Origin: an uncultured Thermotogae bacterium
GTDB lineage: Bacteria; Bipolaricaulota; Bipolaricaulia; RBG-16-55-9
Assembly: GCA_964567595.1 (NCBI GenBank)
Contig: CAZMNF010000002.1
Span: 39,149-103,148, forward strand
DNA: 64,000 nucleotides
Reading direction: 5' to 3'
Part shown: positions 1 through 64,000 of the stretch, piece by piece
Layout of the letters: the number at the start of each line of letters is the position of its first letter
How positions within the stretch are numbered: position 1 is the stretch's first letter
Notes under the pieces: model-generated
Told to the model about the DNA's origin: nothing
Database searches by the model: none
Seen by the model: only the letters and a program-made list of their open reading frames with translations
Made by a program: the position numbers and the translations under genes

Positions 1-1359
1 GGCGTCCTTCTTGCCGTCCCCGTCGTCGTCCGAGCCGCCGTCGACGATCGTGCGCCGGATCAAATCGGGCTGACCGTCGTCATCCTGATCGATCACCGTC
101 TGGCGGTTCTGGCCGCCGATGTAGGGGCACTTGCCGACCCAGCCCACTTCCAGCGTCGTCGGATCGCCGTCGTCGACGCGGTGGGTGATCTTCTTGCCGA
201 AGGTGTCGTTGCTGACGCACCAGACCTCGATCTTAATGTTCTCGAATTCCCGGACGTTGGAGGGATAAAAGATGTCGGGGATGCCGTCGTTGTTGACGTC
301 CTCTCGGGTCCCGCGATTCTGAGCGGGGCAGAACTTGTCCTTGAGGCTCTGCTGCTGTTGCTGCTGTTGTTGGCGCTGTCCGTCTCCGGCCGACTGCCGC
401 TGGCGCTGGACCCCTTCGACCATGATCGCTTGGGCTTCCGTGTTGAGCGCCACTTGCTCGATTTGCTCGCCGACTTGCACGGTCTGATGCTCTTCGTCTT
501 GGCCGAGTTTGCCGGATTTCTGCGTCTGTTGCTCTTGCCGCTGGAAAGAGGCGACGATCAGCGAGCAGTCGTCATCGCGGGCCTGGACCTGGAAGCCTCG
601 CTCGCCCTGGCGTTGGACCGGCACGTCGTGGTTGATTCTGAGGTCGGCGCTCGTCTCAACCGCCCGATTCTGCTCGGGGAAGATCCACGTCCAGGTCTCG
701 CCGATGCCGTCCTTGTCGCAGTCCTGATTGACGCCGTACTGCTGCTGCTGCCCGGGCGAGCCCTGGACTTGCAGCGTCACCTGATCTTCCTCGTATTGGG
801 CGCCGACGATGTTCGTCGCCCCTTGGGCTTGGGCCTGCTTGCCCAACGGCTTGCCGTCGGAGCCGACCGGCGGCGCGTTGAAGTCGGGGTCCTCGGTCTC
901 GCGCCCTTCCCACTTCGGCTCCGGGTCGAAGCCCTCGCGCTGGCACGGGCTGACCGTGACCGTCGTGGAGGCGCTGGCGGTGCCGCCGCCCGAGGACGCC
1001 TCGATCTCGACGCGCAGCGTCCCGCCGCCCTCAAGCGTCAAATCGAACGTCACTTGACCCGAGGCGGCGTTGCGCGTCTGGGTCAACGTCCGTCCGTCCG
1101 GCAGGACGAGGGTAATGCTGACGTCCGGGCTCTCGGCGTCAGTGACGGTCCATTCAGCGGTGACGCGATGGGATGTCTGCTTCCCGCAGATCGCCTCGCC
1201 GCTGGCCGAGACCTGCACGCCGATGGCCGCCGTTCGGCCCAACACCGTCTGCTCCAGTGGCCGTCCTGCATCGGAAAGAACAAACATTCCGCCAACGATG
1301 AGCGTCAGCAGCGCTGTTGCGATCTTAAGTCCTCGGCGTCGTCCAAGTCGATCGTTCAT
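1..1359 (-). CDS. Anchored or secreted Asp/Gln-rich protein with DxDxDG-type putative Ca-binding loops (N-terminal 453 codons; the gene runs off the left edge, so it is absent from the ORF track)
   Basis: Hand translation of the minus strand from ATG 1359..1357 is stop-free to position 1: MNDRLGRRRGLKIATALLTLIVGG... It contains a poly-Q run (QRQQQQQQQQS) and the loops NNDGIPD, DQDDDGQPD and SDDDGDGKKD. GGAGG lies upstream, and there is an ATGA overlap (1356..1359) with the stop of the upstream gene. Confidence 0.6.
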   Translation of the reverse strand, partial: MNDRLGRRRGLKIATALLTLIVGGMFVLSDAGRPLEQTVLGRTAAIGVQVSASGEAICGKQTSHRVTAEWTVTDAESPDVSITLVLPDGRTLTQTRNAASGQVTFDLTLEGGGTLRVEIEASSGGGTASASTTVTVSPCQREGFDPEPKWEGRETEDPDFNAPPVGSDGKPLGKQAQAQGATNIVGAQYEEDQVTLQVQGSPGQQQQYGVNQDCDKDGIGETWTWIFPEQNRAVETSADLRINHDVPVQRQGERGFQVQARDDDCSLIVASFQRQEQQTQKSGKLGQDEEHQTVQVGEQIEQVALNTEAQAIMVEGVQRQRQSAGDGQRQQQQQQQQSLKDKFCPAQNRGTREDVNNDGIPDIFYPSNVREFENIKIEVWCVSNDTFGKKITHRVDDGDPTTLEVGWVGKCPYIGGQNRQTVIDQDDDGQPDLIRRTIVDGGSDDDGDGKKDA

Positions 1360-2057
1360 GATGAATCGTTCGCCTCCTTCTCGGTAGATGGTTGAGCGTC
1401 CGACGCCTCATGGGAGTCGGCGGACGTCTTGGTTTCGATCTGCCGTTCGAGCTTCGAGCGCTCGACTGAGCCCTCGCGTTTCCAGACGACGATGCCGCGA
1501 GCGTCGATCAGGAACGTGGCCGGCAGGCTGGCCACGCGATACGTCGTGGCCACCTCGCCCGTCCGATCGATCGCCAGCGGATAGTCCGCGCCGACGCGCT
1601 CGGCGAACGCGCGCACCGTTGGTTTTGCTTCGCCGACGTTCAGCCCGACCACGAGCAGGTCATCGTAGGTGCCGTCCAACGAGTTGAGCATGGGCATTTC
1701 GTGCTTGCAAAACGGACAATACGTGGCCCAGGCGTTGATCAGGACGGGCCGTCCGCGCTGTTCGCTCAGCCGAAACTGATCGCCCGCGATCGTCGAGAGC
1801 TCGAAATCGGGTGCCCGTTGGCCCACGCGGGGTCCGGTCTCGACGCCATCGTCCGAGGCGGTCTTCATCTCAGTTTCTTCCGCCTCGGCCTGCTGGGAGG
1901 TCTCACGCTGGGTCGGTTGGCCATCGTCTGCGAGCTCCGTCGTTGAGGACGAGACGGCGGGCCGATCGCCGCCCAACGATAGACTTAGCGCCAGAAGCCC
2001 GACGCCAACGGCGGCAACCGCCGTCGGCGTCCTGAGCGAGATCCAGGAGCGCGTCAT
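1356..2057 (-). CDS. TlpA/ResA-like membrane-anchored thiol:disulfide oxidoreductase (thioredoxin fold)
   Basis: WATYCPFCKHE CxxC motif, an N-terminal hydrophobic segment, and the redoxin-like block LPATFLIDARGIVV. I chose ATG 2057 because it makes an ATGA overlap with the upstream stop (2054..2057); the track start at 2069 is a GTG. Confidence 0.85.
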   Translation of the reverse strand: MTRSWISLRTPTAVAAVGVGLLALSLSLGGDRPAVSSSTTELADDGQPTQRETSQQAEAEETEMKTASDDGVETGPRVGQRAPDFELSTIAGDQFRLSEQRGRPVLINAWATYCPFCKHEMPMLNSLDGTYDDLLVVGLNVGEAKPTVRAFAERVGADYPLAIDRTGEVATTYRVASLPATFLIDARGIVVWKREGSVERSKLERQIETKTSADSHEASDAQPSTEKEANDSS

Positions 2058-5000
2058 TGTTGGATCCACCCCTGCAGCTGCAGGCTCTGCGGCGCAATGA
2101 TCAGAGGACGTGCGGCCACTTGGGCTTGGAAGTTGGGCGGCGTTGCCGACAGGAACAGAATGGGGCCTCCTTGTTGGGAGGCTCGTTGGAGATCGCGAGC
2201 CATGTTCTGCGGCAGGAAATTGTCCTCCTCGGCCGGCACGTACGACGCGTTCGCGTAGACGTTGGGATCGGGGACGTAGACCGCCAAGGGAGCGGTGGTC
2301 TCAACGCGCGAGCGCAGATACTCGCGGGTCGTCAAACACGTCGCCGTGCGGCCTTCCGATTGACAGTCGATTTGGAGTTCATTCGAGCCGGGTTGGGCCG
2401 TGTAGCTTGACGTGAAACCGCCCCCGAACTGCGCCCCATCGGCAAAGTAGACGCCAAAGATGTGGTACGGCTGCGCGCTGTTCGCGCTCAGGTTGACCGT
2501 CAGGCCATCGATGATGGTCTGCGGCAGGATGTCGCTCGGAGCCGATCGGAGCAGCTCCTTCAGTTGCTGGCTAGCTTGGAGTTTGAGTGTCGGCGTTGCG
2601 GACGAATCGTCCCCGCCTTCGCCATTGGTGGCTTGGACCTCGATGCGAACCGTCAACGTGCCGACGGCTTGGTTGGCGAAATTGAACAGGCGGTAGACGA
2701 CCTCATACGTCTCCGTACGGTTCGGAAGAAAGCCGTCCAGTTGGCCGGTGTTGCTGTCGAAACTGATCTGGAACCCGACGTCGGACGGCAGAGAGCTGGA
2801 CACCTTGTCGACGCTGATGACGCCGTTGTTATCGAGGTCATTCCTCAATTCTGACGGGATCTCCCGAGCGGCCACGTGGAACTGGCCCCCGTCGAAGGTG
2901 CCGAAATCCCACGTCAATTGGAGGTTGGACGTCGATTCGGACTGACAGGAGATCTCCTGAACTGACCGGTTGTTGCCCTCGTTCGACTCGGCAACGCGGT
3001 CGCTCGGATCGGCCATGGCGGTCAAGGCGACGTTGGCTTCGTCGCAAAGGAACTCAAAGAACGTCAAGGTCCGCGTCTGCCCCGCACCCAGGCGCGAGAC
3101 GCTCTGCGATCGTTGTTCGTTGGAGCCACTCACCTGGACGTTGAAGCTTCGGGTTACGGCCGCGGAGCCGCGGTTGCGGACCGTAACGTCGAGGCTGAAC
3201 GTGCCACCCCGGCTCGGTTCGCCAGGCGACGCTGAGATGGACTCGATCACGAGATCGGCCTCTTGAGCGACCTCCTCGCGCTCGGCCTCATAGATCGCTG
3301 AGACGGAGGCGTTCTGGCTCGGCATGGACAGCGTCGTGCGCGCGTTGGTCGAGATCTGGTTGCCGCCCCGCTCCCAGGCGACGAACTGGAGCGTCGTGCC
3401 GTTCTGCGCCACCGACGAGGGCGCATTGAGCGTCACCTGCCTGCCCGAGGCGTAGGGCTTGCTGAACGGCGTCGTCCGCGTGAATTGGCCGCTGTTGTCC
3501 TGGACGGAGATGTCGACGTTGAGGCGACGGATGCTCGACGCCACGCCCGTTTCCGAGCTCGAGCGATCGCGGGCGAAGGCGTCGACGTTCAAGATGGGCA
3601 ACCGCTCGCAGCTGCCTTGCAGGCACTCCTCGTTCAGGGTTGCCTCGGTGGTGGCTTGGAACTGGCCGAGCAGATCGACGGACGCGTCGGCAACCGACTG
3701 GGCTTCAGCAGCGGCCTGGGCTTGAGCGTTGGCCAGCGCGGCCACGTTGGCTGTAGCGTCGGCCCGGGCTCTTGCCTCGGCTTCGGCCTCGGCGCTCGCC
3801 TCGGCGGCTGCTTGGGCGTTTGCGGTCGCCTCGGCCAGGGTGCTCGCCTGCGCGGATGCCTGCGCCTCGGCGTCGGCGATCGCCTGCGCACTGGCGGCCG
3901 TCTCCGCGCGGGCCTGGGCCAAAGCGCTCGCCGCCGCGCGCGCGCTTGCCACGGCGTCGGCCTGCGCCTGGGCTGCTGCCTGAGCCGCCGCGTTCGCCTG
4001 GACTTGAGCTTCCACGCCCGTTTGGGCGGCGGCGTGGGCCTGGGCGGCGGCGCTGGCCTGAGCATTGGCCGCTGCCATGGCCTGGCTGCTCGCGTCCGCT
4101 TGTGCTGCGGCAAATGCCTCCGCCGCGGCTTGGACGTTCGTCTGCGCCTGCGACTGTGCCTGCGCCAACGCCTTGGTGGCCGTCGCCACCGACGCTTGCG
4201 CGCTCGCCTGGGCGCTCGCGGCCGCTTGGGCTTCGGTTTGGGCTTGGGCGGAGGCCTGAACGGCCGCCTGCACCTGCGAGGCAACCTCCTGGAGGTTGCC
4301 GTTTGACGCCGCGTCGGTCGCGGCTTGCGCAGCTGATTCCGCTTCGGATGCCGCCTCGGCGGCGGCCTCGGCACGCGAGGACGCCTCCGCTTCCGCCTCG
4401 GCCAGCGCCTCCGCCAGTGCCTCCGCCTCCGCCTCGGCGTTGGCCTGAGCTTTGGCGATGGCTTCAGCGGAGGCCTCGGCTCGACTCACCGCCTCGCTGA
4501 ACGCTTGCGCGAGGGCTTCGGCGGCGGATTGCGCCTCCGAGCGGGCCTCGGCAGCCGCCTCCGCTTCCGCCTCGGCGGTTGCCTGCGCTTCGGCGAGCGC
4601 CTGGGCGGCGGCTTCGGCCTGCGCCTTGGCTTCAGCGGCCGCCTCGGCTGCGGCTTGCGCCTCGGATTGGGCCGTGCCCTCGGCCTTCGAAGCCGCCTCG
4701 GCCGCGGCCTCAGCCGCGGCCACGGCCTTGGCCCGGGCGTCCGCCACGGCCTGGGCAAGCGACTCGGCTCGGGATGCCGCTTGGGCCGCGGCCGTCGCAT
4801 GGGCGTTCGCCCGCGCCTGCGCGGACGCCGCCGCGTCGGCCTCGGCTTGAGCCACGCTCAGCGCTTGTCCGACGGCGGACGCCGACGCATCGGCGGACGC
4901 GCTGGAGCGCGCCAACGCGTCGACGTAGGCGTTGGCAACGCCCTCGACGTTGGTCGTCACCTGGCCGCATTCGAACTCGTTGACGATCTCATCCCGAAAG

Positions 5001-5746
5001 GTCTCCGTGCGATCCCGCGCGCTCGCTTCGGCGCCGTCGACGGATTCCGCTGCGGATGAGGCCCGATCGCGGGCTTGGGCCGCGTCGGAGGCGTTCGCTT
5101 CGGCTTCGGCGCTCGATTCCGCCGTGGCCTCGGCGCTCGCTTGCGCGCTGGCTTGCGCCTGCGCCGCCGCCTCGGCGCGACTGCTCGCGCGTGCGTTGGC
5201 CTCGGCGGCCGATTCGGCCTGCGACGCCGCCAACGACGAGGCCGACGCAGCGGCTTCGGCGGTGGCCTGGGCTGAGCTTTCCGCGGCTGCTTGAGCTTGG
5301 GCGGCGGCCTCGGAGATCACCGAGAGCTGCTCGCTCACTTGCGCCTTGGCTTCCGATATGGCGCTTACGGATGCCTGGGCGCGGGTCTCCGCTTGCGCGG
5401 CCGCCTGGGCGATCGCGTCCGCCTGGGATTTCGCCTGAGCCTGCGCCTCGCTGACCGATTCAGCAAAGGCCCGAGCCCGAGAGAGCGCCTCCGATAGGCT
5501 CTCCACCCGAGATCGCGCGTTGGCCACCTCTCGATCGCGCGACTCGGCAATGGCGGATGCGGCGGACTCGGCTCGACTGGCGGCTTGGGTGGCCGCCTCG
5601 GCGGCGTTCTGCGCGGTGGTTGCAAGCTCAGATGGGACCTTGCCATCCTCAGGTCCGCCTTCTTGGGCCGATCCGAGATGGAGCATCGTGGTCAAGCTGA
5701 GCAACAGTAGCCCGGCGAGTAGCGCCCACCTTCGATTTGAGGTCAT
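2054..5746 (-). CDS. Giant (about 1,230 aa) exported Ala-rich protein with C-terminal beta-rich modules (InlB-B-repeat-like, CARDB-like, Ig-like)
   Basis: AAAGGAGG lies 7 nt upstream of ATG 5746 (MTSNRRWALLAGLLLLSL...LGSAQE signal/anchor). About 650 aa are A/Q/E/S low complexity. The CARDB-like block is DLVIESISASPGEP...DPSDRVAESNEGNN; the B-repeat-like block is GRQVTLNAPSS...FVAWERGG. Confidence 0.8.
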   Translation of the reverse strand: MTSNRRWALLAGLLLLSLTTMLHLGSAQEGGPEDGKVPSELATTAQNAAEAATQAASRAESAASAIAESRDREVANARSRVESLSEALSRARAFAESVSEAQAQAKSQADAIAQAAAQAETRAQASVSAISEAKAQVSEQLSVISEAAAQAQAAAESSAQATAEAAASASSLAASQAESAAEANARASSRAEAAAQAQASAQASAEATAESSAEAEANASDAAQARDRASSAAESVDGAEASARDRTETFRDEIVNEFECGQVTTNVEGVANAYVDALARSSASADASASAVGQALSVAQAEADAAASAQARANAHATAAAQAASRAESLAQAVADARAKAVAAAEAAAEAASKAEGTAQSEAQAAAEAAAEAKAQAEAAAQALAEAQATAEAEAEAAAEARSEAQSAAEALAQAFSEAVSRAEASAEAIAKAQANAEAEAEALAEALAEAEAEASSRAEAAAEAASEAESAAQAATDAASNGNLQEVASQVQAAVQASAQAQTEAQAAASAQASAQASVATATKALAQAQSQAQTNVQAAAEAFAAAQADASSQAMAAANAQASAAAQAHAAAQTGVEAQVQANAAAQAAAQAQADAVASARAAASALAQARAETAASAQAIADAEAQASAQASTLAEATANAQAAAEASAEAEAEARARADATANVAALANAQAQAAAEAQSVADASVDLLGQFQATTEATLNEECLQGSCERLPILNVDAFARDRSSSETGVASSIRRLNVDISVQDNSGQFTRTTPFSKPYASGRQVTLNAPSSVAQNGTTLQFVAWERGGNQISTNARTTLSMPSQNASVSAIYEAEREEVAQEADLVIESISASPGEPSRGGTFSLDVTVRNRGSAAVTRSFNVQVSGSNEQRSQSVSRLGAGQTRTLTFFEFLCDEANVALTAMADPSDRVAESNEGNNRSVQEISCQSESTSNLQLTWDFGTFDGGQFHVAAREIPSELRNDLDNNGVISVDKVSSSLPSDVGFQISFDSNTGQLDGFLPNRTETYEVVYRLFNFANQAVGTLTVRIEVQATNGEGGDDSSATPTLKLQASQQLKELLRSAPSDILPQTIIDGLTVNLSANSAQPYHIFGVYFADGAQFGGGFTSSYTAQPGSNELQIDCQSEGRTATCLTTREYLRSRVETTAPLAVYVPDPNVYANASYVPAEEDNFLPQNMARDLQRASQQGGPILFLSATPPNFQAQVAARPLIIAPQSLQLQGWIQQ
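3680..5630 (-). repeat. Low-complexity coding region: alternating Ala-x (x = E/Q/S/T/N) tracts in two blocks split by a Cys-containing linker at about 4921..5000
   Basis: Runs such as AEAEAEALAEALAEAEAEA and SAQASAQASAEATAESSAEAEA. In a hand-counted 139-residue stretch, 71 residues are Ala. All six frames are open here because of the GCN-rich codon periodicity. Confidence 0.85.
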
Positions 5747-6044
5747 CACGTAGCCTCCTTTCGTAGAGTCCTCCACGGCTTTTCAATTGAGTGGAGGTTC
5801 GTCTTCCCCATCGCCATGAGGGTGACGTCACAGATCGATTCCAGACTTTTAACACATTCGCGTTAACATTCCGTTAACTCTCCTTTGCTACATTTTTGAG
5901 GGCCGTTATGATGATCTGTGTTGGAGCATTACGAGCTCGAGTCAACGCACCTTTGCCAGAGCTATGGATCTGCTGTCGATCCGTCATCGATCCCCGTCAA
6001 CCGCACCCGACCCGGGTCGTCCGACAGTCGATCGGCTGAGGCGG

Positions 6045-6138
6045 GATACTGATCACCGCATAAGTGTCGTACAGGGATTTGCGCTACGTTGACTCGGATT
6101 GCGCATTTTGGATGCAGGGCTTGTGCAGTGATCTATAG
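6045..6138. repeat. Degenerate copy of the inverted-repeat element found at 56505..56600
   Basis: TACTGATCACCGCATAAGT (6047..6065) versus TACTGACCACCGCATAAGT (56507..56525). An imperfect inverted partner, GCAGTGATCTATAG, sits at 6125..6138 (10 of 14 positions pair). The spacer is 65 nt, against 66 nt in the other copy. Confidence 0.45.
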
Positions 6139-6202
6139 TTTAGGCGAGATCCACGGTTGCTTGTGGACGCGGTCGTTAGGGCCTAGGATAGCCCGTTCGC
6201 TC

Positions 6203-6862
6203 ATGGCCATCGAGATCTACTTGATCCGCCACGGTCAGACCGACTGGAACCGCGACCGCATCTGCATGGGGCAGAAGGACGTGCCGCTCAACCAACTCGG
6301 CCATGAGCAGGCACTTCTGGCTGCCGATCGGCTGCGCGAGGTCCCCGTCACGACGATCGTGAGCAGCGACCTGACGCGCACGATCGAAACGGCGCAGCCA
6401 TTGGCCGAGATCCACGGCCTGTCGGTGAATACCGACGCGGCCTTTCGCGAGCTGGATTACGGCGATTGGCAGGGAATTCCGCAGGACGAGCTGCCCCGGC
6501 ACTATCCGGAGGCGTTCCGAGAGGACCCGCGGTTGGATCCGCTGGGCTTCCATCCCGACGGCGGCGAGCGCGTCCGAGACCTCTACGGTCGGGTGACGTC
6601 AGCGTTCGATCGACTGATCGAGCTACAGCGAGAGCGAACCATTGCCCTCGTTGCGCATGGCGGCGTCGTGCGCTGTCTCGCCAACTACGTCCTCGGGCAG
6701 GGCGCGCACGCGCTGGAGGGAACGTTTTTCAGCCTCGGCTTTACCGTCAGCAACGGCGGCATCACGCTGATACGGGTGACGACTGACGAGACGCCGCAAC
6801 TGATCCATCTGAACGATACCTGTCACCTCGCGTCGCTGTCCGAGTCCTCCGCAGCCGCGTAG
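6203..6862 (+). CDS. Histidine phosphatase family protein (phosphoglycerate mutase-like / CobC-like)
   Basis: MAIEIYLIRHGQTDWN (RHG motif) and a distal HGG (VAHGGVVR). The start is trimmed to ATG 6203 from the track ORF at 6089. Confidence 0.85.
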   Translation: MAIEIYLIRHGQTDWNRDRICMGQKDVPLNQLGHEQALLAADRLREVPVTTIVSSDLTRTIETAQPLAEIHGLSVNTDAAFRELDYGDWQGIPQDELPRHYPEAFREDPRLDPLGFHPDGGERVRDLYGRVTSAFDRLIELQRERTIALVAHGGVVRCLANYVLGQGAHALEGTFFSLGFTVSNGGITLIRVTTDETPQLIHLNDTCHLASLSESSAAA

Positions 6863-7116
6863 GCCCGCTCCAGGCGTCGCATCTCCGCGATGATCGTCTC
6901 GAAGATGTGTCGGACGGACTCGGCGTCCAGCGGTCCCTCATTGGCTTCCAGCAGGCGCTCGACGATGGCCGTCTCTCGATCGGGATCGACAATGGAGGCC
7001 CCAGCGTCGGCTTTGGCACGGCCGATTTGCCTGACCGACTCCAGGCGTTGGTTGAGCAGCCGCAGCAGCTCGGCATCGATCTCGTCGATGTGACGGCGCC
7101 GATCGTCGATGCTCAC
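6823..7116 (-). CDS. Chorismate mutase (AroQ class, monofunctional)
   Basis: ID.ID.ELL.LLN.R....IG..K and the helical pattern typical of AroQ; 97 aa; GTG start 15 nt after the vWA gene stop. Confidence 0.8.
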   Translation of the reverse strand: MSIDDRRRHIDEIDAELLRLLNQRLESVRQIGRAKADAGASIVDPDRETAIVERLLEANEGPLDAESVRHIFETIIAEMRRLERAYAAAEDSDSDAR

Positions 7117-7131
7117 GGAGCGTGTCTCCGA

Positions 7132-9267
7132 TTATTCGGTCTCGATGCGCGGATGGCGCGGCGCGAAGATGCCGTCCGGGTTCGGGATCCCGACCCACAC
7201 GTGCAGCCCGTAAAGCGTCGGATGCCAGAACGCCAGCGGGGATCCGTCGGCGTTCTCCGCGGGGGCGTTCGAAGGGTTCGACACCGCTTGTTCGCTGCCG
7301 TCCTCAAAGTGGGCCGCCGCGGAACGGCTCGACCAGTCGCTCGCGCGGAAGATCTCGACGTCCTCCATCGTTGAGACGAAGCGGACGCCGGCGAGCGTCA
7401 TCTCCCCCTCGGCGTCCTCGGCGTAGAGCAGAACCGGCGGCTCGTCGAAGGCCGGCCGACGATCCATAAGGAACTGCTGGTTGACATACGCCTGACCGAC
7501 GCCGTCGACGAACGGGCCAACCTGCTCGTAGCCGGCGTCTTGGGCAGCACTCGGCCGCGTGAAGTCGTTCATGAGCGTGTCGAGCTGATTCAGCTGCACG
7601 ATGGCCGTGACGTCGGCGTTGGTCATGCGGTACTGCGTGCCGGGGATGAAGACATCGGCGGCGAAGCGCGCCTGGGCGTCCCGGGCCTCCTCGTCCGTGA
7701 CGACGCCCTCGTCGAGGTAATAGTCCATCCAGTCGGGGACGCTGGGCGCGCCATCGAACGCCGAGTCCGTCGTTGAGACGGGCGCTCCCCGCGGCAGGCC
7801 CTCGCGAACGGAGATGCTGACGGTCGCCGCCGAGGCGTTCCCCGCCTCATCCGTGACCCGCACGCGAACGGTGTAATCCCCCGCAGCGTTGTAGGGATGC
7901 CGAGCGGTCGCCTCGGTCGTCTCCTCATCGAACGTGCCGTCGTTGGTCCAGTCCCATTCGTAAGTGTCGATGTCGTCGTTGGGATCGGATGAGCCGGAGG
8001 CGTCGAAGACGATCGCCTCGCCGACCAGCGCCTGGCTGGGCGAGGCGCTCAGGGCCGGCTGCGGGACTCCCGCGTCGCCGTTGTCGCCCGTCTCCGCCTC
8101 GTCACGACCGTCCTCGCCATTGCCGTCCTCCGTCTGGCTGTCGTCGGTGTCCTCTCCGTCGCCGTCGTCGGTTCCCTCGTCGGGACGGCCGTCGCCCTCG
8201 CCGACTTGGATCGTCGGCGATTCCGGAAATTCCACGACGACCCGCTCGCCCTGCGGGGTCGTGTACTCGAGCTCTGACGGCGCTCGGTTCAGGTCGAACG
8301 CCCCCTGCCGCGCGAATCTGACCTGGTAGCGCGTGTGCCAGGCCTCGCCCTCGAACAGCATAGGCACGCGCCATTGGAGCTGGGTCGCGTCTCGACCGGG
8401 CAGGATCGACGGGCCGTTCTCGAGCCCCTGCACGTCGGTGACCGCCCGCGGCAGCGTCTGGGTGAGCAACAGGTAGCGCGCGGCCACGTGACGATCGCCC
8501 TCGCGGAAGATCCGCTCCAGCGCGTCATCGCCATAGCGCTGGAAAAAGCGGCCATTGGAAGCCTCTCCGACGCGGGACAACACGCTGGTCCGCACCGACG
8601 GCGTCGTGCCGATGGCAAAGATGGGCACGTCGTTCTCGCCGGCCCGTTCGGCCTCAGCAAGCGGATCACGGCCGACCTGAGCCACCCCGTCCGTCGGCGC
8701 CACGATCAACGGCGTCGCCTCAGACCGAGCGTTGTCGACGAGCTCGTCAACGGCAAGCATCAGGCCATCGCCAAGCGCCGTCTGTCGGCCCTCGACGAGC
8801 CCGTCGATGGTCTCGCGAATCTCGGCGAACGCATCCCGGTTCTCCCCATCGGACCCACCGAGCGAGGTCAGTTCCTGTTCAACCCGAGCCGAATCCGCAA
8901 ATGAGACGATCCCCACGCGATCGGCGGCCCCGAGGTGGGACACGATCGTGTGGGCGATCCCCTGGACTCGGTCCAGGTCAACGCTTGCGGATCGATCCAA
9001 CGCGAGCACCAAGTCAATCGGCCCGTCGTCCGGGTCGGGTTGCGGCCCGATCACGGAGAGCTCCACCTCGGCGGGATCGCTCTCGCCGCCCTCGGCGATC
9101 GCAATCTCCTCAGGCTCGACGTTCTGTTCAATCTGAATCGCACCGGTCGGCTGCGCGATCGTGCCCATCGCGACGATCGCCAGCAGAAGCGCCCCGACCG
9201 ACGCCACACGCCACGACTTATCCCATCTGGGCAACATACGGCGCATCGGCCGCCTCCACATCGTCAA
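7132..9267 (-). CDS. Membrane-anchored or secreted vWA domain + PKD domain protein with an uncharacterised C-terminal domain
   Basis: N-terminal hydrophobic segment, MIDAS-like VLALDRSASV, and a PKD block FDASGSSDPNDDIDTYEWDWTNDGTFD...YTVRVRVTDEAGN. I cannot place the last ~230 aa. Confidence 0.8.
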   Translation of the reverse strand: MTMWRRPMRRMLPRWDKSWRVASVGALLLAIVAMGTIAQPTGAIQIEQNVEPEEIAIAEGGESDPAEVELSVIGPQPDPDDGPIDLVLALDRSASVDLDRVQGIAHTIVSHLGAADRVGIVSFADSARVEQELTSLGGSDGENRDAFAEIRETIDGLVEGRQTALGDGLMLAVDELVDNARSEATPLIVAPTDGVAQVGRDPLAEAERAGENDVPIFAIGTTPSVRTSVLSRVGEASNGRFFQRYGDDALERIFREGDRHVAARYLLLTQTLPRAVTDVQGLENGPSILPGRDATQLQWRVPMLFEGEAWHTRYQVRFARQGAFDLNRAPSELEYTTPQGERVVVEFPESPTIQVGEGDGRPDEGTDDGDGEDTDDSQTEDGNGEDGRDEAETGDNGDAGVPQPALSASPSQALVGEAIVFDASGSSDPNDDIDTYEWDWTNDGTFDEETTEATARHPYNAAGDYTVRVRVTDEAGNASAATVSISVREGLPRGAPVSTTDSAFDGAPSVPDWMDYYLDEGVVTDEEARDAQARFAADVFIPGTQYRMTNADVTAIVQLNQLDTLMNDFTRPSAAQDAGYEQVGPFVDGVGQAYVNQQFLMDRRPAFDEPPVLLYAEDAEGEMTLAGVRFVSTMEDVEIFRASDWSSRSAAAHFEDGSEQAVSNPSNAPAENADGSPLAFWHPTLYGLHVWVGIPNPDGIFAPRHPRIETE

Positions 9268-9353
9268 TCACCTCATAAAACAGTCCGCTCACAACGGGCC
9301 ATCTCGTGGATTCTAGCGCTCTCTGTGAGACCGCTTCAATCGCGACTGACCAT

Positions 9354-10043
9354 TCAGTGCTGGACAGCCGACACGTCGAGGCCCCCCACTTTGCGTGCCT
9401 GCAACTGGAGATCGAAGCGGGCTTCGATGTGTGCCCGAACGGCGGGCTTGACCTCCTCGAGCGAGGTGGGGCGTTGGAGTTCGCGCGCCATGGAGGTCAT
9501 GACCTCGGGATTGAACCCGCAGGGCGAGATGATGCGAAAGTCGTCCAGATCCGTGGCGACGTTGAGCGCAAAGCCGTGATAGGTCACCCAGCGTCGCACG
9601 GCGATCCCGATGGAGGCGAGCTTGCGGCTCGGCGCCCCGGACGTCCAGACGCCCGTGGCGCCTTCGGAGCGCTGGGTGGGGATGCCGAAGTCGGCAAGCG
9701 CGTCCATGAGGGCCGCTTCCAGGTCGCGCAGATAGCGGTGCAGGTCGCGGCGCCCGCCCGACAGCTTCAAAATGGGATAGCCGACGAGCTGGCCCGGCCC
9801 GTGATACGTCGCCTGGCCGCCGCGCTCGATCTCGTAGACGGGCACGTCTCCATCGGTTGCCAGCGCGGTGGACGCGTCGGGTTGGCGGTGGCGCCCGAGC
9901 GTCACCACGGGCGGGTGTTCGACGAGCACGAGCGCATCCGGGACCCGCTCCCGGATGCGCTCGGTCACGAGTGCTTTCTGGAAATCCCAGACCTCGGCGA
10001 AGTCGCGCCGCCCGAGGTCGATCAACCAGGCGTCGCGGGTCAC
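9354..10043 (-). CDS. lipB: Octanoyltransferase LipB
   Basis: ERGGQATYHGPGQLVGYPI and ASIGIAVRRWVTYHGFALNV motifs; lies immediately downstream of E2. Confidence 0.9.
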   Translation of the reverse strand: MTRDAWLIDLGRRDFAEVWDFQKALVTERIRERVPDALVLVEHPPVVTLGRHRQPDASTALATDGDVPVYEIERGGQATYHGPGQLVGYPILKLSGGRRDLHRYLRDLEAALMDALADFGIPTQRSEGATGVWTSGAPSRKLASIGIAVRRWVTYHGFALNVATDLDDFRIISPCGFNPEVMTSMARELQRPTSLEEVKPAVRAHIEARFDLQLQARKVGGLDVSAVQH

Positions 10044-10047
10044 CCCA

Positions 10048-11418
10048 TCAGGCGCCCACCATGAGCCACTTGGGATTCTCCAAGAACGCCTTGACGTCCT
10101 TGGCGAACGCCGCGCCGACGTGGCCGTCGACCAACCGATGGTCGAAGGACAGCGCCAACATCATCTGCTGGCGAACGACGATCTCGTCGTCGACGACGGC
10201 CGGCTTCTTCTTGATCTCGTGCACGCCGAGGATCGCCGACTCGGGCGTGTTGACCACGGGCGTGGAGAGCATGCCGCCCTGGGCCCCGAGGCTGGTGATG
10301 GTGAACGTGCCGCCCTGCAGATCCTCGGGGCTGACCTTCGCTTCGCGGGCCAGGCCGGCGAGCCGCTCGATCTCCGCGGCGATCTCCAGCATGCTCATCA
10401 TGTCGGCGTTCTTGACCACGGGGACCATCAGTCCCTGCTGGGTCGCGGTGGCGACGCCGATGTTGTAGTAGTGCTTGAAGACGATCTCCTCGTTCTCGTG
10501 ATCGAGCGAGGCGTTGACATAGGGGTGCTTCTTCAGCGCCGCGACGCAGGCCTTGACGATAAAGGGCAGATACGTCAGCTTGACGCCCTGCTCCTTGGCG
10601 GTCTCCTTGAGGCTCTCCCGCACGCTGACCAACTCGGTCACGTCGAGCTCGTCGACGTAGGTAAAGTGCGCGGCCGTGTCCTTGGCTTCGCGCATGTGGT
10701 CGGAGATGCGGCGACGCATGCCGCGCAGCGGAACGCGATCCTCCTGCTGCTCGCCGCGAACCTGCGGTCGTTCGGGAGCCGAGGGCATCGTGGAGACCGG
10801 CTCGCGCGTCTCCGCAGGCTGCGATGGCTGGGCCGGCGCCGCTTCGGGTTCGCGCGCCTCTTCGGATGGAGCCGCGGCGGGGGCGCCGCCCTCGGCGAAC
10901 GCCCGAACGTCGTCGTCGGTCACCCGTCCGGCGGGACCGGAGCCCTGGACTTGGGCAATGTCGACGCCGAGCTCGCGGGCCAGCTTGCGCGTGGCGGGCG
11001 TGGCCAGGACGCGGCCTTGAGGCGGCGCAGGCTGTTGGCCATCGCCTGAGGCCGCCGGGGCGGCCGTCTCGGCTGCGGCCGCCGCGCCCGAGGTTGAGTC
11101 TTGGCCGTCGCTCGCCTCGGCCGCTTCGGCCGGTTCCGCGGGCTCGGCGGCGGGAGCGCCTTCGGAGGGCACCTCCTCGCCCTCGTCGCCGATCACGAGA
11201 ATGACCGACCCGACTTCGACGATGTCGCCCTCCTCGGCGTAGCGCTTCAACAGCACGCCCGAGCGGGGCGCCGGAATCTCCACGGTCGCCTTGTCGGTCA
11301 TCACCTCGACGATCGACTGGTCCTCCTCGATCTCGTCGCCTTCCTCAACGAGCCACTGGACGATCTCGCCCTCGTGGACCCCCTCACCGACGTCGGGCAG
11401 CTTGAATTCCAATGCCAT
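10048..11418 (-). CDS. Dihydrolipoamide acyltransferase (E2 component of a 2-oxoacid dehydrogenase complex)
   Basis: Lipoyl domain VMTDKATVEIP, Ala/Pro/Glu linkers, E3-binding segment ATPATRKLARELGVD, and catalytic SFDHRLVDG. Confidence 0.9.
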   Translation of the reverse strand: MALEFKLPDVGEGVHEGEIVQWLVEEGDEIEEDQSIVEVMTDKATVEIPAPRSGVLLKRYAEEGDIVEVGSVILVIGDEGEEVPSEGAPAAEPAEPAEAAEASDGQDSTSGAAAAAETAAPAASGDGQQPAPPQGRVLATPATRKLARELGVDIAQVQGSGPAGRVTDDDVRAFAEGGAPAAAPSEEAREPEAAPAQPSQPAETREPVSTMPSAPERPQVRGEQQEDRVPLRGMRRRISDHMREAKDTAAHFTYVDELDVTELVSVRESLKETAKEQGVKLTYLPFIVKACVAALKKHPYVNASLDHENEEIVFKHYYNIGVATATQQGLMVPVVKNADMMSMLEIAAEIERLAGLAREAKVSPEDLQGGTFTITSLGAQGGMLSTPVVNTPESAILGVHEIKKKPAVVDDEIVVRQQMMLALSFDHRLVDGHVGAAFAKDVKAFLENPKWLMVGA

Positions 11419-11531
11419 CTCGGGCCATCACTCCTCGGAAAATGTCCAAACAAACGCCATGGTAGCGAACGGATTCCATCAAGCCAAGGGAGAGACCCTG
11501 CTTTGTAGGGCCGTGGGTGGATTGATGATGA

Positions 11532-11805
11532 GCCTTCGATGATCTTGCGGCGGATGACGGCGCTCAGATAGTCGATAATCATGACCGTCACGACCACGAC
11601 GAGGAGATACAGACCGACCTCGGGCCAGCGCCCCTGTCGCACGGCTCGAAGAATGACGGCGCCAATGCCGCCAGCCCCGACGATCCCCAGGACGGTGGCC
11701 GCGCGAACGTTGATCTCAAAGCGGTAGATCGCCATGGCGAGAAACTCCGGGATGACTTGGGGCAAAACGGCATAGCGGAATCGGACCGCCCCCGCAGCTT
11801 CAGTC
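11532..11805 (-). pseudogene. 5'-truncated phosphonate ABC permease (PhnE-like) remnant; only the EAA loop and the last two TM segments remain
   Basis: TEAAGAVRFRYAVLPQVIPEFLAMAIYRFEINVRAATVLGIVGAGGIG...IDYLSAVIRRKIIEG matches the C-terminal ~90 aa of PhnE. There is no upstream coding continuation: an in-frame stop lies at 11817..11819 and the AT-rich junction at 11806..11900. The ORF then reads through into the E2 start region. Confidence 0.65.
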
Positions 11806-11903
11806 TGTTTGGGCGTTTAATGTTCCTGATAGATTTAGCGTGATATATAGTATAGATACAAACGGACCACTCGTCGAGTTGAATTGCCCATGGCGGCGCG
11901 GAA

Positions 11904-12530
11904 CTAGCCGCGCAATTCGCGCTCGATGTCGGTCCAACTGCGCACGACAACGACCGACGGATGGCTCGCGGCAAGGTCACCCTCGGGGATGAGGCCGAGT
12001 TCGGCCGTCAGAATGGGCCGCATTCCGCATTCCCCATAGAGTTCGCCCTCGTACGGCAGGTCGCCGATACCGGCCAGGGGACGTTCACGCTCGCAGATCG
12101 CGCTCAGGGCATCGCGCTTGTAGGCCGTATCGCCCAGGCCACGCTGCGGCTTCATGCGCAACTCAACGTGGTCCGCGTCCGGAGCGGGGAATCCGTGTCG
12201 TCGCAGCCACGTTTCCGTGCCGGCACGCATGGAGTCGCCGTCGCCGTCGTGTCGCCCTGTGAGGTAGACGAGCCGATGGCCCGCTTCGGTCCAAGCGCGG
12301 AGGACCTCGGCGGCGCGAGGCATCGGCTCGTCCAAGTCCACAAAACGCTCCGAGAGGAAAACTCGGAAGAGTCGCCGGCGTTCGTCATCGCTGACGTGGG
12401 GCTTGAAGCCGCCATAGTCGGCAAGCGCCGTCGGGACGAGCTCCGGACGGCCGATCGCTTCCAGCGAGCGGGCCAGGCGCGGACGGGCATCGGCGATGGT
12501 GTTGTCGATGTCGCAGACGAGCGTCCTCAT
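11904..12530 (-). CDS. HAD-superfamily phosphatase-like protein
   Basis: MRTLVCDIDNTIAD (DxDxT motif) and the later blocks YLTGR and GIGD. ATGA overlap (12527..12530) with the HD gene stop. The track ORF N-terminal extension to 12911 is rejected. Confidence 0.7.
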   Translation of the reverse strand: MRTLVCDIDNTIADARPRLARSLEAIGRPELVPTALADYGGFKPHVSDDERRRLFRVFLSERFVDLDEPMPRAAEVLRAWTEAGHRLVYLTGRHDGDGDSMRAGTETWLRRHGFPAPDADHVELRMKPQRGLGDTAYKRDALSAICERERPLAGIGDLPYEGELYGECGMRPILTAELGLIPEGDLAASHPSVVVVRSWTDIERELRG

Positions 12531-13825
12531 CCCAGCAGTGCCTCGACCTCCGGACGGAGCTCCGCCGGCAGGCAGAGCCGATCGTGGGTGGTGACGCGAT
12601 TGGTGATCGCGCCGATCAGCTCGGAGTGTTCGCTCAGCTCGTACAGACGCATGCGTCGATCGACGAGGTAGATGCTCTCGCTGACTTCGTCGCGCGCGGC
12701 GTGGAAAAGCCCGTCGCTGTACGGGTCGCTGACGGCCCGATCGAGGACGAGATAGTAGCGCGGGTCGAACCCTGCCGCCTGGGCCGCGTCGGCGATCTCG
12801 GCGCGCTGCATTTCGTAGCGACCCGGCTCGATCGGGATCGTTTTGAAGATCTGTCGACGCAGAAAGCGGGTTGCAAGATCGGCGAGCACGGGGTCGGCCG
12901 CTTGGGCCCACTGTCGCACGGCGTAGACGAGCGAAACGTCGTCGAGCTGGACGAACTCCTCGGCGGTCAGCGTGCGGACATTGCGCAGCATCTTCCGCAG
13001 GGGCTCAGAAAGAAACAGGCGATCGCCGGCCTCGAGCAGATCGGCCGCGCGCTGGAGCAGGCGAATGAGCATGGCGGAGGCGGCACGGCCCGTCTTGTGG
13101 TGATAGACCTGCTGGTACATGTAGTAACGGGCGAGGACGTAGCTTTCCACGGCCCGGACGCCCTTGTCCCGGTCGACGGCGATCTCCCAATCGTCAGCTC
13201 GCGGCACGATGCGGAGGCTGTGCAGGAGCCATTCCAGATCGAACCGCCCGTAGCCGACGCCCGTGTGGACGCTGTCGCGCAGGAGATAGTCCATGCGGTC
13301 GACGTCCAATTGGCTGGAGATCAGCTTGACCGCAAACGACGGCTTGAACGTCCGCTCCACGATCTGGGCGATCCATTCGGGGTAGTCGGGATGGGCCCCC
13401 CGCAGGACCTGATGGACGTCGCTGCTCGGATCGCGCAACAGGCGAACGGTCCAGCGCTCGTGGTGCTCGCCGGCAAAGTTTTCTAACAGGTGCGAGAACG
13501 GATAGTGGCCGATGTCGTGGCAAAGACTCGCCGCGAGCATCAGCTCGCGATGCGCGCGCAACGCCGCCACGAGCTCTTGATACGACGGGTCGACCTCGAG
13601 CGTCGTCATCCGCTCGATGACCCGCTTCATCAGGTACGTTGCGCCCAACGAATGGGAAAAACGGTTGTGGTCGGCCCCGGGGTAGACGACGTAGCCGGTC
13701 CCCATGAGCTTGATGTTGCGCAGTCGTTGCACCTCGCGCGTCTCGATGAGCTCCAGCACGAGCCGGTCGTGATCCTGATCGAAGCCGAGCAGGTTGTGGA
13801 CGGGATCGCGGAAGACTTTGTCCAT
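12527..13825 (-). CDS. HD-domain metal-dependent phosphohydrolase (COG1078, SAMHD1/dNTPase-like family)
   Basis: MDKVFRDPVHN...EVQRLRNIKLMG...NRFSHSLG...CHDIGHYPFSH...DVDRMDYLLRD. The track ORF 12527..15100 is trimmed because its upstream 425 codons are antisense to icd. Confidence 0.85.
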   Translation of the reverse strand: MDKVFRDPVHNLLGFDQDHDRLVLELIETREVQRLRNIKLMGTGYVVYPGADHNRFSHSLGATYLMKRVIERMTTLEVDPSYQELVAALRAHRELMLAASLCHDIGHYPFSHLLENFAGEHHERWTVRLLRDPSSDVHQVLRGAHPDYPEWIAQIVERTFKPSFAVKLISSQLDVDRMDYLLRDSVHTGVGYGRFDLEWLLHSLRIVPRADDWEIAVDRDKGVRAVESYVLARYYMYQQVYHHKTGRAASAMLIRLLQRAADLLEAGDRLFLSEPLRKMLRNVRTLTAEEFVQLDDVSLVYAVRQWAQAADPVLADLATRFLRRQIFKTIPIEPGRYEMQRAEIADAAQAAGFDPRYYLVLDRAVSDPYSDGLFHAARDEVSESIYLVDRRMRLYELSEHSELIGAITNRVTTHDRLCLPAELRPEVEALLG

Positions 13826-14008
13826 GGCGCGCTCAAGCCTACACGGGATCGCCGACGTTGTCGACAGATGCGGGATCGCGTCCACACGCTCGAAGCTGTC
13901 CCACGTTGACGGCCCACTGACGGAATCAAGCTTGATGGCAACCTGGCGCGTGGAGTAGGCTCTCAGAGGGAATTGTCCGCTTATCCCGCAGGAGGAGGCA
14001 TTGCGCGC

Positions 14009-15259
14009 ATGAGCCAGTACGACGCCGCTCAGGTTCCGGACGTTGGCGAACGGATCACGTCGTCCCATGGCCGACTGAACGTGCCTGATCGTCCTGTTGT
14101 GCCCTTTATCCAGGGCGACGGCATCGGCACCGACATCTGGCCTGCCGCGAAGCGCGTCATCGACGCCGCCGTCGAGACCGCCTACGGGGGCCAGCGCCAG
14201 ATCGAGTGGATGGAGATCTTCGCCGGCGAAAAGGGCCAGGAGGCCACGGGCGAGGTCTTGCCGACCGCGACCTTCGACGCCATCCGCGACTTCAAAGTGG
14301 CCATCAAGGGGCCCCTGACGACGCCCGTCGGCTCGGGGTATCGCAGCCTCAACGTGACGCTGCGCAAGGTGCTCGACCTCTATGCCTGCATCCGCCCCGT
14401 CCGCTACATTCCCGGCATGCCGAGCCCGCTCAAGGAGCCCGAGAAGGTCGACATGGTCGTCTTTCGCGAAAACACCGAGGACGTCTACTCGGGGATCGAG
14501 TGGGAGCAAGGCTCCGCCGAGGCCAAGCGGGTGCTCGAGTATCTCCACGACGAGTTCGGCATCGACGTTCGGGCCGATTCGGGCCTCGGCGTCAAGCCGA
14601 TGAGCGTCCACGGCTCCAAACGCCTTGTCCGCAAGGCGATCCAGTACGCCCTCCAGCGCAACCGCCAGAGCGTAACGCTCGTCCACAAGGGAAATATCAT
14701 GAAATTCACCGAGGGCGCGTTCATGCAGTGGGGCTACGATCTGGCGTCCGACGAATTCCCCGAGGACACGATCACCGAGGATGACGTCTGGGAGCATCAC
14801 GGCGGCGAGCCGCCCGCTGGCAAAGTCGTCATGAAGGACCGGATCGCCGACATCATGTTCCAGCACGCGCTCACGCGCGCCGACGAGTTCGACGTGCTGG
14901 CAACGCCCAACCTCAACGGGGACTATCTGAGCGACGCGTGCGCCGCGATGGTCGGCGGCGTCGGCATCGCGGCCGGCGCCAACATCGGCGATGAGATCGG
15001 GCTTTTTGAGGCAACTCACGGGTCGGCGCCGAAGCATGCCGGAAAGGACAAGGCCAACCCGACGGCCATGTTGCTCTCCGGCGTGCTGATGCTCGAACAC
15101 ATGGGCTGGGACGAGGCGGCCCAGTCCATCCAGGACGCCATCGACGCCACGATCAGCCAGAAGCGCGTCACCTATGACCTCGAACGCCAGATGGACGGGG
15201 CCGAGAAACTGGCCGCCAGCGAGTACGCCGAAGCCATCGTGGAAAACCTGTCAGCATGA
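14009..15259 (+). CDS. icd: NADP-dependent isocitrate dehydrogenase
   Basis: Full-length match to prokaryotic homodimeric IDH blocks ([23 protein letters not shown]). AGGAGGAGG lies 10 nt upstream of ATG 14009. Confidence 0.95.
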
Positions 15260-16170
15260 GCGTGGCCGAAACTGTTCCCTCGGACGAGAACCTGTTCATC
15301 GTCGATGCCCAGATGATGGGTCAGTCGCGTTACGGTGGCCTCTACATTCTGCGCGCTCCGAAGCCCGTCGTTATCGAGACGGCGTTCTCGCACACGCTGG
15401 AGACCACGCTCCAGGCGCTCGATGAGGTGGGCATCGCCCCCGAGGACGTGGCCTACATCGCGCCGACGCACGTCCACATGGACCATGCCGGCGGCGCCGG
15501 CTATCTCGCGCAACGATGTCGCAACGCTCAAGTGCTCTGTCACCACGTCGGCGCCCCGCACCTGGCCGATCCGAGCAAGCTGGTCCAGAGCGTCCAACGG
15601 GCCGTCGGCCCCAATTTCCAGCACTACGGCGACATGCAACCCGTTCCCGAAGACCGTCTGGTCTCGATCGCCGACGGGGACCGCTTTGACCTCGGCGACG
15701 GCTACGCGCTGGAAGTGCTCGACACGCCCGGCCACGCGCCGCACCACGCCAGCTTCCACGAGCCCAAGACCAAGGGGCTGTTCACGGGCGACGCCGTCGG
15801 CATCTATCGCCCCCATCTGGCCGGCTTCCAGATGACCACCCCGCCGCCCCAGTTCCACCTCGACGACTGGCTCGGCACGCACGAGCGCCTGCGCGAACTG
15901 GCTCTCGATTGGCTCTACTTCACCCACTTCGGGCCCCATCAACAGCCGGCGGCGTTGATCGACGAACACGAGCGCCGGCTGCGCCAGTGGGTGGCATCAA
16001 TCGAGGAGAAGTTGAAAGAATTGGGCGATGAACAGGCCGTCAAGGACCACTTCGTCGAGCAAGCGGATCCCGAACTGCTGGACGCCTACGGGACCGAAGG
16101 CCTGCGCGCCGAGGTCGAGATGAACGTCCAGGGCGTGCTGATCTATCTGAGAAAGCACGCGTCGTCATGA
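15256..16170 (+). CDS. MBL-fold metallo-hydrolase
   Basis: [13 protein letters not shown] (HxHxDH motif) and the later [12 protein letters not shown] overlap with the icd stop. Confidence 0.85.
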
Positions 16171-16679
16171 GCGCTTCGATTGATGTCCGCGTGTTGAACC
16201 CGCGCGAGCGGTCCAAGTACCGCTGGCCCGTCCGGGAGCTGGCCCAAGAGGAAGGGCTGCTCGTCGCCCACGGCCCGTGGGAGCGCCCTCTGGAGTTCAT
16301 CTCCCAAGAGACGGAAGCGCCCGTGACGAACCAGTCGATCGAGTTCTACTGGTGGGAGGCGCCGTACACCGTGGCAGCGGCGTACGACGAGAACTGGTCG
16401 CTGCAGGAACTTTACGGTCGGGTGATCCGCCCGCCCCGCTGGAACGAAGCGGAGCGCCGACTCGAGCTCGTCTCGCTCGGGCTGGATCTTCAAGTGACGC
16501 CGGGGCTGTCGTACGAGATCCTAGAACACGGCGACTACGAGGAGCTCGACGAGGCGGATGTCGCCACGTCACAGGAGGGGCTCATGGGACTCATTGAGAT
16601 GATCGAGCGACTTGAAGGCCCGTTCGACCCCGCCTGGCGCAGTCGCTACGAGCACCTTGTCCCTCACGGCGAATCCTGA
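16167..16679 (+). CDS. Hypothetical protein (170 aa), translationally coupled to the MBL hydrolase
   Basis: ATGA overlap at 16167..16170 and coding-like composition; no motif recognised. Confidence 0.55.
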   Translation: MSASIDVRVLNPRERSKYRWPVRELAQEEGLLVAHGPWERPLEFISQETEAPVTNQSIEFYWWEAPYTVAAAYDENWSLQELYGRVIRPPRWNEAERRLELVSLGLDLQVTPGLSYEILEHGDYEELDEADVATSQEGLMGLIEMIERLEGPFDPAWRSRYEHLVPHGES

Positions 16680-16714
16680 ACGGGCTCCGTCGACGCCGGC
16701 GTGCACTCATTCCG

Positions 16715-17860
16715 TCATTCCTGGTAACACCGCAGACCCATTTCGGCTTCGAGGCCGCGCAGGGTCTCGTTCAAGCCAGCCGACAACGGCAATCGCATGC
16801 GGAAGCTATCCGACGGCAGCGAATCGTCGACGACCATCATGCCGCCCAGTTCGCTGCTGAGGCGGCGCATCTGCGAGAGCGTCACGTCGTCCGAGGCCGA
16901 GCAGACGAGCGAGCCCTCGTAGTTGGCAGCCCCATCCGACGGCGACGGGCCCGCCTCACGGAAGAGCTGCCCCAAGCGGCGCTCGACCTCGCCCATGAAC
17001 TCAGAGGCCTGACGTCCCGCGGATCCGTCGAACTCGCGGATGGCTTGGAGCGCGCTGTCGTATTGCGTTGCTACGTTGCTCATGACGGCGTCGATCGCCC
17101 TGCTGAGCGCCTGCTTCACTTCCTGATGCGACTCCTCGCGATAGAGCCGAGTCAGCTCCGGCACGAGGCTCGGGTCGGATCGGTCCTGAAGCTCACGCGC
17201 AGCCACGAGCCGAGCCTCGGGATCCTCGCTGTTGGACAGGGTCTGAATTCGATCGGCAATGGGCTCGGGCGTGGCCGAAGTAGCCGTCTCCGCTTGCCCG
17301 CTCGCCGTCCCCGGGCGCTCGGAGGGTGCGCCCGGCGCGCTCCCGTCCGCGGCCTCTCCAGAAGTGGACGAGGCGGCGGAGGCCGCCTCGGGCGCCTCAG
17401 TTGTCGCTTGGTCCATCGGTCGGAGTTCCAGCGGTCCGGCCAAGAGCGCCGCCGCCAGGCCGACGATGACGAGCGATTGGGCCGCAATCGCGACCGTGGC
17501 CGGTCGCGGCACGGGTCGGAACGCCTCGCGCACGGAAGCTGTCCATGCGCGTGCCCGGCGCACGATGGACGACGTCGTCGGCTCGGGGGCTGATGCCAGT
17601 TGCCGATAACGCTCGCGACAAGCCTGGCAGGTCATCAGATGGGCGGTCATCGCCTGTCGCGTCCAGGAGCTTGCCTCGGTTTCGCCCCGGATGCGGGCCA
17701 ACCATGCCTCCGGATCCATCCGGCCGGATCCCGCCCGGTTGGCCCGATACGCCTGAAGGGCGCCGCGCGGCGGGTGGCTGGCCGTCTCGATCTCGCCCGG
17801 ATCGCTTCCGAACAGCGTCGTGAAGACGTCATTGAGGCCGAACGGGTCCGGTCGAGCCAT
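16715..17860 (-). CDS. Putative zinc-finger (HxxxCxxC) anti-sigma-like transmembrane protein with a HEAT-like extracytoplasmic region
   Basis: HLMTCQAC motif, a single TM segment (ATVAIAAQSLVIVGLAAALLAG), and GGGAGGTGGAG upstream of ATG 17860. Confidence 0.6.
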   Translation of the reverse strand: MARPDPFGLNDVFTTLFGSDPGEIETASHPPRGALQAYRANRAGSGRMDPEAWLARIRGETEASSWTRQAMTAHLMTCQACRERYRQLASAPEPTTSSIVRRARAWTASVREAFRPVPRPATVAIAAQSLVIVGLAAALLAGPLELRPMDQATTEAPEAASAASSTSGEAADGSAPGAPSERPGTASGQAETATSATPEPIADRIQTLSNSEDPEARLVAARELQDRSDPSLVPELTRLYREESHQEVKQALSRAIDAVMSNVATQYDSALQAIREFDGSAGRQASEFMGEVERRLGQLFREAGPSPSDGAANYEGSLVCSASDDVTLSQMRRLSSELGGMMVVDDSLPSDSFRMRLPLSAGLNETLRGLEAEMGLRCYQE

Positions 17861-17871
17861 GCTCCACCTCC

Positions 17872-18471
17872 CTACGTCTGTGCCTCCTGCGAATCGCTCT
17901 CGTCCGCTTCCATTTCCGCATAAATCTCCTGAATCATGCGCTCCTGATAGCTGAAGCTGACCTCGTGTCCGACGAATCGGGACACCTCGGCTTGGGTGAG
18001 ATGCGTGCCCACGAGCTCGTCACAATCGAAGGGGGTTTCAACCTGGGCCAGCCGATAGCCCGCGTTGATGCGTTCCACCATGGCCCCCCGGCGCTCTCGG
18101 TCGACGGGCGCGCTGCAGCCGATGCAGTGCGGGCCGTCGGTGCTGATCTCATCCGCCCAGTCGTCGTCCATGGCGTCCATCGGCCCGCCGTGACTGAGCC
18201 GATAGATGAGATAGGCGGCGATGTTGGCCGGCTTGCGGACGCGCCGTTTGGCCTCGGCAATGGCTCGAAAGTAGCGGGTGACAGCAAAGTCGTGGACGTC
18301 GCCACCGCGCAGGATCGCCTCCCACTGGCGCATCGCCGGCGGGTCAAGCTCGTCCTCACACAGCACGAGGTCGTACAGGCAAGCGCGAAAGAACGCCACG
18401 GCCAGCGCGCCGCCCGTCTCGGACTTGGTTCCCTCTACAGCCGGAATGTCGTCGAGCACAGTTGTCGCCAT
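17872..18471 (-). CDS. Hypothetical acidic cytoplasmic protein (199 aa) with a CIGC motif, directly upstream of the anti-sigma-like gene
   Basis: The ORF ends 11 nt before the next start. I could not see sigma-70 region 2 or region 4 motifs. Confidence 0.55.
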   Translation of the reverse strand: MATTVLDDIPAVEGTKSETGGALAVAFFRACLYDLVLCEDELDPPAMRQWEAILRGGDVHDFAVTRYFRAIAEAKRRVRKPANIAAYLIYRLSHGGPMDAMDDDWADEISTDGPHCIGCSAPVDRERRGAMVERINAGYRLAQVETPFDCDELVGTHLTQAEVSRFVGHEVSFSYQERMIQEIYAEMEADESDSQEAQT

Positions 18472-18576
18472 GGTACTCTTCCCTGTTTGGCTGTGCTACG
18501 ATTTTAGCTCGGATAGCGGGGCTCCCGATACGGGTGAACCGAGCGAGTCCGAGCGTACAATAGGATGGAGGCTGCC

Positions 18577-18885
18577 ATGGCCGAGCTTGAGCTCAACGAC
18601 CAAGCCGACGGCACGACGGTTAAAGTTCGCGCCAAAACGGGGGCTGACCGGAACGCGATCCTCGAGGTGCGCGGCGATGCCTTGCTCGTTGCCGTGACCG
18701 AGCAGCCCGAAAAGGGCAAGGCGAACCGAGCGATCCGCAAGACGATGGCGAAGCAACTGTGCCTGGCCACTGGCGATTTGACGATCGTTTCCGGCCAGCG
18801 GAGTCGTGACAAGCGGATCCATCTTGCGGGAGTGAGCGCGGCCGACGTCCGCGACCGCCTCAACTTGCCTAACGTGACGCCGTGA
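18577..18885 (+). CDS. DUF167 (YggU) family protein
   Basis: V.V.AKTGADRNAI...L.VAVTEQPEKGKAN.A..K.....L......L.IVSG..SR.K pattern; GGAGG lies 5 nt upstream of ATG 18577. Confidence 0.8.
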   Translation: MAELELNDQADGTTVKVRAKTGADRNAILEVRGDALLVAVTEQPEKGKANRAIRKTMAKQLCLATGDLTIVSGQRSRDKRIHLAGVSAADVRDRLNLPNVTP

Positions 18886-19235
18886 CACTCCGGAAGCTGC
18901 TCACGCATTGGTACGTCTGGCCCTGGTTTCCCCTCATCGGCCTGCCGGTCTTTTGGCTTCTGCCCTACGAGATCGCGCTGCCCATCTACGGTGTCGGCTC
19001 GGGCTGGTCGATCATCGAGTTCGTCGCCTGGTGGCGGTCGGAGCGGTATCCCGTCCGCACCGGCCCGGAAGCGCTCGTCGGGCAATCGGCTCGCGTCGTC
19101 AACGTGGACGCCAGCGGAACGGGATGGGTGCGCCTCCGCGGCGAGCTCTGGCGAGCCCGGTTCCAAAGCCCATCGCAGGCGGGTGACATTGTCCGCGTGG
19201 CGGGCGTCAAGCGGACGACACTCGTCGTTGAGTAA
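18882..19235 (+). CDS. NfeD-like membrane protein (C-terminal OB-fold)
   Basis: Two N-terminal hydrophobic segments, then GQSARVV...GWVRLRGELWRAR...GDIVRVAGV. GTGA overlap with DUF167. Confidence 0.7.
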   Translation: MTLRKLLTHWYVWPWFPLIGLPVFWLLPYEIALPIYGVGSGWSIIEFVAWWRSERYPVRTGPEALVGQSARVVNVDASGTGWVRLRGELWRARFQSPSQAGDIVRVAGVKRTTLVVE

Positions 19236-19325
19236 TGGCGGTGCCACCCAGGGCTTGTTGTCAGCCCCATACTTGTGTTACGTTTCTTTTTTAGAAAATA
19301 ACTGACATGCAAACACGGAGAACGT

Positions 19326-20579
19326 ATGGGGCGACTGGGAGCTTGGGCGCTGAGCGCGACGCTCATGGTCGCGAGCGTCGCGGCAACGGAGGCACAAGCG
19401 CAGCTGTCGGTCGGCGGCGATTGGGAGACGCAGGTCGAACTTGAGTGCGCAAGCGGCTGTCTCCGGCAGCGGGCGCAACTGAACGCGGAGGTCTCGTCAG
19501 CCTTAACGCTGGAGCTCAGCCACCAGTCATTGGTCCTGGCGCTGGAGAACGTCTGGGGATTGCAGGGCCTACTGGAGGCAACCTGGGTGGCCGAGGCCAA
19601 CCTGCCCGCCACCCCCGACACGATCGAATCGTCATTCACGTTTGCGCCGCCCATTGCGGATGATCGTCGGATTCCGCCCGGACACCCTTTGCTGGTGCGG
19701 AGCCGGATCGACGTTGAGCTTCCCCGCGACGGGGTCCATGGGAAGCTCGGCGTCATTGTCGACGACGTCGCGTTTGAGGACGTGGACGCCAACACCGCGC
19801 GCTACGGGGTTAGCCATCAGCGCCGGCGCGCCGGCGCCGTGACGGAGGTGGAGGGCGAGACGACGAGCGGCGTGGAACTGAGCTCACAGACAGGTTGGTG
19901 CTACGATCCCGACGCGCGCTTCTCTCTCGTCGATGGCTCCATCTCCGGCGAGGTCTGCCCGTCCGGCAAGTTGGCATGGAGCAAGACGACGCTCGCCATT
20001 GACGATTTTCCCCTGAGCTCCACCATGGATGCCGAAGGCGAACTCGAGTGCGAACACGTCGATACGGACCCGCCGCTTGCGTGCGAACTCGACCTCGAGG
20101 CGGCCTGGACACCAACCGAGGACCGGCTAGCCACGCTGATTGAGGAAGCGACCGTCGGCGTCGACTACGACGACGTCTATCCCCAACGGGAGCTGGACGA
20201 CGTGGAGGTCGAGCTCGTCCGTCATCCCATCGAGGTGACCTGGACGTTGGACGAGTCGCTCGCCTGGGATCGGCTCAACGTCGAGGGCGAGCGGGCCGTC
20301 CGTCGCGGCGACGCCGTGCTGAGCTGGGATTTTTATTCGACGTTTGAGCCGACGGACGGACTGACGTACCTGCGCCTGGGCGGCGACCTGGAGCGCGGCC
20401 CCCTCGAGGTCGGCGCCGACCTGCGCTCGCGCGAGGTCGACCAAGGGGTCCGCGTCGACGAGCTGGCCACCTCAATCGCCTACGAGCCGAGCCAGCTGCC
20501 CCTCAACCTCGAGCTGGACGTGACGTTCGACGTCGACGGCCTGGACGAGGTCGAACTCGGCGGCTCGCTGGCGTTCTGA
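19326..20579 (+). CDS. Secreted acidic protein, possible beta-barrel (C-terminal ...GGSLAF)
   Basis: Signal peptide MGRLGAWALSATLMVASVAATEAQA, alternating hydrophobic/polar strands near the C-terminus (LNLELDVTFDV), and a terminal Phe. Confidence 0.6.
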   Translation: MGRLGAWALSATLMVASVAATEAQAQLSVGGDWETQVELECASGCLRQRAQLNAEVSSALTLELSHQSLVLALENVWGLQGLLEATWVAEANLPATPDTIESSFTFAPPIADDRRIPPGHPLLVRSRIDVELPRDGVHGKLGVIVDDVAFEDVDANTARYGVSHQRRRAGAVTEVEGETTSGVELSSQTGWCYDPDARFSLVDGSISGEVCPSGKLAWSKTTLAIDDFPLSSTMDAEGELECEHVDTDPPLACELDLEAAWTPTEDRLATLIEEATVGVDYDDVYPQRELDDVEVELVRHPIEVTWTLDESLAWDRLNVEGERAVRRGDAVLSWDFYSTFEPTDGLTYLRLGGDLERGPLEVGADLRSREVDQGVRVDELATSIAYEPSQLPLNLELDVTFDVDGLDEVELGGSLAF

Positions 20580-20615
20580 CGCCCGAACCGACTTACCCGA
20601 AAGAAGCCAACGGGA

Positions 20616-20651
20616 GCGGGCAGGCCGCCGGAGCCGAGGCGGCCTGCCCGC
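20616..20651. terminator. Perfect 14-bp GC-rich hairpin between convergent genes (likely bidirectional terminator)
   Basis: GCGGGCAGGCCGCC - ggagccga - GGCGGCCTGCCCGC; lies between the stops at 20579 and 20678; no strong U-tract. Confidence 0.6.
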
Positions 20652-20677
20652 TTGGCGTTGGGGGAGGGAGCGATGCG

Positions 20678-22021
20678 CTAGTAGTACTCGAGGTAGCGAT
20701 CCAGTTCCCAGCGCGTCACGTTGAGCCGATAGGCGGTGATCTCTTCGCGCTTGGCCTCGACGTATTTTTCCACCAGATCGGTTCCGAGCGCATCCTGCAC
20801 GACCTGATCCGCCTCGAGGGCGGCGATTGATCCGCTGAGGTCGCCCGGCAGCAGATCAATCTGCTTCTCGCGCTTTTGCGCCTCGGTCAGCTCGTAGATG
20901 TTCTCCTCGACGGCCGCGGGCGGCGTCAGGCCGCGGCGGATGCCGTCCAGGCCGCTGGCCAGGATCGCGGCATACAACAGGTACGGATTGGCCGAGGGAT
21001 CGGGGCTGCGCAGCTCCATGCGCGTCGAGGTCTCCGGCGTGTTGCTGGCCGGCATGCGGATGAGCGCGGAGCGGTTCCGCCGCGCCCAGCTGATGTTGAC
21101 CGGGGCTTCGTAGCCGGGCACGAGGCGCTTGTAGGAGTTGACCGTGGGGTTGGCCAAGGCCGTGATGGCGCTGATGTGCTCGATCAGCCCGCCGAGAAAG
21201 CCCATGCCGAGCTCAGAGAGCCCGTAGGGCAGCTGCTCGGCGTCGTAGAACGCGTTCTGCTCTCCGGAAAAGAGCGACAGATGCGTGTGCATCCCGCTGC
21301 CGTTCTCGCCGAAGAGCGGCTTCGGCATGAACGTGGCATGCAGGCCACGCATCATGGCGATTGTCTTGACCACGAATCGGAACGTGACGATGTTGTCGGC
21401 GGTGTGCAGCACGTCGCCGAAGCGGAAGTCGATCTCATGCTGACTCGGGGCGACCTCATGGTGGGCCGCTTCCACCTCAAAGCCCATGTTTTCCAGCGCC
21501 ACAACGATGTCCTTGCGCGTCTCCTCGCCGTAGTCGACAGGCAAGAGGTCGAAGTAGCCGCCCTGATCGTGGAGCCCGACCGACGGACGGCCATGCTCAT
21601 CCAGGCGGAACAGGAAGAACTCGGCCTCTGCGCCCGCGTACATGTCGTAGCCCATCTCTTCGGATTGCTGCACGACGCTTTTCAGCGTGTAGCGCGGATC
21701 GCCCTCAAAGGGCTGATTGTCGGGGCGGACGACGTCGCAGATGAGCCGCGCCGTTTTGCCGTTCTCGCCTTCCGTGCTCCAGGGGAAAATCGCGAAGGTG
21801 CTCAGATCCGGTTGCAAGTACATGTCCGACTCAGAGATACGGACGAACCCTTCAATCGACGATCCGTCAAACGCAATCCCTTCTTCTAACACATCGTCCA
21901 ATCCTTCAGCTGGTATTTCGACGTTCTTCGGGATGCCCATGATATCGGTAAACTGAAGGCGAATGAACTTGATGCCTTCGTCATGCACGTAGCGCATCAC
22001 TTCCTCAGCGGTCGGTCGCAT
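20678..22021 (-). CDS. glnA: Glutamine synthetase type I
   Basis: Full-length GS-I blocks (FTDI.G, NGSGMH.H.S, MPKP). GGAGG lies 7 nt upstream of ATG 22021. Confidence 0.95.
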   Translation of the reverse strand: MRPTAEEVMRYVHDEGIKFIRLQFTDIMGIPKNVEIPAEGLDDVLEEGIAFDGSSIEGFVRISESDMYLQPDLSTFAIFPWSTEGENGKTARLICDVVRPDNQPFEGDPRYTLKSVVQQSEEMGYDMYAGAEAEFFLFRLDEHGRPSVGLHDQGGYFDLLPVDYGEETRKDIVVALENMGFEVEAAHHEVAPSQHEIDFRFGDVLHTADNIVTFRFVVKTIAMMRGLHATFMPKPLFGENGSGMHTHLSLFSGEQNAFYDAEQLPYGLSELGMGFLGGLIEHISAITALANPTVNSYKRLVPGYEAPVNISWARRNRSALIRMPASNTPETSTRMELRSPDPSANPYLLYAAILASGLDGIRRGLTPPAAVEENIYELTEAQKREKQIDLLPGDLSGSIAALEADQVVQDALGTDLVEKYVEAKREEITAYRLNVTRWELDRYLEYY

Positions 22022-22054
22022 AGGATCGCCTCCCAAGATGGCTAAGGATACATG

Positions 22055-22083
22055 TTGATACCACGTCGCTGGTCGTTTGTCAA
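22055..22083 (-). promoter_or_regulatory. Sigma-70-type promoter candidate for glnA
   Basis: On the minus strand: TTGACA (22083..22078), a 17-nt spacer, then TATCAA (22060..22055). It sits inside a 150-bp AT-rich intergenic region. Confidence 0.5.
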
Positions 22084-22171
22084 GCTTTGCCCAATCTAAA
22101 AAATTTACGTCCAGGAATCGCGCCTATGAAAATACTTATCAACCACTAATTTGGGATTATTATTGGACAAA

Positions 22172-23017
22172 TTACAGTTGGGAGTCCGTCCATCGCTGGC
22201 CGTACGTCGTGGGCTGGCAGACGAGCGTTTCACAGCTCAGGTCGCGGCTCGCGGCCGCTGCCATATGCGTCGCTTCCGCTACGCCCGCGACAACCGCGAA
22301 GTACACAGGGCCGCTGCCGCTCAGGCCGAAGGCCGCGTTGTTGGCTAGGAGCCAGTTCCGATAGGACCGCAGTCGGGGCTCCCGTTGGAGCGCGGCGGCC
22401 TCCAGATCGTTGGCGTATGGTGCATTGACCAAGGATGAAGACCGCAACTGATCAAACGTTTGATAGACCTCGGATGTCGCCAATGGCCAAGGCGGCACCA
22501 GCAGCACGTACGCCTCGTCGAGCCCCGGATTTCGGTCGTCCATCGGCTCGATCCGATCGCCGCGGCCGCTCACGCGGCACCGCCCGCCGTGGAGGAAGAA
22601 CGGCACGTCGCTGCCGAGCCGGCGTGCGTACGGCTGGAGCTCGTCTCGACTCAACCTAAGCTCCCAAAGGCGATTGAGCGCGATAAACGTGGCCGCCGCG
22701 TCGCTGCTGCCGCCGCCGAGTCCTGCGCCCGTCGGGATGCGCTTGTCCACCCGGACGGATAATCCCGTACCCCGGTCAACATGCTCGTCGAGCAACGCAA
22801 TCGCGCGTCGCACCAAGTTCGCGCTCGGATCGATCCCGAGATCCGGAACCGTCGTTACTTGGACGCCTGAGGCCTCGTGCGTCGTCAGCGTCAACCGATC
22901 GCTCAGATCGATCGTCTGGAACAGGGATGCGATCTCGTGGTAGCCGTCGGCGCGCACGCCTCGAATGCGCAACCCGAGGTTCAGCTTGGCGCAAGCGGCC
23001 ATCGTCACAGGGGTCAT
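22172..23017 (-). CDS. ispE: 4-diphosphocytidyl-2-C-methyl-D-erythritol kinase
   Basis: AKLNLGLRI...DGYHEI...KRIPTGAGLGGGSSDAAA (GHMP kinase motif). Confidence 0.9.
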   Translation of the reverse strand: MTPVTMAACAKLNLGLRIRGVRADGYHEIASLFQTIDLSDRLTLTTHEASGVQVTTVPDLGIDPSANLVRRAIALLDEHVDRGTGLSVRVDKRIPTGAGLGGGSSDAAATFIALNRLWELRLSRDELQPYARRLGSDVPFFLHGGRCRVSGRGDRIEPMDDRNPGLDEAYVLLVPPWPLATSEVYQTFDQLRSSSLVNAPYANDLEAAALQREPRLRSYRNWLLANNAAFGLSGSGPVYFAVVAGVAEATHMAAAASRDLSCETLVCQPTTYGQRWTDSQL

Positions 23018-23055
23018 GCTGTGAGTGTCGATCGGTTAGCGGTCCGCCAATGCCG

Positions 23056-23526
23056 TCAAGCGGGGTCGGACGATGGGCCGGAGGAGGTCTCGGCGTGGGG
23101 CCGCCGTTCCTTCCAGAGCCGATCCAGGATCCCGTTGACGAACGATCCGGATCGCTCGGTGCCGTACGCCTTGGCGAGCTCGACGGCCTCGTCGATGATC
23201 ACCTGCGGGGGAATGTCCTCGCGATAGAGCATCTCGTAGACGCCGAGGCGTAGCACATTGCGATCGACCGCGTGGAGGCGTTCCAGGCGCCAGCCGGCCG
23301 CGCGCTCCGCGATCTCGCGATCCAGCTCGGCCCGAGTTCGGTCAATCCCGGTCAACACCTCCTCGACGTATTCGAGCCGGTCGGGGCTGATCTCCAACTC
23401 CGGGTGACGCGCGCGCCACTCCGCAAGCCATTGCTCATAGAGCTCCCATAGGTCGGCGGATCCCCCTTGGAGGTCGTGCTGATAGAGCAACTTCAGGATC
23501 TGTTGGCGCGCTCGACGTCGCTTCAT
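23056..23526 (-). CDS. nusB: Transcription antitermination factor NusB
   Basis: RRRARQQILKLLYQ... and IIDEAVELAKAYGTERSGSFVNGILDRL. Confidence 0.9.
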   Translation of the reverse strand: MKRRRARQQILKLLYQHDLQGGSADLWELYEQWLAEWRARHPELEISPDRLEYVEEVLTGIDRTRAELDREIAERAAGWRLERLHAVDRNVLRLGVYEMLYREDIPPQVIIDEAVELAKAYGTERSGSFVNGILDRLWKERRPHAETSSGPSSDPA

Positions 23527-23540
23527 GGAAAGCCCGTCGC

Positions 23541-23750
23541 CTAGCTTCGCCGAAGGACGACGTCGCTCAGCTCGCGCAGCTTGGCCCGCAGCTCGTCGGA
23601 CTCCAGAAGCTGGCCGAGGATGGCCCCGATCACAGCCAACGCAAGAACCAACAACATGCCGGAAAACGACAGCCAGACCCAGAGCAAGCCAAGGAAGCCG
23701 CCCACCAGCGCGCCCATCCAGGCTCGAGACAGGTTAGTCAACGCGATCAC
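23541..23750 (-). CDS. Small integral membrane protein (DUF2273-like)
   Basis: GALVGGFLGLLWVWLSFSGMLLVLALAVIGAILG; sits at the conserved position between amaP and nusB. The start is uncertain (alternative ATG at 23717). Confidence 0.6.
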   Translation of the reverse strand: MIALTNLSRAWMGALVGGFLGLLWVWLSFSGMLLVLALAVIGAILGQLLESDELRAKLRELSDVVLRRS

Positions 23751-24315
23751 GCTCCTCGGGAAGGTCCGTGGGTTGATCGGTCGTTTCCGAGCGTTCCGGA
23801 AGCGCCTGCGGCGATTCCGCCTTGAACGCCTGGGCCGTCACGTCGACCCGCTCCACGGTTACGCCGATGCGGTCCTCGATCCGGCTGCGCACGTCGGTCT
23901 GGATCCGCTCGCTGATCTCGGGAATCCGCCTGTCCGGTGGGAGTGAAAACCGCACGGCGATGCGCAGGCCCTCCTCCGCGGAGCGAATCCATACTCGGGC
24001 GTCGTCGATGGCGAACGTATCTCGGAGGATATCGTGCACCAGGCTCCGCACGGCCTCCGGGGAGATGGAGATTGAGCCGCCCGATCCCATCGTCTCGATG
24101 GGCGCTCGCGAGCGCGCGGTCTCCACCACTTGGGCGAGAAAATGGACGGCCGTGCCCAACGCGACGACGCCCAACACGCCCAGAACGATCGGCGAAAGCG
24201 GGTCGAGCTCCAGCTGGCCGGCGACGTTCAACAGGAGCAACACGCCCAGAACGGCCGAGCCGAGGAAGCCCGTTCCCAACCCGACCTCGCGCAACCATCC
24301 CCACACGCCGGTCAT
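23734..24315 (-). CDS. AmaP-like alkaline-shock-response membrane anchor protein
   Basis: N-terminal TM pair (MTGVWGWLREVGLGTGFLGSAVLGVLLLL), position downstream of asp23, and an ATGA overlap at 24312..24315. Confidence 0.65.
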   Translation of the reverse strand: MTGVWGWLREVGLGTGFLGSAVLGVLLLLNVAGQLELDPLSPIVLGVLGVVALGTAVHFLAQVVETARSRAPIETMGSGGSISISPEAVRSLVHDILRDTFAIDDARVWIRSAEEGLRIAVRFSLPPDRRIPEISERIQTDVRSRIEDRIGVTVERVDVTAQAFKAESPQALPERSETTDQPTDLPEERDRVD

Positions 24316-24812
24316 GAGCGCTCGTGGGCCTGCTTCAGGGAATTGATGGCCACGTCCGCGTCGCTGTCCGTCTCGGTGGCCTCGCCGTCGGATTCGGGGG
24401 ACGCCGGGGCCGCATCGGTGTCGTCGGCCCGCTCCTCGTCTCCCTGAGGCCACGTGCCCGCGGGGAGCGCCAAGTCGCTGACGTAGATGTGGACGCCGTC
24501 GACGCGATAGCCCGTCATCTCTTCGATCTCGCGCTTGACGTGTGACTGGAGCGTGCGGGCGACGTCCTGGATGGGATAGCCGTACTGGACGGACACGTAG
24601 AGCGTGACCGTGACGACGTCGTTCTCCACATGGGCAAAGACGCCCCGTCGTCCCCGCTCGTCCCCGAGAAAGACCTTCAGGTTGTCGGCCACGTTGCCGC
24701 GCAGGCTGCTGATGCCGTCGACGCCGGCCGCAGCCATGCCGGCGATCGAGGCGATGACGTGCTCGGTGATGCTGACCTTCCGCTGCAGTCGCCCGTGTTG
24801 CCCTTCCATCAC
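24312..24812 (-). CDS. Asp23/Gls24 family envelope stress protein
   Basis: VSITEHVIASIAGMAAAGVDGI... core. AAGGAG lies 9 nt upstream of GTG 24812; alternative starts are ATG 24809 and GTG 24842. Confidence 0.8.
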   Translation of the reverse strand: MMEGQHGRLQRKVSITEHVIASIAGMAAAGVDGISSLRGNVADNLKVFLGDERGRRGVFAHVENDVVTVTLYVSVQYGYPIQDVARTLQSHVKREIEEMTGYRVDGVHIYVSDLALPAGTWPQGDEERADDTDAAPASPESDGEATETDSDADVAINSLKQAHERS

Positions 24813-24834
24813 GTCATCCGTCTCCTTAAGCGCA

Positions 24835-25395
24835 TCAGGCACGCTCGATGTAGCTCCCGTCGCGAGTGTCGACCTTGATCCGTTCGTCCTTGTCGATGAA
24901 CAACGGGACCTTGACCGTCAAGCCGGTCTCCAACGTCGCCGACTTCATGCCGCCGGCGGCGGTGTCGCCCCTCACACCCGGCTCCGTGTCCGCGACGCGC
25001 AGCGGCACCGTCACGGGGAGCGAGATCTTGAGGAACGATCCCTCGTGGAACATGCCCTTGACGTCCATGTTCTCCACGAGATAGTTCTGCGCTTCCCCGA
25101 TCTGGGCGGAACTGAGCGAGTGTTGCTCGTACGTCTCCTGGTCGAGGAAGTAGAAGCGTTCGCCGTCGGAGTACATGTAGGTCATGTCCCGCTCGTCGAG
25201 AAAGGCCTTCTCGATCTCGTCGGCCTCCCCGAAGCTCTCGGAGATGACCTTGCCGGTCAGCAGGTGCTTCAGCTTCGTCTGCACCAAGGACCGGCCGCGG
25301 CCCTTGACCATATGGGTCGCTTCGACCACGGTGTAGAGCTCGCCCTGGTACTCCACGGTCATGCCCTTTTTCAAGTCGTTCAACCCCACGGTCAT
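24835..25395 (-). CDS. efp: Elongation factor P (Arg at the loop tip)
   Basis: Collinear with E. coli and B. subtilis EF-P over the full length; the loop reads VKGRGRS. Confidence 0.95.
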   Translation of the reverse strand: MTVGLNDLKKGMTVEYQGELYTVVEATHMVKGRGRSLVQTKLKHLLTGKVISESFGEADEIEKAFLDERDMTYMYSDGERFYFLDQETYEQHSLSSAQIGEAQNYLVENMDVKGMFHEGSFLKISLPVTVPLRVADTEPGVRGDTAAGGMKSATLETGLTVKVPLFIDKDERIKVDTRDGSYIERA

Positions 25396-25416
25396 CGGCC
25401 TCCATATCGAGAGGAT

Positions 25417-26379
25417 CTAGACGTTCTCATCGGACTCCGATTCCGCCCGCTCGCGTTGTCGACTCGCGAGGTACGTCAGCCCCAAGCCGACGATATATAG
25501 TACAACGATGGAGGCGGCCATGGCCAACTGCGTGAACAGATCGGGCGGCGTGAAGAACGCCCCGACGCCGAAGCCGACGATGACGACGATCCGCCACTGC
25601 TTCACGAACGTCCCGTGCTCGACGAGGCCCATCTTGACCAGAAAAAACATGGCCAGCGGCAGCTCGAACGCCAGCCCGAACACGAGCATGAACAGCATGG
25701 AGAAGGAAATGTAGTTCCCGACGCTGAACATCGGGCTGATCAACGGCCGACCGATGCCCACCAGGAACTCCATGCCGAGGGGGAGAATAACGATGAAACT
25801 GAAGGCGACGCCGATGTAGAAGAGCGTGCTGCCCGAGACGAGAAAGCTGACCAAATACGAGCGCTCGTTGCGATAGAGCGCCGGCATGACGAACTTCCAG
25901 AGCTGGAAAATGACCGCCGGCATGCCGACGATCAAGCCCGTGAGCGCTGCGAGCTTGAGGTAGCTGAAAAACGCCTCGGCGGGATGGAGAAAGACCAGCC
26001 CCGTCGGCAGAAGCCGCTCGCGCAGCTGGTCGATCATCAGCGAGGCGTTCTGCGACACGGTCTGCTCCTCCTGGCCTTGGTCGACGCCGTAGTCGACCAG
26101 CATCTCCTTGAGCATCGTCAGGATCTGATCGAGCGCGTTCGGCTGGATGGGGCTCGTGGTGTCCATCGCGCTCTGGAACGGCCCGAGCAGGAGCTGAAGC
26201 AGCGGTTCTTTGAATATGTAGGCCAACACGGCGATAGCGCCCACGGCCACGATCGCGTAGATGAGCCGTGCGCGCAGCTCATCCAGATGATCGGTCAGGC
26301 TCATCTGGTTCGACTCGACTTCGTCCTCGGGCTGGGAGTCGTTGTCGTCGTTATGATGAACTGGGTCCTCGGATGCCAT
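25417..26379 (-). CDS. tatC: Twin-arginine translocase subunit TatC
   Basis: MSLTDHLDELRARLIYAIV and a six-TM pattern with FTPPD near the C-terminus. Confidence 0.9.
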   Translation of the reverse strand: MASEDPVHHNDDNDSQPEDEVESNQMSLTDHLDELRARLIYAIVAVGAIAVLAYIFKEPLLQLLLGPFQSAMDTTSPIQPNALDQILTMLKEMLVDYGVDQGQEEQTVSQNASLMIDQLRERLLPTGLVFLHPAEAFFSYLKLAALTGLIVGMPAVIFQLWKFVMPALYRNERSYLVSFLVSGSTLFYIGVAFSFIVILPLGMEFLVGIGRPLISPMFSVGNYISFSMLFMLVFGLAFELPLAMFFLVKMGLVEHGTFVKQWRIVVIVGFGVGAFFTPPDLFTQLAMAASIVVLYIVGLGLTYLASRQRERAESESDENV

Positions 26380-26421
26380 CGCGTGCCCCCTCTGTCGACG
26401 ATTCGTTGTGCGGCCGGGTGG

Positions 26422-27786
26422 TCAGTCCGACTGTAGCACGGCGCGCTCGGCGTCCACCAACCCATGGCCCTGCGCGGACAGCGCCAACCCGAGATCCTCG
26501 GCGCTCTGTCGCAGTCGACGGCGCACGTCAGGAAGATCGCGGACGCCGGAGGACATGAGCAACGCCGCCGTGCCCGTCACGAATGGAACGGAGAACGACG
26601 TCCCGTTCTGCACCTGATAGTCCCCCTCCTGACCGGTCGTGATGAGGTCGATCCCGGGCGCCGTCAGCTCCACCTCCGACCCTTGGTTGCTGAACCAGGC
26701 CCGGCGATCCTGGCGGTTCGTGGAGGCGACGGCAACGACCTCCGGATAGGCGGCCGGGTAGAGCACGCGCTCGCCCGTGTTGCCGACCGCGGAGACCATC
26801 AGGATGCCCCGGTCGTGGGCCGCCTCAACGGCGTCGCGCAGGGCGGGGTTGTCCTCGTCGGTCCCGAGGCTCATGTTGATGATGTCGGCGCCGCGTTCGG
26901 CCGCCCACTCGATGCCACGCACCAGATCGCTGATCGAGCCCTGCTCGTCGTAGCGCAGCATCTTGACGACCCAGACCCCCACGTCCGGTGCCGCGCCGAC
27001 CAGACCTCGGCCGTTCTCGGACGCCGCCAGAATCCCGGCCACACCCGACCCGTGCCCGTTGTCATCCGCCGGATCGTCGTCGCGGTTGACCAGATCGACG
27101 CCACCCCGGATGCGAGCGTTCAGGTCGGGATGATCCAGGTCGGCGCCGGTATCGAGCGTCGCGACCTGCACGCCGTCGCCCATGGCGCTGTTGTGCGGCA
27201 TGACGAGCGCCTGCGTGCACCCGGCGAGCACGGGCACAGCCACGAGCCCCAGCCCGAGGAGCATCACGGGGCGCCGACGGCCGCGACACATGAGCGCCCC
27301 AACGACGCTGAGCCCCAACGCCAGCGCGAGTCCCATCGGCCCGCTCGAGCGTGCCGACTCGGCCCGGTGGACATCGGGAACGCGCACCCGCTCGGCGCCC
27401 CAGTTGTAGAACTCGGCCGGCGTCGCTTGGCCCTGGACGTTCGCGTCCTTGGCGTCGGGAAACGCGTCGCCGGCCAGGCGCTCCGGCGTTGCCACGGTGC
27501 CGTCTGCTACGACATAGCGGACGTCCGACCGGGCTCGGAGCGGGGCGATCTGTGTCTCATCCAGTCGCGCCTTCACCGCGTTGATGAGCGGCAGGTCCGT
27601 CGCGTCCGCGCCCTGGGCCGCCAAGGACGGCACCAGCCCAGCTGCGGCCGAGCTCGACTCCGAAGCCGCAGCATCGCGCGACTTGAGCCCAACGATGACC
27701 GATCGTTCGGCCGCGCCCGCAACGGACCCGACGAAGAGCAGAATCGCGCAGGCAAATGCCAGGGCACGGATCGCGTGTCGCGGCAT
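26422..27786 (-). CDS. Subtilisin-like serine protease (S8) with an I9-like propeptide and an internal TM hairpin
   Basis: Catalytic triad contexts VATLDTGAD, DNGHGSGVAG and NGTSFSVPFVTG, plus an N-terminal signal peptide. The insertion is MGLALALGLSVVGALMCRGRRRPVMLLGLGLVAVPVLAGC. Confidence 0.85.
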   Translation of the reverse strand: MPRHAIRALAFACAILLFVGSVAGAAERSVIVGLKSRDAAASESSSAAAGLVPSLAAQGADATDLPLINAVKARLDETQIAPLRARSDVRYVVADGTVATPERLAGDAFPDAKDANVQGQATPAEFYNWGAERVRVPDVHRAESARSSGPMGLALALGLSVVGALMCRGRRRPVMLLGLGLVAVPVLAGCTQALVMPHNSAMGDGVQVATLDTGADLDHPDLNARIRGGVDLVNRDDDPADDNGHGSGVAGILAASENGRGLVGAAPDVGVWVVKMLRYDEQGSISDLVRGIEWAAERGADIINMSLGTDEDNPALRDAVEAAHDRGILMVSAVGNTGERVLYPAAYPEVVAVASTNRQDRRAWFSNQGSEVELTAPGIDLITTGQEGDYQVQNGTSFSVPFVTGTAALLMSSGVRDLPDVRRRLRQSAEDLGLALSAQGHGLVDAERAVLQSD

Positions 27787-27830
27787 GAATGTCGTCTCCT
27801 TCCTCCCCCATCGCCCAGTGATGGCCCGTC

Positions 27831-30206
27831 TTACGATGTCACTTCGACAACCGTTGCGCCGTCGCCGCCCTCGCTCGGCGGCGCCGTGTAGGAGCGCACG
27901 ACGCGCGGGTCGTTGTCCAATTGAGCTCGAACCTCGCGGCGCAACGTCCCCGTGCCCTTGCCGTGGATGAGCCGCGCCCGCTCGACGTTGCTCAGCACGA
28001 GCCGATCGAGATACTGGTCGACCTCGCGCCGCGCTTCGTCCACCGTCATGCCTCGCAGGTTCAACTCCAGGCCGACGCCCGCCGTGGAGTTGGCCTCCAC
28101 CGAGACCTGCGACCGACGCCGTTCCCCCGAGGCGGACGGGATGCGCGATTCGGGTTGCGGCGAGTCGGCCCGCTCAAGGTCGTCCAGCTCGACCTCAATG
28201 CGCATCTCGTCCACCTCGACGCTGATGCGCCGCTCGCTGTCGACGTTGCGAACGATGCCTTCTTGCGCAACAGGTCGGACGTAGACGCCCATGCCGACCT
28301 CCAAATCCGCCAGGGTCAAGCGAGCCTCGCCCGTCTCAAACGCCTCGTCGGCCGCTTCGCCCATCGCCGCTTCAACGGACTGGAGCCGCTTGAGACGCTG
28401 GCGCAGGTCGGCCTCGTCCGCTTCGCGGGCCTCGTGCAGCGCGGCCTCGATCTCGGAGCGGGCCTGCTTGAGCTCGCTCTCCAGCTCGCGTATCTCCTCG
28501 CGCAGCTCCGTCGACTTGCCGGCCTCCAACTCCGTCAGGCGCCGCTGATACCGCTCGCGGTCGGCCTGAAGCTCCTCGCGCTCCCGATCCAGCTGCGCCC
28601 GCGCCTCGGAGAGTTCCCCGCGCTCCTGCTCGAGCATGCGGATGAGCTCTTCCGCCTTGACGGCGCCCTCCGCCATGGAGGCCTTGGCCGCCTCGACGAC
28701 GTCGGACGGCATCCCGAGCCGCTCGGCGATGACGAACGCGTTGCTGGAGCCGACGCCCTCCATAAGCCGATAGGTCGGCCGCAACGTCGTCACGTCGAAC
28801 TCCACCGAACAGGTTTTCAGTTGCTCCGTCTTGTAGGCAAAATGCTTCAATGCGCCGAAGTGGGTCGTCACGACCAGGCGGCATTCGGTGTCCAACAGCC
28901 GTTGCAGAATGCCCATCCCGAGCGCGGCCCCCTCCCGCGGGTCGGTGCCCGCGCCGAGTTCGTCAATGAGCACGAGCGACTGCTCGTCGATCTCGTCGAT
29001 GAAGCCGATGATGTTTTCCATGTGCGAGGAGAACGTGCTCAGGTTCTGCTGGATCGACTGCTCGTCGCCGACGTCGCTGCGCACGTGGGGAAACACGTTG
29101 ATCTCGCTGTCGTCTTCGGCCGGAATCGGCAAGCCGGCTTGGGCCATGAGCGTCAGCAGCCCGACGGTCTTGAGCGTGACGGTCTTGCCGCCGGTGTTCG
29201 GCCCCGTGATCAACATCCCGCGCTGGCGGTCCCCGAAGTCGACGCTGACGGGCACGACGGTCTCGGGATCGAGCAACGGGTGTCGGGCTTCGAGCAAGCG
29301 GACGCGCCCGTTGGTGTTGAGCTCCGGGATGGTCGCCCCGCGATGGAGCGCGTAGCGGGCGCGAGCGTAGAGCCCGTCGAGCTTGGCCAACGTGTGGAGC
29401 GTCTCCTCGATCTTGCGGCTCTCGTCGTGGACCTTGGCGGTCAGTTCGCGCAGGATGCGAAGCTTTTCGTCACGGATGTCGCTTTCCAGCTCGCGGATCT
29501 CGTTGTTCGTCTCCACGACCGCGCGCGGCTCGACGTAGAGCGTCTGGCCCGAATCGGAACTGTCGTGGACGACGCAGTCGAGCTCGCGCTTGGCGTGGCT
29601 CTTGATCGGCACAACGAGTCGATGGGAGCGGCGCGTAATGATCGCCTCTCGGATCGCGCCGCTGTTCTGGCGGGCATTCAGGAAGGACTTGAGCTTGTCC
29701 TCGACGCGCTCCTCGAGGGTCCGCTTGCGGCGCGAGAGCGTTTTCAACTGGCGCGAGGCCGTCTCCAGCATCTGTCCGTCGTCGTCGAAGGTGCGTCGGA
29801 TGGCGCCCTCCAGCTCGCGGAACACGCCGATCCGATCGGCCAACGCGGGCAAGTGCTCGTACTCGCCCTCCAACGCCTCGACCTCGTCGCGCAATCGACG
29901 CGCGCTCTCCAGCGTCCGGACAATCTTAAGAAAATCGTCCGCATCGAGCGACGTCGTCTCGCTCGCCCGCTTGAGCGCCGACGCGAGGTCATCCAGCCCC
30001 TCGATGATCAACCCCTCGGTGCCCACCGCCTCGATCATCTCGCGGGTCCGATCGAGCTCTCGTTGAATGGCGGTCGACTCGGATTGGGGCGCGAGCCCAT
30101 CCACGGCGTCGCGGCCCAACGGGGACGCCGCCCAGCCTCGGACGTCGGCTAGCACGTGGGAGAACTCCAGGTCTCGGCGTGTTCGATCGTTGACGATGGG
30201 CGCCAT
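27831..30206 (-). CDS. mutS2: Endonuclease MutS2 (with C-terminal Smr domain)
   Basis: GPNTGGKTV Walker A and Smr block LNLRGMTVDEA...LIHGKGTGTLR. The start is trimmed to ATG 30206 (MAPIVNDRTRRDLEF). Confidence 0.9.
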   Translation of the reverse strand: MAPIVNDRTRRDLEFSHVLADVRGWAASPLGRDAVDGLAPQSESTAIQRELDRTREMIEAVGTEGLIIEGLDDLASALKRASETTSLDADDFLKIVRTLESARRLRDEVEALEGEYEHLPALADRIGVFRELEGAIRRTFDDDGQMLETASRQLKTLSRRKRTLEERVEDKLKSFLNARQNSGAIREAIITRRSHRLVVPIKSHAKRELDCVVHDSSDSGQTLYVEPRAVVETNNEIRELESDIRDEKLRILRELTAKVHDESRKIEETLHTLAKLDGLYARARYALHRGATIPELNTNGRVRLLEARHPLLDPETVVPVSVDFGDRQRGMLITGPNTGGKTVTLKTVGLLTLMAQAGLPIPAEDDSEINVFPHVRSDVGDEQSIQQNLSTFSSHMENIIGFIDEIDEQSLVLIDELGAGTDPREGAALGMGILQRLLDTECRLVVTTHFGALKHFAYKTEQLKTCSVEFDVTTLRPTYRLMEGVGSSNAFVIAERLGMPSDVVEAAKASMAEGAVKAEELIRMLEQERGELSEARAQLDREREELQADRERYQRRLTELEAGKSTELREEIRELESELKQARSEIEAALHEAREADEADLRQRLKRLQSVEAAMGEAADEAFETGEARLTLADLEVGMGVYVRPVAQEGIVRNVDSERRISVEVDEMRIEVELDDLERADSPQPESRIPSASGERRRSQVSVEANSTAGVGLELNLRGMTVDEARREVDQYLDRLVLSNVERARLIHGKGTGTLRREVRAQLDNDPRVVRSYTAPPSEGGDGATVVEVTS

Positions 30207-30342
30207 GTGCGTTGCAGCATAGGCAATGGCCGTCCCATTTGCAATTTCAACCGCCCTCTGCGGCGCAACGATGTCCTGGAGCGGCAAGCGAGTCGACGTG
30301 CTGAAGCGAGGAGACGCGCTATTGCAGCAACTGATAAGCATC

Positions 30343-30371
30343 TTGACAGGATTTTGCGGATGCCATACGCT
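30343..30371 (+). promoter_or_regulatory. Sigma-70-type promoter candidate for greA (very short leader)
   Basis: TTGACA (30343..30348), a 17-nt spacer, then TACGCT (30366..30371). The ATG is at 30382, and there is no SD between the -10 and the start. Confidence 0.4.
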
Positions 30372-30381
30372 GATTGCAGCC

Positions 30382-30861
30382 ATGGACGAGCTTTACCTCA
30401 GCCGCTCCGAGATCGCCTCGCTGAAGCAGCGCATCGACGACCTGGAAAAGCAGCGCTTGGAGGTCGCCCAGGAGATTCGCGAAGCCAAGGCCCAAGGGGA
30501 CCTGCGCGAGAACGCCGCTTACCATGCCGCCAAGGAGAAGCAAGCGTTCCTGGAAAGCCAGATCCGCGAGCTCGAACGCCGGCTGGGCCAAGCCAAGCCG
30601 TTGGACGACGACGGCGGACAGCCGCAGACCGTCCGCAGCGGCACGATCGTCCATTTGAGGGACCTCGAACGCGACGAAGAGCTCGAGGTCTACGTCGTGG
30701 CGGACTTGAGCCTGGCGCCGCCGGACGGGCCGATGCCGGTCTCGTCGCAGTCACCGTTGGGAAGCGCCATCATCGGTTACGCCCGCGACAATGAGGTCAC
30801 CGTTGACTCGCCGAACGGGGCGCAACGCTACCGCATTCTGGACATCCAATCAGCCGGATAA
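30382..30861 (+). CDS. greA: Transcription elongation factor GreA
   Basis: GDLRENAAYHAAKEKQAFLESQIRELE and a C-terminal FKBP-like block; trimmed from the track ORF at 30226. Confidence 0.9.
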   Translation: MDELYLSRSEIASLKQRIDDLEKQRLEVAQEIREAKAQGDLRENAAYHAAKEKQAFLESQIRELERRLGQAKPLDDDGGQPQTVRSGTIVHLRDLERDEELEVYVVADLSLAPPDGPMPVSSQSPLGSAIIGYARDNEVTVDSPNGAQRYRILDIQSAG

Positions 30862-30904
30862 CTGACGCAGACCGATCTTGCCTGCCAACCGGAAGGAGGC
30901 CACC

Positions 30905-32239
30905 ATGGCACCGCAGCGAGCGATCATCATGGGCGCCGCTGGGCGCGACTTTCACAATTTCAACACGTTCTTCCGCGACAACGAGCACTACGACGTTGTC
31001 GCGTTTACGGCCGCCCAGATCCCGGACATCGAGGGTCGCCAGTACCCGCCAGACCTCGCCGGAGGTCGCTATCCCGATGGCATTCCCATCGAAGCCGAAG
31101 AGGACCTGCCCCAGTTGATCCGGGACCAAGACGTCGATCTCGTCGTCTTCGCCTACAGCGACGTCAACCATCAGTACGTGATGGACCGTGCCTCGACCGT
31201 GATGGCCGCCGGGGCCAACTTCGCGCTGCTCGGCCCCGACGCGACGATGCTTTCCTCCTCGAAGCCCGTGATTTCCGTCACGGCCGTCCGGACCGGATCG
31301 GGGAAAAGCCAGACGACCCGACGCGTCGCGGAAGCCCTCAAGTCCATGGACCTGGATACGGTCGTGATCCGTCACCCGATGCCCTACGGCGACCTCACCA
31401 AACAGATCGTGCAGCGCTTCGCCACCGACGAGGATCTGGACGAGCACGACTGCACCATCGAAGAGCGCGAGGAATACGAGCCGCACCTGGACCGCGGCAA
31501 CGTCGTCTACGCCGGCGTCGACTACGAGCGGATTATCAGACAGGCCGAGGAGGAGGGCGACGTCGTTCTCTGGGATGGCGGCAACAACGACTTTTCCTTT
31601 TATCGGTCGGATCTATCCATTGTGGTCGCCGACCCGCATCGTGCGGGCCATGAGCTCACATACTATCCCGGTGCCGTCAACCTGCGCATGGCCGACGTCG
31701 TCGTCATCAACAAGGTCGATACGGCCGAACGCTCGGACGTGGAACGGGTCAAACAAAGCGTCCGGGACCATAATCCCGAGGCGCTGATCTTGGAGGCCGC
31801 TTCGCCCATCACCGTCGACGATCCCAGCGCCATTGAGGGCAAGCGCGTCCTGGTGGTCGAGGACGGCCCGACGCTGACCCACGGCGAGATGGCCTACGGC
31901 GCCGGCACCGTCGCCGCCGAGCAGCATGGGGCCCAAGCGATCCTCTCCCCCTACGAGGCGTCCGTCGGAAGCATCCGCGAGACGTTCGAGCACCATCCGC
32001 AAGTCCGCGACGTGCTGCCGGCAATGGGCTACAGCAACCAACAGATCGAGGATCTTCAGACGACGATCCGGAACGCCGACCCCGAGGCGGTTGTCATCGC
32101 CACGCCGATCGACCTCACCCGGCTCGTCGACTTCGACGTGCCCACAACGCGCGTCACCTACGATCTCGACGAGCAGGGGTCGACGACGCTCAAGGACGTC
32201 ATCGCCGAACGACTGGGGGAGACGCTCAAGCAGGGCTAG
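30905..32239 (+). CDS. COG2403-family P-loop protein (annotated elsewhere as predicted GTPase or cyclic 2,3-diphosphoglycerate synthetase-like)
   Basis: IMGAAGRDFHNFN...VVAFTAAQIP...AVRTGSGKSQTT...RHPMPYGD...TIEEREEYE...WDGGNND. GGAGG lies 5 nt upstream of ATG 30905. Confidence 0.7.
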   Translation: MAPQRAIIMGAAGRDFHNFNTFFRDNEHYDVVAFTAAQIPDIEGRQYPPDLAGGRYPDGIPIEAEEDLPQLIRDQDVDLVVFAYSDVNHQYVMDRASTVMAAGANFALLGPDATMLSSSKPVISVTAVRTGSGKSQTTRRVAEALKSMDLDTVVIRHPMPYGDLTKQIVQRFATDEDLDEHDCTIEEREEYEPHLDRGNVVYAGVDYERIIRQAEEEGDVVLWDGGNNDFSFYRSDLSIVVADPHRAGHELTYYPGAVNLRMADVVVINKVDTAERSDVERVKQSVRDHNPEALILEAASPITVDDPSAIEGKRVLVVEDGPTLTHGEMAYGAGTVAAEQHGAQAILSPYEASVGSIRETFEHHPQVRDVLPAMGYSNQQIEDLQTTIRNADPEAVVIATPIDLTRLVDFDVPTTRVTYDLDEQGSTTLKDVIAERLGETLKQG

Positions 32240-32652
32240 CTCAGCCCCGACTGCCGTCCGCGATTGCGAGTGATCATCCCGAACCCCCGTTCGAAGCCGA
32301 AGCGCGCATAGAACCGCTCCAGCTCCGGATTGCACCAAAGGTCGATCATGTAGAGCCCATCCAGTTGCTCGAGCAGCCGACGGACCAGCTCGCTGCCGAT
32401 ACCTCGGCCTTGATAGGGTTGCAGCACTTCGAGAAGCGGGACGTAGGCGCTCAGGACCCCATCGCTGATGGCGTTGATAAAGCCCACGACCCGCTCGGTC
32501 TCGTCATCGTAGGCCAGGACGATATGATCGCTTTCCCGCAGAATGGTTAAATGGGTTTCCGGCGAGGGCGGATTCGGCCAGCCCCAGTCGATGAAGAAGC
32601 CTTGAAGGTCTTCCGCAAAGATGCCGTCCGTTGATCCCTGATACCGCACCAT
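32236..32652 (-). CDS. GNAT family N-acetyltransferase
   Basis: QPYQGRGIGSELVRRLLEQL (acetyl-CoA binding motif) and GGAGGAGG upstream of ATG 32652. It shares the tetranucleotide CTAG with the convergent stop at 32236..32239. Confidence 0.8.
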   Translation of the reverse strand: MVRYQGSTDGIFAEDLQGFFIDWGWPNPPSPETHLTILRESDHIVLAYDDETERVVGFINAISDGVLSAYVPLLEVLQPYQGRGIGSELVRRLLEQLDGLYMIDLWCNPELERFYARFGFERGFGMITRNRGRQSGLS

Positions 32653-32783
32653 GAACCTCCTCCACAAAGGGAGCCAAACAACCGTCGTGGTCAGCCGCAC
32701 CTGTCCGGTATGTTAGCATCATTCTCATGCGGATACCGACGACTCGAACGGTCATAGCAGCCTAGGGCACATCACCCTGAATC

Positions 32784-33932
32784 ATGAGCAGATCGACCCG
32801 GACGCTGACGCCCGGTAGCGACGCTTTGCGTAAGCTATTTCCGGTCACCGAGCGCTACGCCTATCTCAATCACGCGTCCGCTTCTCCGTTAAATCGCCGC
32901 ACGGCCGACGCCGTCCGTCAGTGGATCACCGACTGGGAAGCCGAGGGCACCCAGGCTGCATTTGGCGAGGATGTCCTCGCCGACTACCGCGCCCGAACGG
33001 CTCAACTCGTGGGGGCGCGTCCCGACGAGATCGCCTTCACGCGCAACACGAGCGAAGGGCTATTGTTGGTGGCGCTCGGGTTGCCTTGGCAGCCGGGCGA
33101 CGTCCTTGTGACCGCCGAGACCGAGTTCACCGCCAACGTCTACCCCTGGCAGACGCTGCTTGATCGAGGCGTCGAGATCCGCCGCGTCCCGTCGCGCAAC
33201 GGCCGCATCCGCGTCGATGACGTGGCGGCCGTCGTGGATGGGCGGACCCGGCTGCTGGCCCTCAGCCACGTGGCGTTCCATACGGGGTTCCGCAATCACC
33301 TCCCCGACTTGGGCCAGCTCTGCGAGGACCGCGACGTTCGGTTCTGTGTGGACGCTGTCCAAGGCGCGGGGGTGCTGCCCATCGACGTCGGCGATATGGG
33401 CATCGACTTTCTCTCGGCCGGCGGCGCCAAGTGGCTGCTCGGCCCCATTGGAGCGGGCATGTTCTATTGCCGGCGCGAGTTGCTCGAGGACTTGGATCCC
33501 CGGACCTACGGCTGGCTCAGCACCGTCGATCCGGACGACCACTTCAACTACGAACTCCCGCTCAGCGACACGGCCTCGCGCTTTGAAGCTGGGACCTTGT
33601 CGTGGCCGAGCCTCGTCGGATTCATGGAGAGCGTGGCGCTGTTGCAGGAGGTCGGCGTCGCCAACATCGAAAAGCACGTCCTCTCGCTCACCGATGGCCT
33701 GATCACCTCGCTCGCGGACCGGGGCTACGAGCTGATCACGCCCATCGGCTACCGCGCTGAACGCAGCGGGATCGTCAGCTTCCGCCATCCCGAGCGCGAC
33801 TCCGCCGAGCTGCACGAACGGCTGCAGCAGGAGTCCGTCGTCGTCTCCCAGCGGGGCGACGGGATTCGCGTGTCGCCGCATCTCTACAATTCGTGGGACG
33901 ACATCGAGAAACTCCTCGAGGCGCTGCCATGA
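32784..33932 (+). CDS. Class V aminotransferase / cysteine desulfurase-like PLP enzyme
   Basis: Fold-type I pattern; LSAGGAKWLLGP contains the candidate PLP lysine; YLNHAS at the N-terminus. Confidence 0.8.
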   Translation: MSRSTRTLTPGSDALRKLFPVTERYAYLNHASASPLNRRTADAVRQWITDWEAEGTQAAFGEDVLADYRARTAQLVGARPDEIAFTRNTSEGLLLVALGLPWQPGDVLVTAETEFTANVYPWQTLLDRGVEIRRVPSRNGRIRVDDVAAVVDGRTRLLALSHVAFHTGFRNHLPDLGQLCEDRDVRFCVDAVQGAGVLPIDVGDMGIDFLSAGGAKWLLGPIGAGMFYCRRELLEDLDPRTYGWLSTVDPDDHFNYELPLSDTASRFEAGTLSWPSLVGFMESVALLQEVGVANIEKHVLSLTDGLITSLADRGYELITPIGYRAERSGIVSFRHPERDSAELHERLQQESVVVSQRGDGIRVSPHLYNSWDDIEKLLEALP

Positions 33933-33980
33933 GCGGGTCACGGGCCATGGCGTTCTGATCGAGCTCGGAAGGGCCATGCC

Positions 33981-34337
33981 ATGCGAACAATTGCCATGAT
34001 CGCCCACGACAGCAAGAAGGATGACCTCGTCCGCTTTGCCCAACATCACCGGGCTTTTCTTCAGGGGTGCCGAATCGTCGCGACCGGTCACACGGGAGCT
34101 GAGCTCCGCGAGAACGTCGGCCTGGATGTCGACGTGATGCTCTCCGGCCCCCACGGCGGGGATGCCCAGATCGCGGCCCAGGTTGCCACCGAGAAGATCG
34201 ACGCCGTGATTTTCCTAATGGACCCCCTCTATGCCCATCCTCACGAGCCCGACATCCAGATGCTCTTGCGCCTGTGCAACGTCCACGACATTCCGCTGGC
34301 CACGAACTTGTCGACGGCCACCCGTCTGTTGGGCTGA
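33981..34337 (+). CDS. mgsA: Methylglyoxal synthase
   Basis: IAMIAHDSKKDDLV...ATGHTG...SGPHGGDAQI...IFLMDPL. Confidence 0.9.
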   Translation: MRTIAMIAHDSKKDDLVRFAQHHRAFLQGCRIVATGHTGAELRENVGLDVDVMLSGPHGGDAQIAAQVATEKIDAVIFLMDPLYAHPHEPDIQMLLRLCNVHDIPLATNLSTATRLLG

Positions 34338-34357
34338 TCGCCTCGCTTGCTCGATCC

Positions 34358-35008
34358 ATGGACGATTGGACGTTCTCGAACGGAGCGGGTACGCTGCGTC
34401 GGGCGATGCCGGACACAGGAATCGACGGCGTGCTCTTTGACTTGGACGGCACGCTCTTCGACGCGGACTACGACTGGCCGTGGATCAAGGCCCAGCTCGG
34501 CATGCCCCATCCCGATGGATCGATTCTCGATCATCTCCAATCGCTGGAGGCGGCCGAGCGAGCGGAACATGAGCGCTTCTTAGCGAGAGTCGAGAACGAA
34601 GCGACCGACAACGGGCGCCTCCGAGACGGCGCTGTGGCGTTGCTTGAGCGTCTGGCCGACCTCCGCCTCAAACGCGGCCTGGTTACCAACAACCGACGCC
34701 GCAACGCCGACCTCGTCCTCGAGCGCTACGGGCTACGCTTCGAGGCGGTCGTCACCCGCGACGACGGGGTTTATAAGCCCTCGGGCGAGCCCTTGGTCCA
34801 GGCTGCCGAGGCGATTGACTGTCCGATCGAACGTGTTGTCTATGTGGGAGACAACGAGCTCGACGTGCGCGCAGCCCGCGACGCGGGCGTCGCCCATCTG
34901 ATCATCATTAGCGACGATCCGGATCGCTTCCGAGGGCGCTGCGATGACCTTGCTTGTCATTTGGACGATGTCCAAGAGACTCTTGAACGGCTGAACCGGA
35001 CGGGATAG
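34358..35008 (+). CDS. HAD family hydrolase (phosphoglycolate phosphatase-like)
   Basis: GVLFDLDGTLFD (DxDGT), VTNN and VGDNELDVRAA motifs. The start is uncertain (alternative ATG about 45 nt downstream). Confidence 0.8.
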   Translation: MDDWTFSNGAGTLRRAMPDTGIDGVLFDLDGTLFDADYDWPWIKAQLGMPHPDGSILDHLQSLEAAERAEHERFLARVENEATDNGRLRDGAVALLERLADLRLKRGLVTNNRRRNADLVLERYGLRFEAVVTRDDGVYKPSGEPLVQAAEAIDCPIERVVYVGDNELDVRAARDAGVAHLIIISDDPDRFRGRCDDLACHLDDVQETLERLNRTG

Positions 35009-35049
35009 ATCCGTCAACGACCAACGCCCCCTGAGCGGAGGTAATCGCC

Positions 35050-36057
35050 ATGGAATTCGCGCCAATTGGCAATCTGACCCTGCAAGCGTCTCGGATCGGC
35101 CTGGGAACGTGGGCGATCGGCGGTTGGATGTGGGGCGGCACGAACGAGCGCCAATCCATCAATACGATCCGGGCCTCGCTGGACGCCGGCATCAACCTGA
35201 TCGACACCGCGCCCGTCTACGGCTTCGGCCGCTCGGAGGAGATCGTGGGCAAGGCGCTTCGGGAGCACGGCGGCCGCGACAAGGTCATTGTTGCCTCGAA
35301 GCTCGGCATGGACTGGAGCGACGACGGCGAGCGCGTCTGGCGCGATGCTTCGCCAGAGCGCATCCAACGTGAGATCGAGGCCTCGCTCCGTCGCCTCGGC
35401 GTGGAGGCCATCGACCTCCATCAGGTCCACTGGCCGGACGCGCTGGTCCCCTTCGAGGAGACCGCTGAGGCCCTTTATCAGCTCCACCAAGATGGCAAAA
35501 TTCGAGCGATCGGCGTCTGCAACCATGCGCCCGAGCAGATGGACGCCTTCCGCGAGGCGGCCCCGCTGGCGAGTTGTCAGCCGCCGTACAACCTCTTCGA
35601 GCGCGAGATCGATGCCGACGTGCTGCCCTACTGCCAGGACGAGGGCATCGCGTTGCTTACCTATGGCGCGCTTTGTCGCGGGCTACTGACGGGCAAGATG
35701 TCCCAAGAGAGCGAATTTACTGGCGACGACCTCCGGCAATTCGATCCCAAGTTCCAGTCGCCGCGCTTCGAGCCGTATCTCGCGGCTGTTGACCGACTGG
35801 ATCGGTTCGCCCAGGACTACGCGGGCAAACGGGTGATCCATTTGGCGGCCCGCTGGATCCTCGATCGCGGCGCGGAGGTCGCGCTCTGGGGCGCCCGTCG
35901 GCCCGAGCAGATCGAGCCCATCGACGATGTTACGGACTGGTCGCTCGACGAGGAAGCCCTCGCCGAGATCGACCGCATCCTCGAGGCGTCCATTGATGAC
36001 CCCGTCGGGCCGGAGTTCATGGCGCCGCCGACGCGGGATCAAGTTGAGGCGCCCTGA
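35050..36057 (+). CDS. Aldo/keto reductase
   Basis: GLGTWAIGGWMWGG...IDTAPVYGFGRSEEIVGKAL...DLHQVHWPD. Confidence 0.9.
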   Translation: MEFAPIGNLTLQASRIGLGTWAIGGWMWGGTNERQSINTIRASLDAGINLIDTAPVYGFGRSEEIVGKALREHGGRDKVIVASKLGMDWSDDGERVWRDASPERIQREIEASLRRLGVEAIDLHQVHWPDALVPFEETAEALYQLHQDGKIRAIGVCNHAPEQMDAFREAAPLASCQPPYNLFEREIDADVLPYCQDEGIALLTYGALCRGLLTGKMSQESEFTGDDLRQFDPKFQSPRFEPYLAAVDRLDRFAQDYAGKRVIHLAARWILDRGAEVALWGARRPEQIEPIDDVTDWSLDEEALAEIDRILEASIDDPVGPEFMAPPTRDQVEAP

Positions 36058-36065
36058 ACAACGCC

Positions 36066-37016
36066 CTATTCCGACGGAACCTCAAGCGAGATTTTGCCCT
36101 GCACGCCGCCCGCTTCGACGCGCCGATGGGCCTCGGCGACGTCGGTCAATGAGACTGTGGAATCGACGACGGGTCGCAGCTGGTCGCGCTCCACCAGGGC
36201 CCGCAGGCCGTTGAGCTTGTAGCGGGCCCGCTCTAGGAACAGAAAGTGGAGCGTGATGTTTTTCAGATAGGCTGGCCCGAGGTTGCCCGATGGCCCCAAG
36301 ATCGTGACGAAGCGCCCATGAGGCTTCGTGATCGGAATGCTTTCGGCAAGCGCGTCTCCGCCGACGGTGTCGAAGGCGACGTCGACGCCGGTGCCGTTGG
36401 TTTCGGTCTCGACGACCGACGCGAAGTCCTCGGACTTGTAGTCGATGGCCCGATCGGCCCCGAGCTCCTGGGCCATCTGGCGCATGTAGTCGCTGCAGAC
36501 GGCCAAAACGCGCGCTCCGGCTGCCCTGGCGATCTGAATGGCGAGCGAGCCGACGCCGCCCGCGCCGTGGACGAGCACCGTTTCGCCCGGCCGCACGTCG
36601 GCGCGCGTGACGAGCGCGTCCCACGCTGTGCCGCCCGCCAAGGGGAGGCTAGCGGCCTCCGCGTGCGAGAGGCCCGTCGGCTTGCGCGCTACGATCGCTT
36701 GATCGGCCGCGTGGTACTCGGCATAGCTGCCCATCCCGCCACCGAAGATCTCCGGCGTGTAGAAAACCTCGTCGCCCGACCGGAAGTCGGTCACCTCGTC
36801 CCCGACGGCTTCCACGACGCCGGAGACGTCGTAGCCGATGACTGCCGGCGGATCCACGGCCCAAGTCCCGGCTTGACGGATTTTGGTGTCGACGGGGTTG
36901 ACCGAGCTGGCGTGGACGCGCACGAGCACCTCCTGCGCGCCGGGCTCGGGGGCCTCGATGTCCTGGGCCTCGAAGACGTCCGGGCCGCCGAAATCGCGCA
37001 TGACCATCGCTCGCAT
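36066..37016 (-). CDS. Zinc-type alcohol dehydrogenase / NADPH:quinone oxidoreductase family protein
   Basis: MRAMVMRDFGGPDVFE...VLVRVHASSVNPVDTK...VLVHGAGGVGSLAIQ. AAGGAGGA lies 7 nt upstream of ATG 37016. The track extension to 37421 is rejected. Confidence 0.85.
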   Translation of the reverse strand: MRAMVMRDFGGPDVFEAQDIEAPEPGAQEVLVRVHASSVNPVDTKIRQAGTWAVDPPAVIGYDVSGVVEAVGDEVTDFRSGDEVFYTPEIFGGGMGSYAEYHAADQAIVARKPTGLSHAEAASLPLAGGTAWDALVTRADVRPGETVLVHGAGGVGSLAIQIARAAGARVLAVCSDYMRQMAQELGADRAIDYKSEDFASVVETETNGTGVDVAFDTVGGDALAESIPITKPHGRFVTILGPSGNLGPAYLKNITLHFLFLERARYKLNGLRALVERDQLRPVVDSTVSLTDVAEAHRRVEAGGVQGKISLEVPSE

Positions 37017-37528
37017 GGCATCGTCCTCCTTTGCGCATGTGTCGGATTGTAGACGGGCGTTTGAGCGTAATCGAGACCGTCCCTGATGCCAAGCCCGGTC
37101 GCGAGCGTCCGAGGCTCTCACGGGTCCCGCGCCAGTGGCAGGGGAGTGGCACATCTCCCGCCCAACCAACTGGCCTCGGATTTTATAGCCCGCCTGCTGA
37201 AGCGGCACGCAACGCGCGATCCCCGTGTGGTTGTTGGTCCCAAGATTTGCGAGGGCAGTGGCCACGCTGGCCAGGGCGTCCCAGGTCCGCATTCGCATTG
37301 ACGGGGATCGCATCCCGTTCTCGGTAAGCCCCGCCAGCGAGATAAACGGCCAGAGCCCGATGCCTGGAACGGGCCGCGCAGGACGAGCTGCCGCGCCTGC
37401 TAGGAGCTTGACGCGCCTCATTGTCAGTCTCTTGCTAATGCCGTAACCTGAAAGTGCTGAGCTGTGTCATCATCTTAAGCAACGTGTCAGTCCAAGCTGA
37501 CCCATCTCCCTAAGGAGGGATGCCCCCG

Positions 37529-38557
<1,029 letters not shown>

Positions 38558-38563
38558 GCCTCG

Positions 38564-39757
38564 ATGAGGACGAAGAAGACGCTCGACGACGTTGACGTCC
38601 GGGGCCAGCACGTCCTCGTTCGCGTGGACTTCAACGTTCCGCTATCCGAGGGGACCGTCGCCGACGACACCCGAATTCGCGCGGCGTTGCCGACGATCCG
38701 GGATCTGGTCGAATCGGGCGCCCGGGTGGTGCTCTGTTCGCACCTCGGGCGCCCCAAGGGCGAGCGAGACGACTCGCTCAGCCTACGTCCGGCCGCCGAG
38801 CGGCTCGCCCAGTTGCTCGACCAGGACGTGGAGACGGCCGACGACTGTGTTGGCGACGACGTCGAGGCCCAGGTGGAGCAGCTGACACCCGGGCGGGTTC
38901 TGTTGTTGGAGAACACGCGGTTCCACGCCGAGGAAAAGCAGAACGAGACCGACTTTTCCCAACAGCTCGCCAACCTGGCCGACGTCTACGTCAACGACGC
39001 GTTCGGGGCAGCCCATCGCGCTCACGCATCCACGGAGGGCGTCGCTCATCACGTCGAGACGGCGGTGATGGGCCGACTGATGGAGACGGAACTGGTCGCC
39101 ATCGCCCAAGCCATCGAACGCCCGGAGCGTCCGCTGGTGGCGGTTCTGGGCGGCGCCAAGATCAGCGACAAGATCGGCGTCCTCCAAAAGTTGCGCGAGG
39201 TGGCCGACACGGTGCTCGTCGGCGGCGGCATGGCCAACACCTTTCTCAAAGCCCGGGGAATCGACGTGGGCACATCGCTCGTCGAGGACGATGCCCTTGA
39301 CGAAGCGAAGCGACTCATGGCGGCGTTCGGTGACGCGCTGGTGTTGCCCGTCGATGCCGTCGTGGCGCCCGAGGTCGACGCAAGCGCCGACCGCCGCACG
39401 GTTGCCATCGATGATATCCCCGAGGGTTGGAAAATCCTCGACATCGGGCCTGAGACGATCACGACGTTCAATGGCCACCTCCGAGATGCGATGACGGTCG
39501 TCTGGAACGGGCCAATGGGCGTCTTTGAAGTCGAGCCGTACGCGGCGGGGACGTTCGCGATCGCACGAACTTTGGCGGAATTGAACGCCATCACGGTCGT
39601 CGGTGGCGGTGAATCCGGCGCGGCCGTCGATCAGGCCGGCGTCGTCGATCAGCTCACGCACGTCTCCACCGGCGGCGGCGCGTTCCTGACGTTGCTCGAA
39701 GGGAGCGAGCTGCCCGGCGTCGCCGTTCTCGACGACCGCGGGGCGGGCTCTCCATAA
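38564..39757 (+). CDS. pgk: Phosphoglycerate kinase
   Basis: VRVDFNVP, SHLGRPKG and GGGMANTFL blocks. Confidence 0.95.
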   Translation: MRTKKTLDDVDVRGQHVLVRVDFNVPLSEGTVADDTRIRAALPTIRDLVESGARVVLCSHLGRPKGERDDSLSLRPAAERLAQLLDQDVETADDCVGDDVEAQVEQLTPGRVLLLENTRFHAEEKQNETDFSQQLANLADVYVNDAFGAAHRAHASTEGVAHHVETAVMGRLMETELVAIAQAIERPERPLVAVLGGAKISDKIGVLQKLREVADTVLVGGGMANTFLKARGIDVGTSLVEDDALDEAKRLMAAFGDALVLPVDAVVAPEVDASADRRTVAIDDIPEGWKILDIGPETITTFNGHLRDAMTVVWNGPMGVFEVEPYAAGTFAIARTLAELNAITVVGGGESGAAVDQAGVVDQLTHVSTGGGAFLTLLEGSELPGVAVLDDRGAGSP

Positions 39758-39766
39758 CCGAACACG

Positions 39767-40321
39767 TCAGGATGCCGAGCTGACGTCGGCGTCCTCGGGC
39801 AGCGCCGGAACGACGAGCACTTGCCGCGTCGTCAGCTCCAAGACCTCGCGCGAGACGCTGCCGATGGCGGCCACGCGCCCCAGGCCGCGCAGCCCTTCGA
39901 AGCCGATGACGATCAGGTCGGCGTCGATGTCGTCGGCCAACTTGACGATCTCGCGCGCCGGCTCGCCGACCCAGCCGCGTGCCTCGTACTCGACCGCGTA
40001 GTCATCCAAGTGTGCAGCGATATCGCGCGCGACGTGGTGGGCCAAGGAGTGCCCTTCCTCTTCCCCGAACCGGCGCTCGGGGAGGTTCCAGCGCCGATAG
40101 ACTTCCTCGTAATAGGCATCGGAGATGATGTCCTGCGGCACGGTGACCGTTTGTTCGCGTTGCTGCCGCCGCAGCTCGTCCCGCAGTTTCTCGTATCGTC
40201 CCTTGGACAGGACGTGGCAGACGGTGACCTGCGCCTCCAACCGCTGGGCCCAGTCGCCCGCCGCGCGAATGACCTTCAGTCGCAGCGGGTCCTCGTTGAC
40301 GGTCGCCAGTATTCGCGTCAT
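39767..40321 (-). CDS. Universal stress protein family (UspA-like)
   Basis: ADLIVIGFEGLRGLGRVAAIGSVSREVLELTTRQVLVVP; GGAGGAGGG lies 5 nt upstream of ATG 40321. Confidence 0.8.
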   Translation of the reverse strand: MTRILATVNEDPLRLKVIRAAGDWAQRLEAQVTVCHVLSKGRYEKLRDELRRQQREQTVTVPQDIISDAYYEEVYRRWNLPERRFGEEEGHSLAHHVARDIAAHLDDYAVEYEARGWVGEPAREIVKLADDIDADLIVIGFEGLRGLGRVAAIGSVSREVLELTTRQVLVVPALPEDADVSSAS

Positions 40322-40822
40322 CCTATCCCTCCTCCGTTGTTGTAACGCGTCAGCGATTCCGGCTGCCATCATACATCATGGGCATCCTCGATTGGGTCCA
40401 TCACCATGTATCGTAGATGCCCCATTCGATCGTTCGCTGTCAACGTCCTCTCGGGAAGCATGCGCCTGACGCCACCGCAGGATGTTTCCCGAGAACACGT
40501 TGGGGCCGTGCTTGCGCGACTTGACGTCGACGACCATCAAGCCGGACCGGCACGGCTTAGCACATGACGCCAAAGCCCGCTGCCCATCCGTCTTGACAGC
40601 GTGTTGTCTTGGGCAGCGTTACCTGATTCAATTGAGGCCAGGGCACGGAAACTCGACGGCTTGACGGAACGGATTGCTCAACCGGACTTGACGATTCCCG
40701 GAATCACTGAATCCAGGCCAACAGGGCGCGGAATCGGGCTCGGAGTCAAACGGGATCCCCGATCTCCAGCGGCTCGGAAGCGACGATCTGCGCTGACATG
40801 CCATCGACGAAGGGAGGAGCCC

Positions 40823-41821
40823 ATGAAGGTCGCCATCTACGAAGCGGAGCCGTGGGAGCAGACGACGTTCGAATCCCTGCAGGCCGAACACGAACTGGCC
40901 TTCGTGGAGGGCCCGTTACGCGCGGACGCGCTCGGGAACGAGACCGACGCCGACGTGGTATCGACGTTCATTTACTCTCGTCTGAGCGCCGACGCCTTGG
41001 CTCAATTTCCGAACCTGAAGCTGATCACGACGCGCTCCACGGGCTACGACCATGTCGATCTCGACTACTGCCGCGAGCACGGCATTACCGTCTGCAACGT
41101 GCCCACGTATGGCGATCACACGGTTGCCGAACACGTGTTCGGGTTGTTATTGACGATCAGCCACAACCTCGTTGAGGCCATTGATCGCACCCGCAAGGGT
41201 GACTTTTCCATGCGCGGCCTTCGGGGGTTCGACCTGCTGGGCAAGACGCTCGGCGTCGTCGGCACCGGCGCGATCGGCCAGCAGGTCGTCCGCATCGCTC
41301 GCGGGTTCGACATGGACGTGTTAGCTTACGACGTCGCCCCCAACGGCGAGCTGGCCCAGGAACTCGGCTTCCAATACGTCGACTTCGACGACGTCCTCAC
41401 GACCTCGGACGTCATCACGCTCCATGTGCCGGCGACGCCGGAGACGCGCCACTTGATCTCGGCCGAGGAGTTCGCCCGCATGAAGCCCGGCGCGGTGCTG
41501 ATCAACACCGCTCGCGGCAACGTCGTCGACACGACGGCACTGCTGGAGGCATTGGCGGAGGGCCGAATCGCGGCGGCGGGTCTGGACGTGCTCTCGGAGG
41601 AGCCGGCCATCCACGAAGAAGCTGAGCTCCTGCGAAAGGAGTTCCGGCGCCAGCACGATATGGAGGCGCTATTGGCCGACCATGTGCTATTGCGCCAACG
41701 GAACGTCTTCATCACGCCCCACAGCGCGTTCAACACGCGCGAGGCCGTGCTGCGCATTCTCGAAACCACCCGCGACAACATTGCCGCGTTCGCCCAAGGA
41801 TCTCCGCAAAACACGGTCTAG
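40823..41821 (+). CDS. D-isomer-specific 2-hydroxyacid dehydrogenase (glycerate/lactate/phosphoglycerate dehydrogenase family)
   Basis: GVVGTGAIGQQV (NAD fold), INTARG and TPHSAFNT. AGGGAGGAG lies upstream of ATG 40823. The track extension from 40601 is rejected. Confidence 0.85.
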   Translation: MKVAIYEAEPWEQTTFESLQAEHELAFVEGPLRADALGNETDADVVSTFIYSRLSADALAQFPNLKLITTRSTGYDHVDLDYCREHGITVCNVPTYGDHTVAEHVFGLLLTISHNLVEAIDRTRKGDFSMRGLRGFDLLGKTLGVVGTGAIGQQVVRIARGFDMDVLAYDVAPNGELAQELGFQYVDFDDVLTTSDVITLHVPATPETRHLISAEEFARMKPGAVLINTARGNVVDTTALLEALAEGRIAAAGLDVLSEEPAIHEEAELLRKEFRRQHDMEALLADHVLLRQRNVFITPHSAFNTREAVLRILETTRDNIAAFAQGSPQNTV

Positions 41822-41840
41822 TTCCGGAGGAGGTTCGACG

Positions 41841-43097
41841 ATGAGCATCCATGGCCATCTCATGCATGTGGAAGACTACGAAGCCTTGATCGGTGCGGAG
41901 GCCGTCGATCGCCTGCAAAGCAAGGCGGACGCCCTCAATGGGCTCCACGTCGCCCACGTCAACTCGACGTACTACGGCGGCGGCGTCGCCGAGCTGTTGG
42001 ACTCACTGACGCTGCTCATGAACAGCGTCGGGGTCAAAGCGGGCTGGCGCGTCATCCAGGGCGCGCCGGACTTCTTCGGGGTCACCAAGAAGATGCACAA
42101 CGCCCTCCAGGGCGGCGATCTCCACATGACCGACATGAAACTGGAGATCTACGAGGGCATCATCCACGAGAACGCCATCCGCAACCATCTCAGTCATCAC
42201 GACATCGTCGTCGTGCACGATCCCCAGCCGTTGCCGCTCATCACCCACTACAAGCGCAAGGGGCCTTGGATCTGGCGCTGCCACATCGACCTCTCCAATC
42301 CCCATGAGGAGCTCTGGAAGTACCTCTCCAGCTACATCGAGCAGTACAACGCCGTCATCCTGAGCATTCCCGAGTACCAACAGGACATGCGCACGCCGCA
42401 GGTCTTTTTCATGCCGGCGATTGATCCCTTCTCCATCAAGAACAAGGAGATGAGCGAGGCGGAGATCGACGAGCGGCTCCGCCACTACGAGATCCCCGAC
42501 GATCTCCCCTTGGTGGTCCAGATCTCGCGCTTTGACCGCTGGAAGGACCCCCTCGGCGTCATCAACGCGTTCAAGAAAGCCCGTGAGGAGTACGGCTTCG
42601 ACGCGACGCTGGTGTTATTGGGCAACGTCGCCACCGACGACCCCGAGGGCGAGGAGGTCTACGAGTCGCTGTTGAGCGAGCGCGACGAGCGCATCGTCAT
42701 CCTCTCGCGCGAGGACACCTCGCTCGTCAACGCGCTGCAGCGCCGCGCGGCCGTCGTGTTGCAAAAGTCGCTCAGCGAGGGGTTCGGGTTGACCGTCACC
42801 GAGGCCATGTGGAAGGGCCAGCCCGTCATCGGCGGCAACGTCGGCGGCATCCGCTATCAGATCGAGGACGGGGCGAACGGCTTCCTCGTCAACACAGTCG
42901 ACGAGGCCGCCCATCGCATCGGCCAACTGATCCAGGATCCGGACATGCGCCAACGCATGGGCGAACAGGCTCGCGAAAACGTCCGCGACAACTTCCTCAT
43001 GACGCGGCTGTTGGAGCAGTACCTTGACCTGTTCAATTCCTTCGAGACGACGCATCGGCTCAAGAACTTCCCCACGGCAGCCATTGCCCAGCCTTGA
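41841..43097 (+). CDS. treT: GT4 glycosyltransferase of the TreT (trehalose glycosyltransferring synthase)-like type
   Basis: VNSTYYGGGVAELL...W.VI.G...FF.VTKKMHNALQG...SLSEGFGLTVTEAMWKG; GGAGGAGG lies upstream of ATG 41841. Confidence 0.7.
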   Translation: MSIHGHLMHVEDYEALIGAEAVDRLQSKADALNGLHVAHVNSTYYGGGVAELLDSLTLLMNSVGVKAGWRVIQGAPDFFGVTKKMHNALQGGDLHMTDMKLEIYEGIIHENAIRNHLSHHDIVVVHDPQPLPLITHYKRKGPWIWRCHIDLSNPHEELWKYLSSYIEQYNAVILSIPEYQQDMRTPQVFFMPAIDPFSIKNKEMSEAEIDERLRHYEIPDDLPLVVQISRFDRWKDPLGVINAFKKAREEYGFDATLVLLGNVATDDPEGEEVYESLLSERDERIVILSREDTSLVNALQRRAAVVLQKSLSEGFGLTVTEAMWKGQPVIGGNVGGIRYQIEDGANGFLVNTVDEAAHRIGQLIQDPDMRQRMGEQARENVRDNFLMTRLLEQYLDLFNSFETTHRLKNFPTAAIAQP

Positions 43098-43898
43098 CCT
43101 TGGCCTCGATTCACCCTGAGGCGCCGTGGAGCCAGCGTCCGGACGCCGTCCTGAGCCACTTCGAGGTCGACGCCGACACCGGGCTGAGTCCGACGGCGGC
43201 CCAGCGCCGGCTCAAGCAGTACGGGCCCAATCGCCTCCGCGCCGCGGCGCAGGCCAGCACGTGGGCGATTCTGCTCGATTAGTTCAAGGGACTTTTGATC
43301 GGGCAACGTCAGCGAGGTCATGATCATCGGCCTCGCGACGCTGGCGGGCGCGCCGCCGCCCATTCTGCCCTTGCAGATCCTGTTCTTGAATCTCGTGACC
43401 GACGTCTTCCCGGCGCTGGCGTTCGGCGTCGGCGAGGGCGACAAGGGCATCATGGAGCGACCGCCGCGCGACCCGGGCGAGCCGATCATCGGAAAACCGC
43501 ATTGGCGCGCGATCGCTGGCTACGGCGGGCTGATCACCGTTGCCGTGTTAGGCGCGTTCGCGCTGGCCTTCGGCTGGCTTGATATGAACTCGGCCGGCGC
43601 GGTGACGGTCTCGTTCCTGACGCTGGCGTTCGCCCAGCTCTGGCACGTGTTCAACGTGCGCGAGCGCCACAGCAGTCCGTGGCGCAACGAGGTCGTGCGC
43701 AATCCTTGGGTCTGGGGCGCGTTGGGGCTCTGCGTCGGGCTGCTGATCGCGTCGGTCTACGTCCCCGTGCTCGCCAGCGTGCTCAGCGTGGTCGACCCGG
43801 GCCCGCGCGGCTGGGGGCTCGTGATCGGGATGAGCCTTCTGCCCTTGATCCTGGGCCAGCTCGGCAAGCTCGTTCGAGGGTTTGGGCCCTCCAATTGA
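43094..43898 (+). pseudogene. P-type cation-transporting ATPase remnant: the N-terminal ~62 codons and C-terminal ~192 codons joined by an internal deletion, plus an in-frame TAG
   Basis: The N-terminal piece (GLSPTAAQRRLKQYGPNRL...WAILLD, then TAG, then FKGLLIG) matches the Cation_ATPase_N region, with TAG 43280..43282 where Q of the QFK motif is expected. From about 43304 a different frame reads NVSEVMIIGLATLAGAPPPILPLQILFLNLVTDVFPALAFG...RPPRDP, which matches the TM5-TM10 end. The A, P and N domains are absent. Confidence 0.75.
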
Positions 43899-44019
43899 GA
43901 CGCGATGGCGTGAGCCGTCCGAATCGGCCGTCCGGCCGAGCGCGCGCTCGGCACGCGTTCACCGGTTGAACCCTGCCTGAGGGTCGCGCTCCACCTCGGA
44001 TCCGGGTTACCATGGGATC

Positions 44020-45048
44020 ATGGTCCTGCTGCTGTTGTATTTGATGCTCGCGCTGGGCGTGTCGTTCCTCTGTTCGATGTTGGAGTCATCGCTCTTGAGC
44101 GTGCCGCGCTCGCACGTGGCGGTGATGGTCGAGCGGGGCAGCCGCGCAGGCAAGCGGCTCGAGCGGATGAAGGGCGACGTGGACCGCCCGCTGGCGGCCA
44201 TCCTGACGCTGAACACCTTCGCCCATACCCTGGGGGCTGCCGGGGTGGGCGCCCAGGCGGCGGTGCTGTGGGGCGAAACATGGGTCGGGCTGGTCAGCTT
44301 CGTGTTGACGCTGCTGATCCTGATCTTCTCCGAGATCATCCCCAAGACGCTCGGGGCCGTACACACCAAGCGCCTGGCGCCGTTCACCGCGTGGACGGTG
44401 CACTGGTTGATGGTGGCGCTCAGGCCGGTCGTGGCCGGGTGCAACGGGATCTCCAAGGTCCTGTCAGGCCGCGAGCAATCGGTGCCTCGGATCGACCGCG
44501 ACGAGGTGCGCAGCCTCGCCCGGCTGGCCCACGAAGAGGGCGCGATCGACGAAAACGAGGCGCACGTGATGCGCAACCTCATCGCCCTGCGCGAGATCAG
44601 CGTTGAGCAGATCATGACGCCGCGCACCGTGGTCTTCACGCTCCGGGCCGATCAGACGGTCGGGGAGGCGACCGAAGGGGAGCCGCCCCGGTTCGCTCGC
44701 ATCCCGCTCGTGGACGAGACGTTGGACGAGGTCCAGGGGCTGATCTACCGACAAGACCTGCTCGCCGCCCGCAGCGAGGGGCGGACGGAGACGCGGCTGT
44801 CGGAGCTGGCTCGACCCGTCCATGCCGTGCCGTGGGCGGCGACGCTCCCGACGGTGTTGGAGACGTTCCTCCGGCGCCGCGAGCACCTCTTCCTGGTCGT
44901 CGACGAGTACGGCGGCACGGCGGGCATCGTCACGCTCGAGGACGTGCTGGAGACGCTGCTGGGGGCGGAGATCGTCGACGAGACCGACTCCGTCGAGGAC
45001 ATGCGCAAGCTCGCGCGGCAGCTGGTGAACGCCAGGCAACGCAGGTGA
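44020..45048 (+). CDS. CNNM/CorC-type transporter-associated protein (DUF21 + CBS pair)
   Basis: LCSMLESSLLSV...ILTLNTFAHTLGAAGVG (DUF21) followed by MTPRTVVF...IPLVDE...GIVTLEDVLETLLG (CBS pair). Confidence 0.85.
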   Translation: MVLLLLYLMLALGVSFLCSMLESSLLSVPRSHVAVMVERGSRAGKRLERMKGDVDRPLAAILTLNTFAHTLGAAGVGAQAAVLWGETWVGLVSFVLTLLILIFSEIIPKTLGAVHTKRLAPFTAWTVHWLMVALRPVVAGCNGISKVLSGREQSVPRIDRDEVRSLARLAHEEGAIDENEAHVMRNLIALREISVEQIMTPRTVVFTLRADQTVGEATEGEPPRFARIPLVDETLDEVQGLIYRQDLLAARSEGRTETRLSELARPVHAVPWAATLPTVLETFLRRREHLFLVVDEYGGTAGIVTLEDVLETLLGAEIVDETDSVEDMRKLARQLVNARQRR

Positions 45049-45303
45049 CGGGCTCGGCGCCGACGCGGAAACCGTCCGGACGCCGACGGCTCGACGGACC
45101 GCCTCGCTCGGAAGGGCTAGGCTCGGCATTTCGCGCATCCGGGGGATCCGCACCGTTCACCGCGTCGGGGTGGGCGCGACTCCGTCTGGGCTGCCCTCGT
45201 CGACGCTGCGTCCCAGGCGTCCTACGCCGCCACCGGCGGCGTTCGCCGACGCTCTCGGCAAGCGTTACCATGATGACCAACTCGTCAGCCGTCGCATGAC
45301 ACC

Positions 45304-46746
45304 ATGGCCCTGGCCCGCTACATCGTCCCGATCGATCGAAATGCCGTCTGGACCCATCTGGCCGCCGTCCTGCGCATCCTCGCGGCACTGCTTGGGGTTC
45401 CAACCCTCGTCGCGCTCGCTTGGGCTGAGTTCGTCTACGCCGGGCTCCTTGGGGCCATCGCGGCGACGGTGTTCGGGCTCGGCTGGCTCGGCCAACGGCC
45501 AGACCGGCCCGCGCTCGGCGTGCGAGAGGCCTTGGCCGTGACGGCGCTGGCGTATCTGGTCGCCAGCCTCCTCGGAGCCGCAGCGTTCTGGCCCGTCGCC
45601 CCTGTCGTCGACGGTTGGTTCGAGGCGATGAGCGGGTTCACCGCGACGGGGCTGACGCTGATGCCCGTGGACGAGCTGCCCGAGAGCCTGCTCTTTTTTC
45701 GCGCCTACATGCAGTGGATCGGCGGGGCCGGGATCATCATCATCGCGCTGGCCGTCCTGATGCGGCCCGCCCCCGGCGCCCATCGGCTGTACGCCTCCGA
45801 ATTCAGCGAAGACAATATCCTGGGCAACGTCCGCACGACGGTCCGGATCGTCGCCGAGATCTATCTCGGCATGACGCTGATCGGATGGCTGGCGTATCTG
45901 ATCGGCGGAATGGCTCCCTGGCCCGCGCTGCTCTACGCGTTGACGACGATCTCCACAGCCGGGTTCGCTCCCCACGGGGCGAGCCTGGGCCACTTCGACA
46001 GCACGACGATCCATCTAGCGGGTGTTTTGGGCATGCTGTTGGGATCGATCAGCTTCTTTCTCTACTATCGAGCCATCCGCGAGCGAGAAGGGCTTCTCCC
46101 GCTGTGGCGCGACGTCCAGGTGCGGGCGCTGCTCGGCGTTGTCGGGGTTTCGACGCTCGCGATCTGGGGCGCCCATCGCTGGGGGCTCGATGAGTTCCTG
46201 CCGAGCCTGTTCCACGCCGTGGCCGCGCTTACCACGAGCGGGTTGCACCTGACCGATCCCGCGAGCTGGCCCGACGGGGTCAAGCTCCTGGCGGCGCTGC
46301 TGCTCGTCACCGGCGGTTCGGCGGGATCCACCGTGGGCGGGATCAAGCTGATCCGCGCGATCGTGCTCGTGCGCTCGGCCGGCTGGCTCGTGGTCCGCTC
46401 GCTTCTGCCTCACGAAGCGAAGACGCCGTTCAAGCTGGGGGCGTTCGTCGTCTCCGACAATGAATTGAAGGAACTGCTCGGCTTTATGGTGATTTTTATT
46501 ATCATTTGGATTTTAACAGCTTTGATGCTGGCGTTTACGGGTCATGGCGGTCTGAATGCTGTCTTTGAGAGCGCGTCCTCGCTCGGCATCGGCGGGCTCT
46601 CGGTCGGGGTGGCGACGCCGGAGCTGGCCGTTTGGGGCAAGGTCTGGCTCACGCTTACCATGTGGCTCGGGCGGCTGGAGCTGTTGCCGGTGCTGCTTGT
46701 GCTCTATCCGCGCTCGTGGCGCCGTTTCGGGAGGGCCCGCGCATGA
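45304..46746 (+). CDS. trkH: TrkH/KtrB family potassium transporter membrane subunit
   Basis: Repeated MPM selectivity motifs (MSGFTATGL, ISTAGFAP, TTSGLH, GGSAGSTVGGIK). Confidence 0.85.
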   Translation: MALARYIVPIDRNAVWTHLAAVLRILAALLGVPTLVALAWAEFVYAGLLGAIAATVFGLGWLGQRPDRPALGVREALAVTALAYLVASLLGAAAFWPVAPVVDGWFEAMSGFTATGLTLMPVDELPESLLFFRAYMQWIGGAGIIIIALAVLMRPAPGAHRLYASEFSEDNILGNVRTTVRIVAEIYLGMTLIGWLAYLIGGMAPWPALLYALTTISTAGFAPHGASLGHFDSTTIHLAGVLGMLLGSISFFLYYRAIREREGLLPLWRDVQVRALLGVVGVSTLAIWGAHRWGLDEFLPSLFHAVAALTTSGLHLTDPASWPDGVKLLAALLLVTGGSAGSTVGGIKLIRAIVLVRSAGWLVVRSLLPHEAKTPFKLGAFVVSDNELKELLGFMVIFIIIWILTALMLAFTGHGGLNAVFESASSLGIGGLSVGVATPELAVWGKVWLTLTMWLGRLELLPVLLVLYPRSWRRFGRARA

Positions 46747-47426
46747 GGATTGTCATTGTCGGGATCGGCGATGTCGGATGGGCGCTGGTGGAGAGCCTCA
46801 CCTCGCTCGGGCGCCATGAGCTCGTGCTCATCGACGACGATCCCGATCGAGCGGAACAGGCCTCGAACGCCTTCGACGCCCTCGTGCTCGAGGGCGACGG
46901 GACCGACCCAACGATCCTGGGCAAGGCCGAGCTCGACGACGCCGACGCCCTGGTCGCCACGACCGGCTCGGACGCGATCAACACCGTCATCACCATGCTC
47001 GGGCACCGGGCCGGGGTGGAAACCATCGTCGTCAAGCTGCGCGGGGTCGGGCTGCGCGCGGCCTGCCAGGAGATCGGGGTCTCCAAGATCATCGCCCCGA
47101 AGATCTCCGCCGCCGCCGAGATCGTCGAGACCTTGCACGGGTTCCACAGCCTCGACTTCTCCGTCGTGGCTCGCGGCGGGCTCCAGCTGGTGGAGCTGGA
47201 CGCCGGCACCGCCGCGGGCCAGACGGCCTCGGAGCTGGAGCTGCCGGACGGGGCGCTGATCGTGTCCGTGCTGCGGGACGACCAAGTCCTCATCCCGCGC
47301 GGCGGCACCCGGATCCAAGCCAACGATGTCCTGCTGACGCTCGTGCAGGACAAGGCCAACCTCGACGCCGTCCGCAAGCTCCTCGCGCTGGAGTCGTCCG
47401 ACGATGATTCGGACGAGACCCGCTAA
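46743..47426 (+). CDS. trkA: TrkA/KtrA RCK-domain potassium uptake regulatory subunit
   Basis: MRIVIVGIGDVGWAL (Rossmann) plus a TrkA_C block; ATGA overlap with the trkH stop. Confidence 0.85.
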   Translation: MRIVIVGIGDVGWALVESLTSLGRHELVLIDDDPDRAEQASNAFDALVLEGDGTDPTILGKAELDDADALVATTGSDAINTVITMLGHRAGVETIVVKLRGVGLRAACQEIGVSKIIAPKISAAAEIVETLHGFHSLDFSVVARGGLQLVELDAGTAAGQTASELELPDGALIVSVLRDDQVLIPRGGTRIQANDVLLTLVQDKANLDAVRKLLALESSDDDSDETR

Positions 47427-47436
47427 CTGCTCGCCC

Positions 47437-47967
47437 TTACGACTTCCACTTGATGGTGCAGCCGACCGGATCGGTCGTCGGCACGGGCGGCGTCCCGCCC
47501 TGGACGATCGCTTCCAGGGCGTCGCGGAGATAGGTCTGTTCGACGGCGTCCGGGTCCTCGTAGTTGTCATCGATTGTGCCGTGATACTGTAGCGTCAGAC
47601 CGCCGTCGAAGAGAAAGACTTCCGGGGTGCGCTCGGCGCCGTAGGCCGTGGCGATCTCTTGGGTCGGATCCTGGAGATAGGGGAACGGATAGCTCTGCTC
47701 CTGGACGCGCTGCTGCATCGCTTCAAAGTTGTCGTCCGGATAGTTTTCGGGATCGTTCGCGTTGATGAGCACGAACGGGATGCCCTTCGGCTCGAACTCC
47801 TGGGCAAGCGCAATCATGCGGTCCTCGTAGGCTTTGACAAAGGGACAATGGTTGCAGCTGAAAATGACGGCGACGCCGTTGTCGCCCTTGAGCTCGTTCA
47901 GGCTGTGCTGTTGGCCGTCGGTGCCCTTCAGTGTGAAATCGGGCGCTTGCGTGCCGAGGTTGGGCAT
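47437..47967 (-). CDS. Thioredoxin-fold redoxin family protein (CNHC motif)
   Basis: APDFTLKGTDGQ...VIFSCNHCPFV...RTPEVFLFD; GGAGGA lies 7 nt upstream of ATG 47967. Confidence 0.8.
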   Translation of the reverse strand: MPNLGTQAPDFTLKGTDGQQHSLNELKGDNGVAVIFSCNHCPFVKAYEDRMIALAQEFEPKGIPFVLINANDPENYPDDNFEAMQQRVQEQSYPFPYLQDPTQEIATAYGAERTPEVFLFDGGLTLQYHGTIDDNYEDPDAVEQTYLRDALEAIVQGGTPPVPTTDPVGCTIKWKS

Positions 47968-48041
47968 GGTGAATCCTCCTCGTGTGATGTGGGCTACATT
48001 GATGATATGGCACAGTCCATGAGCCCGCAAGGTATCCGCAT

Positions 48042-48070
48042 TTGGATGCGCTTCCCCGGTGGTGTATCAT
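48042..48070 (+). promoter_or_regulatory. Promoter candidate for crcB giving a leader of about 9 nt
   Basis: TTGGAT (48042..48047), a 17-nt spacer, then TATCAT (48065..48070). The ATG is at 48086 and has no SD. Confidence 0.35.
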
Positions 48071-48085
48071 CGGCGTCGTGGGTTC

Positions 48086-48475
48086 ATGATGATGCGTTGG
48101 TGGTGGATCGGCCTCGGCGGGTTGCTCGGCGCGTGGGCCCGCTACGGGCTCGACACGCTCGTCTATCGTTGGCTCAACGAGCCCGTGTTCCCGTACGGGA
48201 CCGTGGTCGTCAACGGGCTGGGATGCCTCATGATCGGCTTTCTGGCCCAGTTGGGCGAACAGCGTGGGCTCTTTTCCCCGGAGAGTCGTGCGCTCGTCTT
48301 CATCGGCCTGCTCGGCGCGTTCACGACGTTCTCGACGTTCGGCTACGAGACAGTCGCGCTGCTGCGTGACGGGGACGTTTGGCGCGCCGGCGCCAACTTG
48401 GGCGTTCATCTCGTGCTGGCGGTCGGCGGCGTCTGGGGTGGCATGGCGGTGGCCGACGTCGTTGCGGGAGGTTGA
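48086..48475 (+). CDS. crcB: Fluoride ion channel CrcB/FluC
   Basis: IGLGGLLGAWARYGL...GTVVVNGLGCLMIGF...GLLGAFTTFSTF. The start is taken at the MMM cluster; the track GTG 48059 is possible. Confidence 0.85.
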   Translation: MMMRWWWIGLGGLLGAWARYGLDTLVYRWLNEPVFPYGTVVVNGLGCLMIGFLAQLGEQRGLFSPESRALVFIGLLGAFTTFSTFGYETVALLRDGDVWRAGANLGVHLVLAVGGVWGGMAVADVVAGG

Positions 48476-48480
48476 TTGGC

Positions 48481-48828
48481 GTGCTGCCCAAGTCCGGAAA
48501 ACGGTTGCGGATCTACATTGGCGAGGGCGATCGCTACGACAACCTGTCGCTGTCGGAATGGCTCGTGCGCAAGGCACGCGAAGAGGAGTTGGCGGGCGCT
48601 ACGGTGTTGCGTGGCATCGAAGGCTTCGGCGCCCACAGCCGCATCCACACCTCGAAGATCCTGCGCCTCTCCGAAGACTTGCCCATCGTCGTCGAGATCG
48701 TCGACACGGACGACAAGATCGAGCGCTTCCTGGAGACCGTCGACGGCGTCATTGAGGAGGGCCTGGCGACGGTGGAATCCGTCGAGGTCCGCTTCTATGG
48801 CAGTCGTCAAGGCTCGGACGATGCGTGA
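48481..48828 (+). CDS. DUF190 domain protein (commonly paired with crcB)
   Basis: KRLRIYIGEGDRY....L..WLV.KA.E..LAGATVLRGIEGFG; GGGAGG lies 9 nt upstream of GTG 48481. Confidence 0.8.
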   Translation: MLPKSGKRLRIYIGEGDRYDNLSLSEWLVRKAREEELAGATVLRGIEGFGAHSRIHTSKILRLSEDLPIVVEIVDTDDKIERFLETVDGVIEEGLATVESVEVRFYGSRQGSDDA

Positions 48829-48829
48829 G

Positions 48830-49297
48830 CTAGTCGAGCAGCGCCACGGCCTGGGCCCAGATCCCTTCCGATCGGCCTAACGAGCCGAGGCCTTCCGGTC
48901 GCGTCGCCTTCAGATTCATCTGGTCTCGGCCAATCTCGAGAACGCCCATCAATTGATCGGTCATTGTGTGGAGATAGGGCGCCAGCATCGGTTCCTCGGC
49001 AACGATGACGGCGTCGACGTTGCCGATCGACCATCCGTGATCTGTGAGCATCCCCTCGACGCGCTCCAACAAGACGAGACTGGAGATATTCGCATATTGC
49101 GGGTCGTTGGCCGGGAAGTGCTCGCCGATGTCGCCCAGCGCGGCCGCGCCGAGCAGCGCGTCGCAGACGGCATGAGTCAGCGCGTCGGCGTCCGAATAGC
49201 CCGCCAAGCCCTGGTGATGGGGAATTTCGACGCCGCCCAACACGAGCGGGCGATCGGGCGTGAAGCGATGCAGATCGACGCCGATCCCGACGCGCAT
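48830..49297 (-). CDS. ispF: 2-C-methyl-D-erythritol 2,4-cyclodiphosphate synthase (Tyr at the conserved His34 position)
   Basis: MRVGIGVDLHRF...LGGV.IP...SDADALTHAVCDALLGAAALGDIGEHFP; collinear with E. coli IspF numbering. Confidence 0.9.
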   Translation of the reverse strand: MRVGIGVDLHRFTPDRPLVLGGVEIPHHQGLAGYSDADALTHAVCDALLGAAALGDIGEHFPANDPQYANISSLVLLERVEGMLTDHGWSIGNVDAVIVAEEPMLAPYLHTMTDQLMGVLEIGRDQMNLKATRPEGLGSLGRSEGIWAQAVALLD

Positions 49298-49388
49298 GAC
49301 GGCATCAAGCGTAGACTCGTTGGCTCGAGGCTGCAAGCGAGACCCGCGTCCTTGCCGACGTCATGGGAAACCCTCTAGGCTGACGGTC

Positions 49389-50393
49389 ATGTCGACCCTT
49401 CTCGTCCTTTGGCTCGTGGCCTTCACGCTGTCCTTGACCGGCACTCGTTCGTTTCTGGATCGAATGCAGCACGCGGGCACGGGCCAGCCGATCCGCGACT
49501 ACGGGCCGACCATTCACGCCCACAAGGAGGGCACGCCCACAGGCGGCGGACTCGTCCCGCTGATGGTCTTGGCCTTTGGCGCGCTGTTGGCCGCTCTAAT
49601 GGGCATGCTGGATGCTCGCGGCGCGCTCCTCGTCGCGGCGGCGCTGGCCTTTGGCGCGGTCGGCATGATCGACGACGCCATCAAGCTTGCTCAACGCCAT
49701 GCCAAGGGGCTCGCCGCTCGCTACAAGCTGGGGCTCCAGATCGCCCTAGCGGTCGGATGGGTCGGTCTCACTCATGCATTCGTCGGCCTGGATCGGGCGC
49801 TGATCGTGCCGTTCGGCGGAACGTGGCAACCGGACGTTGGTATCGCCGGCGTCATCGCTGTCTTCGTCCTGGTCGGCACGGTCAATGCGCTCAACATCAC
49901 CGACGGCCTCGACGGATTGGCCGGGGGCGTCGGCCTTATCGCGCTGGCGGCCTTCATCGGGCTCATCGCGCAAGGTTCCCTGGGTAGCGGCATGCTCTTG
50001 CTAGCCGGCATGCTCGCCGCGGCGCTGCTCGGCTTCCTCGTCTGGAACGTCCACCCCGCGCGGGTGTTCTTGGGCGACTGCGGGGCGATGGGGCTCGGCG
50101 GCGCGACGGCCGCCCTGGCCGTTCTCACCCGCACAGAGCTTCTCTTGCCCCTGATCGCGCTGGTTCCGCTTGGGGAGACGCTGTCGGTCATGGTCCAAGT
50201 CCCCTACTACAAGCTGACCGGCCGCCGGATCTTCAAAGTCAGTCCGCTCCACCACCATTTTGAGCGCGCCCAAGGCGTCGAAACCCCTTTTCTGCTGCCC
50301 GGCGCCGAGTGGCCGGAGGGGCGAATCACGTTGGCCTTCTGGGGCGTTGCGGCTTTCGGGGTTCTGACGGCGCTCTGGGCCGCGTCTGCATAA
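49389..50393 (+). CDS. mraY: Phospho-N-acetylmuramoyl-pentapeptide transferase
   Basis: HKEGTPTGGG, MIDDAIKL, NALNITDGLDGLAGG and PLHHHFE motifs; trimmed from the track ORF at 49260. Confidence 0.85.
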   Translation: MSTLLVLWLVAFTLSLTGTRSFLDRMQHAGTGQPIRDYGPTIHAHKEGTPTGGGLVPLMVLAFGALLAALMGMLDARGALLVAAALAFGAVGMIDDAIKLAQRHAKGLAARYKLGLQIALAVGWVGLTHAFVGLDRALIVPFGGTWQPDVGIAGVIAVFVLVGTVNALNITDGLDGLAGGVGLIALAAFIGLIAQGSLGSGMLLLAGMLAAALLGFLVWNVHPARVFLGDCGAMGLGGATAALAVLTRTELLLPLIALVPLGETLSVMVQVPYYKLTGRRIFKVSPLHHHFERAQGVETPFLLPGAEWPEGRITLAFWGVAAFGVLTALWAASA

Positions 50394-50469
50394 AGCTAGT
50401 GGGCCGCCTGGTCGCACGCTCGACGGTCGACGTCTGACGTGCAAACGCTTGTCAAGAGACCTTCTTGCC

Positions 50470-50515
50470 CTATCATTGCATATTAAGCGGGTTTTGCCAG
50501 TAGAAGCAATGATAG
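50470..50515. promoter_or_regulatory. Perfect 10-bp inverted repeat with a 26-nt spacer upstream of the BACON-repeat gene
   Basis: CTATCATTGC (50470..50479) and GCAATGATAG (50506..50515). Confidence 0.35.
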
Positions 50516-50539
50516 TGTGTGGTTGGTCGGTCGCCATCG

Positions 50540-50550
50540 CCCCCCCCCCC
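50540..50550 (+). repeat. C11 homopolymer tract 42 nt upstream of the start codon at 50593
   Basis: Counted directly: gc + cccccccccc; it reads as gcc ccc ccc ccc in the spurious upstream ORF frame. Confidence 0.9.
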
Positions 50551-50592
50551 GAGTCGACATCGGGAACCATCTTGCTATCAAAGGAGGATGTG

Positions 50593-51948
50593 ATGTTATC
50601 CATCACAACATCGGCGCGCTGGACGTTGACCCTTGCCCTCGCGGTGCTATTGGGGCTCATTTGGGCGTCTCCAACCGCCCTTCTTGCTCAAGGTCAACCG
50701 GCCCTCGAAGTCGAGCCCACCTCGCTCACCTTTGAGGCCGAAGCTGGCGGATCCGCCCCGGATGCCCAGACGTTGACCGTCACCAACGATGGCAGCGGGC
50801 AGATGGACTGGGAAATGGCCGATAACGCCGACTGGCTCATCGCGGAGAGCAGCGGCGTGCTCAACGGCGGTCAAAGCGCCGGCGTCAACGTCATTGTGCT
50901 GATCGACAATCTTGACGCGGGGACCTACGAAGCGACCATCACGGTCACGGCCGAGCAAGCCGACAACAGCCCGGTTGAAGTCCCGGTCACGTTGACCCTG
51001 CAGGGGTCCGCGAGCATGGGCGAGCTGACGGTCGAGCCCCGCCAGCTCAACCTTCAGGCCGAAAAGGGCGGCAATCCCCCGTCTGAGACCGTCACGATCG
51101 AGAATACGGGGGACGCAGCGCTGGACTGGACGGCCGAGTCCCGAGCCGATTGGCTCAGCCTTAGGCCCGATCGTGGCTCGTTGAGCCCCGGTCAGCGACG
51201 AAGCGTGCGCGTCACCGCGGATATCGAGTCGGTCAACGCCGGCGACTTCCAGACGACGATCGCCGTCAGCTCGCCCGACGCGAGCCGGAGTCCGGTGCGC
51301 GTCCAGGTGTCGCTCTCGTTGGAGGAGAGCCCGGACCAACCGGCGGGCCCCCAAGCGTGTGAGCGTGGCAACACGGTGTTCGCCGACGACTTCAGCGATC
51401 CCGGCAGCGGATGGACGCAGGATTCCGGCGGTGGCTTCAACTGGGGGTATGACGAGGGCGAGTATCGCGTCTTCATCACCGAGCCCAACTTCCTGATTTG
51501 GGCCTCGGCACCCTTCGACGAGTCCCGTATTCCCCGAAGCTACTGCCTGAGCGCCGACGTGAAGCAGCTCGTCCAGGGGAGTCTTTCCTCGCAGGGCGAG
51601 GTCGGCCTGATGTTTGCCAGAAGCGAGAGCAACAACACCTTCACCATGTTCAGCGTCGCGAACACAGAGCTATATCGCGTCGTTCGCTGGGACTGCAGCG
51701 GCTCTGGGTGCTCATCCGACGTCCTCGTTGAGGCCCAAGCGTCGGACGCGATTCGGTCACAGGACAGCTTCAACCGGTTGCAGATCATTGCCGAAGGACG
51801 CGAAGCCCGTCTGTTTATCAACGACACCCAGGTCGAGATTGTGTCGACCGAGACCTCCGGCTCTGTCGGCGTCATGACCATCAGCTTCGACGAGCCGAAC
51901 GTCAACGGTCGCTTCGACAACTTCGAGGTCACGGAACTGCCCCAGTGA
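50593..51948 (+). CDS. Secreted protein: two BACON-like Ig-fold repeats plus a C-terminal LamG/DUF1080-like jelly-roll
   Basis: AAAGGAGGA lies 4 nt upstream of ATG 50593. Signal peptide ...LIWASPTALLAQG. The repeats read LEVEPTSLTFEAEAGG...MDW...ADWL... and LTVEPRQLNLQAEKGG...LDWTAESRADWLSL... The C-terminal pattern is F.DDF..PGSGW...Y.V......FDNFEV. Confidence 0.8.
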   Translation: MLSITTSARWTLTLALAVLLGLIWASPTALLAQGQPALEVEPTSLTFEAEAGGSAPDAQTLTVTNDGSGQMDWEMADNADWLIAESSGVLNGGQSAGVNVIVLIDNLDAGTYEATITVTAEQADNSPVEVPVTLTLQGSASMGELTVEPRQLNLQAEKGGNPPSETVTIENTGDAALDWTAESRADWLSLRPDRGSLSPGQRRSVRVTADIESVNAGDFQTTIAVSSPDASRSPVRVQVSLSLEESPDQPAGPQACERGNTVFADDFSDPGSGWTQDSGGGFNWGYDEGEYRVFITEPNFLIWASAPFDESRIPRSYCLSADVKQLVQGSLSSQGEVGLMFARSESNNTFTMFSVANTELYRVVRWDCSGSGCSSDVLVEAQASDAIRSQDSFNRLQIIAEGREARLFINDTQVEIVSTETSGSVGVMTISFDEPNVNGRFDNFEVTELPQ

Positions 51949-51984
51949 CGATCAAGCTCGACAGCAAAGGAGGCCAGGTGAAAC

Positions 51985-52437
51985 ATGCGAATCGGATTTT
52001 GGATCGTCGTCGTCGGGGCGCTTGTCGGCCTCGTCGCGCAATTGATGCCGGGACCCGTCCTGGGTCCCGAGCAACCGCCTGACCAGCCGACCGACACGAC
52101 GGAACAGCCGAGACCGGAGCAACCCGAAGCGGAGCAGCCGGAACCGGAAGCCCGATTGCAGGACCGATTGGAAGGACTGGCCGAGGCCGACGATCCCGAA
52201 GCGTACGCGAGCCAGCACGATCTGACCTACGAGGACGGGATGGTCCAGGTCGTGGTCGAGCTCGGGGATCAAGCCGACCAGGCCACGTTCAGTTGGGCCG
52301 TGGGCGCCTTGGACGGCGAGGTGGAAACGTCGTACCAGGCCCGCTTTCAGGTGCGGGTGCCGCGTTCGGCGCTGATGAAGCTGGCGAGGCATCCGCACGT
52401 GGCGTTCATTCGAGCGCCGGTCCGACCTCAACGATGA
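51985..52437 (+). CDS. Membrane-tethered stand-alone subtilisin-propeptide (inhibitor I9)-like protein
   Basis: TM segment MRIGFWIVVVGALVGLVAQL and a Pro/Glu/Gln linker, followed by MVQVVVELGDQ...LDGEVETSYQARFQVRVPRSALMKLARHPHVAFIRAPV. This block parallels RARVVVEAASG...AGGRVETTYETSIQAYLSESTIRELADTNLVSFVRMPV of the next gene. AAAGGAGG lies upstream. Confidence 0.75.
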   Translation: MRIGFWIVVVGALVGLVAQLMPGPVLGPEQPPDQPTDTTEQPRPEQPEAEQPEPEARLQDRLEGLAEADDPEAYASQHDLTYEDGMVQVVVELGDQADQATFSWAVGALDGEVETSYQARFQVRVPRSALMKLARHPHVAFIRAPVRPQR

Positions 52438-52480
52438 GGTCTGAGCCCAGGAAAGACGCATAAGGAGGATCAGCAACATC

Positions 52481-55465
52481 ATGCATGGAGCGATCGCACG
52501 GCGCGTTGCGTTGACGGCCTTGATTCTGCTCATGGGCGGAACGCTGGTAACCCAAGCGCAGACGAGTCTGACCACCTCATCCGACAAAGAGCCCAAGCAA
52601 AACAGCCCGAAGATCCAATCGATGGTCGAGGATCTCTTTAACGAGTCAGGAAGCCGAGCGTTATCCCAGGCATCCGCAACGAGCAGCACGAAGCGGCTGT
52701 TTGCCACCGACATCAAAGGGAATCGAGCGCGCGTCGTCGTGGAAGCAGCGTCCGGAGCTGCCACCTCGACGCTCGTTGAACGAATCGAAGCGGCCGGTGG
52801 ACGCGTCGAGACGACCTACGAGACCTCCATCCAAGCCTATCTCAGTGAATCCACCATCCGTGAACTGGCCGACACGAACCTCGTGTCGTTCGTGCGCATG
52901 CCGGTTCAGGCCCAACAACCGAGGTCGTCGAAGCAACCCCATCAGGCAACCGAATCTCGGGGGACTACGGAGAGCGAAGGCTTGTCCGTGATCGGATCGC
53001 GGGCGTGGAATGAGGCCGGCCTCAATGGCGAGGGGGTCAAGGTTGGCATCGATGATGGCGGGTTTGATAACTATGAGAGCCTATTGGGAGAAGACCTCCC
53101 GCCTTCCGACAAGGTTGAAACTCGCTCGTTTGCAGAAGACGCCGATATCGAGGCGGACACTGATCATGGAACGGCCGTCTCGGAGATCGTTCACGACGTG
53201 GCACCGAACGCCAGTCTCTACCTCACCAACTCACAAACGCTGGTGGAGACACAGAACGCCATCGACTGGATGCTGGAGCAGGACGTCGACGTCATCAACA
53301 GCTCATGGGGATTCAACACCGGCTGTCTACAAGATGGAGACGCGGGGCTCCTCGGATCTCAGATCCAGGAGGCCCGTGAGCAGGGGGTCACCTGGGTGAC
53401 CTCTGCCGGCAATGAAGGCGGAGATCACTGGCGAGGAGAATGGGAAGACCCTGACGATAATGATCAACACAACTTCTCCTCGATCGATCAAAACCTCTCG
53501 TTCGATGTGGAGTTGTTCCTAGCTGAAAATGACGGCGAGCGGTTCGCGTTGGCCAGTACCATTGTGCTGCTAAGTTGGAACGGTGACTGCGAGGACGCAC
53601 AGAATGCCTACGAGCTTGAGATCAATTCGGACGTCCTCAGCTCGCCCATCGAAGGTGACTGGGGCTTAGAACCGGGCATCCCCACCAAGATTGTCACTGG
53701 CATCATCGGGTCAGAAGATACCTCCCTCGTTGGGGAAGAGATCACGATGAACGTGTCCATCAAAAAGACCGTGGATGATGCTCCAGAGCTACTTGACCTC
53801 ACCATTCTCGAGTGTCGAGAGTGCATCGATCGTGAGTCGCGTCATCTCAATGCCGAGGGGAGCGTCGGCGTGAGCGAGCCGGCCATCTCTCCCGATGCTG
53901 TGTCGGTTGGGGCAACCCACCACACGCCAAGCGAATGCGGCGACCTTTGTGCGGAAGGCTCGTTGCTCGAGTTCTCCAGTCGTGGCCCGACTGGCGACGG
54001 GCGAACCAAGCCCGATATCGCCGCCCCATCGTTCGTCTCAACAACAGCGTTCGGCGAGTGGACGCCAGATGATGACGACCTCGGTTTCGCCGGCACTTCG
54101 TCATCTGCCCCCCACGTGGCCGGGGCGGCGGCACTCGTCACCCAAGCGAGACCCGAGTTTTCACCGAATGAGGTGCAAAGCTTCCTCGAAGATCGCGCCG
54201 AAGATCTTGGCCCGCCCGGCAAGGACAATTTGTTCGGAGCTGGCTTGATGACCCTTGGGCCCGTCCCCGAACAGCGGGAAGAGGATCCCCGACTCACCGT
54301 GGATCCGACGGAGCTCAGCTTTACGGCAACCAAGGGTGAAGGCGATCCCGCGCCGAAGTCATTGGAGATCGGCAATGACGGCGGCGGGGCGCTGGACTGG
54401 AGCGCCCAGACGACGGCAAACTGGCTCCAGCTCAGTCGCTCATCGGGCAGTGGGCCCGCCAACGTCGACGTGTCCGCCAGCATCAGCGATCTGTCCGGCG
54501 GGACGCATGAGGGCCGCATCGTGATCACCGCCTCCGGAGCTGACGGCAGTCCGGCCACAGTCCCAGTGACGTTATCACTCCAGGAAGGGGAAGAACCGGC
54601 AACCCTTGAGGTCAGTCCCCAAGCGCTGACCTTCGAGGCCACCGCCGGCGACAGCGCACCGCCCGCCCAGACACTGAACGTGACAAACGGCGGCGACGGG
54701 CTGCTCGAGTGGCAGGCCCGGACGACGGCTCCCTGGATCCAGCTCAGCTTGGAAGAAGGCTTTACGCCCTCAAACGTTGACGTCTCGGTCAATGTGGGCG
54801 ACCTCTCCGCGGGCACGCACGAAGGCCGCATCATCGTTACCTCGCCCGATGCCGACAACGGCCCCATCCGCGTCGACGTCACGCTGGAACTGTCCGGCGA
54901 CACGTCTCAAGCGCCCATGCTCGACGTCCAGCCCGATCCGCCGGACTTGAACTTCGGCGAACAACCGGCGGCGGGGCAAGCGTCGCTGGAGATCACGATC
55001 CGCAACGCCGGCGCCGGAACGCTCAGTTGGGAAGCGAGCGCCGATGAGCCCTGGGTGGCGATCGATCCCAACAGCGGCAACCTGAGCGCTGACCAGGCAC
55101 AGCCCGTCCAGGTCACGGTCGATAGCGGCTCGCTGGAGCCGGGCGAGCACACGACGGACTTGCAGATCTCGGCCGAGGACGGCCAGCAGTCGGCGACCGG
55201 GACTGTCCGCGTCCAGATCGTCGAAGAGCAACAGCAAACGGAAGGCCAGCTCCTGGCGCTGGCGTTCGAGGAGTTCCTCCTGATGGAGCCCGCCGACTGG
55301 ACGCGCGAGACCCAGGACGGCTGCGTCGTCTACACCAACGACAGCGACGACCGCAGCCAGGTCCGTGTGACGCAACTGAACGGTTCGACGCGCTCGTTCG
55401 ACATCCCGGCCGGCAATCAAGTGATCGTCTGTGATCGGGTGATCCACATCGACACGCGGACGTAG
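52481..55465 (+). CDS. Large secreted S8 serine protease: I9-like prodomain, catalytic domain with a large insert, three BACON-like repeats, and a ~80-aa C-terminal tail
   Basis: Catalytic triad contexts VKVGIDDGGFD, TDHGTAVSEIV and FAGTSSSAPHVAGAAALV, with oxyanion SAGNEG. The repeats read LTVDPTELSFTATKGEG..., LEVSPQALTFEATAGDS... and LDVQPDPPDLNFGEQ... TAAGGAGGA lies upstream. Confidence 0.85.
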   Translation: MHGAIARRVALTALILLMGGTLVTQAQTSLTTSSDKEPKQNSPKIQSMVEDLFNESGSRALSQASATSSTKRLFATDIKGNRARVVVEAASGAATSTLVERIEAAGGRVETTYETSIQAYLSESTIRELADTNLVSFVRMPVQAQQPRSSKQPHQATESRGTTESEGLSVIGSRAWNEAGLNGEGVKVGIDDGGFDNYESLLGEDLPPSDKVETRSFAEDADIEADTDHGTAVSEIVHDVAPNASLYLTNSQTLVETQNAIDWMLEQDVDVINSSWGFNTGCLQDGDAGLLGSQIQEAREQGVTWVTSAGNEGGDHWRGEWEDPDDNDQHNFSSIDQNLSFDVELFLAENDGERFALASTIVLLSWNGDCEDAQNAYELEINSDVLSSPIEGDWGLEPGIPTKIVTGIIGSEDTSLVGEEITMNVSIKKTVDDAPELLDLTILECRECIDRESRHLNAEGSVGVSEPAISPDAVSVGATHHTPSECGDLCAEGSLLEFSSRGPTGDGRTKPDIAAPSFVSTTAFGEWTPDDDDLGFAGTSSSAPHVAGAAALVTQARPEFSPNEVQSFLEDRAEDLGPPGKDNLFGAGLMTLGPVPEQREEDPRLTVDPTELSFTATKGEGDPAPKSLEIGNDGGGALDWSAQTTANWLQLSRSSGSGPANVDVSASISDLSGGTHEGRIVITASGADGSPATVPVTLSLQEGEEPATLEVSPQALTFEATAGDSAPPAQTLNVTNGGDGLLEWQARTTAPWIQLSLEEGFTPSNVDVSVNVGDLSAGTHEGRIIVTSPDADNGPIRVDVTLELSGDTSQAPMLDVQPDPPDLNFGEQPAAGQASLEITIRNAGAGTLSWEASADEPWVAIDPNSGNLSADQAQPVQVTVDSGSLEPGEHTTDLQISAEDGQQSATGTVRVQIVEEQQQTEGQLLALAFEEFLLMEPADWTRETQDGCVVYTNDSDDRSQVRVTQLNGSTRSFDIPAGNQVIVCDRVIHIDTRT

Positions 55466-55499
55466 GCATGCCGCAGTGGACGTTGCGAGCAGTGTCCGA

Positions 55500-55540
55500 G
55501 CCGACGGGGCCGTTCGCTCCGGCCCCGTCGGCTTCTTCTC
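55500..55540 (+). terminator. Intrinsic terminator after the S8 protease gene
   Basis: GCCGACGGGGCCG - ttcgctc - CGGCCCCGTCGGC (perfect 13 bp) followed by TTCTTCTC. Confidence 0.7.
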
Positions 55541-55693
55541 CAAGGCTTTCATGGACCCGCGAACTTCTGGATCCGTCTCAGGCGGCTTCGGCCGCGCGTT
55601 GCGATTCGGGCCATCGCGCTCGGCATGGGGACGACGCCCCGATCGGGCCATGTCGCCAGCAGCTGAGCCTATCGCTAGGAGGTTGTTCTTACG

Positions 55694-56512
55694 ATGCTCC
55701 CACAAGGGGCCTTTCACCAAATCGTATTGGCGCAATCCGGGCTAAGGGAGATGGCCGAGTCCCTCGGCGACGCCGCAGATGTCGTGCGGGGCGCGCTAGA
55801 CGTTCTGCCAACGATTCCTCTGGGCGTGACCGACGTGCCCAGTCTGGCCGTGCTGGCGCTCGCGCTGGTCGGGTGGCGCGCCCGCGCGACCGGTCAGTCT
55901 TCGACGGCGGCTGCCACCTCTGCGATCCTGTCGGCGCTCGCGTTGTGGGCCGTATGGGCTCTCGGTTTCGGATCAGAGCTGGAGATCACGCTCGCCATCA
56001 CGCTGTTGGGCACCGCTATTGCTTTGGCCATCGGCTATCCGATCGGCCGCGCGTTGGGCCCGTACCGTGAAGGGCACGACCGAGCAGGAGTGCGGCCTTT
56101 CGACTTCCTCGCCAAGGTCCCCGAGTTCGTCTTTCTTGTGCCCGTGGTCATCTATTTCTCCATCGGAAACGGGGCGGCCGTGATTTTGGCCGCTCTGGTC
56201 GGGCTGTTCGTGGCTGTGAGCCGCGTGCGTCAGGTCTCTCAGCGGAACCTTGGCGGGGTTCGGATGCTCAGCGCTACGCTCAATGCGACAGCCCTGCGCG
56301 TCTACGCGGCCGTCATCCTGGCCAGCTTGATCAACGCTGCTGGCTTGGGGAGGATCCTGTTCACGGCCATCAACACCATCGACGTGGAGCTTGGCCTCCA
56401 AGCAGCGGCTGCGACCGTGCTGTTCGCGTTCGTGCTGGATCGGCTCACGGACGATCCCTTGGGCCCGCGCTCGAGTCCCGACGCTGAGACGGTGTTCGAA
56501 GGCAGTTACTGA
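55694..56512 (+). CDS. Orphan, divergent ABC permease-like membrane protein (ProW/OpuAB glycine-betaine type)
   Basis: FDFLAKVPEFVFLVPVVIYFSIGNGAAVILAALV...VLFAFVLDRLTD resembles the ProW core. The EAA-loop region is degenerate (LSATLNATALRVYAAVILAS). No ATPase or binding-protein gene is adjacent. Confidence 0.5.
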   Translation: MLPQGAFHQIVLAQSGLREMAESLGDAADVVRGALDVLPTIPLGVTDVPSLAVLALALVGWRARATGQSSTAAATSAILSALALWAVWALGFGSELEITLAITLLGTAIALAIGYPIGRALGPYREGHDRAGVRPFDFLAKVPEFVFLVPVVIYFSIGNGAAVILAALVGLFVAVSRVRQVSQRNLGGVRMLSATLNATALRVYAAVILASLINAAGLGRILFTAINTIDVELGLQAAAATVLFAFVLDRLTDDPLGPRSSPDAETVFEGSY

Positions 56513-56600
56513 CCACCGCATAAGTCGGGTGACTCAATGTCCGCAAGTTTCGCCCACGACACGGCAGTCGCTTAACCCTTCTTTCGCGGTGATCAGTAAC
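56505..56600. repeat. 96-bp inverted-repeat element (15-bp arms, 14/15 paired, 66-nt spacer) overlapping the stop codon of the ProW-like gene
   Basis: GTTACTGACCACCGC (56505..56519) pairs with GCGGTGATCAGTAAC (56586..56600). An inner stem forms between 56529..56534 and 56566..56571. A related copy lies at 6045..6138. Confidence 0.6.
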
Positions 56601-56703
56601 GGGAGCTCGCAGCGCGATCGTCGGCCTCAGGGGACGTGGCGAGAGATGGGGCTAGACCTGTCGTCTTGACGGCTATGCGTTCCCAGCCGAACGGGGGGAT
56701 TGA

Positions 56704-57483
56704 TCAGACGAGCGTGCTGAGGTCGTCCAGCACGTAAAAGGACCGCGTCTCAGCTCCATCCAACGCCGCCCGCGACGTGACGCCCGTCAGCACGAGTGCC
56801 GCCTCGCATCCGGCGTTGATCGCCCCGTCGATGTCGGTCTCCAGTCGATCGCCGATGACGAGGCAGGAGCTCGGTTCGCGAACGCCGAGCGCCTCCAGCG
56901 CAACCTCGAAGGCGATCGCGGAGGGCTTCCCGACGATTCGCTCAGGCGGATGGCCCATACCCCGCAGCGCCCCGACGATCGCGCCCGCGCCGGGCGTCGG
57001 TCCGTCGGGCGTGGGGAACGTCGGGTCCGCGTTGGTGGCGACGTAGCGCGCGCCCCCGTTGAGCGCGCGGAGCGCGTCGGCCAGCTTGTCGTAGGTTAGG
57101 TCGCGATCCATGCCGGTGACGACGACGTCGGCATCGTCGGGATCGACGAGCGCGTGGCCCGCCAGCGTCAACTCCTCCCGCAATCCCGATTCGCCGATGG
57201 GAAAGATCGACGAGGGGCCCACGTCATGGTGTAAATGCTGGGCCACGATGAACGCGCTGTTGACGACGTTGCGCGGATCGACGGCGAAGCCGTGTCCATG
57301 GAGGCGCTCGGCAATGGCCCGACGTGAGCGCGTGGCGTTGTTGGACAGCAGCACGAGCGACCCCCGCTCCGCCAGCGCGTGGAGCGCTCCGACTGCGCCT
57401 GGGACCACCTCCGGGCCCCGCACGAGCACGCCGTCGATGTCGACGATGAAGCCGCGGAAACGATCAAGCGCGATCGGCGTCAT
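56704..57483 (-). CDS. HAD-superfamily subfamily IIA hydrolase (NagD-like)
   Basis: GFIVDIDGVLVRG...LLSNNATRSR...GKP...VIGDRLETDI; trimmed to ATG 57483. Confidence 0.85.
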   Translation of the reverse strand: MTPIALDRFRGFIVDIDGVLVRGPEVVPGAVGALHALAERGSLVLLSNNATRSRRAIAERLHGHGFAVDPRNVVNSAFIVAQHLHHDVGPSSIFPIGESGLREELTLAGHALVDPDDADVVVTGMDRDLTYDKLADALRALNGGARYVATNADPTFPTPDGPTPGAGAIVGALRGMGHPPERIVGKPSAIAFEVALEALGVREPSSCLVIGDRLETDIDGAINAGCEAALVLTGVTSRAALDGAETRSFYVLDDLSTLV

Positions 57484-57519
57484 GGCAGCATGCCTCGTTC
57501 TGCCGTAAGATGACCCATC

Positions 57520-58617
57520 ATGCCCGTCGACAATGAGCCCGTCAACCGTCCCGACGCCACCCCGGCCCCGATCTATCACGATCCGGAGGACTGGCCTCTA
57601 ATTACGCCCGATCTCCCGGGCATCGGCGGCGACCTCAAGACCGAGCCGGCGCACTTCGTCGTGGAGGAGATCCCGCTCTACGAGCCCGCGGGCGAGGGCG
57701 AGCACGTCTACGTCCGCGTGACGCGCGAGGGCTGGACAACTCGCGAGCTCCAGCGTGAGATCGCCGACCTGTTCGATCTCAAGAACAACCACCTGGGCTG
57801 CGCCGGGCTCAAGGACAAGCACGCCCGGGCTACCCAGACGTTTTCCCTCCATCTGCTGGAGGCGGATCCGGACGAGGTGGCCGACCGGATCGAAACGGAA
57901 CTGGGGGTCACGGTTGAGTGGGCCACGCGCCATGCCAACAAGATCCGCCGCGGCCACCTGATCGGCAACCGTTTTACGATCGCCCTGTTGAATCCGGGGG
58001 AGCCCGGGAGGGCTTGGGATCGGGCCCAGTCGATTGCCCAAGCGGTGCGCCAGCGCGGATTGCCCAACTACTTCGGTGCCCAGCGGTTGGGCGAGGATTG
58101 CGAAAACGCCCGCCACGGCCGCGAGATCCTTCTGGGACAGCGCGAGAAGCGCGGCCGCTGGATCCGGCGGTTCCTCATGTCGGCGTACCAGTCCTGGCTG
58201 TTCAATCGCTGGCTCGCCGAGCGCATCAACGTCGGGTGGTTTGCGGAGATTCTGCCGGGCGACGTCGCCAAGAAGACGGACACCGGCGGGCTGTTCAACG
58301 TCGACGACCTCGACCAGGAACGGCCCCGCTTCGACCGAGACGAAATCACGTACACGGGCCCGATTTACGGGCACAAACTCTGGTGGGCGGGCGGCGACCC
58401 GGGCGAGCTGGAGGCCCGCGTGGTCGCCGAGGAGGGCATCACGGATCGGCATTGGGCCCAGGCCCAGCTCAAGGGCACCCGCCGCCGAGCGCGGATCGTC
58501 CTGCCCGACCTGGAGGTTGAGGATGCTGCCGACGGGCTGCGCTTTTCCTTTGCGCTGCCCAAGGGAGCTTACGCCACGACGGTCTTGCGCGAGTTCCAGC
58601 GCCCGCTCGATAGCTGA
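57520..58617 (+). CDS. truD: tRNA pseudouridine synthase D
   Basis: FVVEEIP...GEGEH.YV.V...T...AGLKDKHA (GxKD catalytic motif)...[10 protein letters not shown]. Confidence 0.85.
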
Positions 58618-58701
58618 GGGATGGCCCAGCAGTCACCATGACCGGTTGTTATGTGCGGATAAGACGAGGAACGGCCCGACGAAATTGATCGACGCTTGCC
58701 C

Positions 58702-59412
58702 ATGAACCAAGACGCATTCGTTCGCATCGAGGAGCTGAGCAAGTCGTACCGCGAGGGCCAAGTGTTGCACACCGTCCTGGACCAACTTGATCTCGACATC
58801 GAGGCCGGCTCGATCGTGGCGATCCTGGGGCGCAGCGGCAGCGGCAAAAGCACGCTGCTCAACTTGGTCAGCGGCATCGATCGGCCCGACAACGGCGCGA
58901 TCTGGATCGGCGAACAGCGCGTCACGTCGCTGAGCGAGCGCGCCCGGACCCTGCTGCGTCGGCGCGCCATCGGCTTTCTCTTCCAGTTCTTCAACCTGAT
59001 CCCGACGCTCACGGTGTGGGAGAACGTCACCTTGCCCGTGGAACTGAACGGGGGCCTGACCGATGACGCGCAGCAGCGCGTCGAGTCGCTGTTGGACGAG
59101 GTCGGTCTGCTTGAGCGTCGGACGGCCTATCCCGAACAGCTCTCCGGCGGCGAGCAACAGCGCATCGCGCTCGCCCGCGCGATGGCCCACGATCCGGACC
59201 TCCTGCTCGCGGACGAGCCGACCGGCAACCTCGACGAGGCCACGGGACACCGCATGATGGAGCTCCTCGAACGCCTCGCCCGCGAGACGGGCCGCACGTG
59301 CCTGTTGGCGACCCACAGCCGCGAGGTCGCCCGCACGGCCGACCGCGTCCTGCGCTTGGACCGCGGCCAGATCGTGCCCGTCTCGGTCCCGGAAACCGCC
59401 CATGGCGACTGA
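58702..59412 (+). CDS. ABC transporter ATP-binding protein (MacB/LolD-like, AttE-like)
   Basis: [26 protein letters not shown] and [12 protein letters not shown]. Confidence 0.9.
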
Positions 59413-61975
59413 GACGCGCGCGCTCGGTCGAGCCGCCTGGCGCCATCTGAAGCGCCACCCTTGGCAGGGCGTGCTCATGGCGCTCGGCGTCGCGCTCGGC
59501 GTGGCGGTCGTGGTGGCGGTCGACCTGGCCAACGCCAGTGCCTCCCGGGCGTTCGAGCTGAGCACCGAGGCCGTTGCCGGGCGCGCCACCCACGCCATCC
59601 GCGGCGGCCCAGAGGGCCTCGATGAGGACCTCTATGCCCAGCTGAAGCGCGACGGCGTCGCCCCCCTAGCGGCACCGGTGATCAATCAGTACGTCTCCTC
59701 AGAGCAACTCGGGGATCGGGCGTTCCGCTTATTGGGCATTGACCCGTTCGCCGATGCGCCGTTTCGCAACTATCTCGTTCCTTCCGGCGATCTGTCCGTA
59801 CAGGACCTGCAGTCGTTGCTCACCCGACCGGGCGCCGTTCTGATCTCGACCGACGTCGCCGCGCGATACGGACTGTCCGTCGGGGATTCGCTCACGCTGA
59901 CCGTAAGCGGCTACGCGCGCGACGCGCGCATCGTCGGCTTGCTCCAGCCGAACGATACGTTCAGCCAACGGGCCCTGTCGGGGCTCATCATCGCCGACGT
60001 CGCCACGGCTCAGGAACTGACGGAGCGGACGGGGCGCTTGGATCGGATCGATCTCATTCTGCCCGAGGCCCCCGGCGCGGCGAGCCAAGCGAAACGCCGC
60101 ATTCGCGAGCGATTGCCCGAGGGCGCACGGCTCCAGCCCGTCGGCACGCGCACGGGCGCGATCGAGCAGATGACGGCCGCGTTCCAGACCAATCTGACGG
60201 CGTTGAGCCTTTTGGCGCTCGTGGTTGGCGTCTTTCTCATCTACAACACGATGACGTTCGCGGTCGTCCAACGACGGGCGCTGTTCGGGACGCTGCGCTC
60301 GCTCGGCGCGACTCGGCGCCAGATTTTCCAGATCGTGCTGATCGAAGCGGGATCCATCGGGCTGATCAGTTCGGCGATCGGCGTCGGCCTCGGGATCGTG
60401 CTCGGCCAAGGCGCGGTCGAGTTGGTGACGCGCACGATCAACGACCTCTACTTCGTGCTGACGGTCCAGAGCGTCGGGTTACCAACGGGAAGCCTCGTCA
60501 AGGGCGGACTCCTCGGCCTCGTCGCCACGCTTACGGCCGCGGCGTTCCCCGCCTGGGAGGCCGCGGCCACGTCGCCGAGCTCGGCGCTCTCGCGGGCCGG
60601 GTTGGAAGCCAAGGCTCGTCGCGTCGCGAGCTGGAGCGCGTTGGGCGGCGTTGGCGGCATTGCGCTTGGCTTGGGCATATTGGCGTGGCCGACGCGCGAT
60701 TTGACCGTCAGCTTCGTCGGGACGTCGCTGGCCCTAATCGGCGCCGCGATGATCACGCCGTTGGCAACGTCCTGGTTGATGAAGGGGTTGAGCCGGCTGT
60801 TCGGGCGGATCTGGCGGCCGATCGGCCCCATGGCGCCCCGGGAAGTGAGCGCCTCGCTCAGCCGCACCTCCATCGCCGTGGCGGCGCTCGTCGTCGCCGT
60901 CTCCGTGACGATCGGCGTGGGATTGATGGTCACGAGCTTCCGCACCACCGTCGTCGACTGGCTCGATCAGTCCCTCAGCGGCGACGTCTACGTCTGGGCG
61001 CCGGGCTTCGGCAACGCCCAGACCTCGGCAACGCTCGATCCCGACATTGTCGACCGCGTCAACGAGCTGGAGGAGGCCGACCGCGTCGACGCGCTGCGCA
61101 GCGTCATCGTCGACTCGGCCCAAGGATCGCTCCAGGTGGACGCCGTGGCGAACCCGAGCGACGGCAAAGAGCACACTTATCTCTGGACCGACGGGCCCGT
61201 GGATGAGATCTGGCACGAAGTGCGCACGAGCAAGGCCGTGATCGCCTCCGAGCCGCTGGCGCGCCGTCTGAATCTGACTCGAGCGAACGACGAGCTGACG
61301 CTGTTCACGGACGAGGGACGCCAGACGTTCGAGGTGGTCGGCGTCTACTACGACTACGGGTCCAGCCAAGGCATCGCGACGATGTGGCACGAGATCTATC
61401 GCCAGTACTGGGACGACCCGTCGTGGACCGCGCTGTCGATCAACCTGCCCGCCGACGCTGACGCCGACCGAATTACCCGCCAGCTGCAGGCCGAGTTGAC
61501 CGACATCCAGAGCGTCCAAGTCCAAGCCAATCGCGAACTTCGCGCGGAGGTGTTGGCCATCTTCGACCAGACGTTTGCCATCACGAGCGCGCTGCAGCTA
61601 TTGGCGATCGTGGTGGCGTTCATCGGCGTGCTGAGCGCGCTGTTGTCGTTGCAGTTGGAGAAGACGCGACAACTGGGCATCCTGCGCGCGCTCGGCTTCT
61701 CGGTCCGCGAGATCTGGGGCCTGATCACCCTGGAGACTGGCCTGATCGGCACGTCAGCCGGCCTGTTGGCGATACCGACGGGGTTCGGGTTGGCCCTGAT
61801 CCTCGTCTACATCATCAACCGCCGCGCCTTCGGCTGGACGCTCCTGCTGCAGCTGGACGCGTGGACGTTTCTCCAGGCCCTTGCTGTGGCGATCGGCGCG
61901 GCGTTGCTGGCCGGACTCTATCCCGCTTATCGCATGAGCCGCATCCTGACCGCTGCGGCATTGAGGAACGAGTGA
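59402..61975 (+). CDS. ABC transporter permease with two FtsX-like domains (YbbP / AttF-AttG fusion type)
   Basis: 857 aa with duplicated four-TM FtsX blocks ([12 protein letters not shown]... and [12 protein letters not shown]...); 11-nt overlap with the ATPase gene. Confidence 0.85.
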
Positions 61976-61982
61976 TCGACCC

Positions 61983-63152
61983 ATGACACGATTCCGCCTT
62001 GTCGGAAGCGCGATTCTTGTCGTCGCGGTGCTAGCTCTGGTGGGCGGGGCGCTCAATTTCGTGCTGAGCGACGATGCCGCGCGGCGCGCCCCGACGCTTT
62101 CGGCCAGCGACAGCACCGACATGAGCGGGTTCGCCCAAGCCGACGCGCCGCGCTCGTTCGCGTTCCCGGGCGATCATGCGCCCCATCCCGATTATCGCTC
62201 GGAGTGGTGGTACTTCACGGGCAACCTAGCCACCGCCGACGGGCGCTCCTTCGGGTATCAGTTGACGCTGTTCCGCCAAGCCTTGGTGCCGCCCGACGAG
62301 CGAGCGGACCGTGCCTCCGATTGGGCGACCAATCAGGTCTACATGGGCCACTTCGCCTTATCGGACGTGGACGGCGGTCGATTCTACGACGCCGAGCGGT
62401 TCGCTCGCGGCGCGGCCGGCATCGCGGGGGCCCAAACGTCGCCGGTGGAGATCTGGTTGGAGGACTGGTCGATCACTTGGCGTGGTCAGCGATCACTGAC
62501 GATTGAGGCTCATCAACCATCGTTTAGCATTGACCTCACGCTCAACCGCGAGAAACCGATCGTCTTCCAGGGCGGCAATGGCCTGAGTCCGAAGGGCCCC
62601 GAAGCGGGCAACGCGTCGTATTACTACAGCATGACCCGACTGAGCGCCGAGGGCACGGTGCGCACGGACGACCGACGCTTCGAGGTAACAGGCACCAGTT
62701 GGCTCGATCGGGAGTTCAGCAGCAGCTTTTTGAGCGAGAATCAGATCGGCTGGGACTGGTTCGCGCTGCAGTTGGACAACGACACCGAGCTGATGCTCTA
62801 TCGGCTCCGCCGGAGTGACGGGGCGAAAAGTCCTTACTCGTCGGGGACGTTCGTCGCTCCCAACGGCGACGCGCGCCACCTTGACGGCGACGAATTCGAA
62901 CTGACCCCCACGGCCGAGTGGACCAGTCCCCGCTCCGGCGCAACGTATCCCGTCGCTTGGCAGATCGAGGTGCCCCCGTTGGATGCCGAGTTGACGATTG
63001 AGCCGCAGCTGCGGGACCAGGAACTGAGCGGCTCGTTCCTCTATTGGGAAGGGGCGATCCGCGTTACGGGTCAGCTGCGCGGCCAAGCGATCGAGGGCGT
63101 CGGCTACGCCGAACTGACCGGCTACGCCGAATCGCTGCAGGGGCGCTTCTAG
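61983..63152 (+). CDS. Lipocalin-like / AttH-CrtC (hydroxyneurosporene synthase) family protein
   Basis: FPGDHAPHPDYRSEWWYFTGNL...GYQLTLFR...WLDREFSS...WDWFALQL. The N-terminal anchor and the position after the ABC pair mirror attEFGH. Confidence 0.8.
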   Translation: MTRFRLVGSAILVVAVLALVGGALNFVLSDDAARRAPTLSASDSTDMSGFAQADAPRSFAFPGDHAPHPDYRSEWWYFTGNLATADGRSFGYQLTLFRQALVPPDERADRASDWATNQVYMGHFALSDVDGGRFYDAERFARGAAGIAGAQTSPVEIWLEDWSITWRGQRSLTIEAHQPSFSIDLTLNREKPIVFQGGNGLSPKGPEAGNASYYYSMTRLSAEGTVRTDDRRFEVTGTSWLDREFSSSFLSENQIGWDWFALQLDNDTELMLYRLRRSDGAKSPYSSGTFVAPNGDARHLDGDEFELTPTAEWTSPRSGATYPVAWQIEVPPLDAELTIEPQLRDQELSGSFLYWEGAIRVTGQLRGQAIEGVGYAELTGYAESLQGRF

Positions 63153-63234
63153 GCCGCTTCCGCGTTCGAGTCGATCAGGCCCCAACAAGCGGGCGCTTGA
63201 TCCTCTGGAGGGGCTGTGCCATGATGCCTTCGCT

Positions 63235-64000
63235 ATGGGGTTCATGGCCGAAACGCTGACCCAAGTGCGGGCGCTCAGTTGGCGCACCATTCTGCGCGAC
63301 TACGGCTTTCTGACCGTCGGCGGCCTCCTCATGGCCCTCAGCTTCGACGTCTTTCTCTCACCGGCTGAGGTGGCTCCCGGAGGCGTGCCCGGTGTGGCGA
63401 TCATCATCAACCGGTTCACGGGACTTCCCGAGGGCATGACGATGCTCGTGCTCAACCTGCCGCTGCTGGTGCCTGGCTTCTTCTATTTGGGGCGGTTCCG
63501 TTTCCTTGCGCGGACGTTTTACGCCGTGATTATCTTCAACGTGGGCGTTGATGTGCTTCCGGCCGTTTTGCCGCCGCAGGGCATCACCGACGATATCCTG
63601 CTCAACACGCTCTACGGGGCGGTTGTCGGCGGCGTCGGATCCGGTCTCATCTATCGCGGGCGCGGCACGCCGGGCGGTACGGGCGTTATTAGCCGCATCT
63701 TGCAACGACGAACCGGCATTCCGATCAGCCAGCTCTACATCGCCATCGACGGGGCGGTCATCCTGGCGCTGGGGCTGTTCTTGGGCTGGGAGAAGTCGCT
63801 CTATGCGCTGGTGATGCTCTTCCTCTGGGGAATCGTGACGGACTACGTTCTGGAAGGCCCAGGGCTGGTGCGCACGGCGTTCATCGTCACGGAAAAGCCG
63901 AACGAGGTCGCCACGCATCTGTTTGAGCGCATGGGCGTTGGCGTTACGGCCTGGGAGGCCCGCGGCATGTTTACCGAGCGCGAGCGGACGGTGCTGTTCT
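63235..64000 (+). CDS. YitT family membrane protein (DUF161/DUF2179), partial; runs off the right edge
   Basis: Hand translation: MGFMAETLTQVRALSWRTILRDYGFLTVGGLLMALSFDVFLSPAEVAPGGVPGVAIIINRFTG...GTGVISRILQRRTGIPISQ. It is stop-free to position 64000, so it is absent from the ORF track. Confidence 0.75.
   Translation, partial: MGFMAETLTQVRALSWRTILRDYGFLTVGGLLMALSFDVFLSPAEVAPGGVPGVAIIINRFTGLPEGMTMLVLNLPLLVPGFFYLGRFRFLARTFYAVIIFNVGVDVLPAVLPPQGITDDILLNTLYGAVVGGVGSGLIYRGRGTPGGTGVISRILQRRTGIPISQLYIAIDGAVILALGLFLGWEKSLYALVMLFLWGIVTDYVLEGPGLVRTAFIVTEKPNEVATHLFERMGVGVTAWEARGMFTERERTVLF

Follow-up and report, generated by a model that had tools for sequence, protein, structure and literature searches.

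A probable four-gene operon of a halophilic Candidatus Bipolaricaulia bacterium and its candidate extracytoplasmic fibrous assembly

Gene order and conservation

The window (the whole 64,000-nucleotide stretch of DNA analysed here) belongs to a halophilic, uncultured Candidatus Bipolaricaulia bacterium from a hypersaline setting; ORF listing and translation place three minus-strand genes, P1, P2 and P3, at its left edge (Table 1). The initial annotation described a trio chained by ATGA stop/start overlaps, and both overlaps were read directly, as CAA CAA TGA / ATG ACG at positions 2054-2057 (P1/P2) and as TCA TCA TGA / ATG AAC at positions 1356-1359 (P2/P3). Shine-Dalgarno sequences of the GGAGG type precede P1 and P3, and P1 has an alternative GTG start one codon upstream. 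The sequence left of position 1 was recovered from contig L003, whose match to window positions 1-1561 has 100% identity; it supplied the end of P3 and a fourth gene, P4, which starts 28 nt past the end of P3 with its own Shine-Dalgarno sequence. The three coupled genes are therefore present as described, but the unit has four genes. Its flanking genes encode a His-phosphatase (divergent) and a metzincin-like protein (convergent). An alignment of three orthologous upstream regions contains a conserved direct repeat, in relatives of the form GTTGACG-N4-GT[TC]GACG, that lies about 115 nt upstream of P1 and is a candidate promoter or operator element.

The trio recurs with both 4-nt overlaps in an 80%-identical Bipolaricaulia MAG (L007). 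A far more distant lineage (L095) keeps the same order: a P1-like gene, a TlpA-like gene after a 3-nt gap (42-49% identical to P2), genes for P3-type Ig proteins, and a P4-like gene. In one L095 protein an FG-GAP propeller is joined to a domain that matches the N-domain of P4 at E 1e-20 to 1e-24, and P3-type Ig domains are fused inside the P1-family proteins P0047 and P0048; the P1/thioredoxin adjacency possibly also occurs in L099. Locus L009, from a closer relative, has P1, P3 and P4 in synteny, lacks the oxidoreductase, and encodes a separate AhpC-TSA/SCO1 protein nearby. Since the oxidoreductase is missing from L009 and from five others of the ten family loci examined, it is facultative. 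The wider proposal, that the exported proteins form a self-contained module which includes an extracytoplasmic thiol oxidoreductase and matches no characterised system, is supported by the synteny in L007 and L095 and by the database searches.

Table 1. Features of the operon and its upstream region; residue numbers refer to the respective protein.
Feature	Position	Strand	Evidence
Upstream direct repeat GTTAACG-GAAT-GTTAACG	5861..5878	-	conserved block, alignment of three orthologous upstream regions
P1 CDS, 1230 aa, putative secreted stalk protein with an alanine lattice and a head of beta domains	2054..5746	-	ORF, Shine-Dalgarno GGAGG, orthologues
P1 signal peptide, residues 1-27, predicted cleavage between LGSA and QE	5666..5746	-	hydropathy and conserved site
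Predicted helix 1, about residues 39-256	4979..5632	-	residues 45-250: A-phase 64% Ala, 91% small, z = 11, period 3.54
Loop 1, residues 257-282, C260-G-x-V...V.G (C260 codon 4967-4969)	4901..4978	-	invariant in four-sequence alignment
Predicted helix 2, residues 283-480	4307..4900	-	A-phase 85% Ala, 100% small, z = 14, apolar period 3.54, power 20.8
Turn 2, S-N-G-N-L-Q-E (481-487)	4286..4306	-	G483 at midpoint (484) of C260/C708; parity flip
Predicted helix 3, residues 488-692	3671..4285	-	A-phase 80% Ala, z = 14, period 3.54, power 5.5
Linker with invariant C708-LQGS-C713 (codons 3623-3625, 3608-3610)	3602..3670	-	invariant across family
InlB B-repeat-like domain, residues 716-822	3281..3601	-	PF18998 Flg_new_2, E 1.1e-6, 28.9 bits
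CARDB domain, residues 830-927	2966..3259	-	PF07705, E 1.8e-15
Ig-like domain, recurrent family without Pfam name, residues 938-1040	2627..2935	-	recurrence in gathered proteins
P1 C-terminal domain, residues 1050-1230, with C1128 and C1137	2057..2599	-	sequence match to P0014
P2 CDS, 233 aa, membrane-anchored TlpA/ResA-like thiol-disulfide oxidoreductase	1356..2057	-	AhpC-TSA 9e-26, Redoxin 3.4e-21
P2 CPFC active-site motif	1707-1718	-	within WATYCPFC
P3 CDS, first 453 of 496 aa	1..1359	-	translation; homologues P0002-P0008
P3 anchor, about residues 11-30	1270-1329	-	hydropathy
P3 Bap-like Ig domain, residues 45-140	940-1227	-	closed by C58 and C139
P3 Q8 run, residues 330-337	349-372	-	sequence
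P3 D-x-[DN]-x-D-G loops	residues 213, 354, 424, 444	-	motif positions

Domains of the exported proteins

By hydropathy, P1, P2 and P3 each have exactly one hydrophobic segment, which is N-terminal. In P1 this is a 19-mer (KD 1.72), the sole one in the protein, followed by a small-x-A site before Q that is kept in the alignment of orthologues; the N-terminal anchor or signal noted earlier thus appears, by inspection, to be a signal peptide, with signal-peptidase-type cleavage likely after LGSA. The closest orthologues of P1 are 71% and 60% identical, more distant family members include P0011, P0020 and P0030, and the family is not known to include a studied protein. Pfam, NCBIfam and the PDB were searched by sequence and by profile, and the helical part of P1 fell into no known adhesin or S-layer family; domain scans and hydropathy found no SLH domain, LPXTG motif, beta-barrel or C-terminal transmembrane segment in P1 or P4.

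The C-terminal part of P1 consists of four beta domains. Pfam recovers both the B-repeat-like module (scanned alone, against a cut-off of 23.6 bits) and the CARDB-like module that had been recognized by eye; a local profile finds the former in 32 gathered proteins. The CARDB domain contains a conserved C901 whose presumed partner, C934, lies just past the Pfam match, and both cysteines are invariant in three orthologues. The proposed Ig-like module stands as a recurrent domain of about 100 residues, present in 38 gathered proteins (in tandem copies in P0011) and accounting for 23 of 24 matches in an exhaustive search, but Pfam assigns it to no family, and He_PIG appears below threshold in some relatives only. 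Within the C-terminal stretch that had defied placement, the last ~180 residues have no Pfam match either; their one relative lies in the T9SS-secreted protein P0014, which contains GEVED and Por_Secre_tail (T9SS) domains and whose residues 167-340 align with 34% identity over 178 residues. In L009, a B-repeat-like domain takes the place of this C-terminal domain. Fibrillar adhesins share the CARDB and InlB B-repeat modules with the P1 head.

P3 does continue beyond the window, as first annotated, but by 43 residues only, so that the protein is nearly complete within it; the anchor, the poly-Q run and several DxDxDG-type loops were all found. The AF2 model of P3 is all-beta and weak overall (pLDDT 56), except for the Ig domain, which is modelled confidently over residues 48-137. 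By profile, this N-terminal domain matches the Ig-like repeats of Bap/BSP proteins (PDB 7dm0, 6m3a), with E 4e-7 for the biofilm-associated surface protein 7dm0; compared to the Bap repeats it forms a distinct subfamily, with an invariant Cys pair and an S-H...W...GG signature. The overall architectures of P1 and P3 differ from those of Bap and internalins. P4 is an exported protein with a six-blade YWTD beta-propeller and an N-domain.

Periodicity and length matching in the alanine-rich region

Residues 31-700 of P1 consist of 42% Ala, 11% Ser, 11% Glu and 10% Gln, which agrees with the composition of the ~650-residue Ala/Gln/Glu/Ser region described earlier as low complexity in two blocks; its parity statistics and period point instead to a phased coiled coil of three helices. 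Alanine occupies one parity of a period-2 lattice (z = 11-15; parity excess 53-68 vs. 5.6 +/- 4.2 in shuffles), which stays constant over about 400 residues and then, after a flip at turn 2, over about 200. The alternate positions, the x-sublattice, carry apolar and acidic residues with a dominant 3.54-residue period, which indicates a coiled coil; the autocorrelation peaks at lags 4, 14, 18 and 28 and has troughs at lags 2, 12 and 16, and the apolar fraction at x positions is 24-29%, compared to the 2/7 = 28.6% expected if they supplied half of the a/d core. Beta structure, which would give a peak at lag 2, is unlikely: among the even lags, lag 2 is the weakest for acidic residues, and for the apolar and acidic residues in x phase its value is negative. 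The heptad signal of helix 3 is the weaker one (power 5.5). P0011 and P0020 share these lattice and periodicity properties.

The Cys-containing linkers named as block boundaries, NEFEC(260)GQ and NEEC(708)LQGSC(713), are both present and invariant in relatives, and a motif comparable to loop 1 occurs in P0020, P0030, P0051, P0053 and P0057. In six family members of four length classes, the turn-2 glycine falls within 1-2.5 residues of the midpoint between the loop-1 cysteine and the first cysteine of the CxxxxC linker (260/708, G483; 264/712, G487; 277/816, G544/546; 261/709, G484; 230/614, G421); a rough chance estimate for these matches is about 3e-6. The span of helix 1 follows the arm length of the hairpin (221/224, 250/269, 221/224 and 189/192); in P1, helix 1 measures 221 residues from its start to C260 and the arms 224. 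In P0011, three helix Cys pairs mirror loop 1 (P about 0.03). The midpoint rule and the match of helix 1 to the arms suggest a length-matched three-helix rod whose cysteines would meet at the beta-domain end. Such a bundle would be intramolecular; an intermolecular one is conceivable instead. Most likely, the 650-residue alanine-rich part of P1 folds into a three-helix rod of roughly 33 nm, clasped by conserved cysteines.

A proposed envelope or surface fibril

The four genes, the first three of them in the window, probably form an operon for an extracytoplasmic fibrous assembly, whose likely function is that of an envelope or surface fibril. P1 would be exported by the Sec pathway and lose its signal peptide; its (Ala-X)n region would then fold up-down-up into an alanine-packed coiled coil with arms of ~224 residues, placing the N-terminus and turn 2 at one end of the rod, and loop 1 (C260) and the C708/C713 linker, clasped by a disulfide, at the other. 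The clasp end would bear the InlB B-repeat, CARDB, Ig-like and C-terminal domains. P2, a membrane-anchored TlpA-like thioredoxin presumably facing the same compartment, may form, reshuffle or keep reduced the clasp cysteines, and likewise act on the conserved Cys pairs closing the P3 Ig domain and, in P1, the CARDB and C-terminal domains. P3, with its anchor, Bap-like Ig domain, Q-rich linker and Ca-loop beta domain, and P4 could be partner or anchoring components, and the whole might act as a stalk on the surface or in the envelope, as an adhesin or as part of a matrix.

A formal analogue is the streptococcal antigen I/II, in which two distant, length-matched segments (an Ala-rich alpha helix and a Pro-rich, polyproline-II helix) fold back to pair as a stalk whose tip carries the binding domain and whose base holds the two chain ends and is anchored by LPXTG. 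The putative P1 stalk is likewise long and built from length-matched segments of one chain, but would consist of three alpha helices and has no sortase signal; no search detected sequence similarity to antigen I/II.

Alternatively, P1 could be a periplasm-spanning tether or spacer of a toga-type envelope, comparable to Thermotoga Omp-alpha or SlpA/OmpM, with the rod setting the distance between inner layers and outer sheath and the beta domains binding sheath or S-layer; we regard this as unlikely. In those Bipolaricaulota that have been cultured and imaged, the outer sheath is toga-like and comes with an S-layer (10.1101/2025.11.21.689855; PMC6092417), in the former source a toga-like outer membrane plus S-layer, and all products from P1 to P4 are exported. 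Such an envelope is also in keeping with the fibril proposed above. Like these tethers, P1 would be an exported protein dominated by a coiled-coil rod of tens of nanometres, and the hosts are in both cases deep-branching bacteria whose envelopes are toga-like or of an atypical diderm type (PMC10160955, PMC9388160), and the inferred ~33 nm rod is in the range of the 45-50 nm coiled coil of Omp-alpha (PMC10160955). However, the known tethers are parallel oligomers that run from an N-terminal SLH domain to a C-terminal membrane anchor or beta-barrel (PMC10160955, PMC9388160), whereas no SLH domain, beta-barrel or C-terminal transmembrane segment was found in P1-P4, and P1 appears to fold back into three length-matched helices and ends in adhesin-type domains (CARDB and InlB B-repeat, with the Bap-like Ig in P3). 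The patchy distribution, with the P3 family in 1 of 185,579 GTDB species representatives, is also not that of a core envelope component.

The thiol-disulfide oxidoreductase

The description of P2 as a membrane-anchored thioredoxin fold with WATYCPFC is borne out by its domain match and its single N-terminal anchor (~residues 12-31, by hydropathy). Enzymes of the TlpA family usually act as reductants in the maturation of cytochromes or copper proteins, and an oxidising or isomerising role for P2 is therefore an assumption. P2 resembles TlpA, ResA, CcmG and StoA in fold, WxxxCxxC motif, anchor and cis-Pro loop context (LPATFLID), and its place between P1 and P3 could be incidental, P2 being a housekeeping reductant of the ResA/CcmG/TlpA type and P1 and P3 unrelated exported proteins. 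The ResA, DsbE and TlpA models are indeed its best NCBIfam matches, L009 retains P1, P3 and P4 without it, and in most loci of the P1 family no thioredoxin gene lies alongside. In contrast, P2 has a CPFC site and stays below every NCBIfam equivalog or subfamily cut-off (ResA 112 vs. 170, DsbE 71 vs. 123, TlpA 52 vs. 230); no ccm, resBC, ccdA or sco gene was called in the operon (L003 and L007 gene calls); its overlaps on both sides persist in L007 and its adjacency in L095, possibly in L099; and its neighbors are rich in invariant cysteines. An incidental placement consequently appears improbable. Dedicated oxidoreductases of surface-structure assembly are known in MdbA, SdbA and TrbB, and P2, like TrbB or MdbA, is encoded beside the exported proteins that it is proposed to serve.

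Comparison with silk-like sequences

It is very improbable that the alanine-rich region is a low-complexity spacer, either without structure or silk-like (beta or cross-beta), with regularities due to GC-rich codon usage or repeat expansion. In favor of this reading, an alternating (Ala-X)n sequence is typical of amphipathic beta-strands, the AF2 model of P1 has low confidence (pLDDT 42, which speaks neither for nor against the bundle), PDB searches gave low-complexity matches only, such as (QA)n, and tandem repeats with periods of 6-24 can be detected in the DNA. Against it, these repeats are short (2-9 copies) and imperfect, the 650 residues show zero indels across three orthologues at 60-71% identity, unlike slippage repeats, stretches of 100-200 residues are nearly free of Gly or Pro, the 3.54 period prevails over lag 2, and disorder does not explain the midpoint and length-matching rule. 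The coiled-coil rod favored here has a counterpart in aculeate (honeybee, hornet) silk fibroins and "Alacoil"-type coiled coils with an alanine core, with Ala-rich segments of ~210 residues, small residues in and around the core, and a similar composition in Ala, Ser and Glu (PMC12284834); the predicted P1 helices have 200-220 residues. For silk, a strict period-2 Ala lattice with a 14-residue super-repeat, as in P1, is not mentioned in that source (PMC12284834). Aculeate silks are eukaryotic heterotetramers of four chains (PMC12284834) without Cys clasp or beta-domain head, whereas P1, which has no homology to them, would combine its three helices in one chain.

Operon organization and boundaries

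The three minus-strand reading frames of the initial annotation, coding for an Ala-rich protein with a head of beta domains (P1), a TlpA-like oxidoreductase (P2) and a third exported protein (P3), are present as described, and direct reading bears out both ATGA overlaps said to chain them: P1 ends CAA CAA TGA where P2 starts ATG ACG (2054-2057), and P2 ends TCA TCA TGA where P3 starts ATG AAC (1356-1359). Ribosome-binding sites of the GGAGG type lie upstream of P1 and P3. A public contig (L003) with 100% identity to window positions 1-1561, reaching 6.7 kb further left, shows that P3 does continue past the window edge, by 43 residues, and adds a fourth gene, P4. Contigs that are identical, or nearly so, occur in sequencing runs SRR14300217-228. 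Downstream of P4 lies a convergent gene for a metzincin-like protein (423 aa, secreted, with a weak Peptidase_M10 match and a sub-threshold He_PIG-like domain), followed by an anti-sigma (zf-HC2) gene whose product also carries a 2TM domain; the upstream neighbor of P1 is a divergent histidine-phosphatase gene. The convergent and divergent flanking genes thus bound a four-gene unit on both sides.

A direct repeat upstream of P1 is kept, as GTTGACG-N4-GT[TC]GACG, in three genomes in which the intergenic region has otherwise diverged; it is a candidate -35 element or response-regulator binding site. Sigma-70 and terminator scans gave nothing usable on the operon strand, and Rfam and tRNA scans across the window were empty. 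Long plus-strand reading frames antisense to the Ala-rich coding region were not taken as genes, since GCN-rich codons leave few stops on the reverse strand.

Table. Positions of the operon genes, neighboring features and related loci
Feature	Location	Strand	Description
P1	window 2054-5746	-	1230 aa
P2	window 1356-2057	-	233 aa
P3	window 1-1359	-	496 aa in full
P4	L003 1722-3617, left of window position 1	same as P1-P3	631 aa; start 28 nt past P3; own AAAGGAGG
Three genes convergent to the operon	L003 3664-6479	-	metzincin-like; zf-HC2 anti-sigma; 317-aa protein without assignment
Direct repeat	window 5861-5878	-	GTTAACG-GAAT-GTTAACG, ~115 nt upstream of P1
Repeat, related loci	L007 ~5420-5440; L009 ~6215-6235		
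Antisense reading frames	window 3485-5500	+	up to 273 aa
P1 orthologs	L007 5581-9288; L009 6371-9835		
P3 paralog	L009 11542-12201		219 aa
P0011 (distant P1-family protein)	L094 10001-14542		
Stalk-less protein	L099 2226-3650		474 aa
Two exported BACON_2 proteins	window 50449-51948; 52481-55465	+	
Exported vWA protein	window 7132-9267	-	711 aa

A phased alanine lattice in P1

The Ala-rich part of P1 had been described as low complexity in two blocks bounded by Cys-containing linkers. The Ala richness and the Cys linkers stand, but the region is lattice-phased and forms three segments with coiled-coil periodicity. Between residues 283 and 480, Ala occupies 84 of the 99 positions of its parity (the A phase), the remaining ones being Ser, Gly or Thr; in each of the three segments the parity excess over shuffled sequences amounts to 11-15 standard deviations, and the register is held without a slip for ~400 residues, flips at 481-487, and is then held for ~200 more. 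On the complementary sublattice (x positions), the spacing of apolar and acidic residues follows a 3.54-residue period, its power reaching 21; the autocorrelation peaks at lags 4, 14, 18 and 28 and dips at lags 2, 12 and 16. This period and lag pattern argue for an alpha-helical, left-handed coiled coil whose super-repeat is 14 residues long; beta structure would be strongest at lag 2. Apolar residues make up 24-29% of the x positions, a share that fits the expected 2/7 if x supplies every second a/d core position and Ala the others.

The 3.54-residue periodicity extends across three segments of ~205 residues each, as would be predicted for a long coiled-coil rod. Three orthologs at 60-71% identity have zero indels through all 650 residues, and two distant family members, P0011 (locus L094) and P0020 (L099), carry the same lattice (z = 12-21) with a period of 3.54-3.56. 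Read from its sequence, the Ala-rich region is a predicted phased coiled coil. An AF2 model of P1 as a single sequence (pLDDT 42) was too poor to test the coiled-coil or rod reading; composition bias made an hhalign comparison among the three helices uninformative, and the Ala region, searched by sequence against the PDB, gave low-complexity matches only ((QA)n, eL29, CSP).

A proposed length-matched three-helix rod with a cysteine clasp

The lattice breaks at loop 1 (residues 257-282, with an invariant C260-G-x-V) and at turn 2 (S-N-G-N-L). In six full-length members, which come in four lengths, a Gly of turn 2 lies within 1-2.5 residues of the point halfway from the loop-1 Cys to the first linker Cys; this interval contains only 3-9 Gly or Pro residues per protein, and we estimate the chance of four independent midpoint matches at ~3e-6. 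The simplest reading of this length matching is a putative up-down-up three-helix rod. In P1 such a rod would be ~33 nm long, at 0.148 nm per residue; one end would hold the mature N-terminus and turn 2, and the other would bring loop 1 and the linker cysteines together, with the beta domains emerging there.

Table. Position of turn 2 relative to the flanking cysteines in full-length members
Protein or locus	Loop-1 Cys / first linker Cys	Midpoint	Turn-2 Gly	Helix 1 span / arm
P1 (window)	260 / 708	484	G483	221 / 224
L007, L009 orthologs	264 / 712	488	G487	221 / 224 (L007)
P0011	277 / 816	546.5	G544, G546	250 / 269
P0020	261 / 709	485	G484	221 / 224
L095 member	230 / 614	422	G421	189 / 192

P0011 has 12 extra helix cysteines within residues 101-745, all at x positions in an A-C-A context and with recurring spacings of 32 and 46. 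In three Cys pairs the two residues mirror each other across loop 1 (P about 0.03), an arrangement that would suit inter-helix staples. Simple hairpin geometry pairs only some of these cysteines, leaving over 147, 309, 617 and 745; Cys 525 and 571 pair exactly about G546 in turn 2, a match that is not significant alone (P = 0.67).

Predicted export signal and beta-domain head of P1

The single hydrophobic segment of P1 is N-terminal and has a site of the form LGSA/QE, with small-x-A/Q conserved in the orthologs; the products of the operon are acidic (in P1, 151 Asp+Glu vs. 72 Lys+Arg). After the Ala-rich part of P1 (residues 39-692) come the linker, which contains C708 and C713, and then an InlB B-repeat, a CARDB domain, an Ig-like domain and a C-terminal domain. 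The B-repeat-like and CARDB-like modules proposed initially were recovered as PF18998 (Flg_new_2; residues 716-822 scanned alone, E 1.1e-6, 28.9 bits vs. a cut-off of 23.6; no match listed in a scan of whole P1) and PF07705 (residues 830-927, E 1.8e-15, 57.4 bits vs. 22.7). The suggested Ig-like module was found as a domain of ~100 residues, but it belongs to a recurrent family without a name; of the 24 proteins matched in an exhaustive HMMER search, this domain accounted for 23, and some carry it in tandem copies. For the C-terminal domain (~180 residues) a single relative is detectable (34% identity), accompanied in its protein by GEVED and T9SS-tail domains. Directly upstream of the P0020 gene, a protein lacking the stalk combines B-repeat, CARDB, Ig-like and B-repeat domains, the domain set of the P1 head. 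A comparable CARDB protein is encoded upstream in L095.

The co-encoded proteins P2, P3 and P4

The description of P2 as a membrane-anchored thioredoxin-fold protein agrees with its profile matches (AhpC-TSA 9e-26, 90.7 bits, cut-off 26; Redoxin 76 bits, cut-off 26.6), with a WATYCPFC active site at residues 110-117 (W-x-x-x-C-x-x-C), and with a single hydrophobic 19-mer (residues 12-30, KD 1.84); its thioredoxin domain is predicted to lie outside the cytoplasm. P2 falls below every NCBIfam cut-off (ResA 112.3 vs. 170; DsbE 70.8 vs. 123; CcmG/DsbE 60 vs. 359; StoA 56.6 vs. 210; TlpA 52.1 vs. 230). No genes for cytochrome c or copper-protein maturation were called in the operon or its flanks (window, L003, L007), and a genome-collection scan with P2 as the query gave zero matches.

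P3 consists of an anchor, an Ig domain that two invariant cysteines close, a Q-rich middle, and a beta domain containing Cys and D-x-[DN]-x-D-G loops, in keeping with the poly-Q run and DxDxDG-type loops noted before. The Ig-domain profile matches the biofilm-associated surface protein of PDB 7dm0 in its Ig repeat (E 4e-7), and FG-GAP_3 matches the beta domain at sub-threshold level only. The all-beta AF2 model of P3 (pLDDT 56) is confident for the Ig domain only; with this model Foldseek found generic FnIII/Ig matches only (TM <= 0.16), and a genome-collection scan with the P3 alignment found only one MAG, already known.

P4 combines an N-domain of ~300 residues without assignment with a YWTD propeller (Ldl_recept_b, PF00058; 4.4e-26, 91.5 bits vs. 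21, five matched stretches), in which six YW[AST][DNV] blades are visible, and has zero cysteines. The YWTD (LDL-receptor class B) repeat is best known from animal LDL receptors.

Relatives and conservation of the module

Homologs of P3 and the adjoining genes indicate Candidatus Bipolaricaulia as the host lineage. Synteny of the trio extends to the locus with 80% identity (L007), which has P1, P2, P3, P4 and both 4-nt overlaps. This relative is MAG DAL-Ass_25_90C3R; the DAL-Ass MAGs originate from Lake Assale/Karum, a hypersaline lake of the Danakil Depression (10.1101/2024.03.10.584303). A second relative (L009, 70%) has P1, P3 and P4 and lacks the oxidoreductase; between P3 and P4 it carries a short P3 paralog with the P3 anchor and Ig domain and a different short tail. 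Locus L011 has P3 alone. L095 represents a far more distant lineage (57% GC, proteins lysine-rich, not acidic), in which a P1-family gene is followed after 3 nt by a TlpA-like gene (42-49% identity to P2 and its L007 ortholog), then by genes for a 1173-aa protein with P3-type Ig repeats and an HEIGH motif, a 784-aa protein whose N-terminus (anchor and Ig domain) mirrors P3, and a protein that joins the P4 N-domain (E 1e-20 to 1e-24) to a propeller of the FG-GAP, not the YWTD, type. In L099 the P1-like gene is followed after 3 nt by an anchored reading frame cut by the contig end. No thioredoxin gene adjoins the P1-family gene at five other family loci; at one of these (L094) a Thioredoxin_2 gene lies ~2 kb upstream on the opposite strand. 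P3-type Ig domains also occur fused within the P1-family proteins P0047 and P0048. This pattern of presence and absence argues that the partnership is real but modular, with the oxidoreductase as an optional accessory.

We define an alanine-lattice stalk family by a signal peptide, an (Ala-X)n lattice of 550-780 residues, the loop-1 Cys motif, a midpoint turn, a CxxxxC linker and variable beta domains; its members are P1, the L007 and L009 orthologs, P0011, P0020, P0030 (L095), P0047-P0051, P0053 and P0057. No curated family covers these proteins, all named 'hypothetical protein' at source. A word-indexed search with P1 residues 700-1230 returned one CARDB protein only; this orphan look is an artifact, since exact look-ups showed that a collection of 15 billion proteins lacks all three Ala-lattice orthologs, yet holds their neighbors. 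Strongly Ala-rich proteins may be under-represented in protein collections. A metagenome scan with the P1-head alignment gave 80 loci with matches centered on the CARDB motif, none covering the whole head.

Proposed assembly and cellular location

In the proposed mechanism, P1-P4 would be exported via Sec, and P2, in the cytoplasmic membrane and facing outward, would act on three sets of cysteines: the three family-invariant clasp cysteines, the Cys pairs in the CARDB and C-terminal domains of P1, and the Cys pair in the Ig domain of P3. Once closed, the rod would display adhesin-type domains, with anchored P3 and the propeller P4 as partners. The assembly may be an outward-facing adhesin or matrix fiber, or equally a spacer within a toga-like envelope of the kind described for the phylum Bipolaricaulota (10.1101/2025.11.21.689855; PMC6092417). 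In Bipolaricaulota the rod might form part of the toga or of its S-layer. The predicted coiled-coil stalk of P1 may be likened to the rods of the Omp-alpha and SlpA-OmpM outer-membrane tethers; a core tether of this type would have an SLH domain at its N-terminus and a membrane anchor or beta-barrel at its C-terminus. SLH domains had no match in P1-P4 at E <= 1, and P1 has neither a C-terminal membrane anchor nor a beta-barrel, its hydrophobic segment being confined to the signal peptide and its C-terminal half consisting of soluble domains of beta-sandwich type; together with the patchy distribution of the family, this argues against a core Omp-alpha-like tether (Omp-alpha: PMC10160955).

Relation to known systems and significance

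The individual pieces (CARDB, B-repeat and Bap-like domains, TlpA-like enzymes) are already familiar. Antigen I/II also has a coiled-coil stalk. Alanine-core coiled coils of ~210 residues occur in bee silk (PMC12284834). The combination of a strict dipeptide lattice, a predicted one-chain length-matched three-helix design with a Cys clasp, and a recurrent operon is undescribed in the libraries searched. We tentatively propose, with slightly less than even confidence, that (Ala-X)n represents an undescribed class of coiled coil, in which a dipeptide Ala lattice with a 14-residue super-repeat would build a rod of 28-40 nm from three helices of a single chain, matched in length and clasped by disulfides. 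This rod would be the shaft in a new family of fibrils at the bacterial envelope or surface, with a co-encoded TlpA-like oxidoreductase and beta-propeller/Ig proteins as partners in assembly.

If this proposal holds, it would provide a simple designable rule for very long, thin coiled coils (Ala at each second position, core or charged residues on a 3.5-periodic sublattice) and a natural case of three same-chain helices whose equal length is maintained from lineage to lineage (arms of 192, 224 and ~270 residues). It would also offer a first entry point, at the molecular level, to the envelope or surface of halophilic Bipolaricaulota; to our knowledge this phylum has a single recent isolate, and we know of no protein components assigned to its unusual toga-like envelope. 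The host lineage, probably anaerobic and with a salt-in strategy, would add to the cases in which an exported fibrous protein is accompanied by a thiol-disulfide oxidoreductase of its own. Substrate specificity within the large, poorly assigned TlpA-like family would become testable, with the C260/C708/C713 clasp as a defined candidate substrate.

Other exported proteins in the window

Two further exported proteins of the window contain 'viral BACON' (BACON_2) Ig-like repeats, one of the two proteins being a subtilase as well; BACON_2 also features in the head regions of two distant P1-family members, P0020 and P0030. Just past a chorismate mutase gene, another exported protein combines vWA, an acidic linker, PKD and an unassigned C-terminal domain of ~220 residues.

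Follow-up and report, generated by a model that had tools for sequence, protein, structure and literature searches.

The window, by which we mean the whole 64,000-nt stretch of DNA analysed, comes from an uncultured Bipolaricaulia bacterium and carries a gene for a large alanine-rich protein, referred to here as the rod protein after the shape proposed for it below. The gene encodes a signal peptide and lies in a cluster of genes for secreted proteins that includes a periplasmic redoxin. The features of the cluster, all on the minus strand, are listed in the order in which they are read.

2054..5776, minus strand: rod-protein gene, ORF intact, with a full-length orthologue (71 % identity) in a genome of the same genus
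5666..5746, minus strand: signal peptide, residues 11-37, with a predicted cleavage site between GSA and QE, read by eye
4976..5632, minus strand: predicted helix 1, residues 49-267 (AF2 helix 12-230, mature numbering), with a phase-coherent Ala period of 2 in the even register
4967..4975, minus strand: turn 1, Phe268-Glu269-Cys270, then Gly271 (AF2 break 231-233 and homologue alignment)
4304..4966, minus strand: predicted helix 2, residues 271-491 (AF2 helix 234-454)
4295..4303, minus strand: turn 2, Asn492-Gly493-Asn494 (AF2 break 455-457)
3638..4294, minus strand: predicted helix 3, residues 495-713 (AF2 helix 458-676)
3608..3625, minus strand: C-x4-C motif (Cys718, Cys723) just past helix 3, in invariant alignment columns
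3284..3496, minus strand: InlB B-repeat-like beta-sandwich (Flg_new_2), residues 761-831 (Pfam PF18998, E = 3.3e-5; AF2 pLDDT 79-89)
2966..3259, minus strand: CARDB domain, residues 840-937 (Pfam PF07705, E = 1.8e-15)
2630..2926, minus strand: Ig-like domain of the dystroglycan/He_PIG type, residues ~951-1049 (blastp among homologue C-terminal regions)
2057..2629, minus strand: C-terminal ~190 residues, AF2 pLDDT < 40, found only in the same-genus orthologue
1356..2069, minus strand: ResA/TlpA-like membrane-anchored thiol-disulfide oxidoreductase with a CPFC motif (Pfam AhpC-TSA/Redoxin; NCBIfam ResA, E = 2.4e-32)
1..1359, minus strand: third cluster gene, secreted, with a PKD-like domain and Asp-rich motifs, extending beyond the window (full length 496 aa)

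The rod-protein ORF comprises 1240 codons from a GTG at 5776, and its true start is likely to be the ATG at 5746 (Met11, MTSNRRW), giving 1230 aa. The start of the redoxin gene overlaps its end by 16 nt, and in four related genomes the redoxin gene immediately follows the rod gene. Distant members of the rod family carry the N-terminal domain of the third gene's product at their own C-terminus. The rod gene is present in one copy per genome, and the Ala-x ORF is unique within the source genome (2.1 Mb). The protein is predicted to be secreted by way of a cleavable-looking signal peptide: when the sequences were read by eye, every full-length homologue had a small-x-small cleavage-like site followed by Gln, and a lipobox was absent from the N-termini of all homologues, which speaks against the N-terminal anchoring proposed in an earlier note on this DNA. 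No membrane or wall anchor was identified in the protein, and its C-terminus (...LQLQGWIQQ) lacks a hydrophobic stretch and hence a C-terminal transmembrane anchor.

The adhesion-type domains that the earlier note expected at the far end are present as Flg_new_2, CARDB and a dystroglycan/He_PIG-like Ig domain. The CARDB score of 57.4 bits, against a Pfam gathering cut-off of 22.7, bears on residues 840-937 and not on the tract. The Ig-like domain is common to most homologues compared (AF2 pLDDT 77-92) and is matched by Foldseek to the Ig-like domain of alpha-dystroglycan with probability 1.00; Pfam He_PIG gave no match to the rod protein, and the C-terminal ~190 residues had no Pfam match.

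The Ala-x tract occupies residues 49-713 of the 1230-aa protein, with 43-50 % Ala and a strong period of 2. Within residues 51-700, Ala accounts for 283 of 650 residues (43.5 %; 48-50 % over the last 400), accompanied by 70 Glu, 65 Gln and 73 Ser. The x residues are mainly Gln, Ser or Glu, Lys makes up 7 of 650 residues (1 %), and with 33 Lys plus Arg against 87 Glu plus Asp the tract is net acidic. These figures agree with the earlier note, which had placed the tract at 3680-5630 on the minus strand (ORF residues ~49-699), quoted three strings that are all found in the translation, and described it as about half Ala, poor in Lys and Arg and net acidic. The autocorrelation and Fourier analysis that it proposed puts period 2 far above chance: at lag 1 the Ala autocorrelation is -0.35, at lag 2 it rises to +0.37 (shuffle sd 0.04) and remains 0.34-0.48 as far as lag 22, and spectral power at period 2.0 is 105 (expected about 1), while the same analysis found no period 2 in the C-terminal 540 residues. 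The wording "strictly alternating" was too strong for positions that hold Ala in 71-91 % of cases family-wide, and the tract is not one continuous run of ~650 residues, as the periodicity is interrupted at residues ~255-290 and the Ala register is displaced by a single residue at the NGN turn (residues 492-494). That the tract has no breaks holds for Pro, which is absent, but not for Gly (7 in residues 51-700), as the conserved Gly271, Gly279 and Gly493 lie at or beside the turns. The region has a GC content of 72-75 %, compared with 65 % genome-wide; homologues at loci of 49-52 % GC retain the Ala-x pattern, which is therefore not a by-product of high GC.

The Ala-x alternation overlies a second, hydrophobic periodicity of 3.54-3.56 residues, equivalent to 32 residues in 9 helical turns. 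Hydrophobicity power at period 32/9, summed over the three segments, is 29.3, a value reached by none of 5000 parity-preserving shuffles (mean 2.1, maximum 8.1). The best hydrophobic period is 3.543, with power of 4.7 at 3.5, 5.9 at 3.6 and 1.5 at 3.667. Taken singly, helix 1 and helix 2 have powers of 11.1 and 15.2 at 32/9, each exceeded by 0 of 5000 shuffles; the signal of helix 3 is weaker (3.0, reached by 45 of 5000). In hydrophobicity spectra of 23 segments from 9 homologues, at loci of 49 to 76 % GC, the 3.53-3.57 peak ranks first or second in 22 segments and third in the remaining one. Many segments also share peaks near 4.58, the 32/7 alias, and near 16 and 2.29.

In a family-wide 32-column profile, the even columns are 71-91 % Ala, and the odd columns are polar except 1, 5 and 19, with a weaker hydrophobic tendency at 15, 23 and 29. 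Given a rotation of 101.25 degrees per residue, these odd columns share one helical face, on which the best-conserved Ala columns (4, 8, 12, 22 and 26) also lie. The core columns are 1, 5, 8, 12, 15, 19, 22, 26 and 29 of 32, spaced 4-3-4-3-4-3-4-3-4, and both this spacing and the period (32/9 = 3.556) fall within what is general for coiled coils, namely core positions 3 or 4 apart and a period of 3.5-3.67. Family-wide conservation is 0.79 for core-face Ala and 0.68 for other Ala, compared with 0.27 for core and 0.19 for surface odd positions; it is the pattern that has been selected and not the sequence. The outward-facing even positions are 71-77 % Ala, which a three-helix core does not account for. 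The DNA of the tract is not a recent repeat, its longest exact repeat being 21 nt and its 96-nt units 45-55 % identical. These values, together with the identical segment lengths of the same-genus orthologue (71 % identity), run counter to the slippage-prone DNA that had been suggested.

The points at which the tract breaks are conserved. Turn 1 carries the motif C-x(1,2)-V-x(2,3)-E-x-x-G in family members covering the region, with Q or N for E in some; in the homologue alignment Cys270 is conserved and Gly279 invariant. At turn 2, G-[NDK]-[LVI] is conserved within the length class of the window protein, and beyond helix 3 the motif [DE]-P-x-C-L-x3-C is a marker of true family members. The topology of a three-helix hairpin would place C-x4-C and Cys270 at the same rod end.

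Of 184 Bipolaricaulota genomes, 63 encode a member of the family, for which neither a Pfam model, a solved relative nor a published description was found. The same-genus orthologue is full length with segment lengths identical to those of the window protein. In the alignment, indels between homologues span exactly 32 columns, and the three segments gain or lose such blocks in concert. The lengths of helix 1 and helix 2+3 are 187/384, 219/448, 251/512 and 249/539-541 residues. The last class (13 loci in separate genomes, ~42-44 % identity to the window protein) has 32 more residues per helix plus 27-29 at turn 2, and a mini-rod of ~91/193 residues is also present. In a simple hairpin register, the extra Cys of the 249/539 class fall at unequal heights. 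Predicted rod length is conserved across deep divergence, and the homologues show the opposite of the freely variable linker that the earlier note had named as its refutation, with both lengths and period constrained. The concerted, equal 32-residue changes fit three antiparallel helices in one bundle.

AF2, run on a single chain, predicts three helices with 3-residue turns at the conserved motifs. Towards the turn-1 tip, the ends of all three helices reach a pLDDT above 90; the turn-2 tip has 80-88 and the middle of the rod ~65. The pTM is 0.42, with an alignment of only 8 sequences. The raised pLDDT at both tips includes helix ends distant in sequence from any turn, and it is this profile that suggests side-by-side packing in the model. 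A Foldseek search with the rod returned nothing significant. The very high helix propensity and the unusual structural element first described are supported.

The tract is probably three equal helices lying side by side as one stiff rod of ~32 nm, the shaft of an extracytoplasmic protein; conserved turns and three equal parts that change together point to a chain folded back on itself. Once the signal peptide is removed, residues 49-713 would form three alpha-helices of ~220 residues each. Folding back at two tight conserved turns, these would yield an antiparallel coiled coil of three helices from one chain, with a length of about 32 nm at ~0.15 nm for each of 219 residues. The two periodicities would be locked, 16 Ala-x dipeptides making 32 residues and 9 helical turns, and the 32-residue unit, at 3.556 residues per turn, would amount to three heptads and one hendecad. 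Even core positions would be Ala and odd core positions the sole x sites to become hydrophobic (Ala, Ile, Val, Leu, Cys, Phe). One tip would comprise the N-terminus and turn 2; at the other, turn 1 (Cys270) would meet C-x4-C (Cys718/723), and the Ig-like and CARDB domains would emerge there. A toga resembling that of Thermotoga and an S-layer are described for Bipolaricaulota (bioRxiv 10.1101/2025.11.21.689855; PMC6092417). Within or on this toga-type envelope the rod may serve as a rigid, fixed-length strut or stalk keeping binding domains a defined distance away.

An unlikely alternative is a parallel or mixed homo-oligomer in which corresponding ~220-residue segments of different chains pair with one another, giving a ~100-nm jointed fibre with two hinges, similar to trimeric autotransporters or M proteins. 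A seam at 3.55 residues per turn suits any coiled coil, the outward-facing Ala could provide extra helix-helix contacts, and AF2 modelled one chain only. Parallel pairing, however, needs no equal lengths, yet all segments shift by the same 32 residues per class; the 3-residue turns with conserved Gly are hairpin-like, and the three invariant Cys would meet only in a folded-back topology.

Less probable again is a silk-like or other beta-sheet material, of the EAK16 type or as (Ala-x)n cross-beta, which could be the sole or the alternative state of a bistable sequence; each strand would have an all-Ala face, and stacked sheets would build fibrils or a sheath. Alternating Ala and polar residues are typical of beta amphiphiles, weak low-complexity matches include minor ampullate silk and zuotin, and a helix-to-sheet switch is conceivable. 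The likeness to EAK16 drawn in the earlier note extends to the alternation of small hydrophobic and polar residues (even positions 71-91 % Ala, most odd positions polar) but not to balanced, patterned charges (E+D 87 vs K+R 33), and at 5 % K+R the tract therefore has no ionic complementarity. A beta structure also gives no reason for a 3.55-residue period, which is found at 3.54-3.56 in every segment, or for 32-residue quanta; the segments are without Pro and almost without Gly or Asn turn residues, and AF2 predicts helix throughout.

The ~100-nm single stable alpha-helix (SAH) also put forward earlier is highly improbable: high helix propensity and the absence of Pro would suit it, but a content of only 18 % charged residues, with 2.8 opposite-charge pairs at i/i+4 in every 100 residues, would not, nor would a hydrophobic seam that 0 of 5000 shuffles reach, two conserved turns and concerted 32-residue indels. 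Least credible of all is a low-complexity flexible linker patterned by GC-rich codon bias, which the raised GC (72-75 % vs 65 %) and the many unrelated Ala-x tracts in other proteins might suggest and which, at the level of sequence, is already contradicted by a pattern retained at loci of 49-52 % GC, lengths kept to the residue across genera, and Ala conservation of 0.68-0.79 against 0.19 at surface x positions.

Long coiled coils are the rulers and struts of cells, and in the folded-back rod the design rule is unusually plain in sequence: a two-residue code, nine turns, a 32-residue block and three-helix length changes. More tentatively, the rod might represent a new natural class of coiled coil, with an Ala-x code commensurate with the helix: a three-helix "ruler" whose length would step by 4.8 nm in all helices at once, setting a fixed envelope spacing of 28, 32 or 37 nm, and whose outer Ala stripes would allow lateral paracrystalline packing. 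The family is conserved in a deep-branching, almost uncultured phylum in which imaging of the envelope (toga, S-layer, extra membrane layers) is just beginning; few assigned envelope proteins were found for Bipolaricaulota, and the rod protein is a concrete candidate for localisation there. For protein design, it could serve as a naturally occurring model for very long Ala-cored rods of three helices in one chain, adjustable by 4.8-nm steps.

Several known systems share parts of this architecture. TolA is a periplasm-spanning spacer anchored by an uncleaved N-terminal helix. Its domain II, other Ala/Glu/Lys-rich spacers and zuotin/EAK16 likewise combine Ala-x with polar x and high helix content, and hundreds of A/E/K tracts match the rod-family profile by composition. 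Such tracts, however, are Lys/Glu-rich (20-25 % each) and lack the 32-residue super-repeat and three-segment layout, whereas the rod protein has 1 % Lys, x is mainly Q, S or E, and no TolA family match was found in Pfam or NCBIfam. Spectrin-type repeats and Ebh-type triple-helix rods also use a single-chain antiparallel three-helix bundle as a rod element; no Pfam match linked the rod to these families, in which many short bundles follow one another, each repeat having ~106-126 residues and a length of ~5 nm, in contrast to a single bundle with helices of ~220 residues (~32 nm).

Alexander and Zhulin are said to have reported in 2007 that the cytoplasmic hairpins of chemoreceptors (MCPs) fall into length classes. 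These are likewise long antiparallel coiled coils with clade-conserved lengths, in which symmetric whole-unit indels keep the register. The MCP hairpins are two-armed, dimerise to four-helix bundles, change by a 7-residue quantum and act in cytoplasmic signalling, while the rod protein would have three arms, a 32-residue quantum and an extracytoplasmic location, without a signalling domain. Similar in setting are Omp-alpha of Thermotoga maritima and the SlpA/OmpM-type tethers, rod-shaped coiled-coil envelope spacers of a toga-bearing, deep-branching bacterium, in which length rather than sequence is conserved. Omp-alpha combines an SLH domain at its N-terminus with a parallel coiled coil and a membrane anchor at its C-terminus, none of which the rod protein has (no SLH match in Pfam); a separate Omp-alpha-like protein is encoded in the same genome, and the SLH domain is found there, in another gene on contig C57.

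Hymenopteran coiled-coil silk is alike in its Ala-rich helical segments of ~210 residues, its long antiparallel rod, which in the honeybee is 24.3 nm long (PMC12284834), and its unusually small, Ala-dominated core; the segments of the rod protein measure 219-221 residues and have an Ala-dominated core face. No sequence homology between the two was found. Whereas the silk is a heterotetramer of four separate paralogous chains with plain heptads, the rod protein is bacterial, would form three helices from one chain, has a 32/9 period (power only 4.7 at 3.5), carries Ig-like domains and places Ala at every second residue, outward-facing positions included.

The rod protein is encoded by a single intact ORF (window 2054..5776, minus strand). 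Judged from the sequence, its translation start is likely Met11 (MTSNRRW...), and the residues that come next are typical of a signal peptide, its small-x-small site preceding Gln (GSA, then QE). In ORF numbering the protein is laid out as follows:

Residues 49-713: Ala-rich tract
Residues 714-1240: C-terminal part, of ordinary composition
Within residues 714-1240: CARDB domain
Within residues 714-1240: divergent InlB B-repeat domain
Within residues 714-1240: Ig-like domain

Residues 51-700 (n = 650) comprise 283 Ala, no Pro, 7 Gly, 33 Lys plus Arg, and 87 Glu plus Asp. The Ala-indicator autocorrelation is negative at lag 1 (-0.35) and positive at lag 2 (+0.37; shuffle sd 0.04), holding at 0.34-0.48 for even lags as far as lag 22, and the spectral power of the tract at period 2.0 is 105; neither autocorrelation nor spectrum revealed comparable Ala periodicity in the C-terminal half. 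By these analyses, which the earlier note had proposed as a check, the dipeptide Ala-x periodicity is both real and extreme. The same note had described a strictly alternating run of about 650 residues; the alternation stands, but it is not one run, with the Ala register remaining coherent for about 200 residues, breaking at about 255-290, continuing for about 200 more, shifting by one residue at N-G-N (492-494), and then extending over another 200 or so.

In the DNA of the tract, exact direct repeats reach at most 21 nt, the 96-nt units are 45-55 % identical when placed in register, and TRF returns only short imperfect arrays of 6-24 nt, which together indicate an old, diverged periodic sequence. 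The tract is thus not a recent expansion, and a collapsed assembly is unlikely. For the same reasons, and contrary to what the earlier note supposed, the DNA is not especially prone to slippage. The same-genus orthologue, which comes from an independent assembly, has segment lengths identical to those of the window's rod protein. A six-frame search of relatives recovered full-length homologues of the same layout from loci of 49 to 76 % GC, so GC content does not explain the pattern. On both strands of window 3485-5454, nine further ORFs of 104-273 codons overlap the tract (e.g., 3485..4306 on the plus strand and 3634..4374 on the minus strand); the other-frame and plus-strand ORFs over the tract are Arg/Pro/Gly-rich by-products of the GCN periodicity and not genes.

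Beside period 2, the Ala and hydrophobicity spectra contain a second peak at 3.55-3.57. When even and odd positions were permuted separately, which preserves the Ala-x pattern, none of 5000 shuffles was as high as the observed summed power of 29.3 at 9/32 (shuffle mean 2.1, maximum 8.1). The best hydrophobic period is 3.543, with little power at 3.5, 3.6, or 3.667. Across nine homologues, each of the 23 segments has a hydrophobicity peak at 3.53-3.57 that ranks third or better, and in 22 of them it ranks first or second. Further peaks recur in many segments near 4.58, 16, and 2.29, the first of which is 32/7, an alias from sampling each second residue. Folding all segments into a 32-column profile gives even columns that are 71-91 % Ala and odd columns of E/Q/S/K/R, except at columns 1, 5, and 19 and, more weakly, at 15, 23, and 29, which carry Ala, Ile, Val, Leu, Cys, or Phe. 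With each residue turning the helix by 101.25 degrees, these hydrophobic odd columns share one face with the Ala columns of highest conservation (4, 8, 12, 22, and 26), and the core positions 1, 5, 8, 12, 15, 19, 22, 26, and 29 are spaced 4-3-4-3-4-3-4-3-4. In sequence terms, the 32-residue unit is a coiled coil of three heptads and one hendecad. The Ala-x and helical periodicities are able to coexist because 16 dipeptides equal nine turns. As the profile implies, i/i+4 ridges of the helix that are all Ala would alternate with ridges that are all polar, at one turn per 32 residues, and hydrophobic residues would take the place of polar ones wherever a polar ridge meets the core line. Family-wide, conservation is highest for core-face Ala (0.79), followed by other Ala (0.68), odd core positions (0.27), and odd surface positions (0.19), a ranking that fits a three-helix bundle packed side by side.

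The arrangement of the three segments is best seen in their lengths. When eight members are aligned, each segment has one gap block, exactly 32 columns long. With helix lengths measured between conserved landmarks (the N-terminal motif, the turn 1 Cys, and C-x4-C), the homologues fall into the following classes.

Length classes of the rod family (residues in helix 1 / helix 2+3)
187 / 384: one member measured in full and a second with helix 2+3 of 384
219-220 / 448: the window's rod protein, its same-genus orthologue (71 % identity), and three more
222 / 476: one member
249 / 539-541: 17 loci; 32 more per helix and 27-29 more residues at turn 2
251 / 512: one member
About 91 / 193: mini-rod joined to another domain that precedes it (L008)

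Each 32-residue change in helix 1 is paired with a 64-residue change in helix 2+3. Three segments obliged to stay equal in length would be ones lying side by side, and it is this that argues most strongly for a bundle of three antiparallel helices in a single chain. In the mini-rod of L008 (G033:C267, an 851-aa ORF), each helix is four 32-residue units shorter, the x positions are rich in Trp, Tyr, and Phe, and an unrelated N-terminal domain of about 265 aa stands in front.

AlphaFold2, run on the rod with an eight-sequence alignment, places helices at 12-230, 234-454, and 458-676 (mature numbering; +37 gives ORF numbering), separated by three-residue breaks at F-E-C and N-G-N. The mean pLDDT is 75.9 and the pTM 0.42; pLDDT is about 65 in mid-rod, 80-88 at the turn 2 tip, and above 90 near each helix end adjoining turn 1. 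Among these better-scored tips are the start of helix 1 and the end of helix 3, both of which are distant in sequence from any turn. The packing of the helices in this model is itself inferred. A Foldseek search with the rod model returned nothing significant, the top match, a chain of the Umb1 toxin particle (E = 0.014, TM 0.11), not being meaningful. In a separate run on the C-terminal half, the final 190 residues had pLDDT below 40 and were unmodelled. A single-chain antiparallel three-helix rod of about 32 nm, with lengths of 28 and 37 nm in other classes, has good support. The earlier note was right to sense an unusual structural element, while its two structural guesses, an EAK-type beta-sheet and a single helix of about 100 nm, are unsupported.

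In a hairpin topology of this kind, Cys270 in turn 1 and Cys718 and Cys723 just past helix 3, all three of which are conserved in the family, would meet at one end of the rod. The C-terminal domains would emerge from this same end, and the other tip would hold the N-terminus and turn 2. In L006, L009, and P0006, homologues of the 249/539 class, many Cys occupy core x positions at intervals of 14 and 18 residues, the positions corresponding to columns 5 and 19 in the 32-residue unit. Between genera, the Cys pairs of helix 1 and helix 2 in this class are conserved; an attempt to derive inter-helix disulfides from them showed nothing, the pairs lying 3 or 7 residues out of step in a simple hairpin register.

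The rod gene is followed by further genes on the same strand, and the genome also encodes an Omp-alpha-like protein:

Overlapping the end of the rod gene by 16 nt: gene 2, a membrane-anchored ResA/TlpA-like thiol-disulfide oxidoreductase with a CPFC motif
Window 1-1359, minus strand, plus 131 nt beyond the window start: gene 3, 496 aa, overlapping gene 2 by 4 nt
Contig C2 about 37094-39010, minus strand, just left of the window: gene 4, 638 aa with a signal peptide, 8 nt from the end of gene 3
Contig C57, locus L051 1039..1863, minus strand: Omp-alpha-like protein, 274 aa, a separate gene

The only terminator-like site found on the cluster strand is weak and lies inside gene 3, with none between genes. 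In four related genomes the gene directly after the rod gene encodes a redoxin, a link restricted to the window's taxonomic order; around distant family members no conserved operon was found, and the redoxin does not follow the rod gene there. The gene 3 product is secreted and has an N-terminal PKD-like beta domain and Asp-rich motifs. This domain recurs at the C-terminus of the distant rod-family members L006, L007, and L009 (blastp E = 1e-6 to 6e-8), so the rod either carries this module as a fusion or has it encoded by a neighbouring gene. The gene 4 product contains five YWTD/LDL-receptor class B repeats, which form a beta-propeller (Pfam E = 4.8e-26). The Bipolaricaulota envelope has been described as having a Thermotoga-like toga, an S-layer, and unusual multilayering (bioRxiv 10.1101/2025.11.21.689855; PMC6092417). 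The L051 protein begins with a signal or anchor, ends in a transmembrane helix, and between them has an SLH domain and a coiled coil of about 110 residues, the same architecture as Thermotoga Omp-alpha, which suggests that the host has a toga-type outer layer tethered to the wall.

The host genome (2.1 Mb, 65 % GC, 103 contigs) has a 'Candidatus Bipolaricaulia bacterium' MAG as its nearest named relative. Rod genes occur as a single copy in 63 of 184 genomes and 32 of 54 genera of the phylum. A profile search of 1.84 billion protein representatives gave 1488 matches. The family's end motif, [DE]-P-x-C-L-x3-C, is present in about ten clusters among them, and the remaining 1480 or so were rejected as unrelated low complexity (A/E/K tracts, 'AQAQADIKQTY' repeat proteins, and mucin-like proteins). 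Among these are P0012, P0018, P0023, P0024, and about 20 more giant proteins of 1300-2750 aa, with LamG-like N-terminal parts and dozens of 'F/Y-[AG]-Q-[AS]-Q-A-D-I-K-Q-T-Y' repeats of about 12-13 residues; these proteins match the Ala-x profile in composition alone, and their appearance is that of phage or tail-fibre-type repeat proteins. With the C-terminal half as query, a word-indexed homologue search matched only unrelated CARDB-repeat proteins, and the sole match in a related-locus search was the same-genus MAG. No Pfam or NCBIfam model matches the tract, the PDB, searched by sequence, yielded no homologous structure and nothing beyond poly-AQ and poly-NA low complexity, and a search of the accessible literature turned up no account of the family.

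What the analysis establishes is the Ala-x code and the 32/9 helical code, the division into three segments at conserved turns, length changes that are quantised and concerted, and a distribution spanning the phylum. Beyond them, there is modest support for a rigid, fixed-length envelope strut or stalk bearing the Ig-like and CARDB domains. It is possibly stapled at one end through its three Cys with the aid of the neighbouring redoxin, and lateral packing of rods is a possible cause of the outward-facing even positions being mostly Ala. In kind it is classed here as a coiled-coil rod. Its working mode can be likened to that of Omp-alpha and TolA domain II, which serve as coiled-coil spacers or stalks of bacterial envelopes, and its core resembles that of bee silk, which consists of Ala-rich antiparallel coiled coils (PMC12284834). 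When tested for membership, the rod protein was found to lack the defining features of Omp-alpha, TolA, and bee silk alike. Chemoreceptor hairpins vary by symmetric heptad indels, and the concerted 32-residue indels of the rod follow the same logic.
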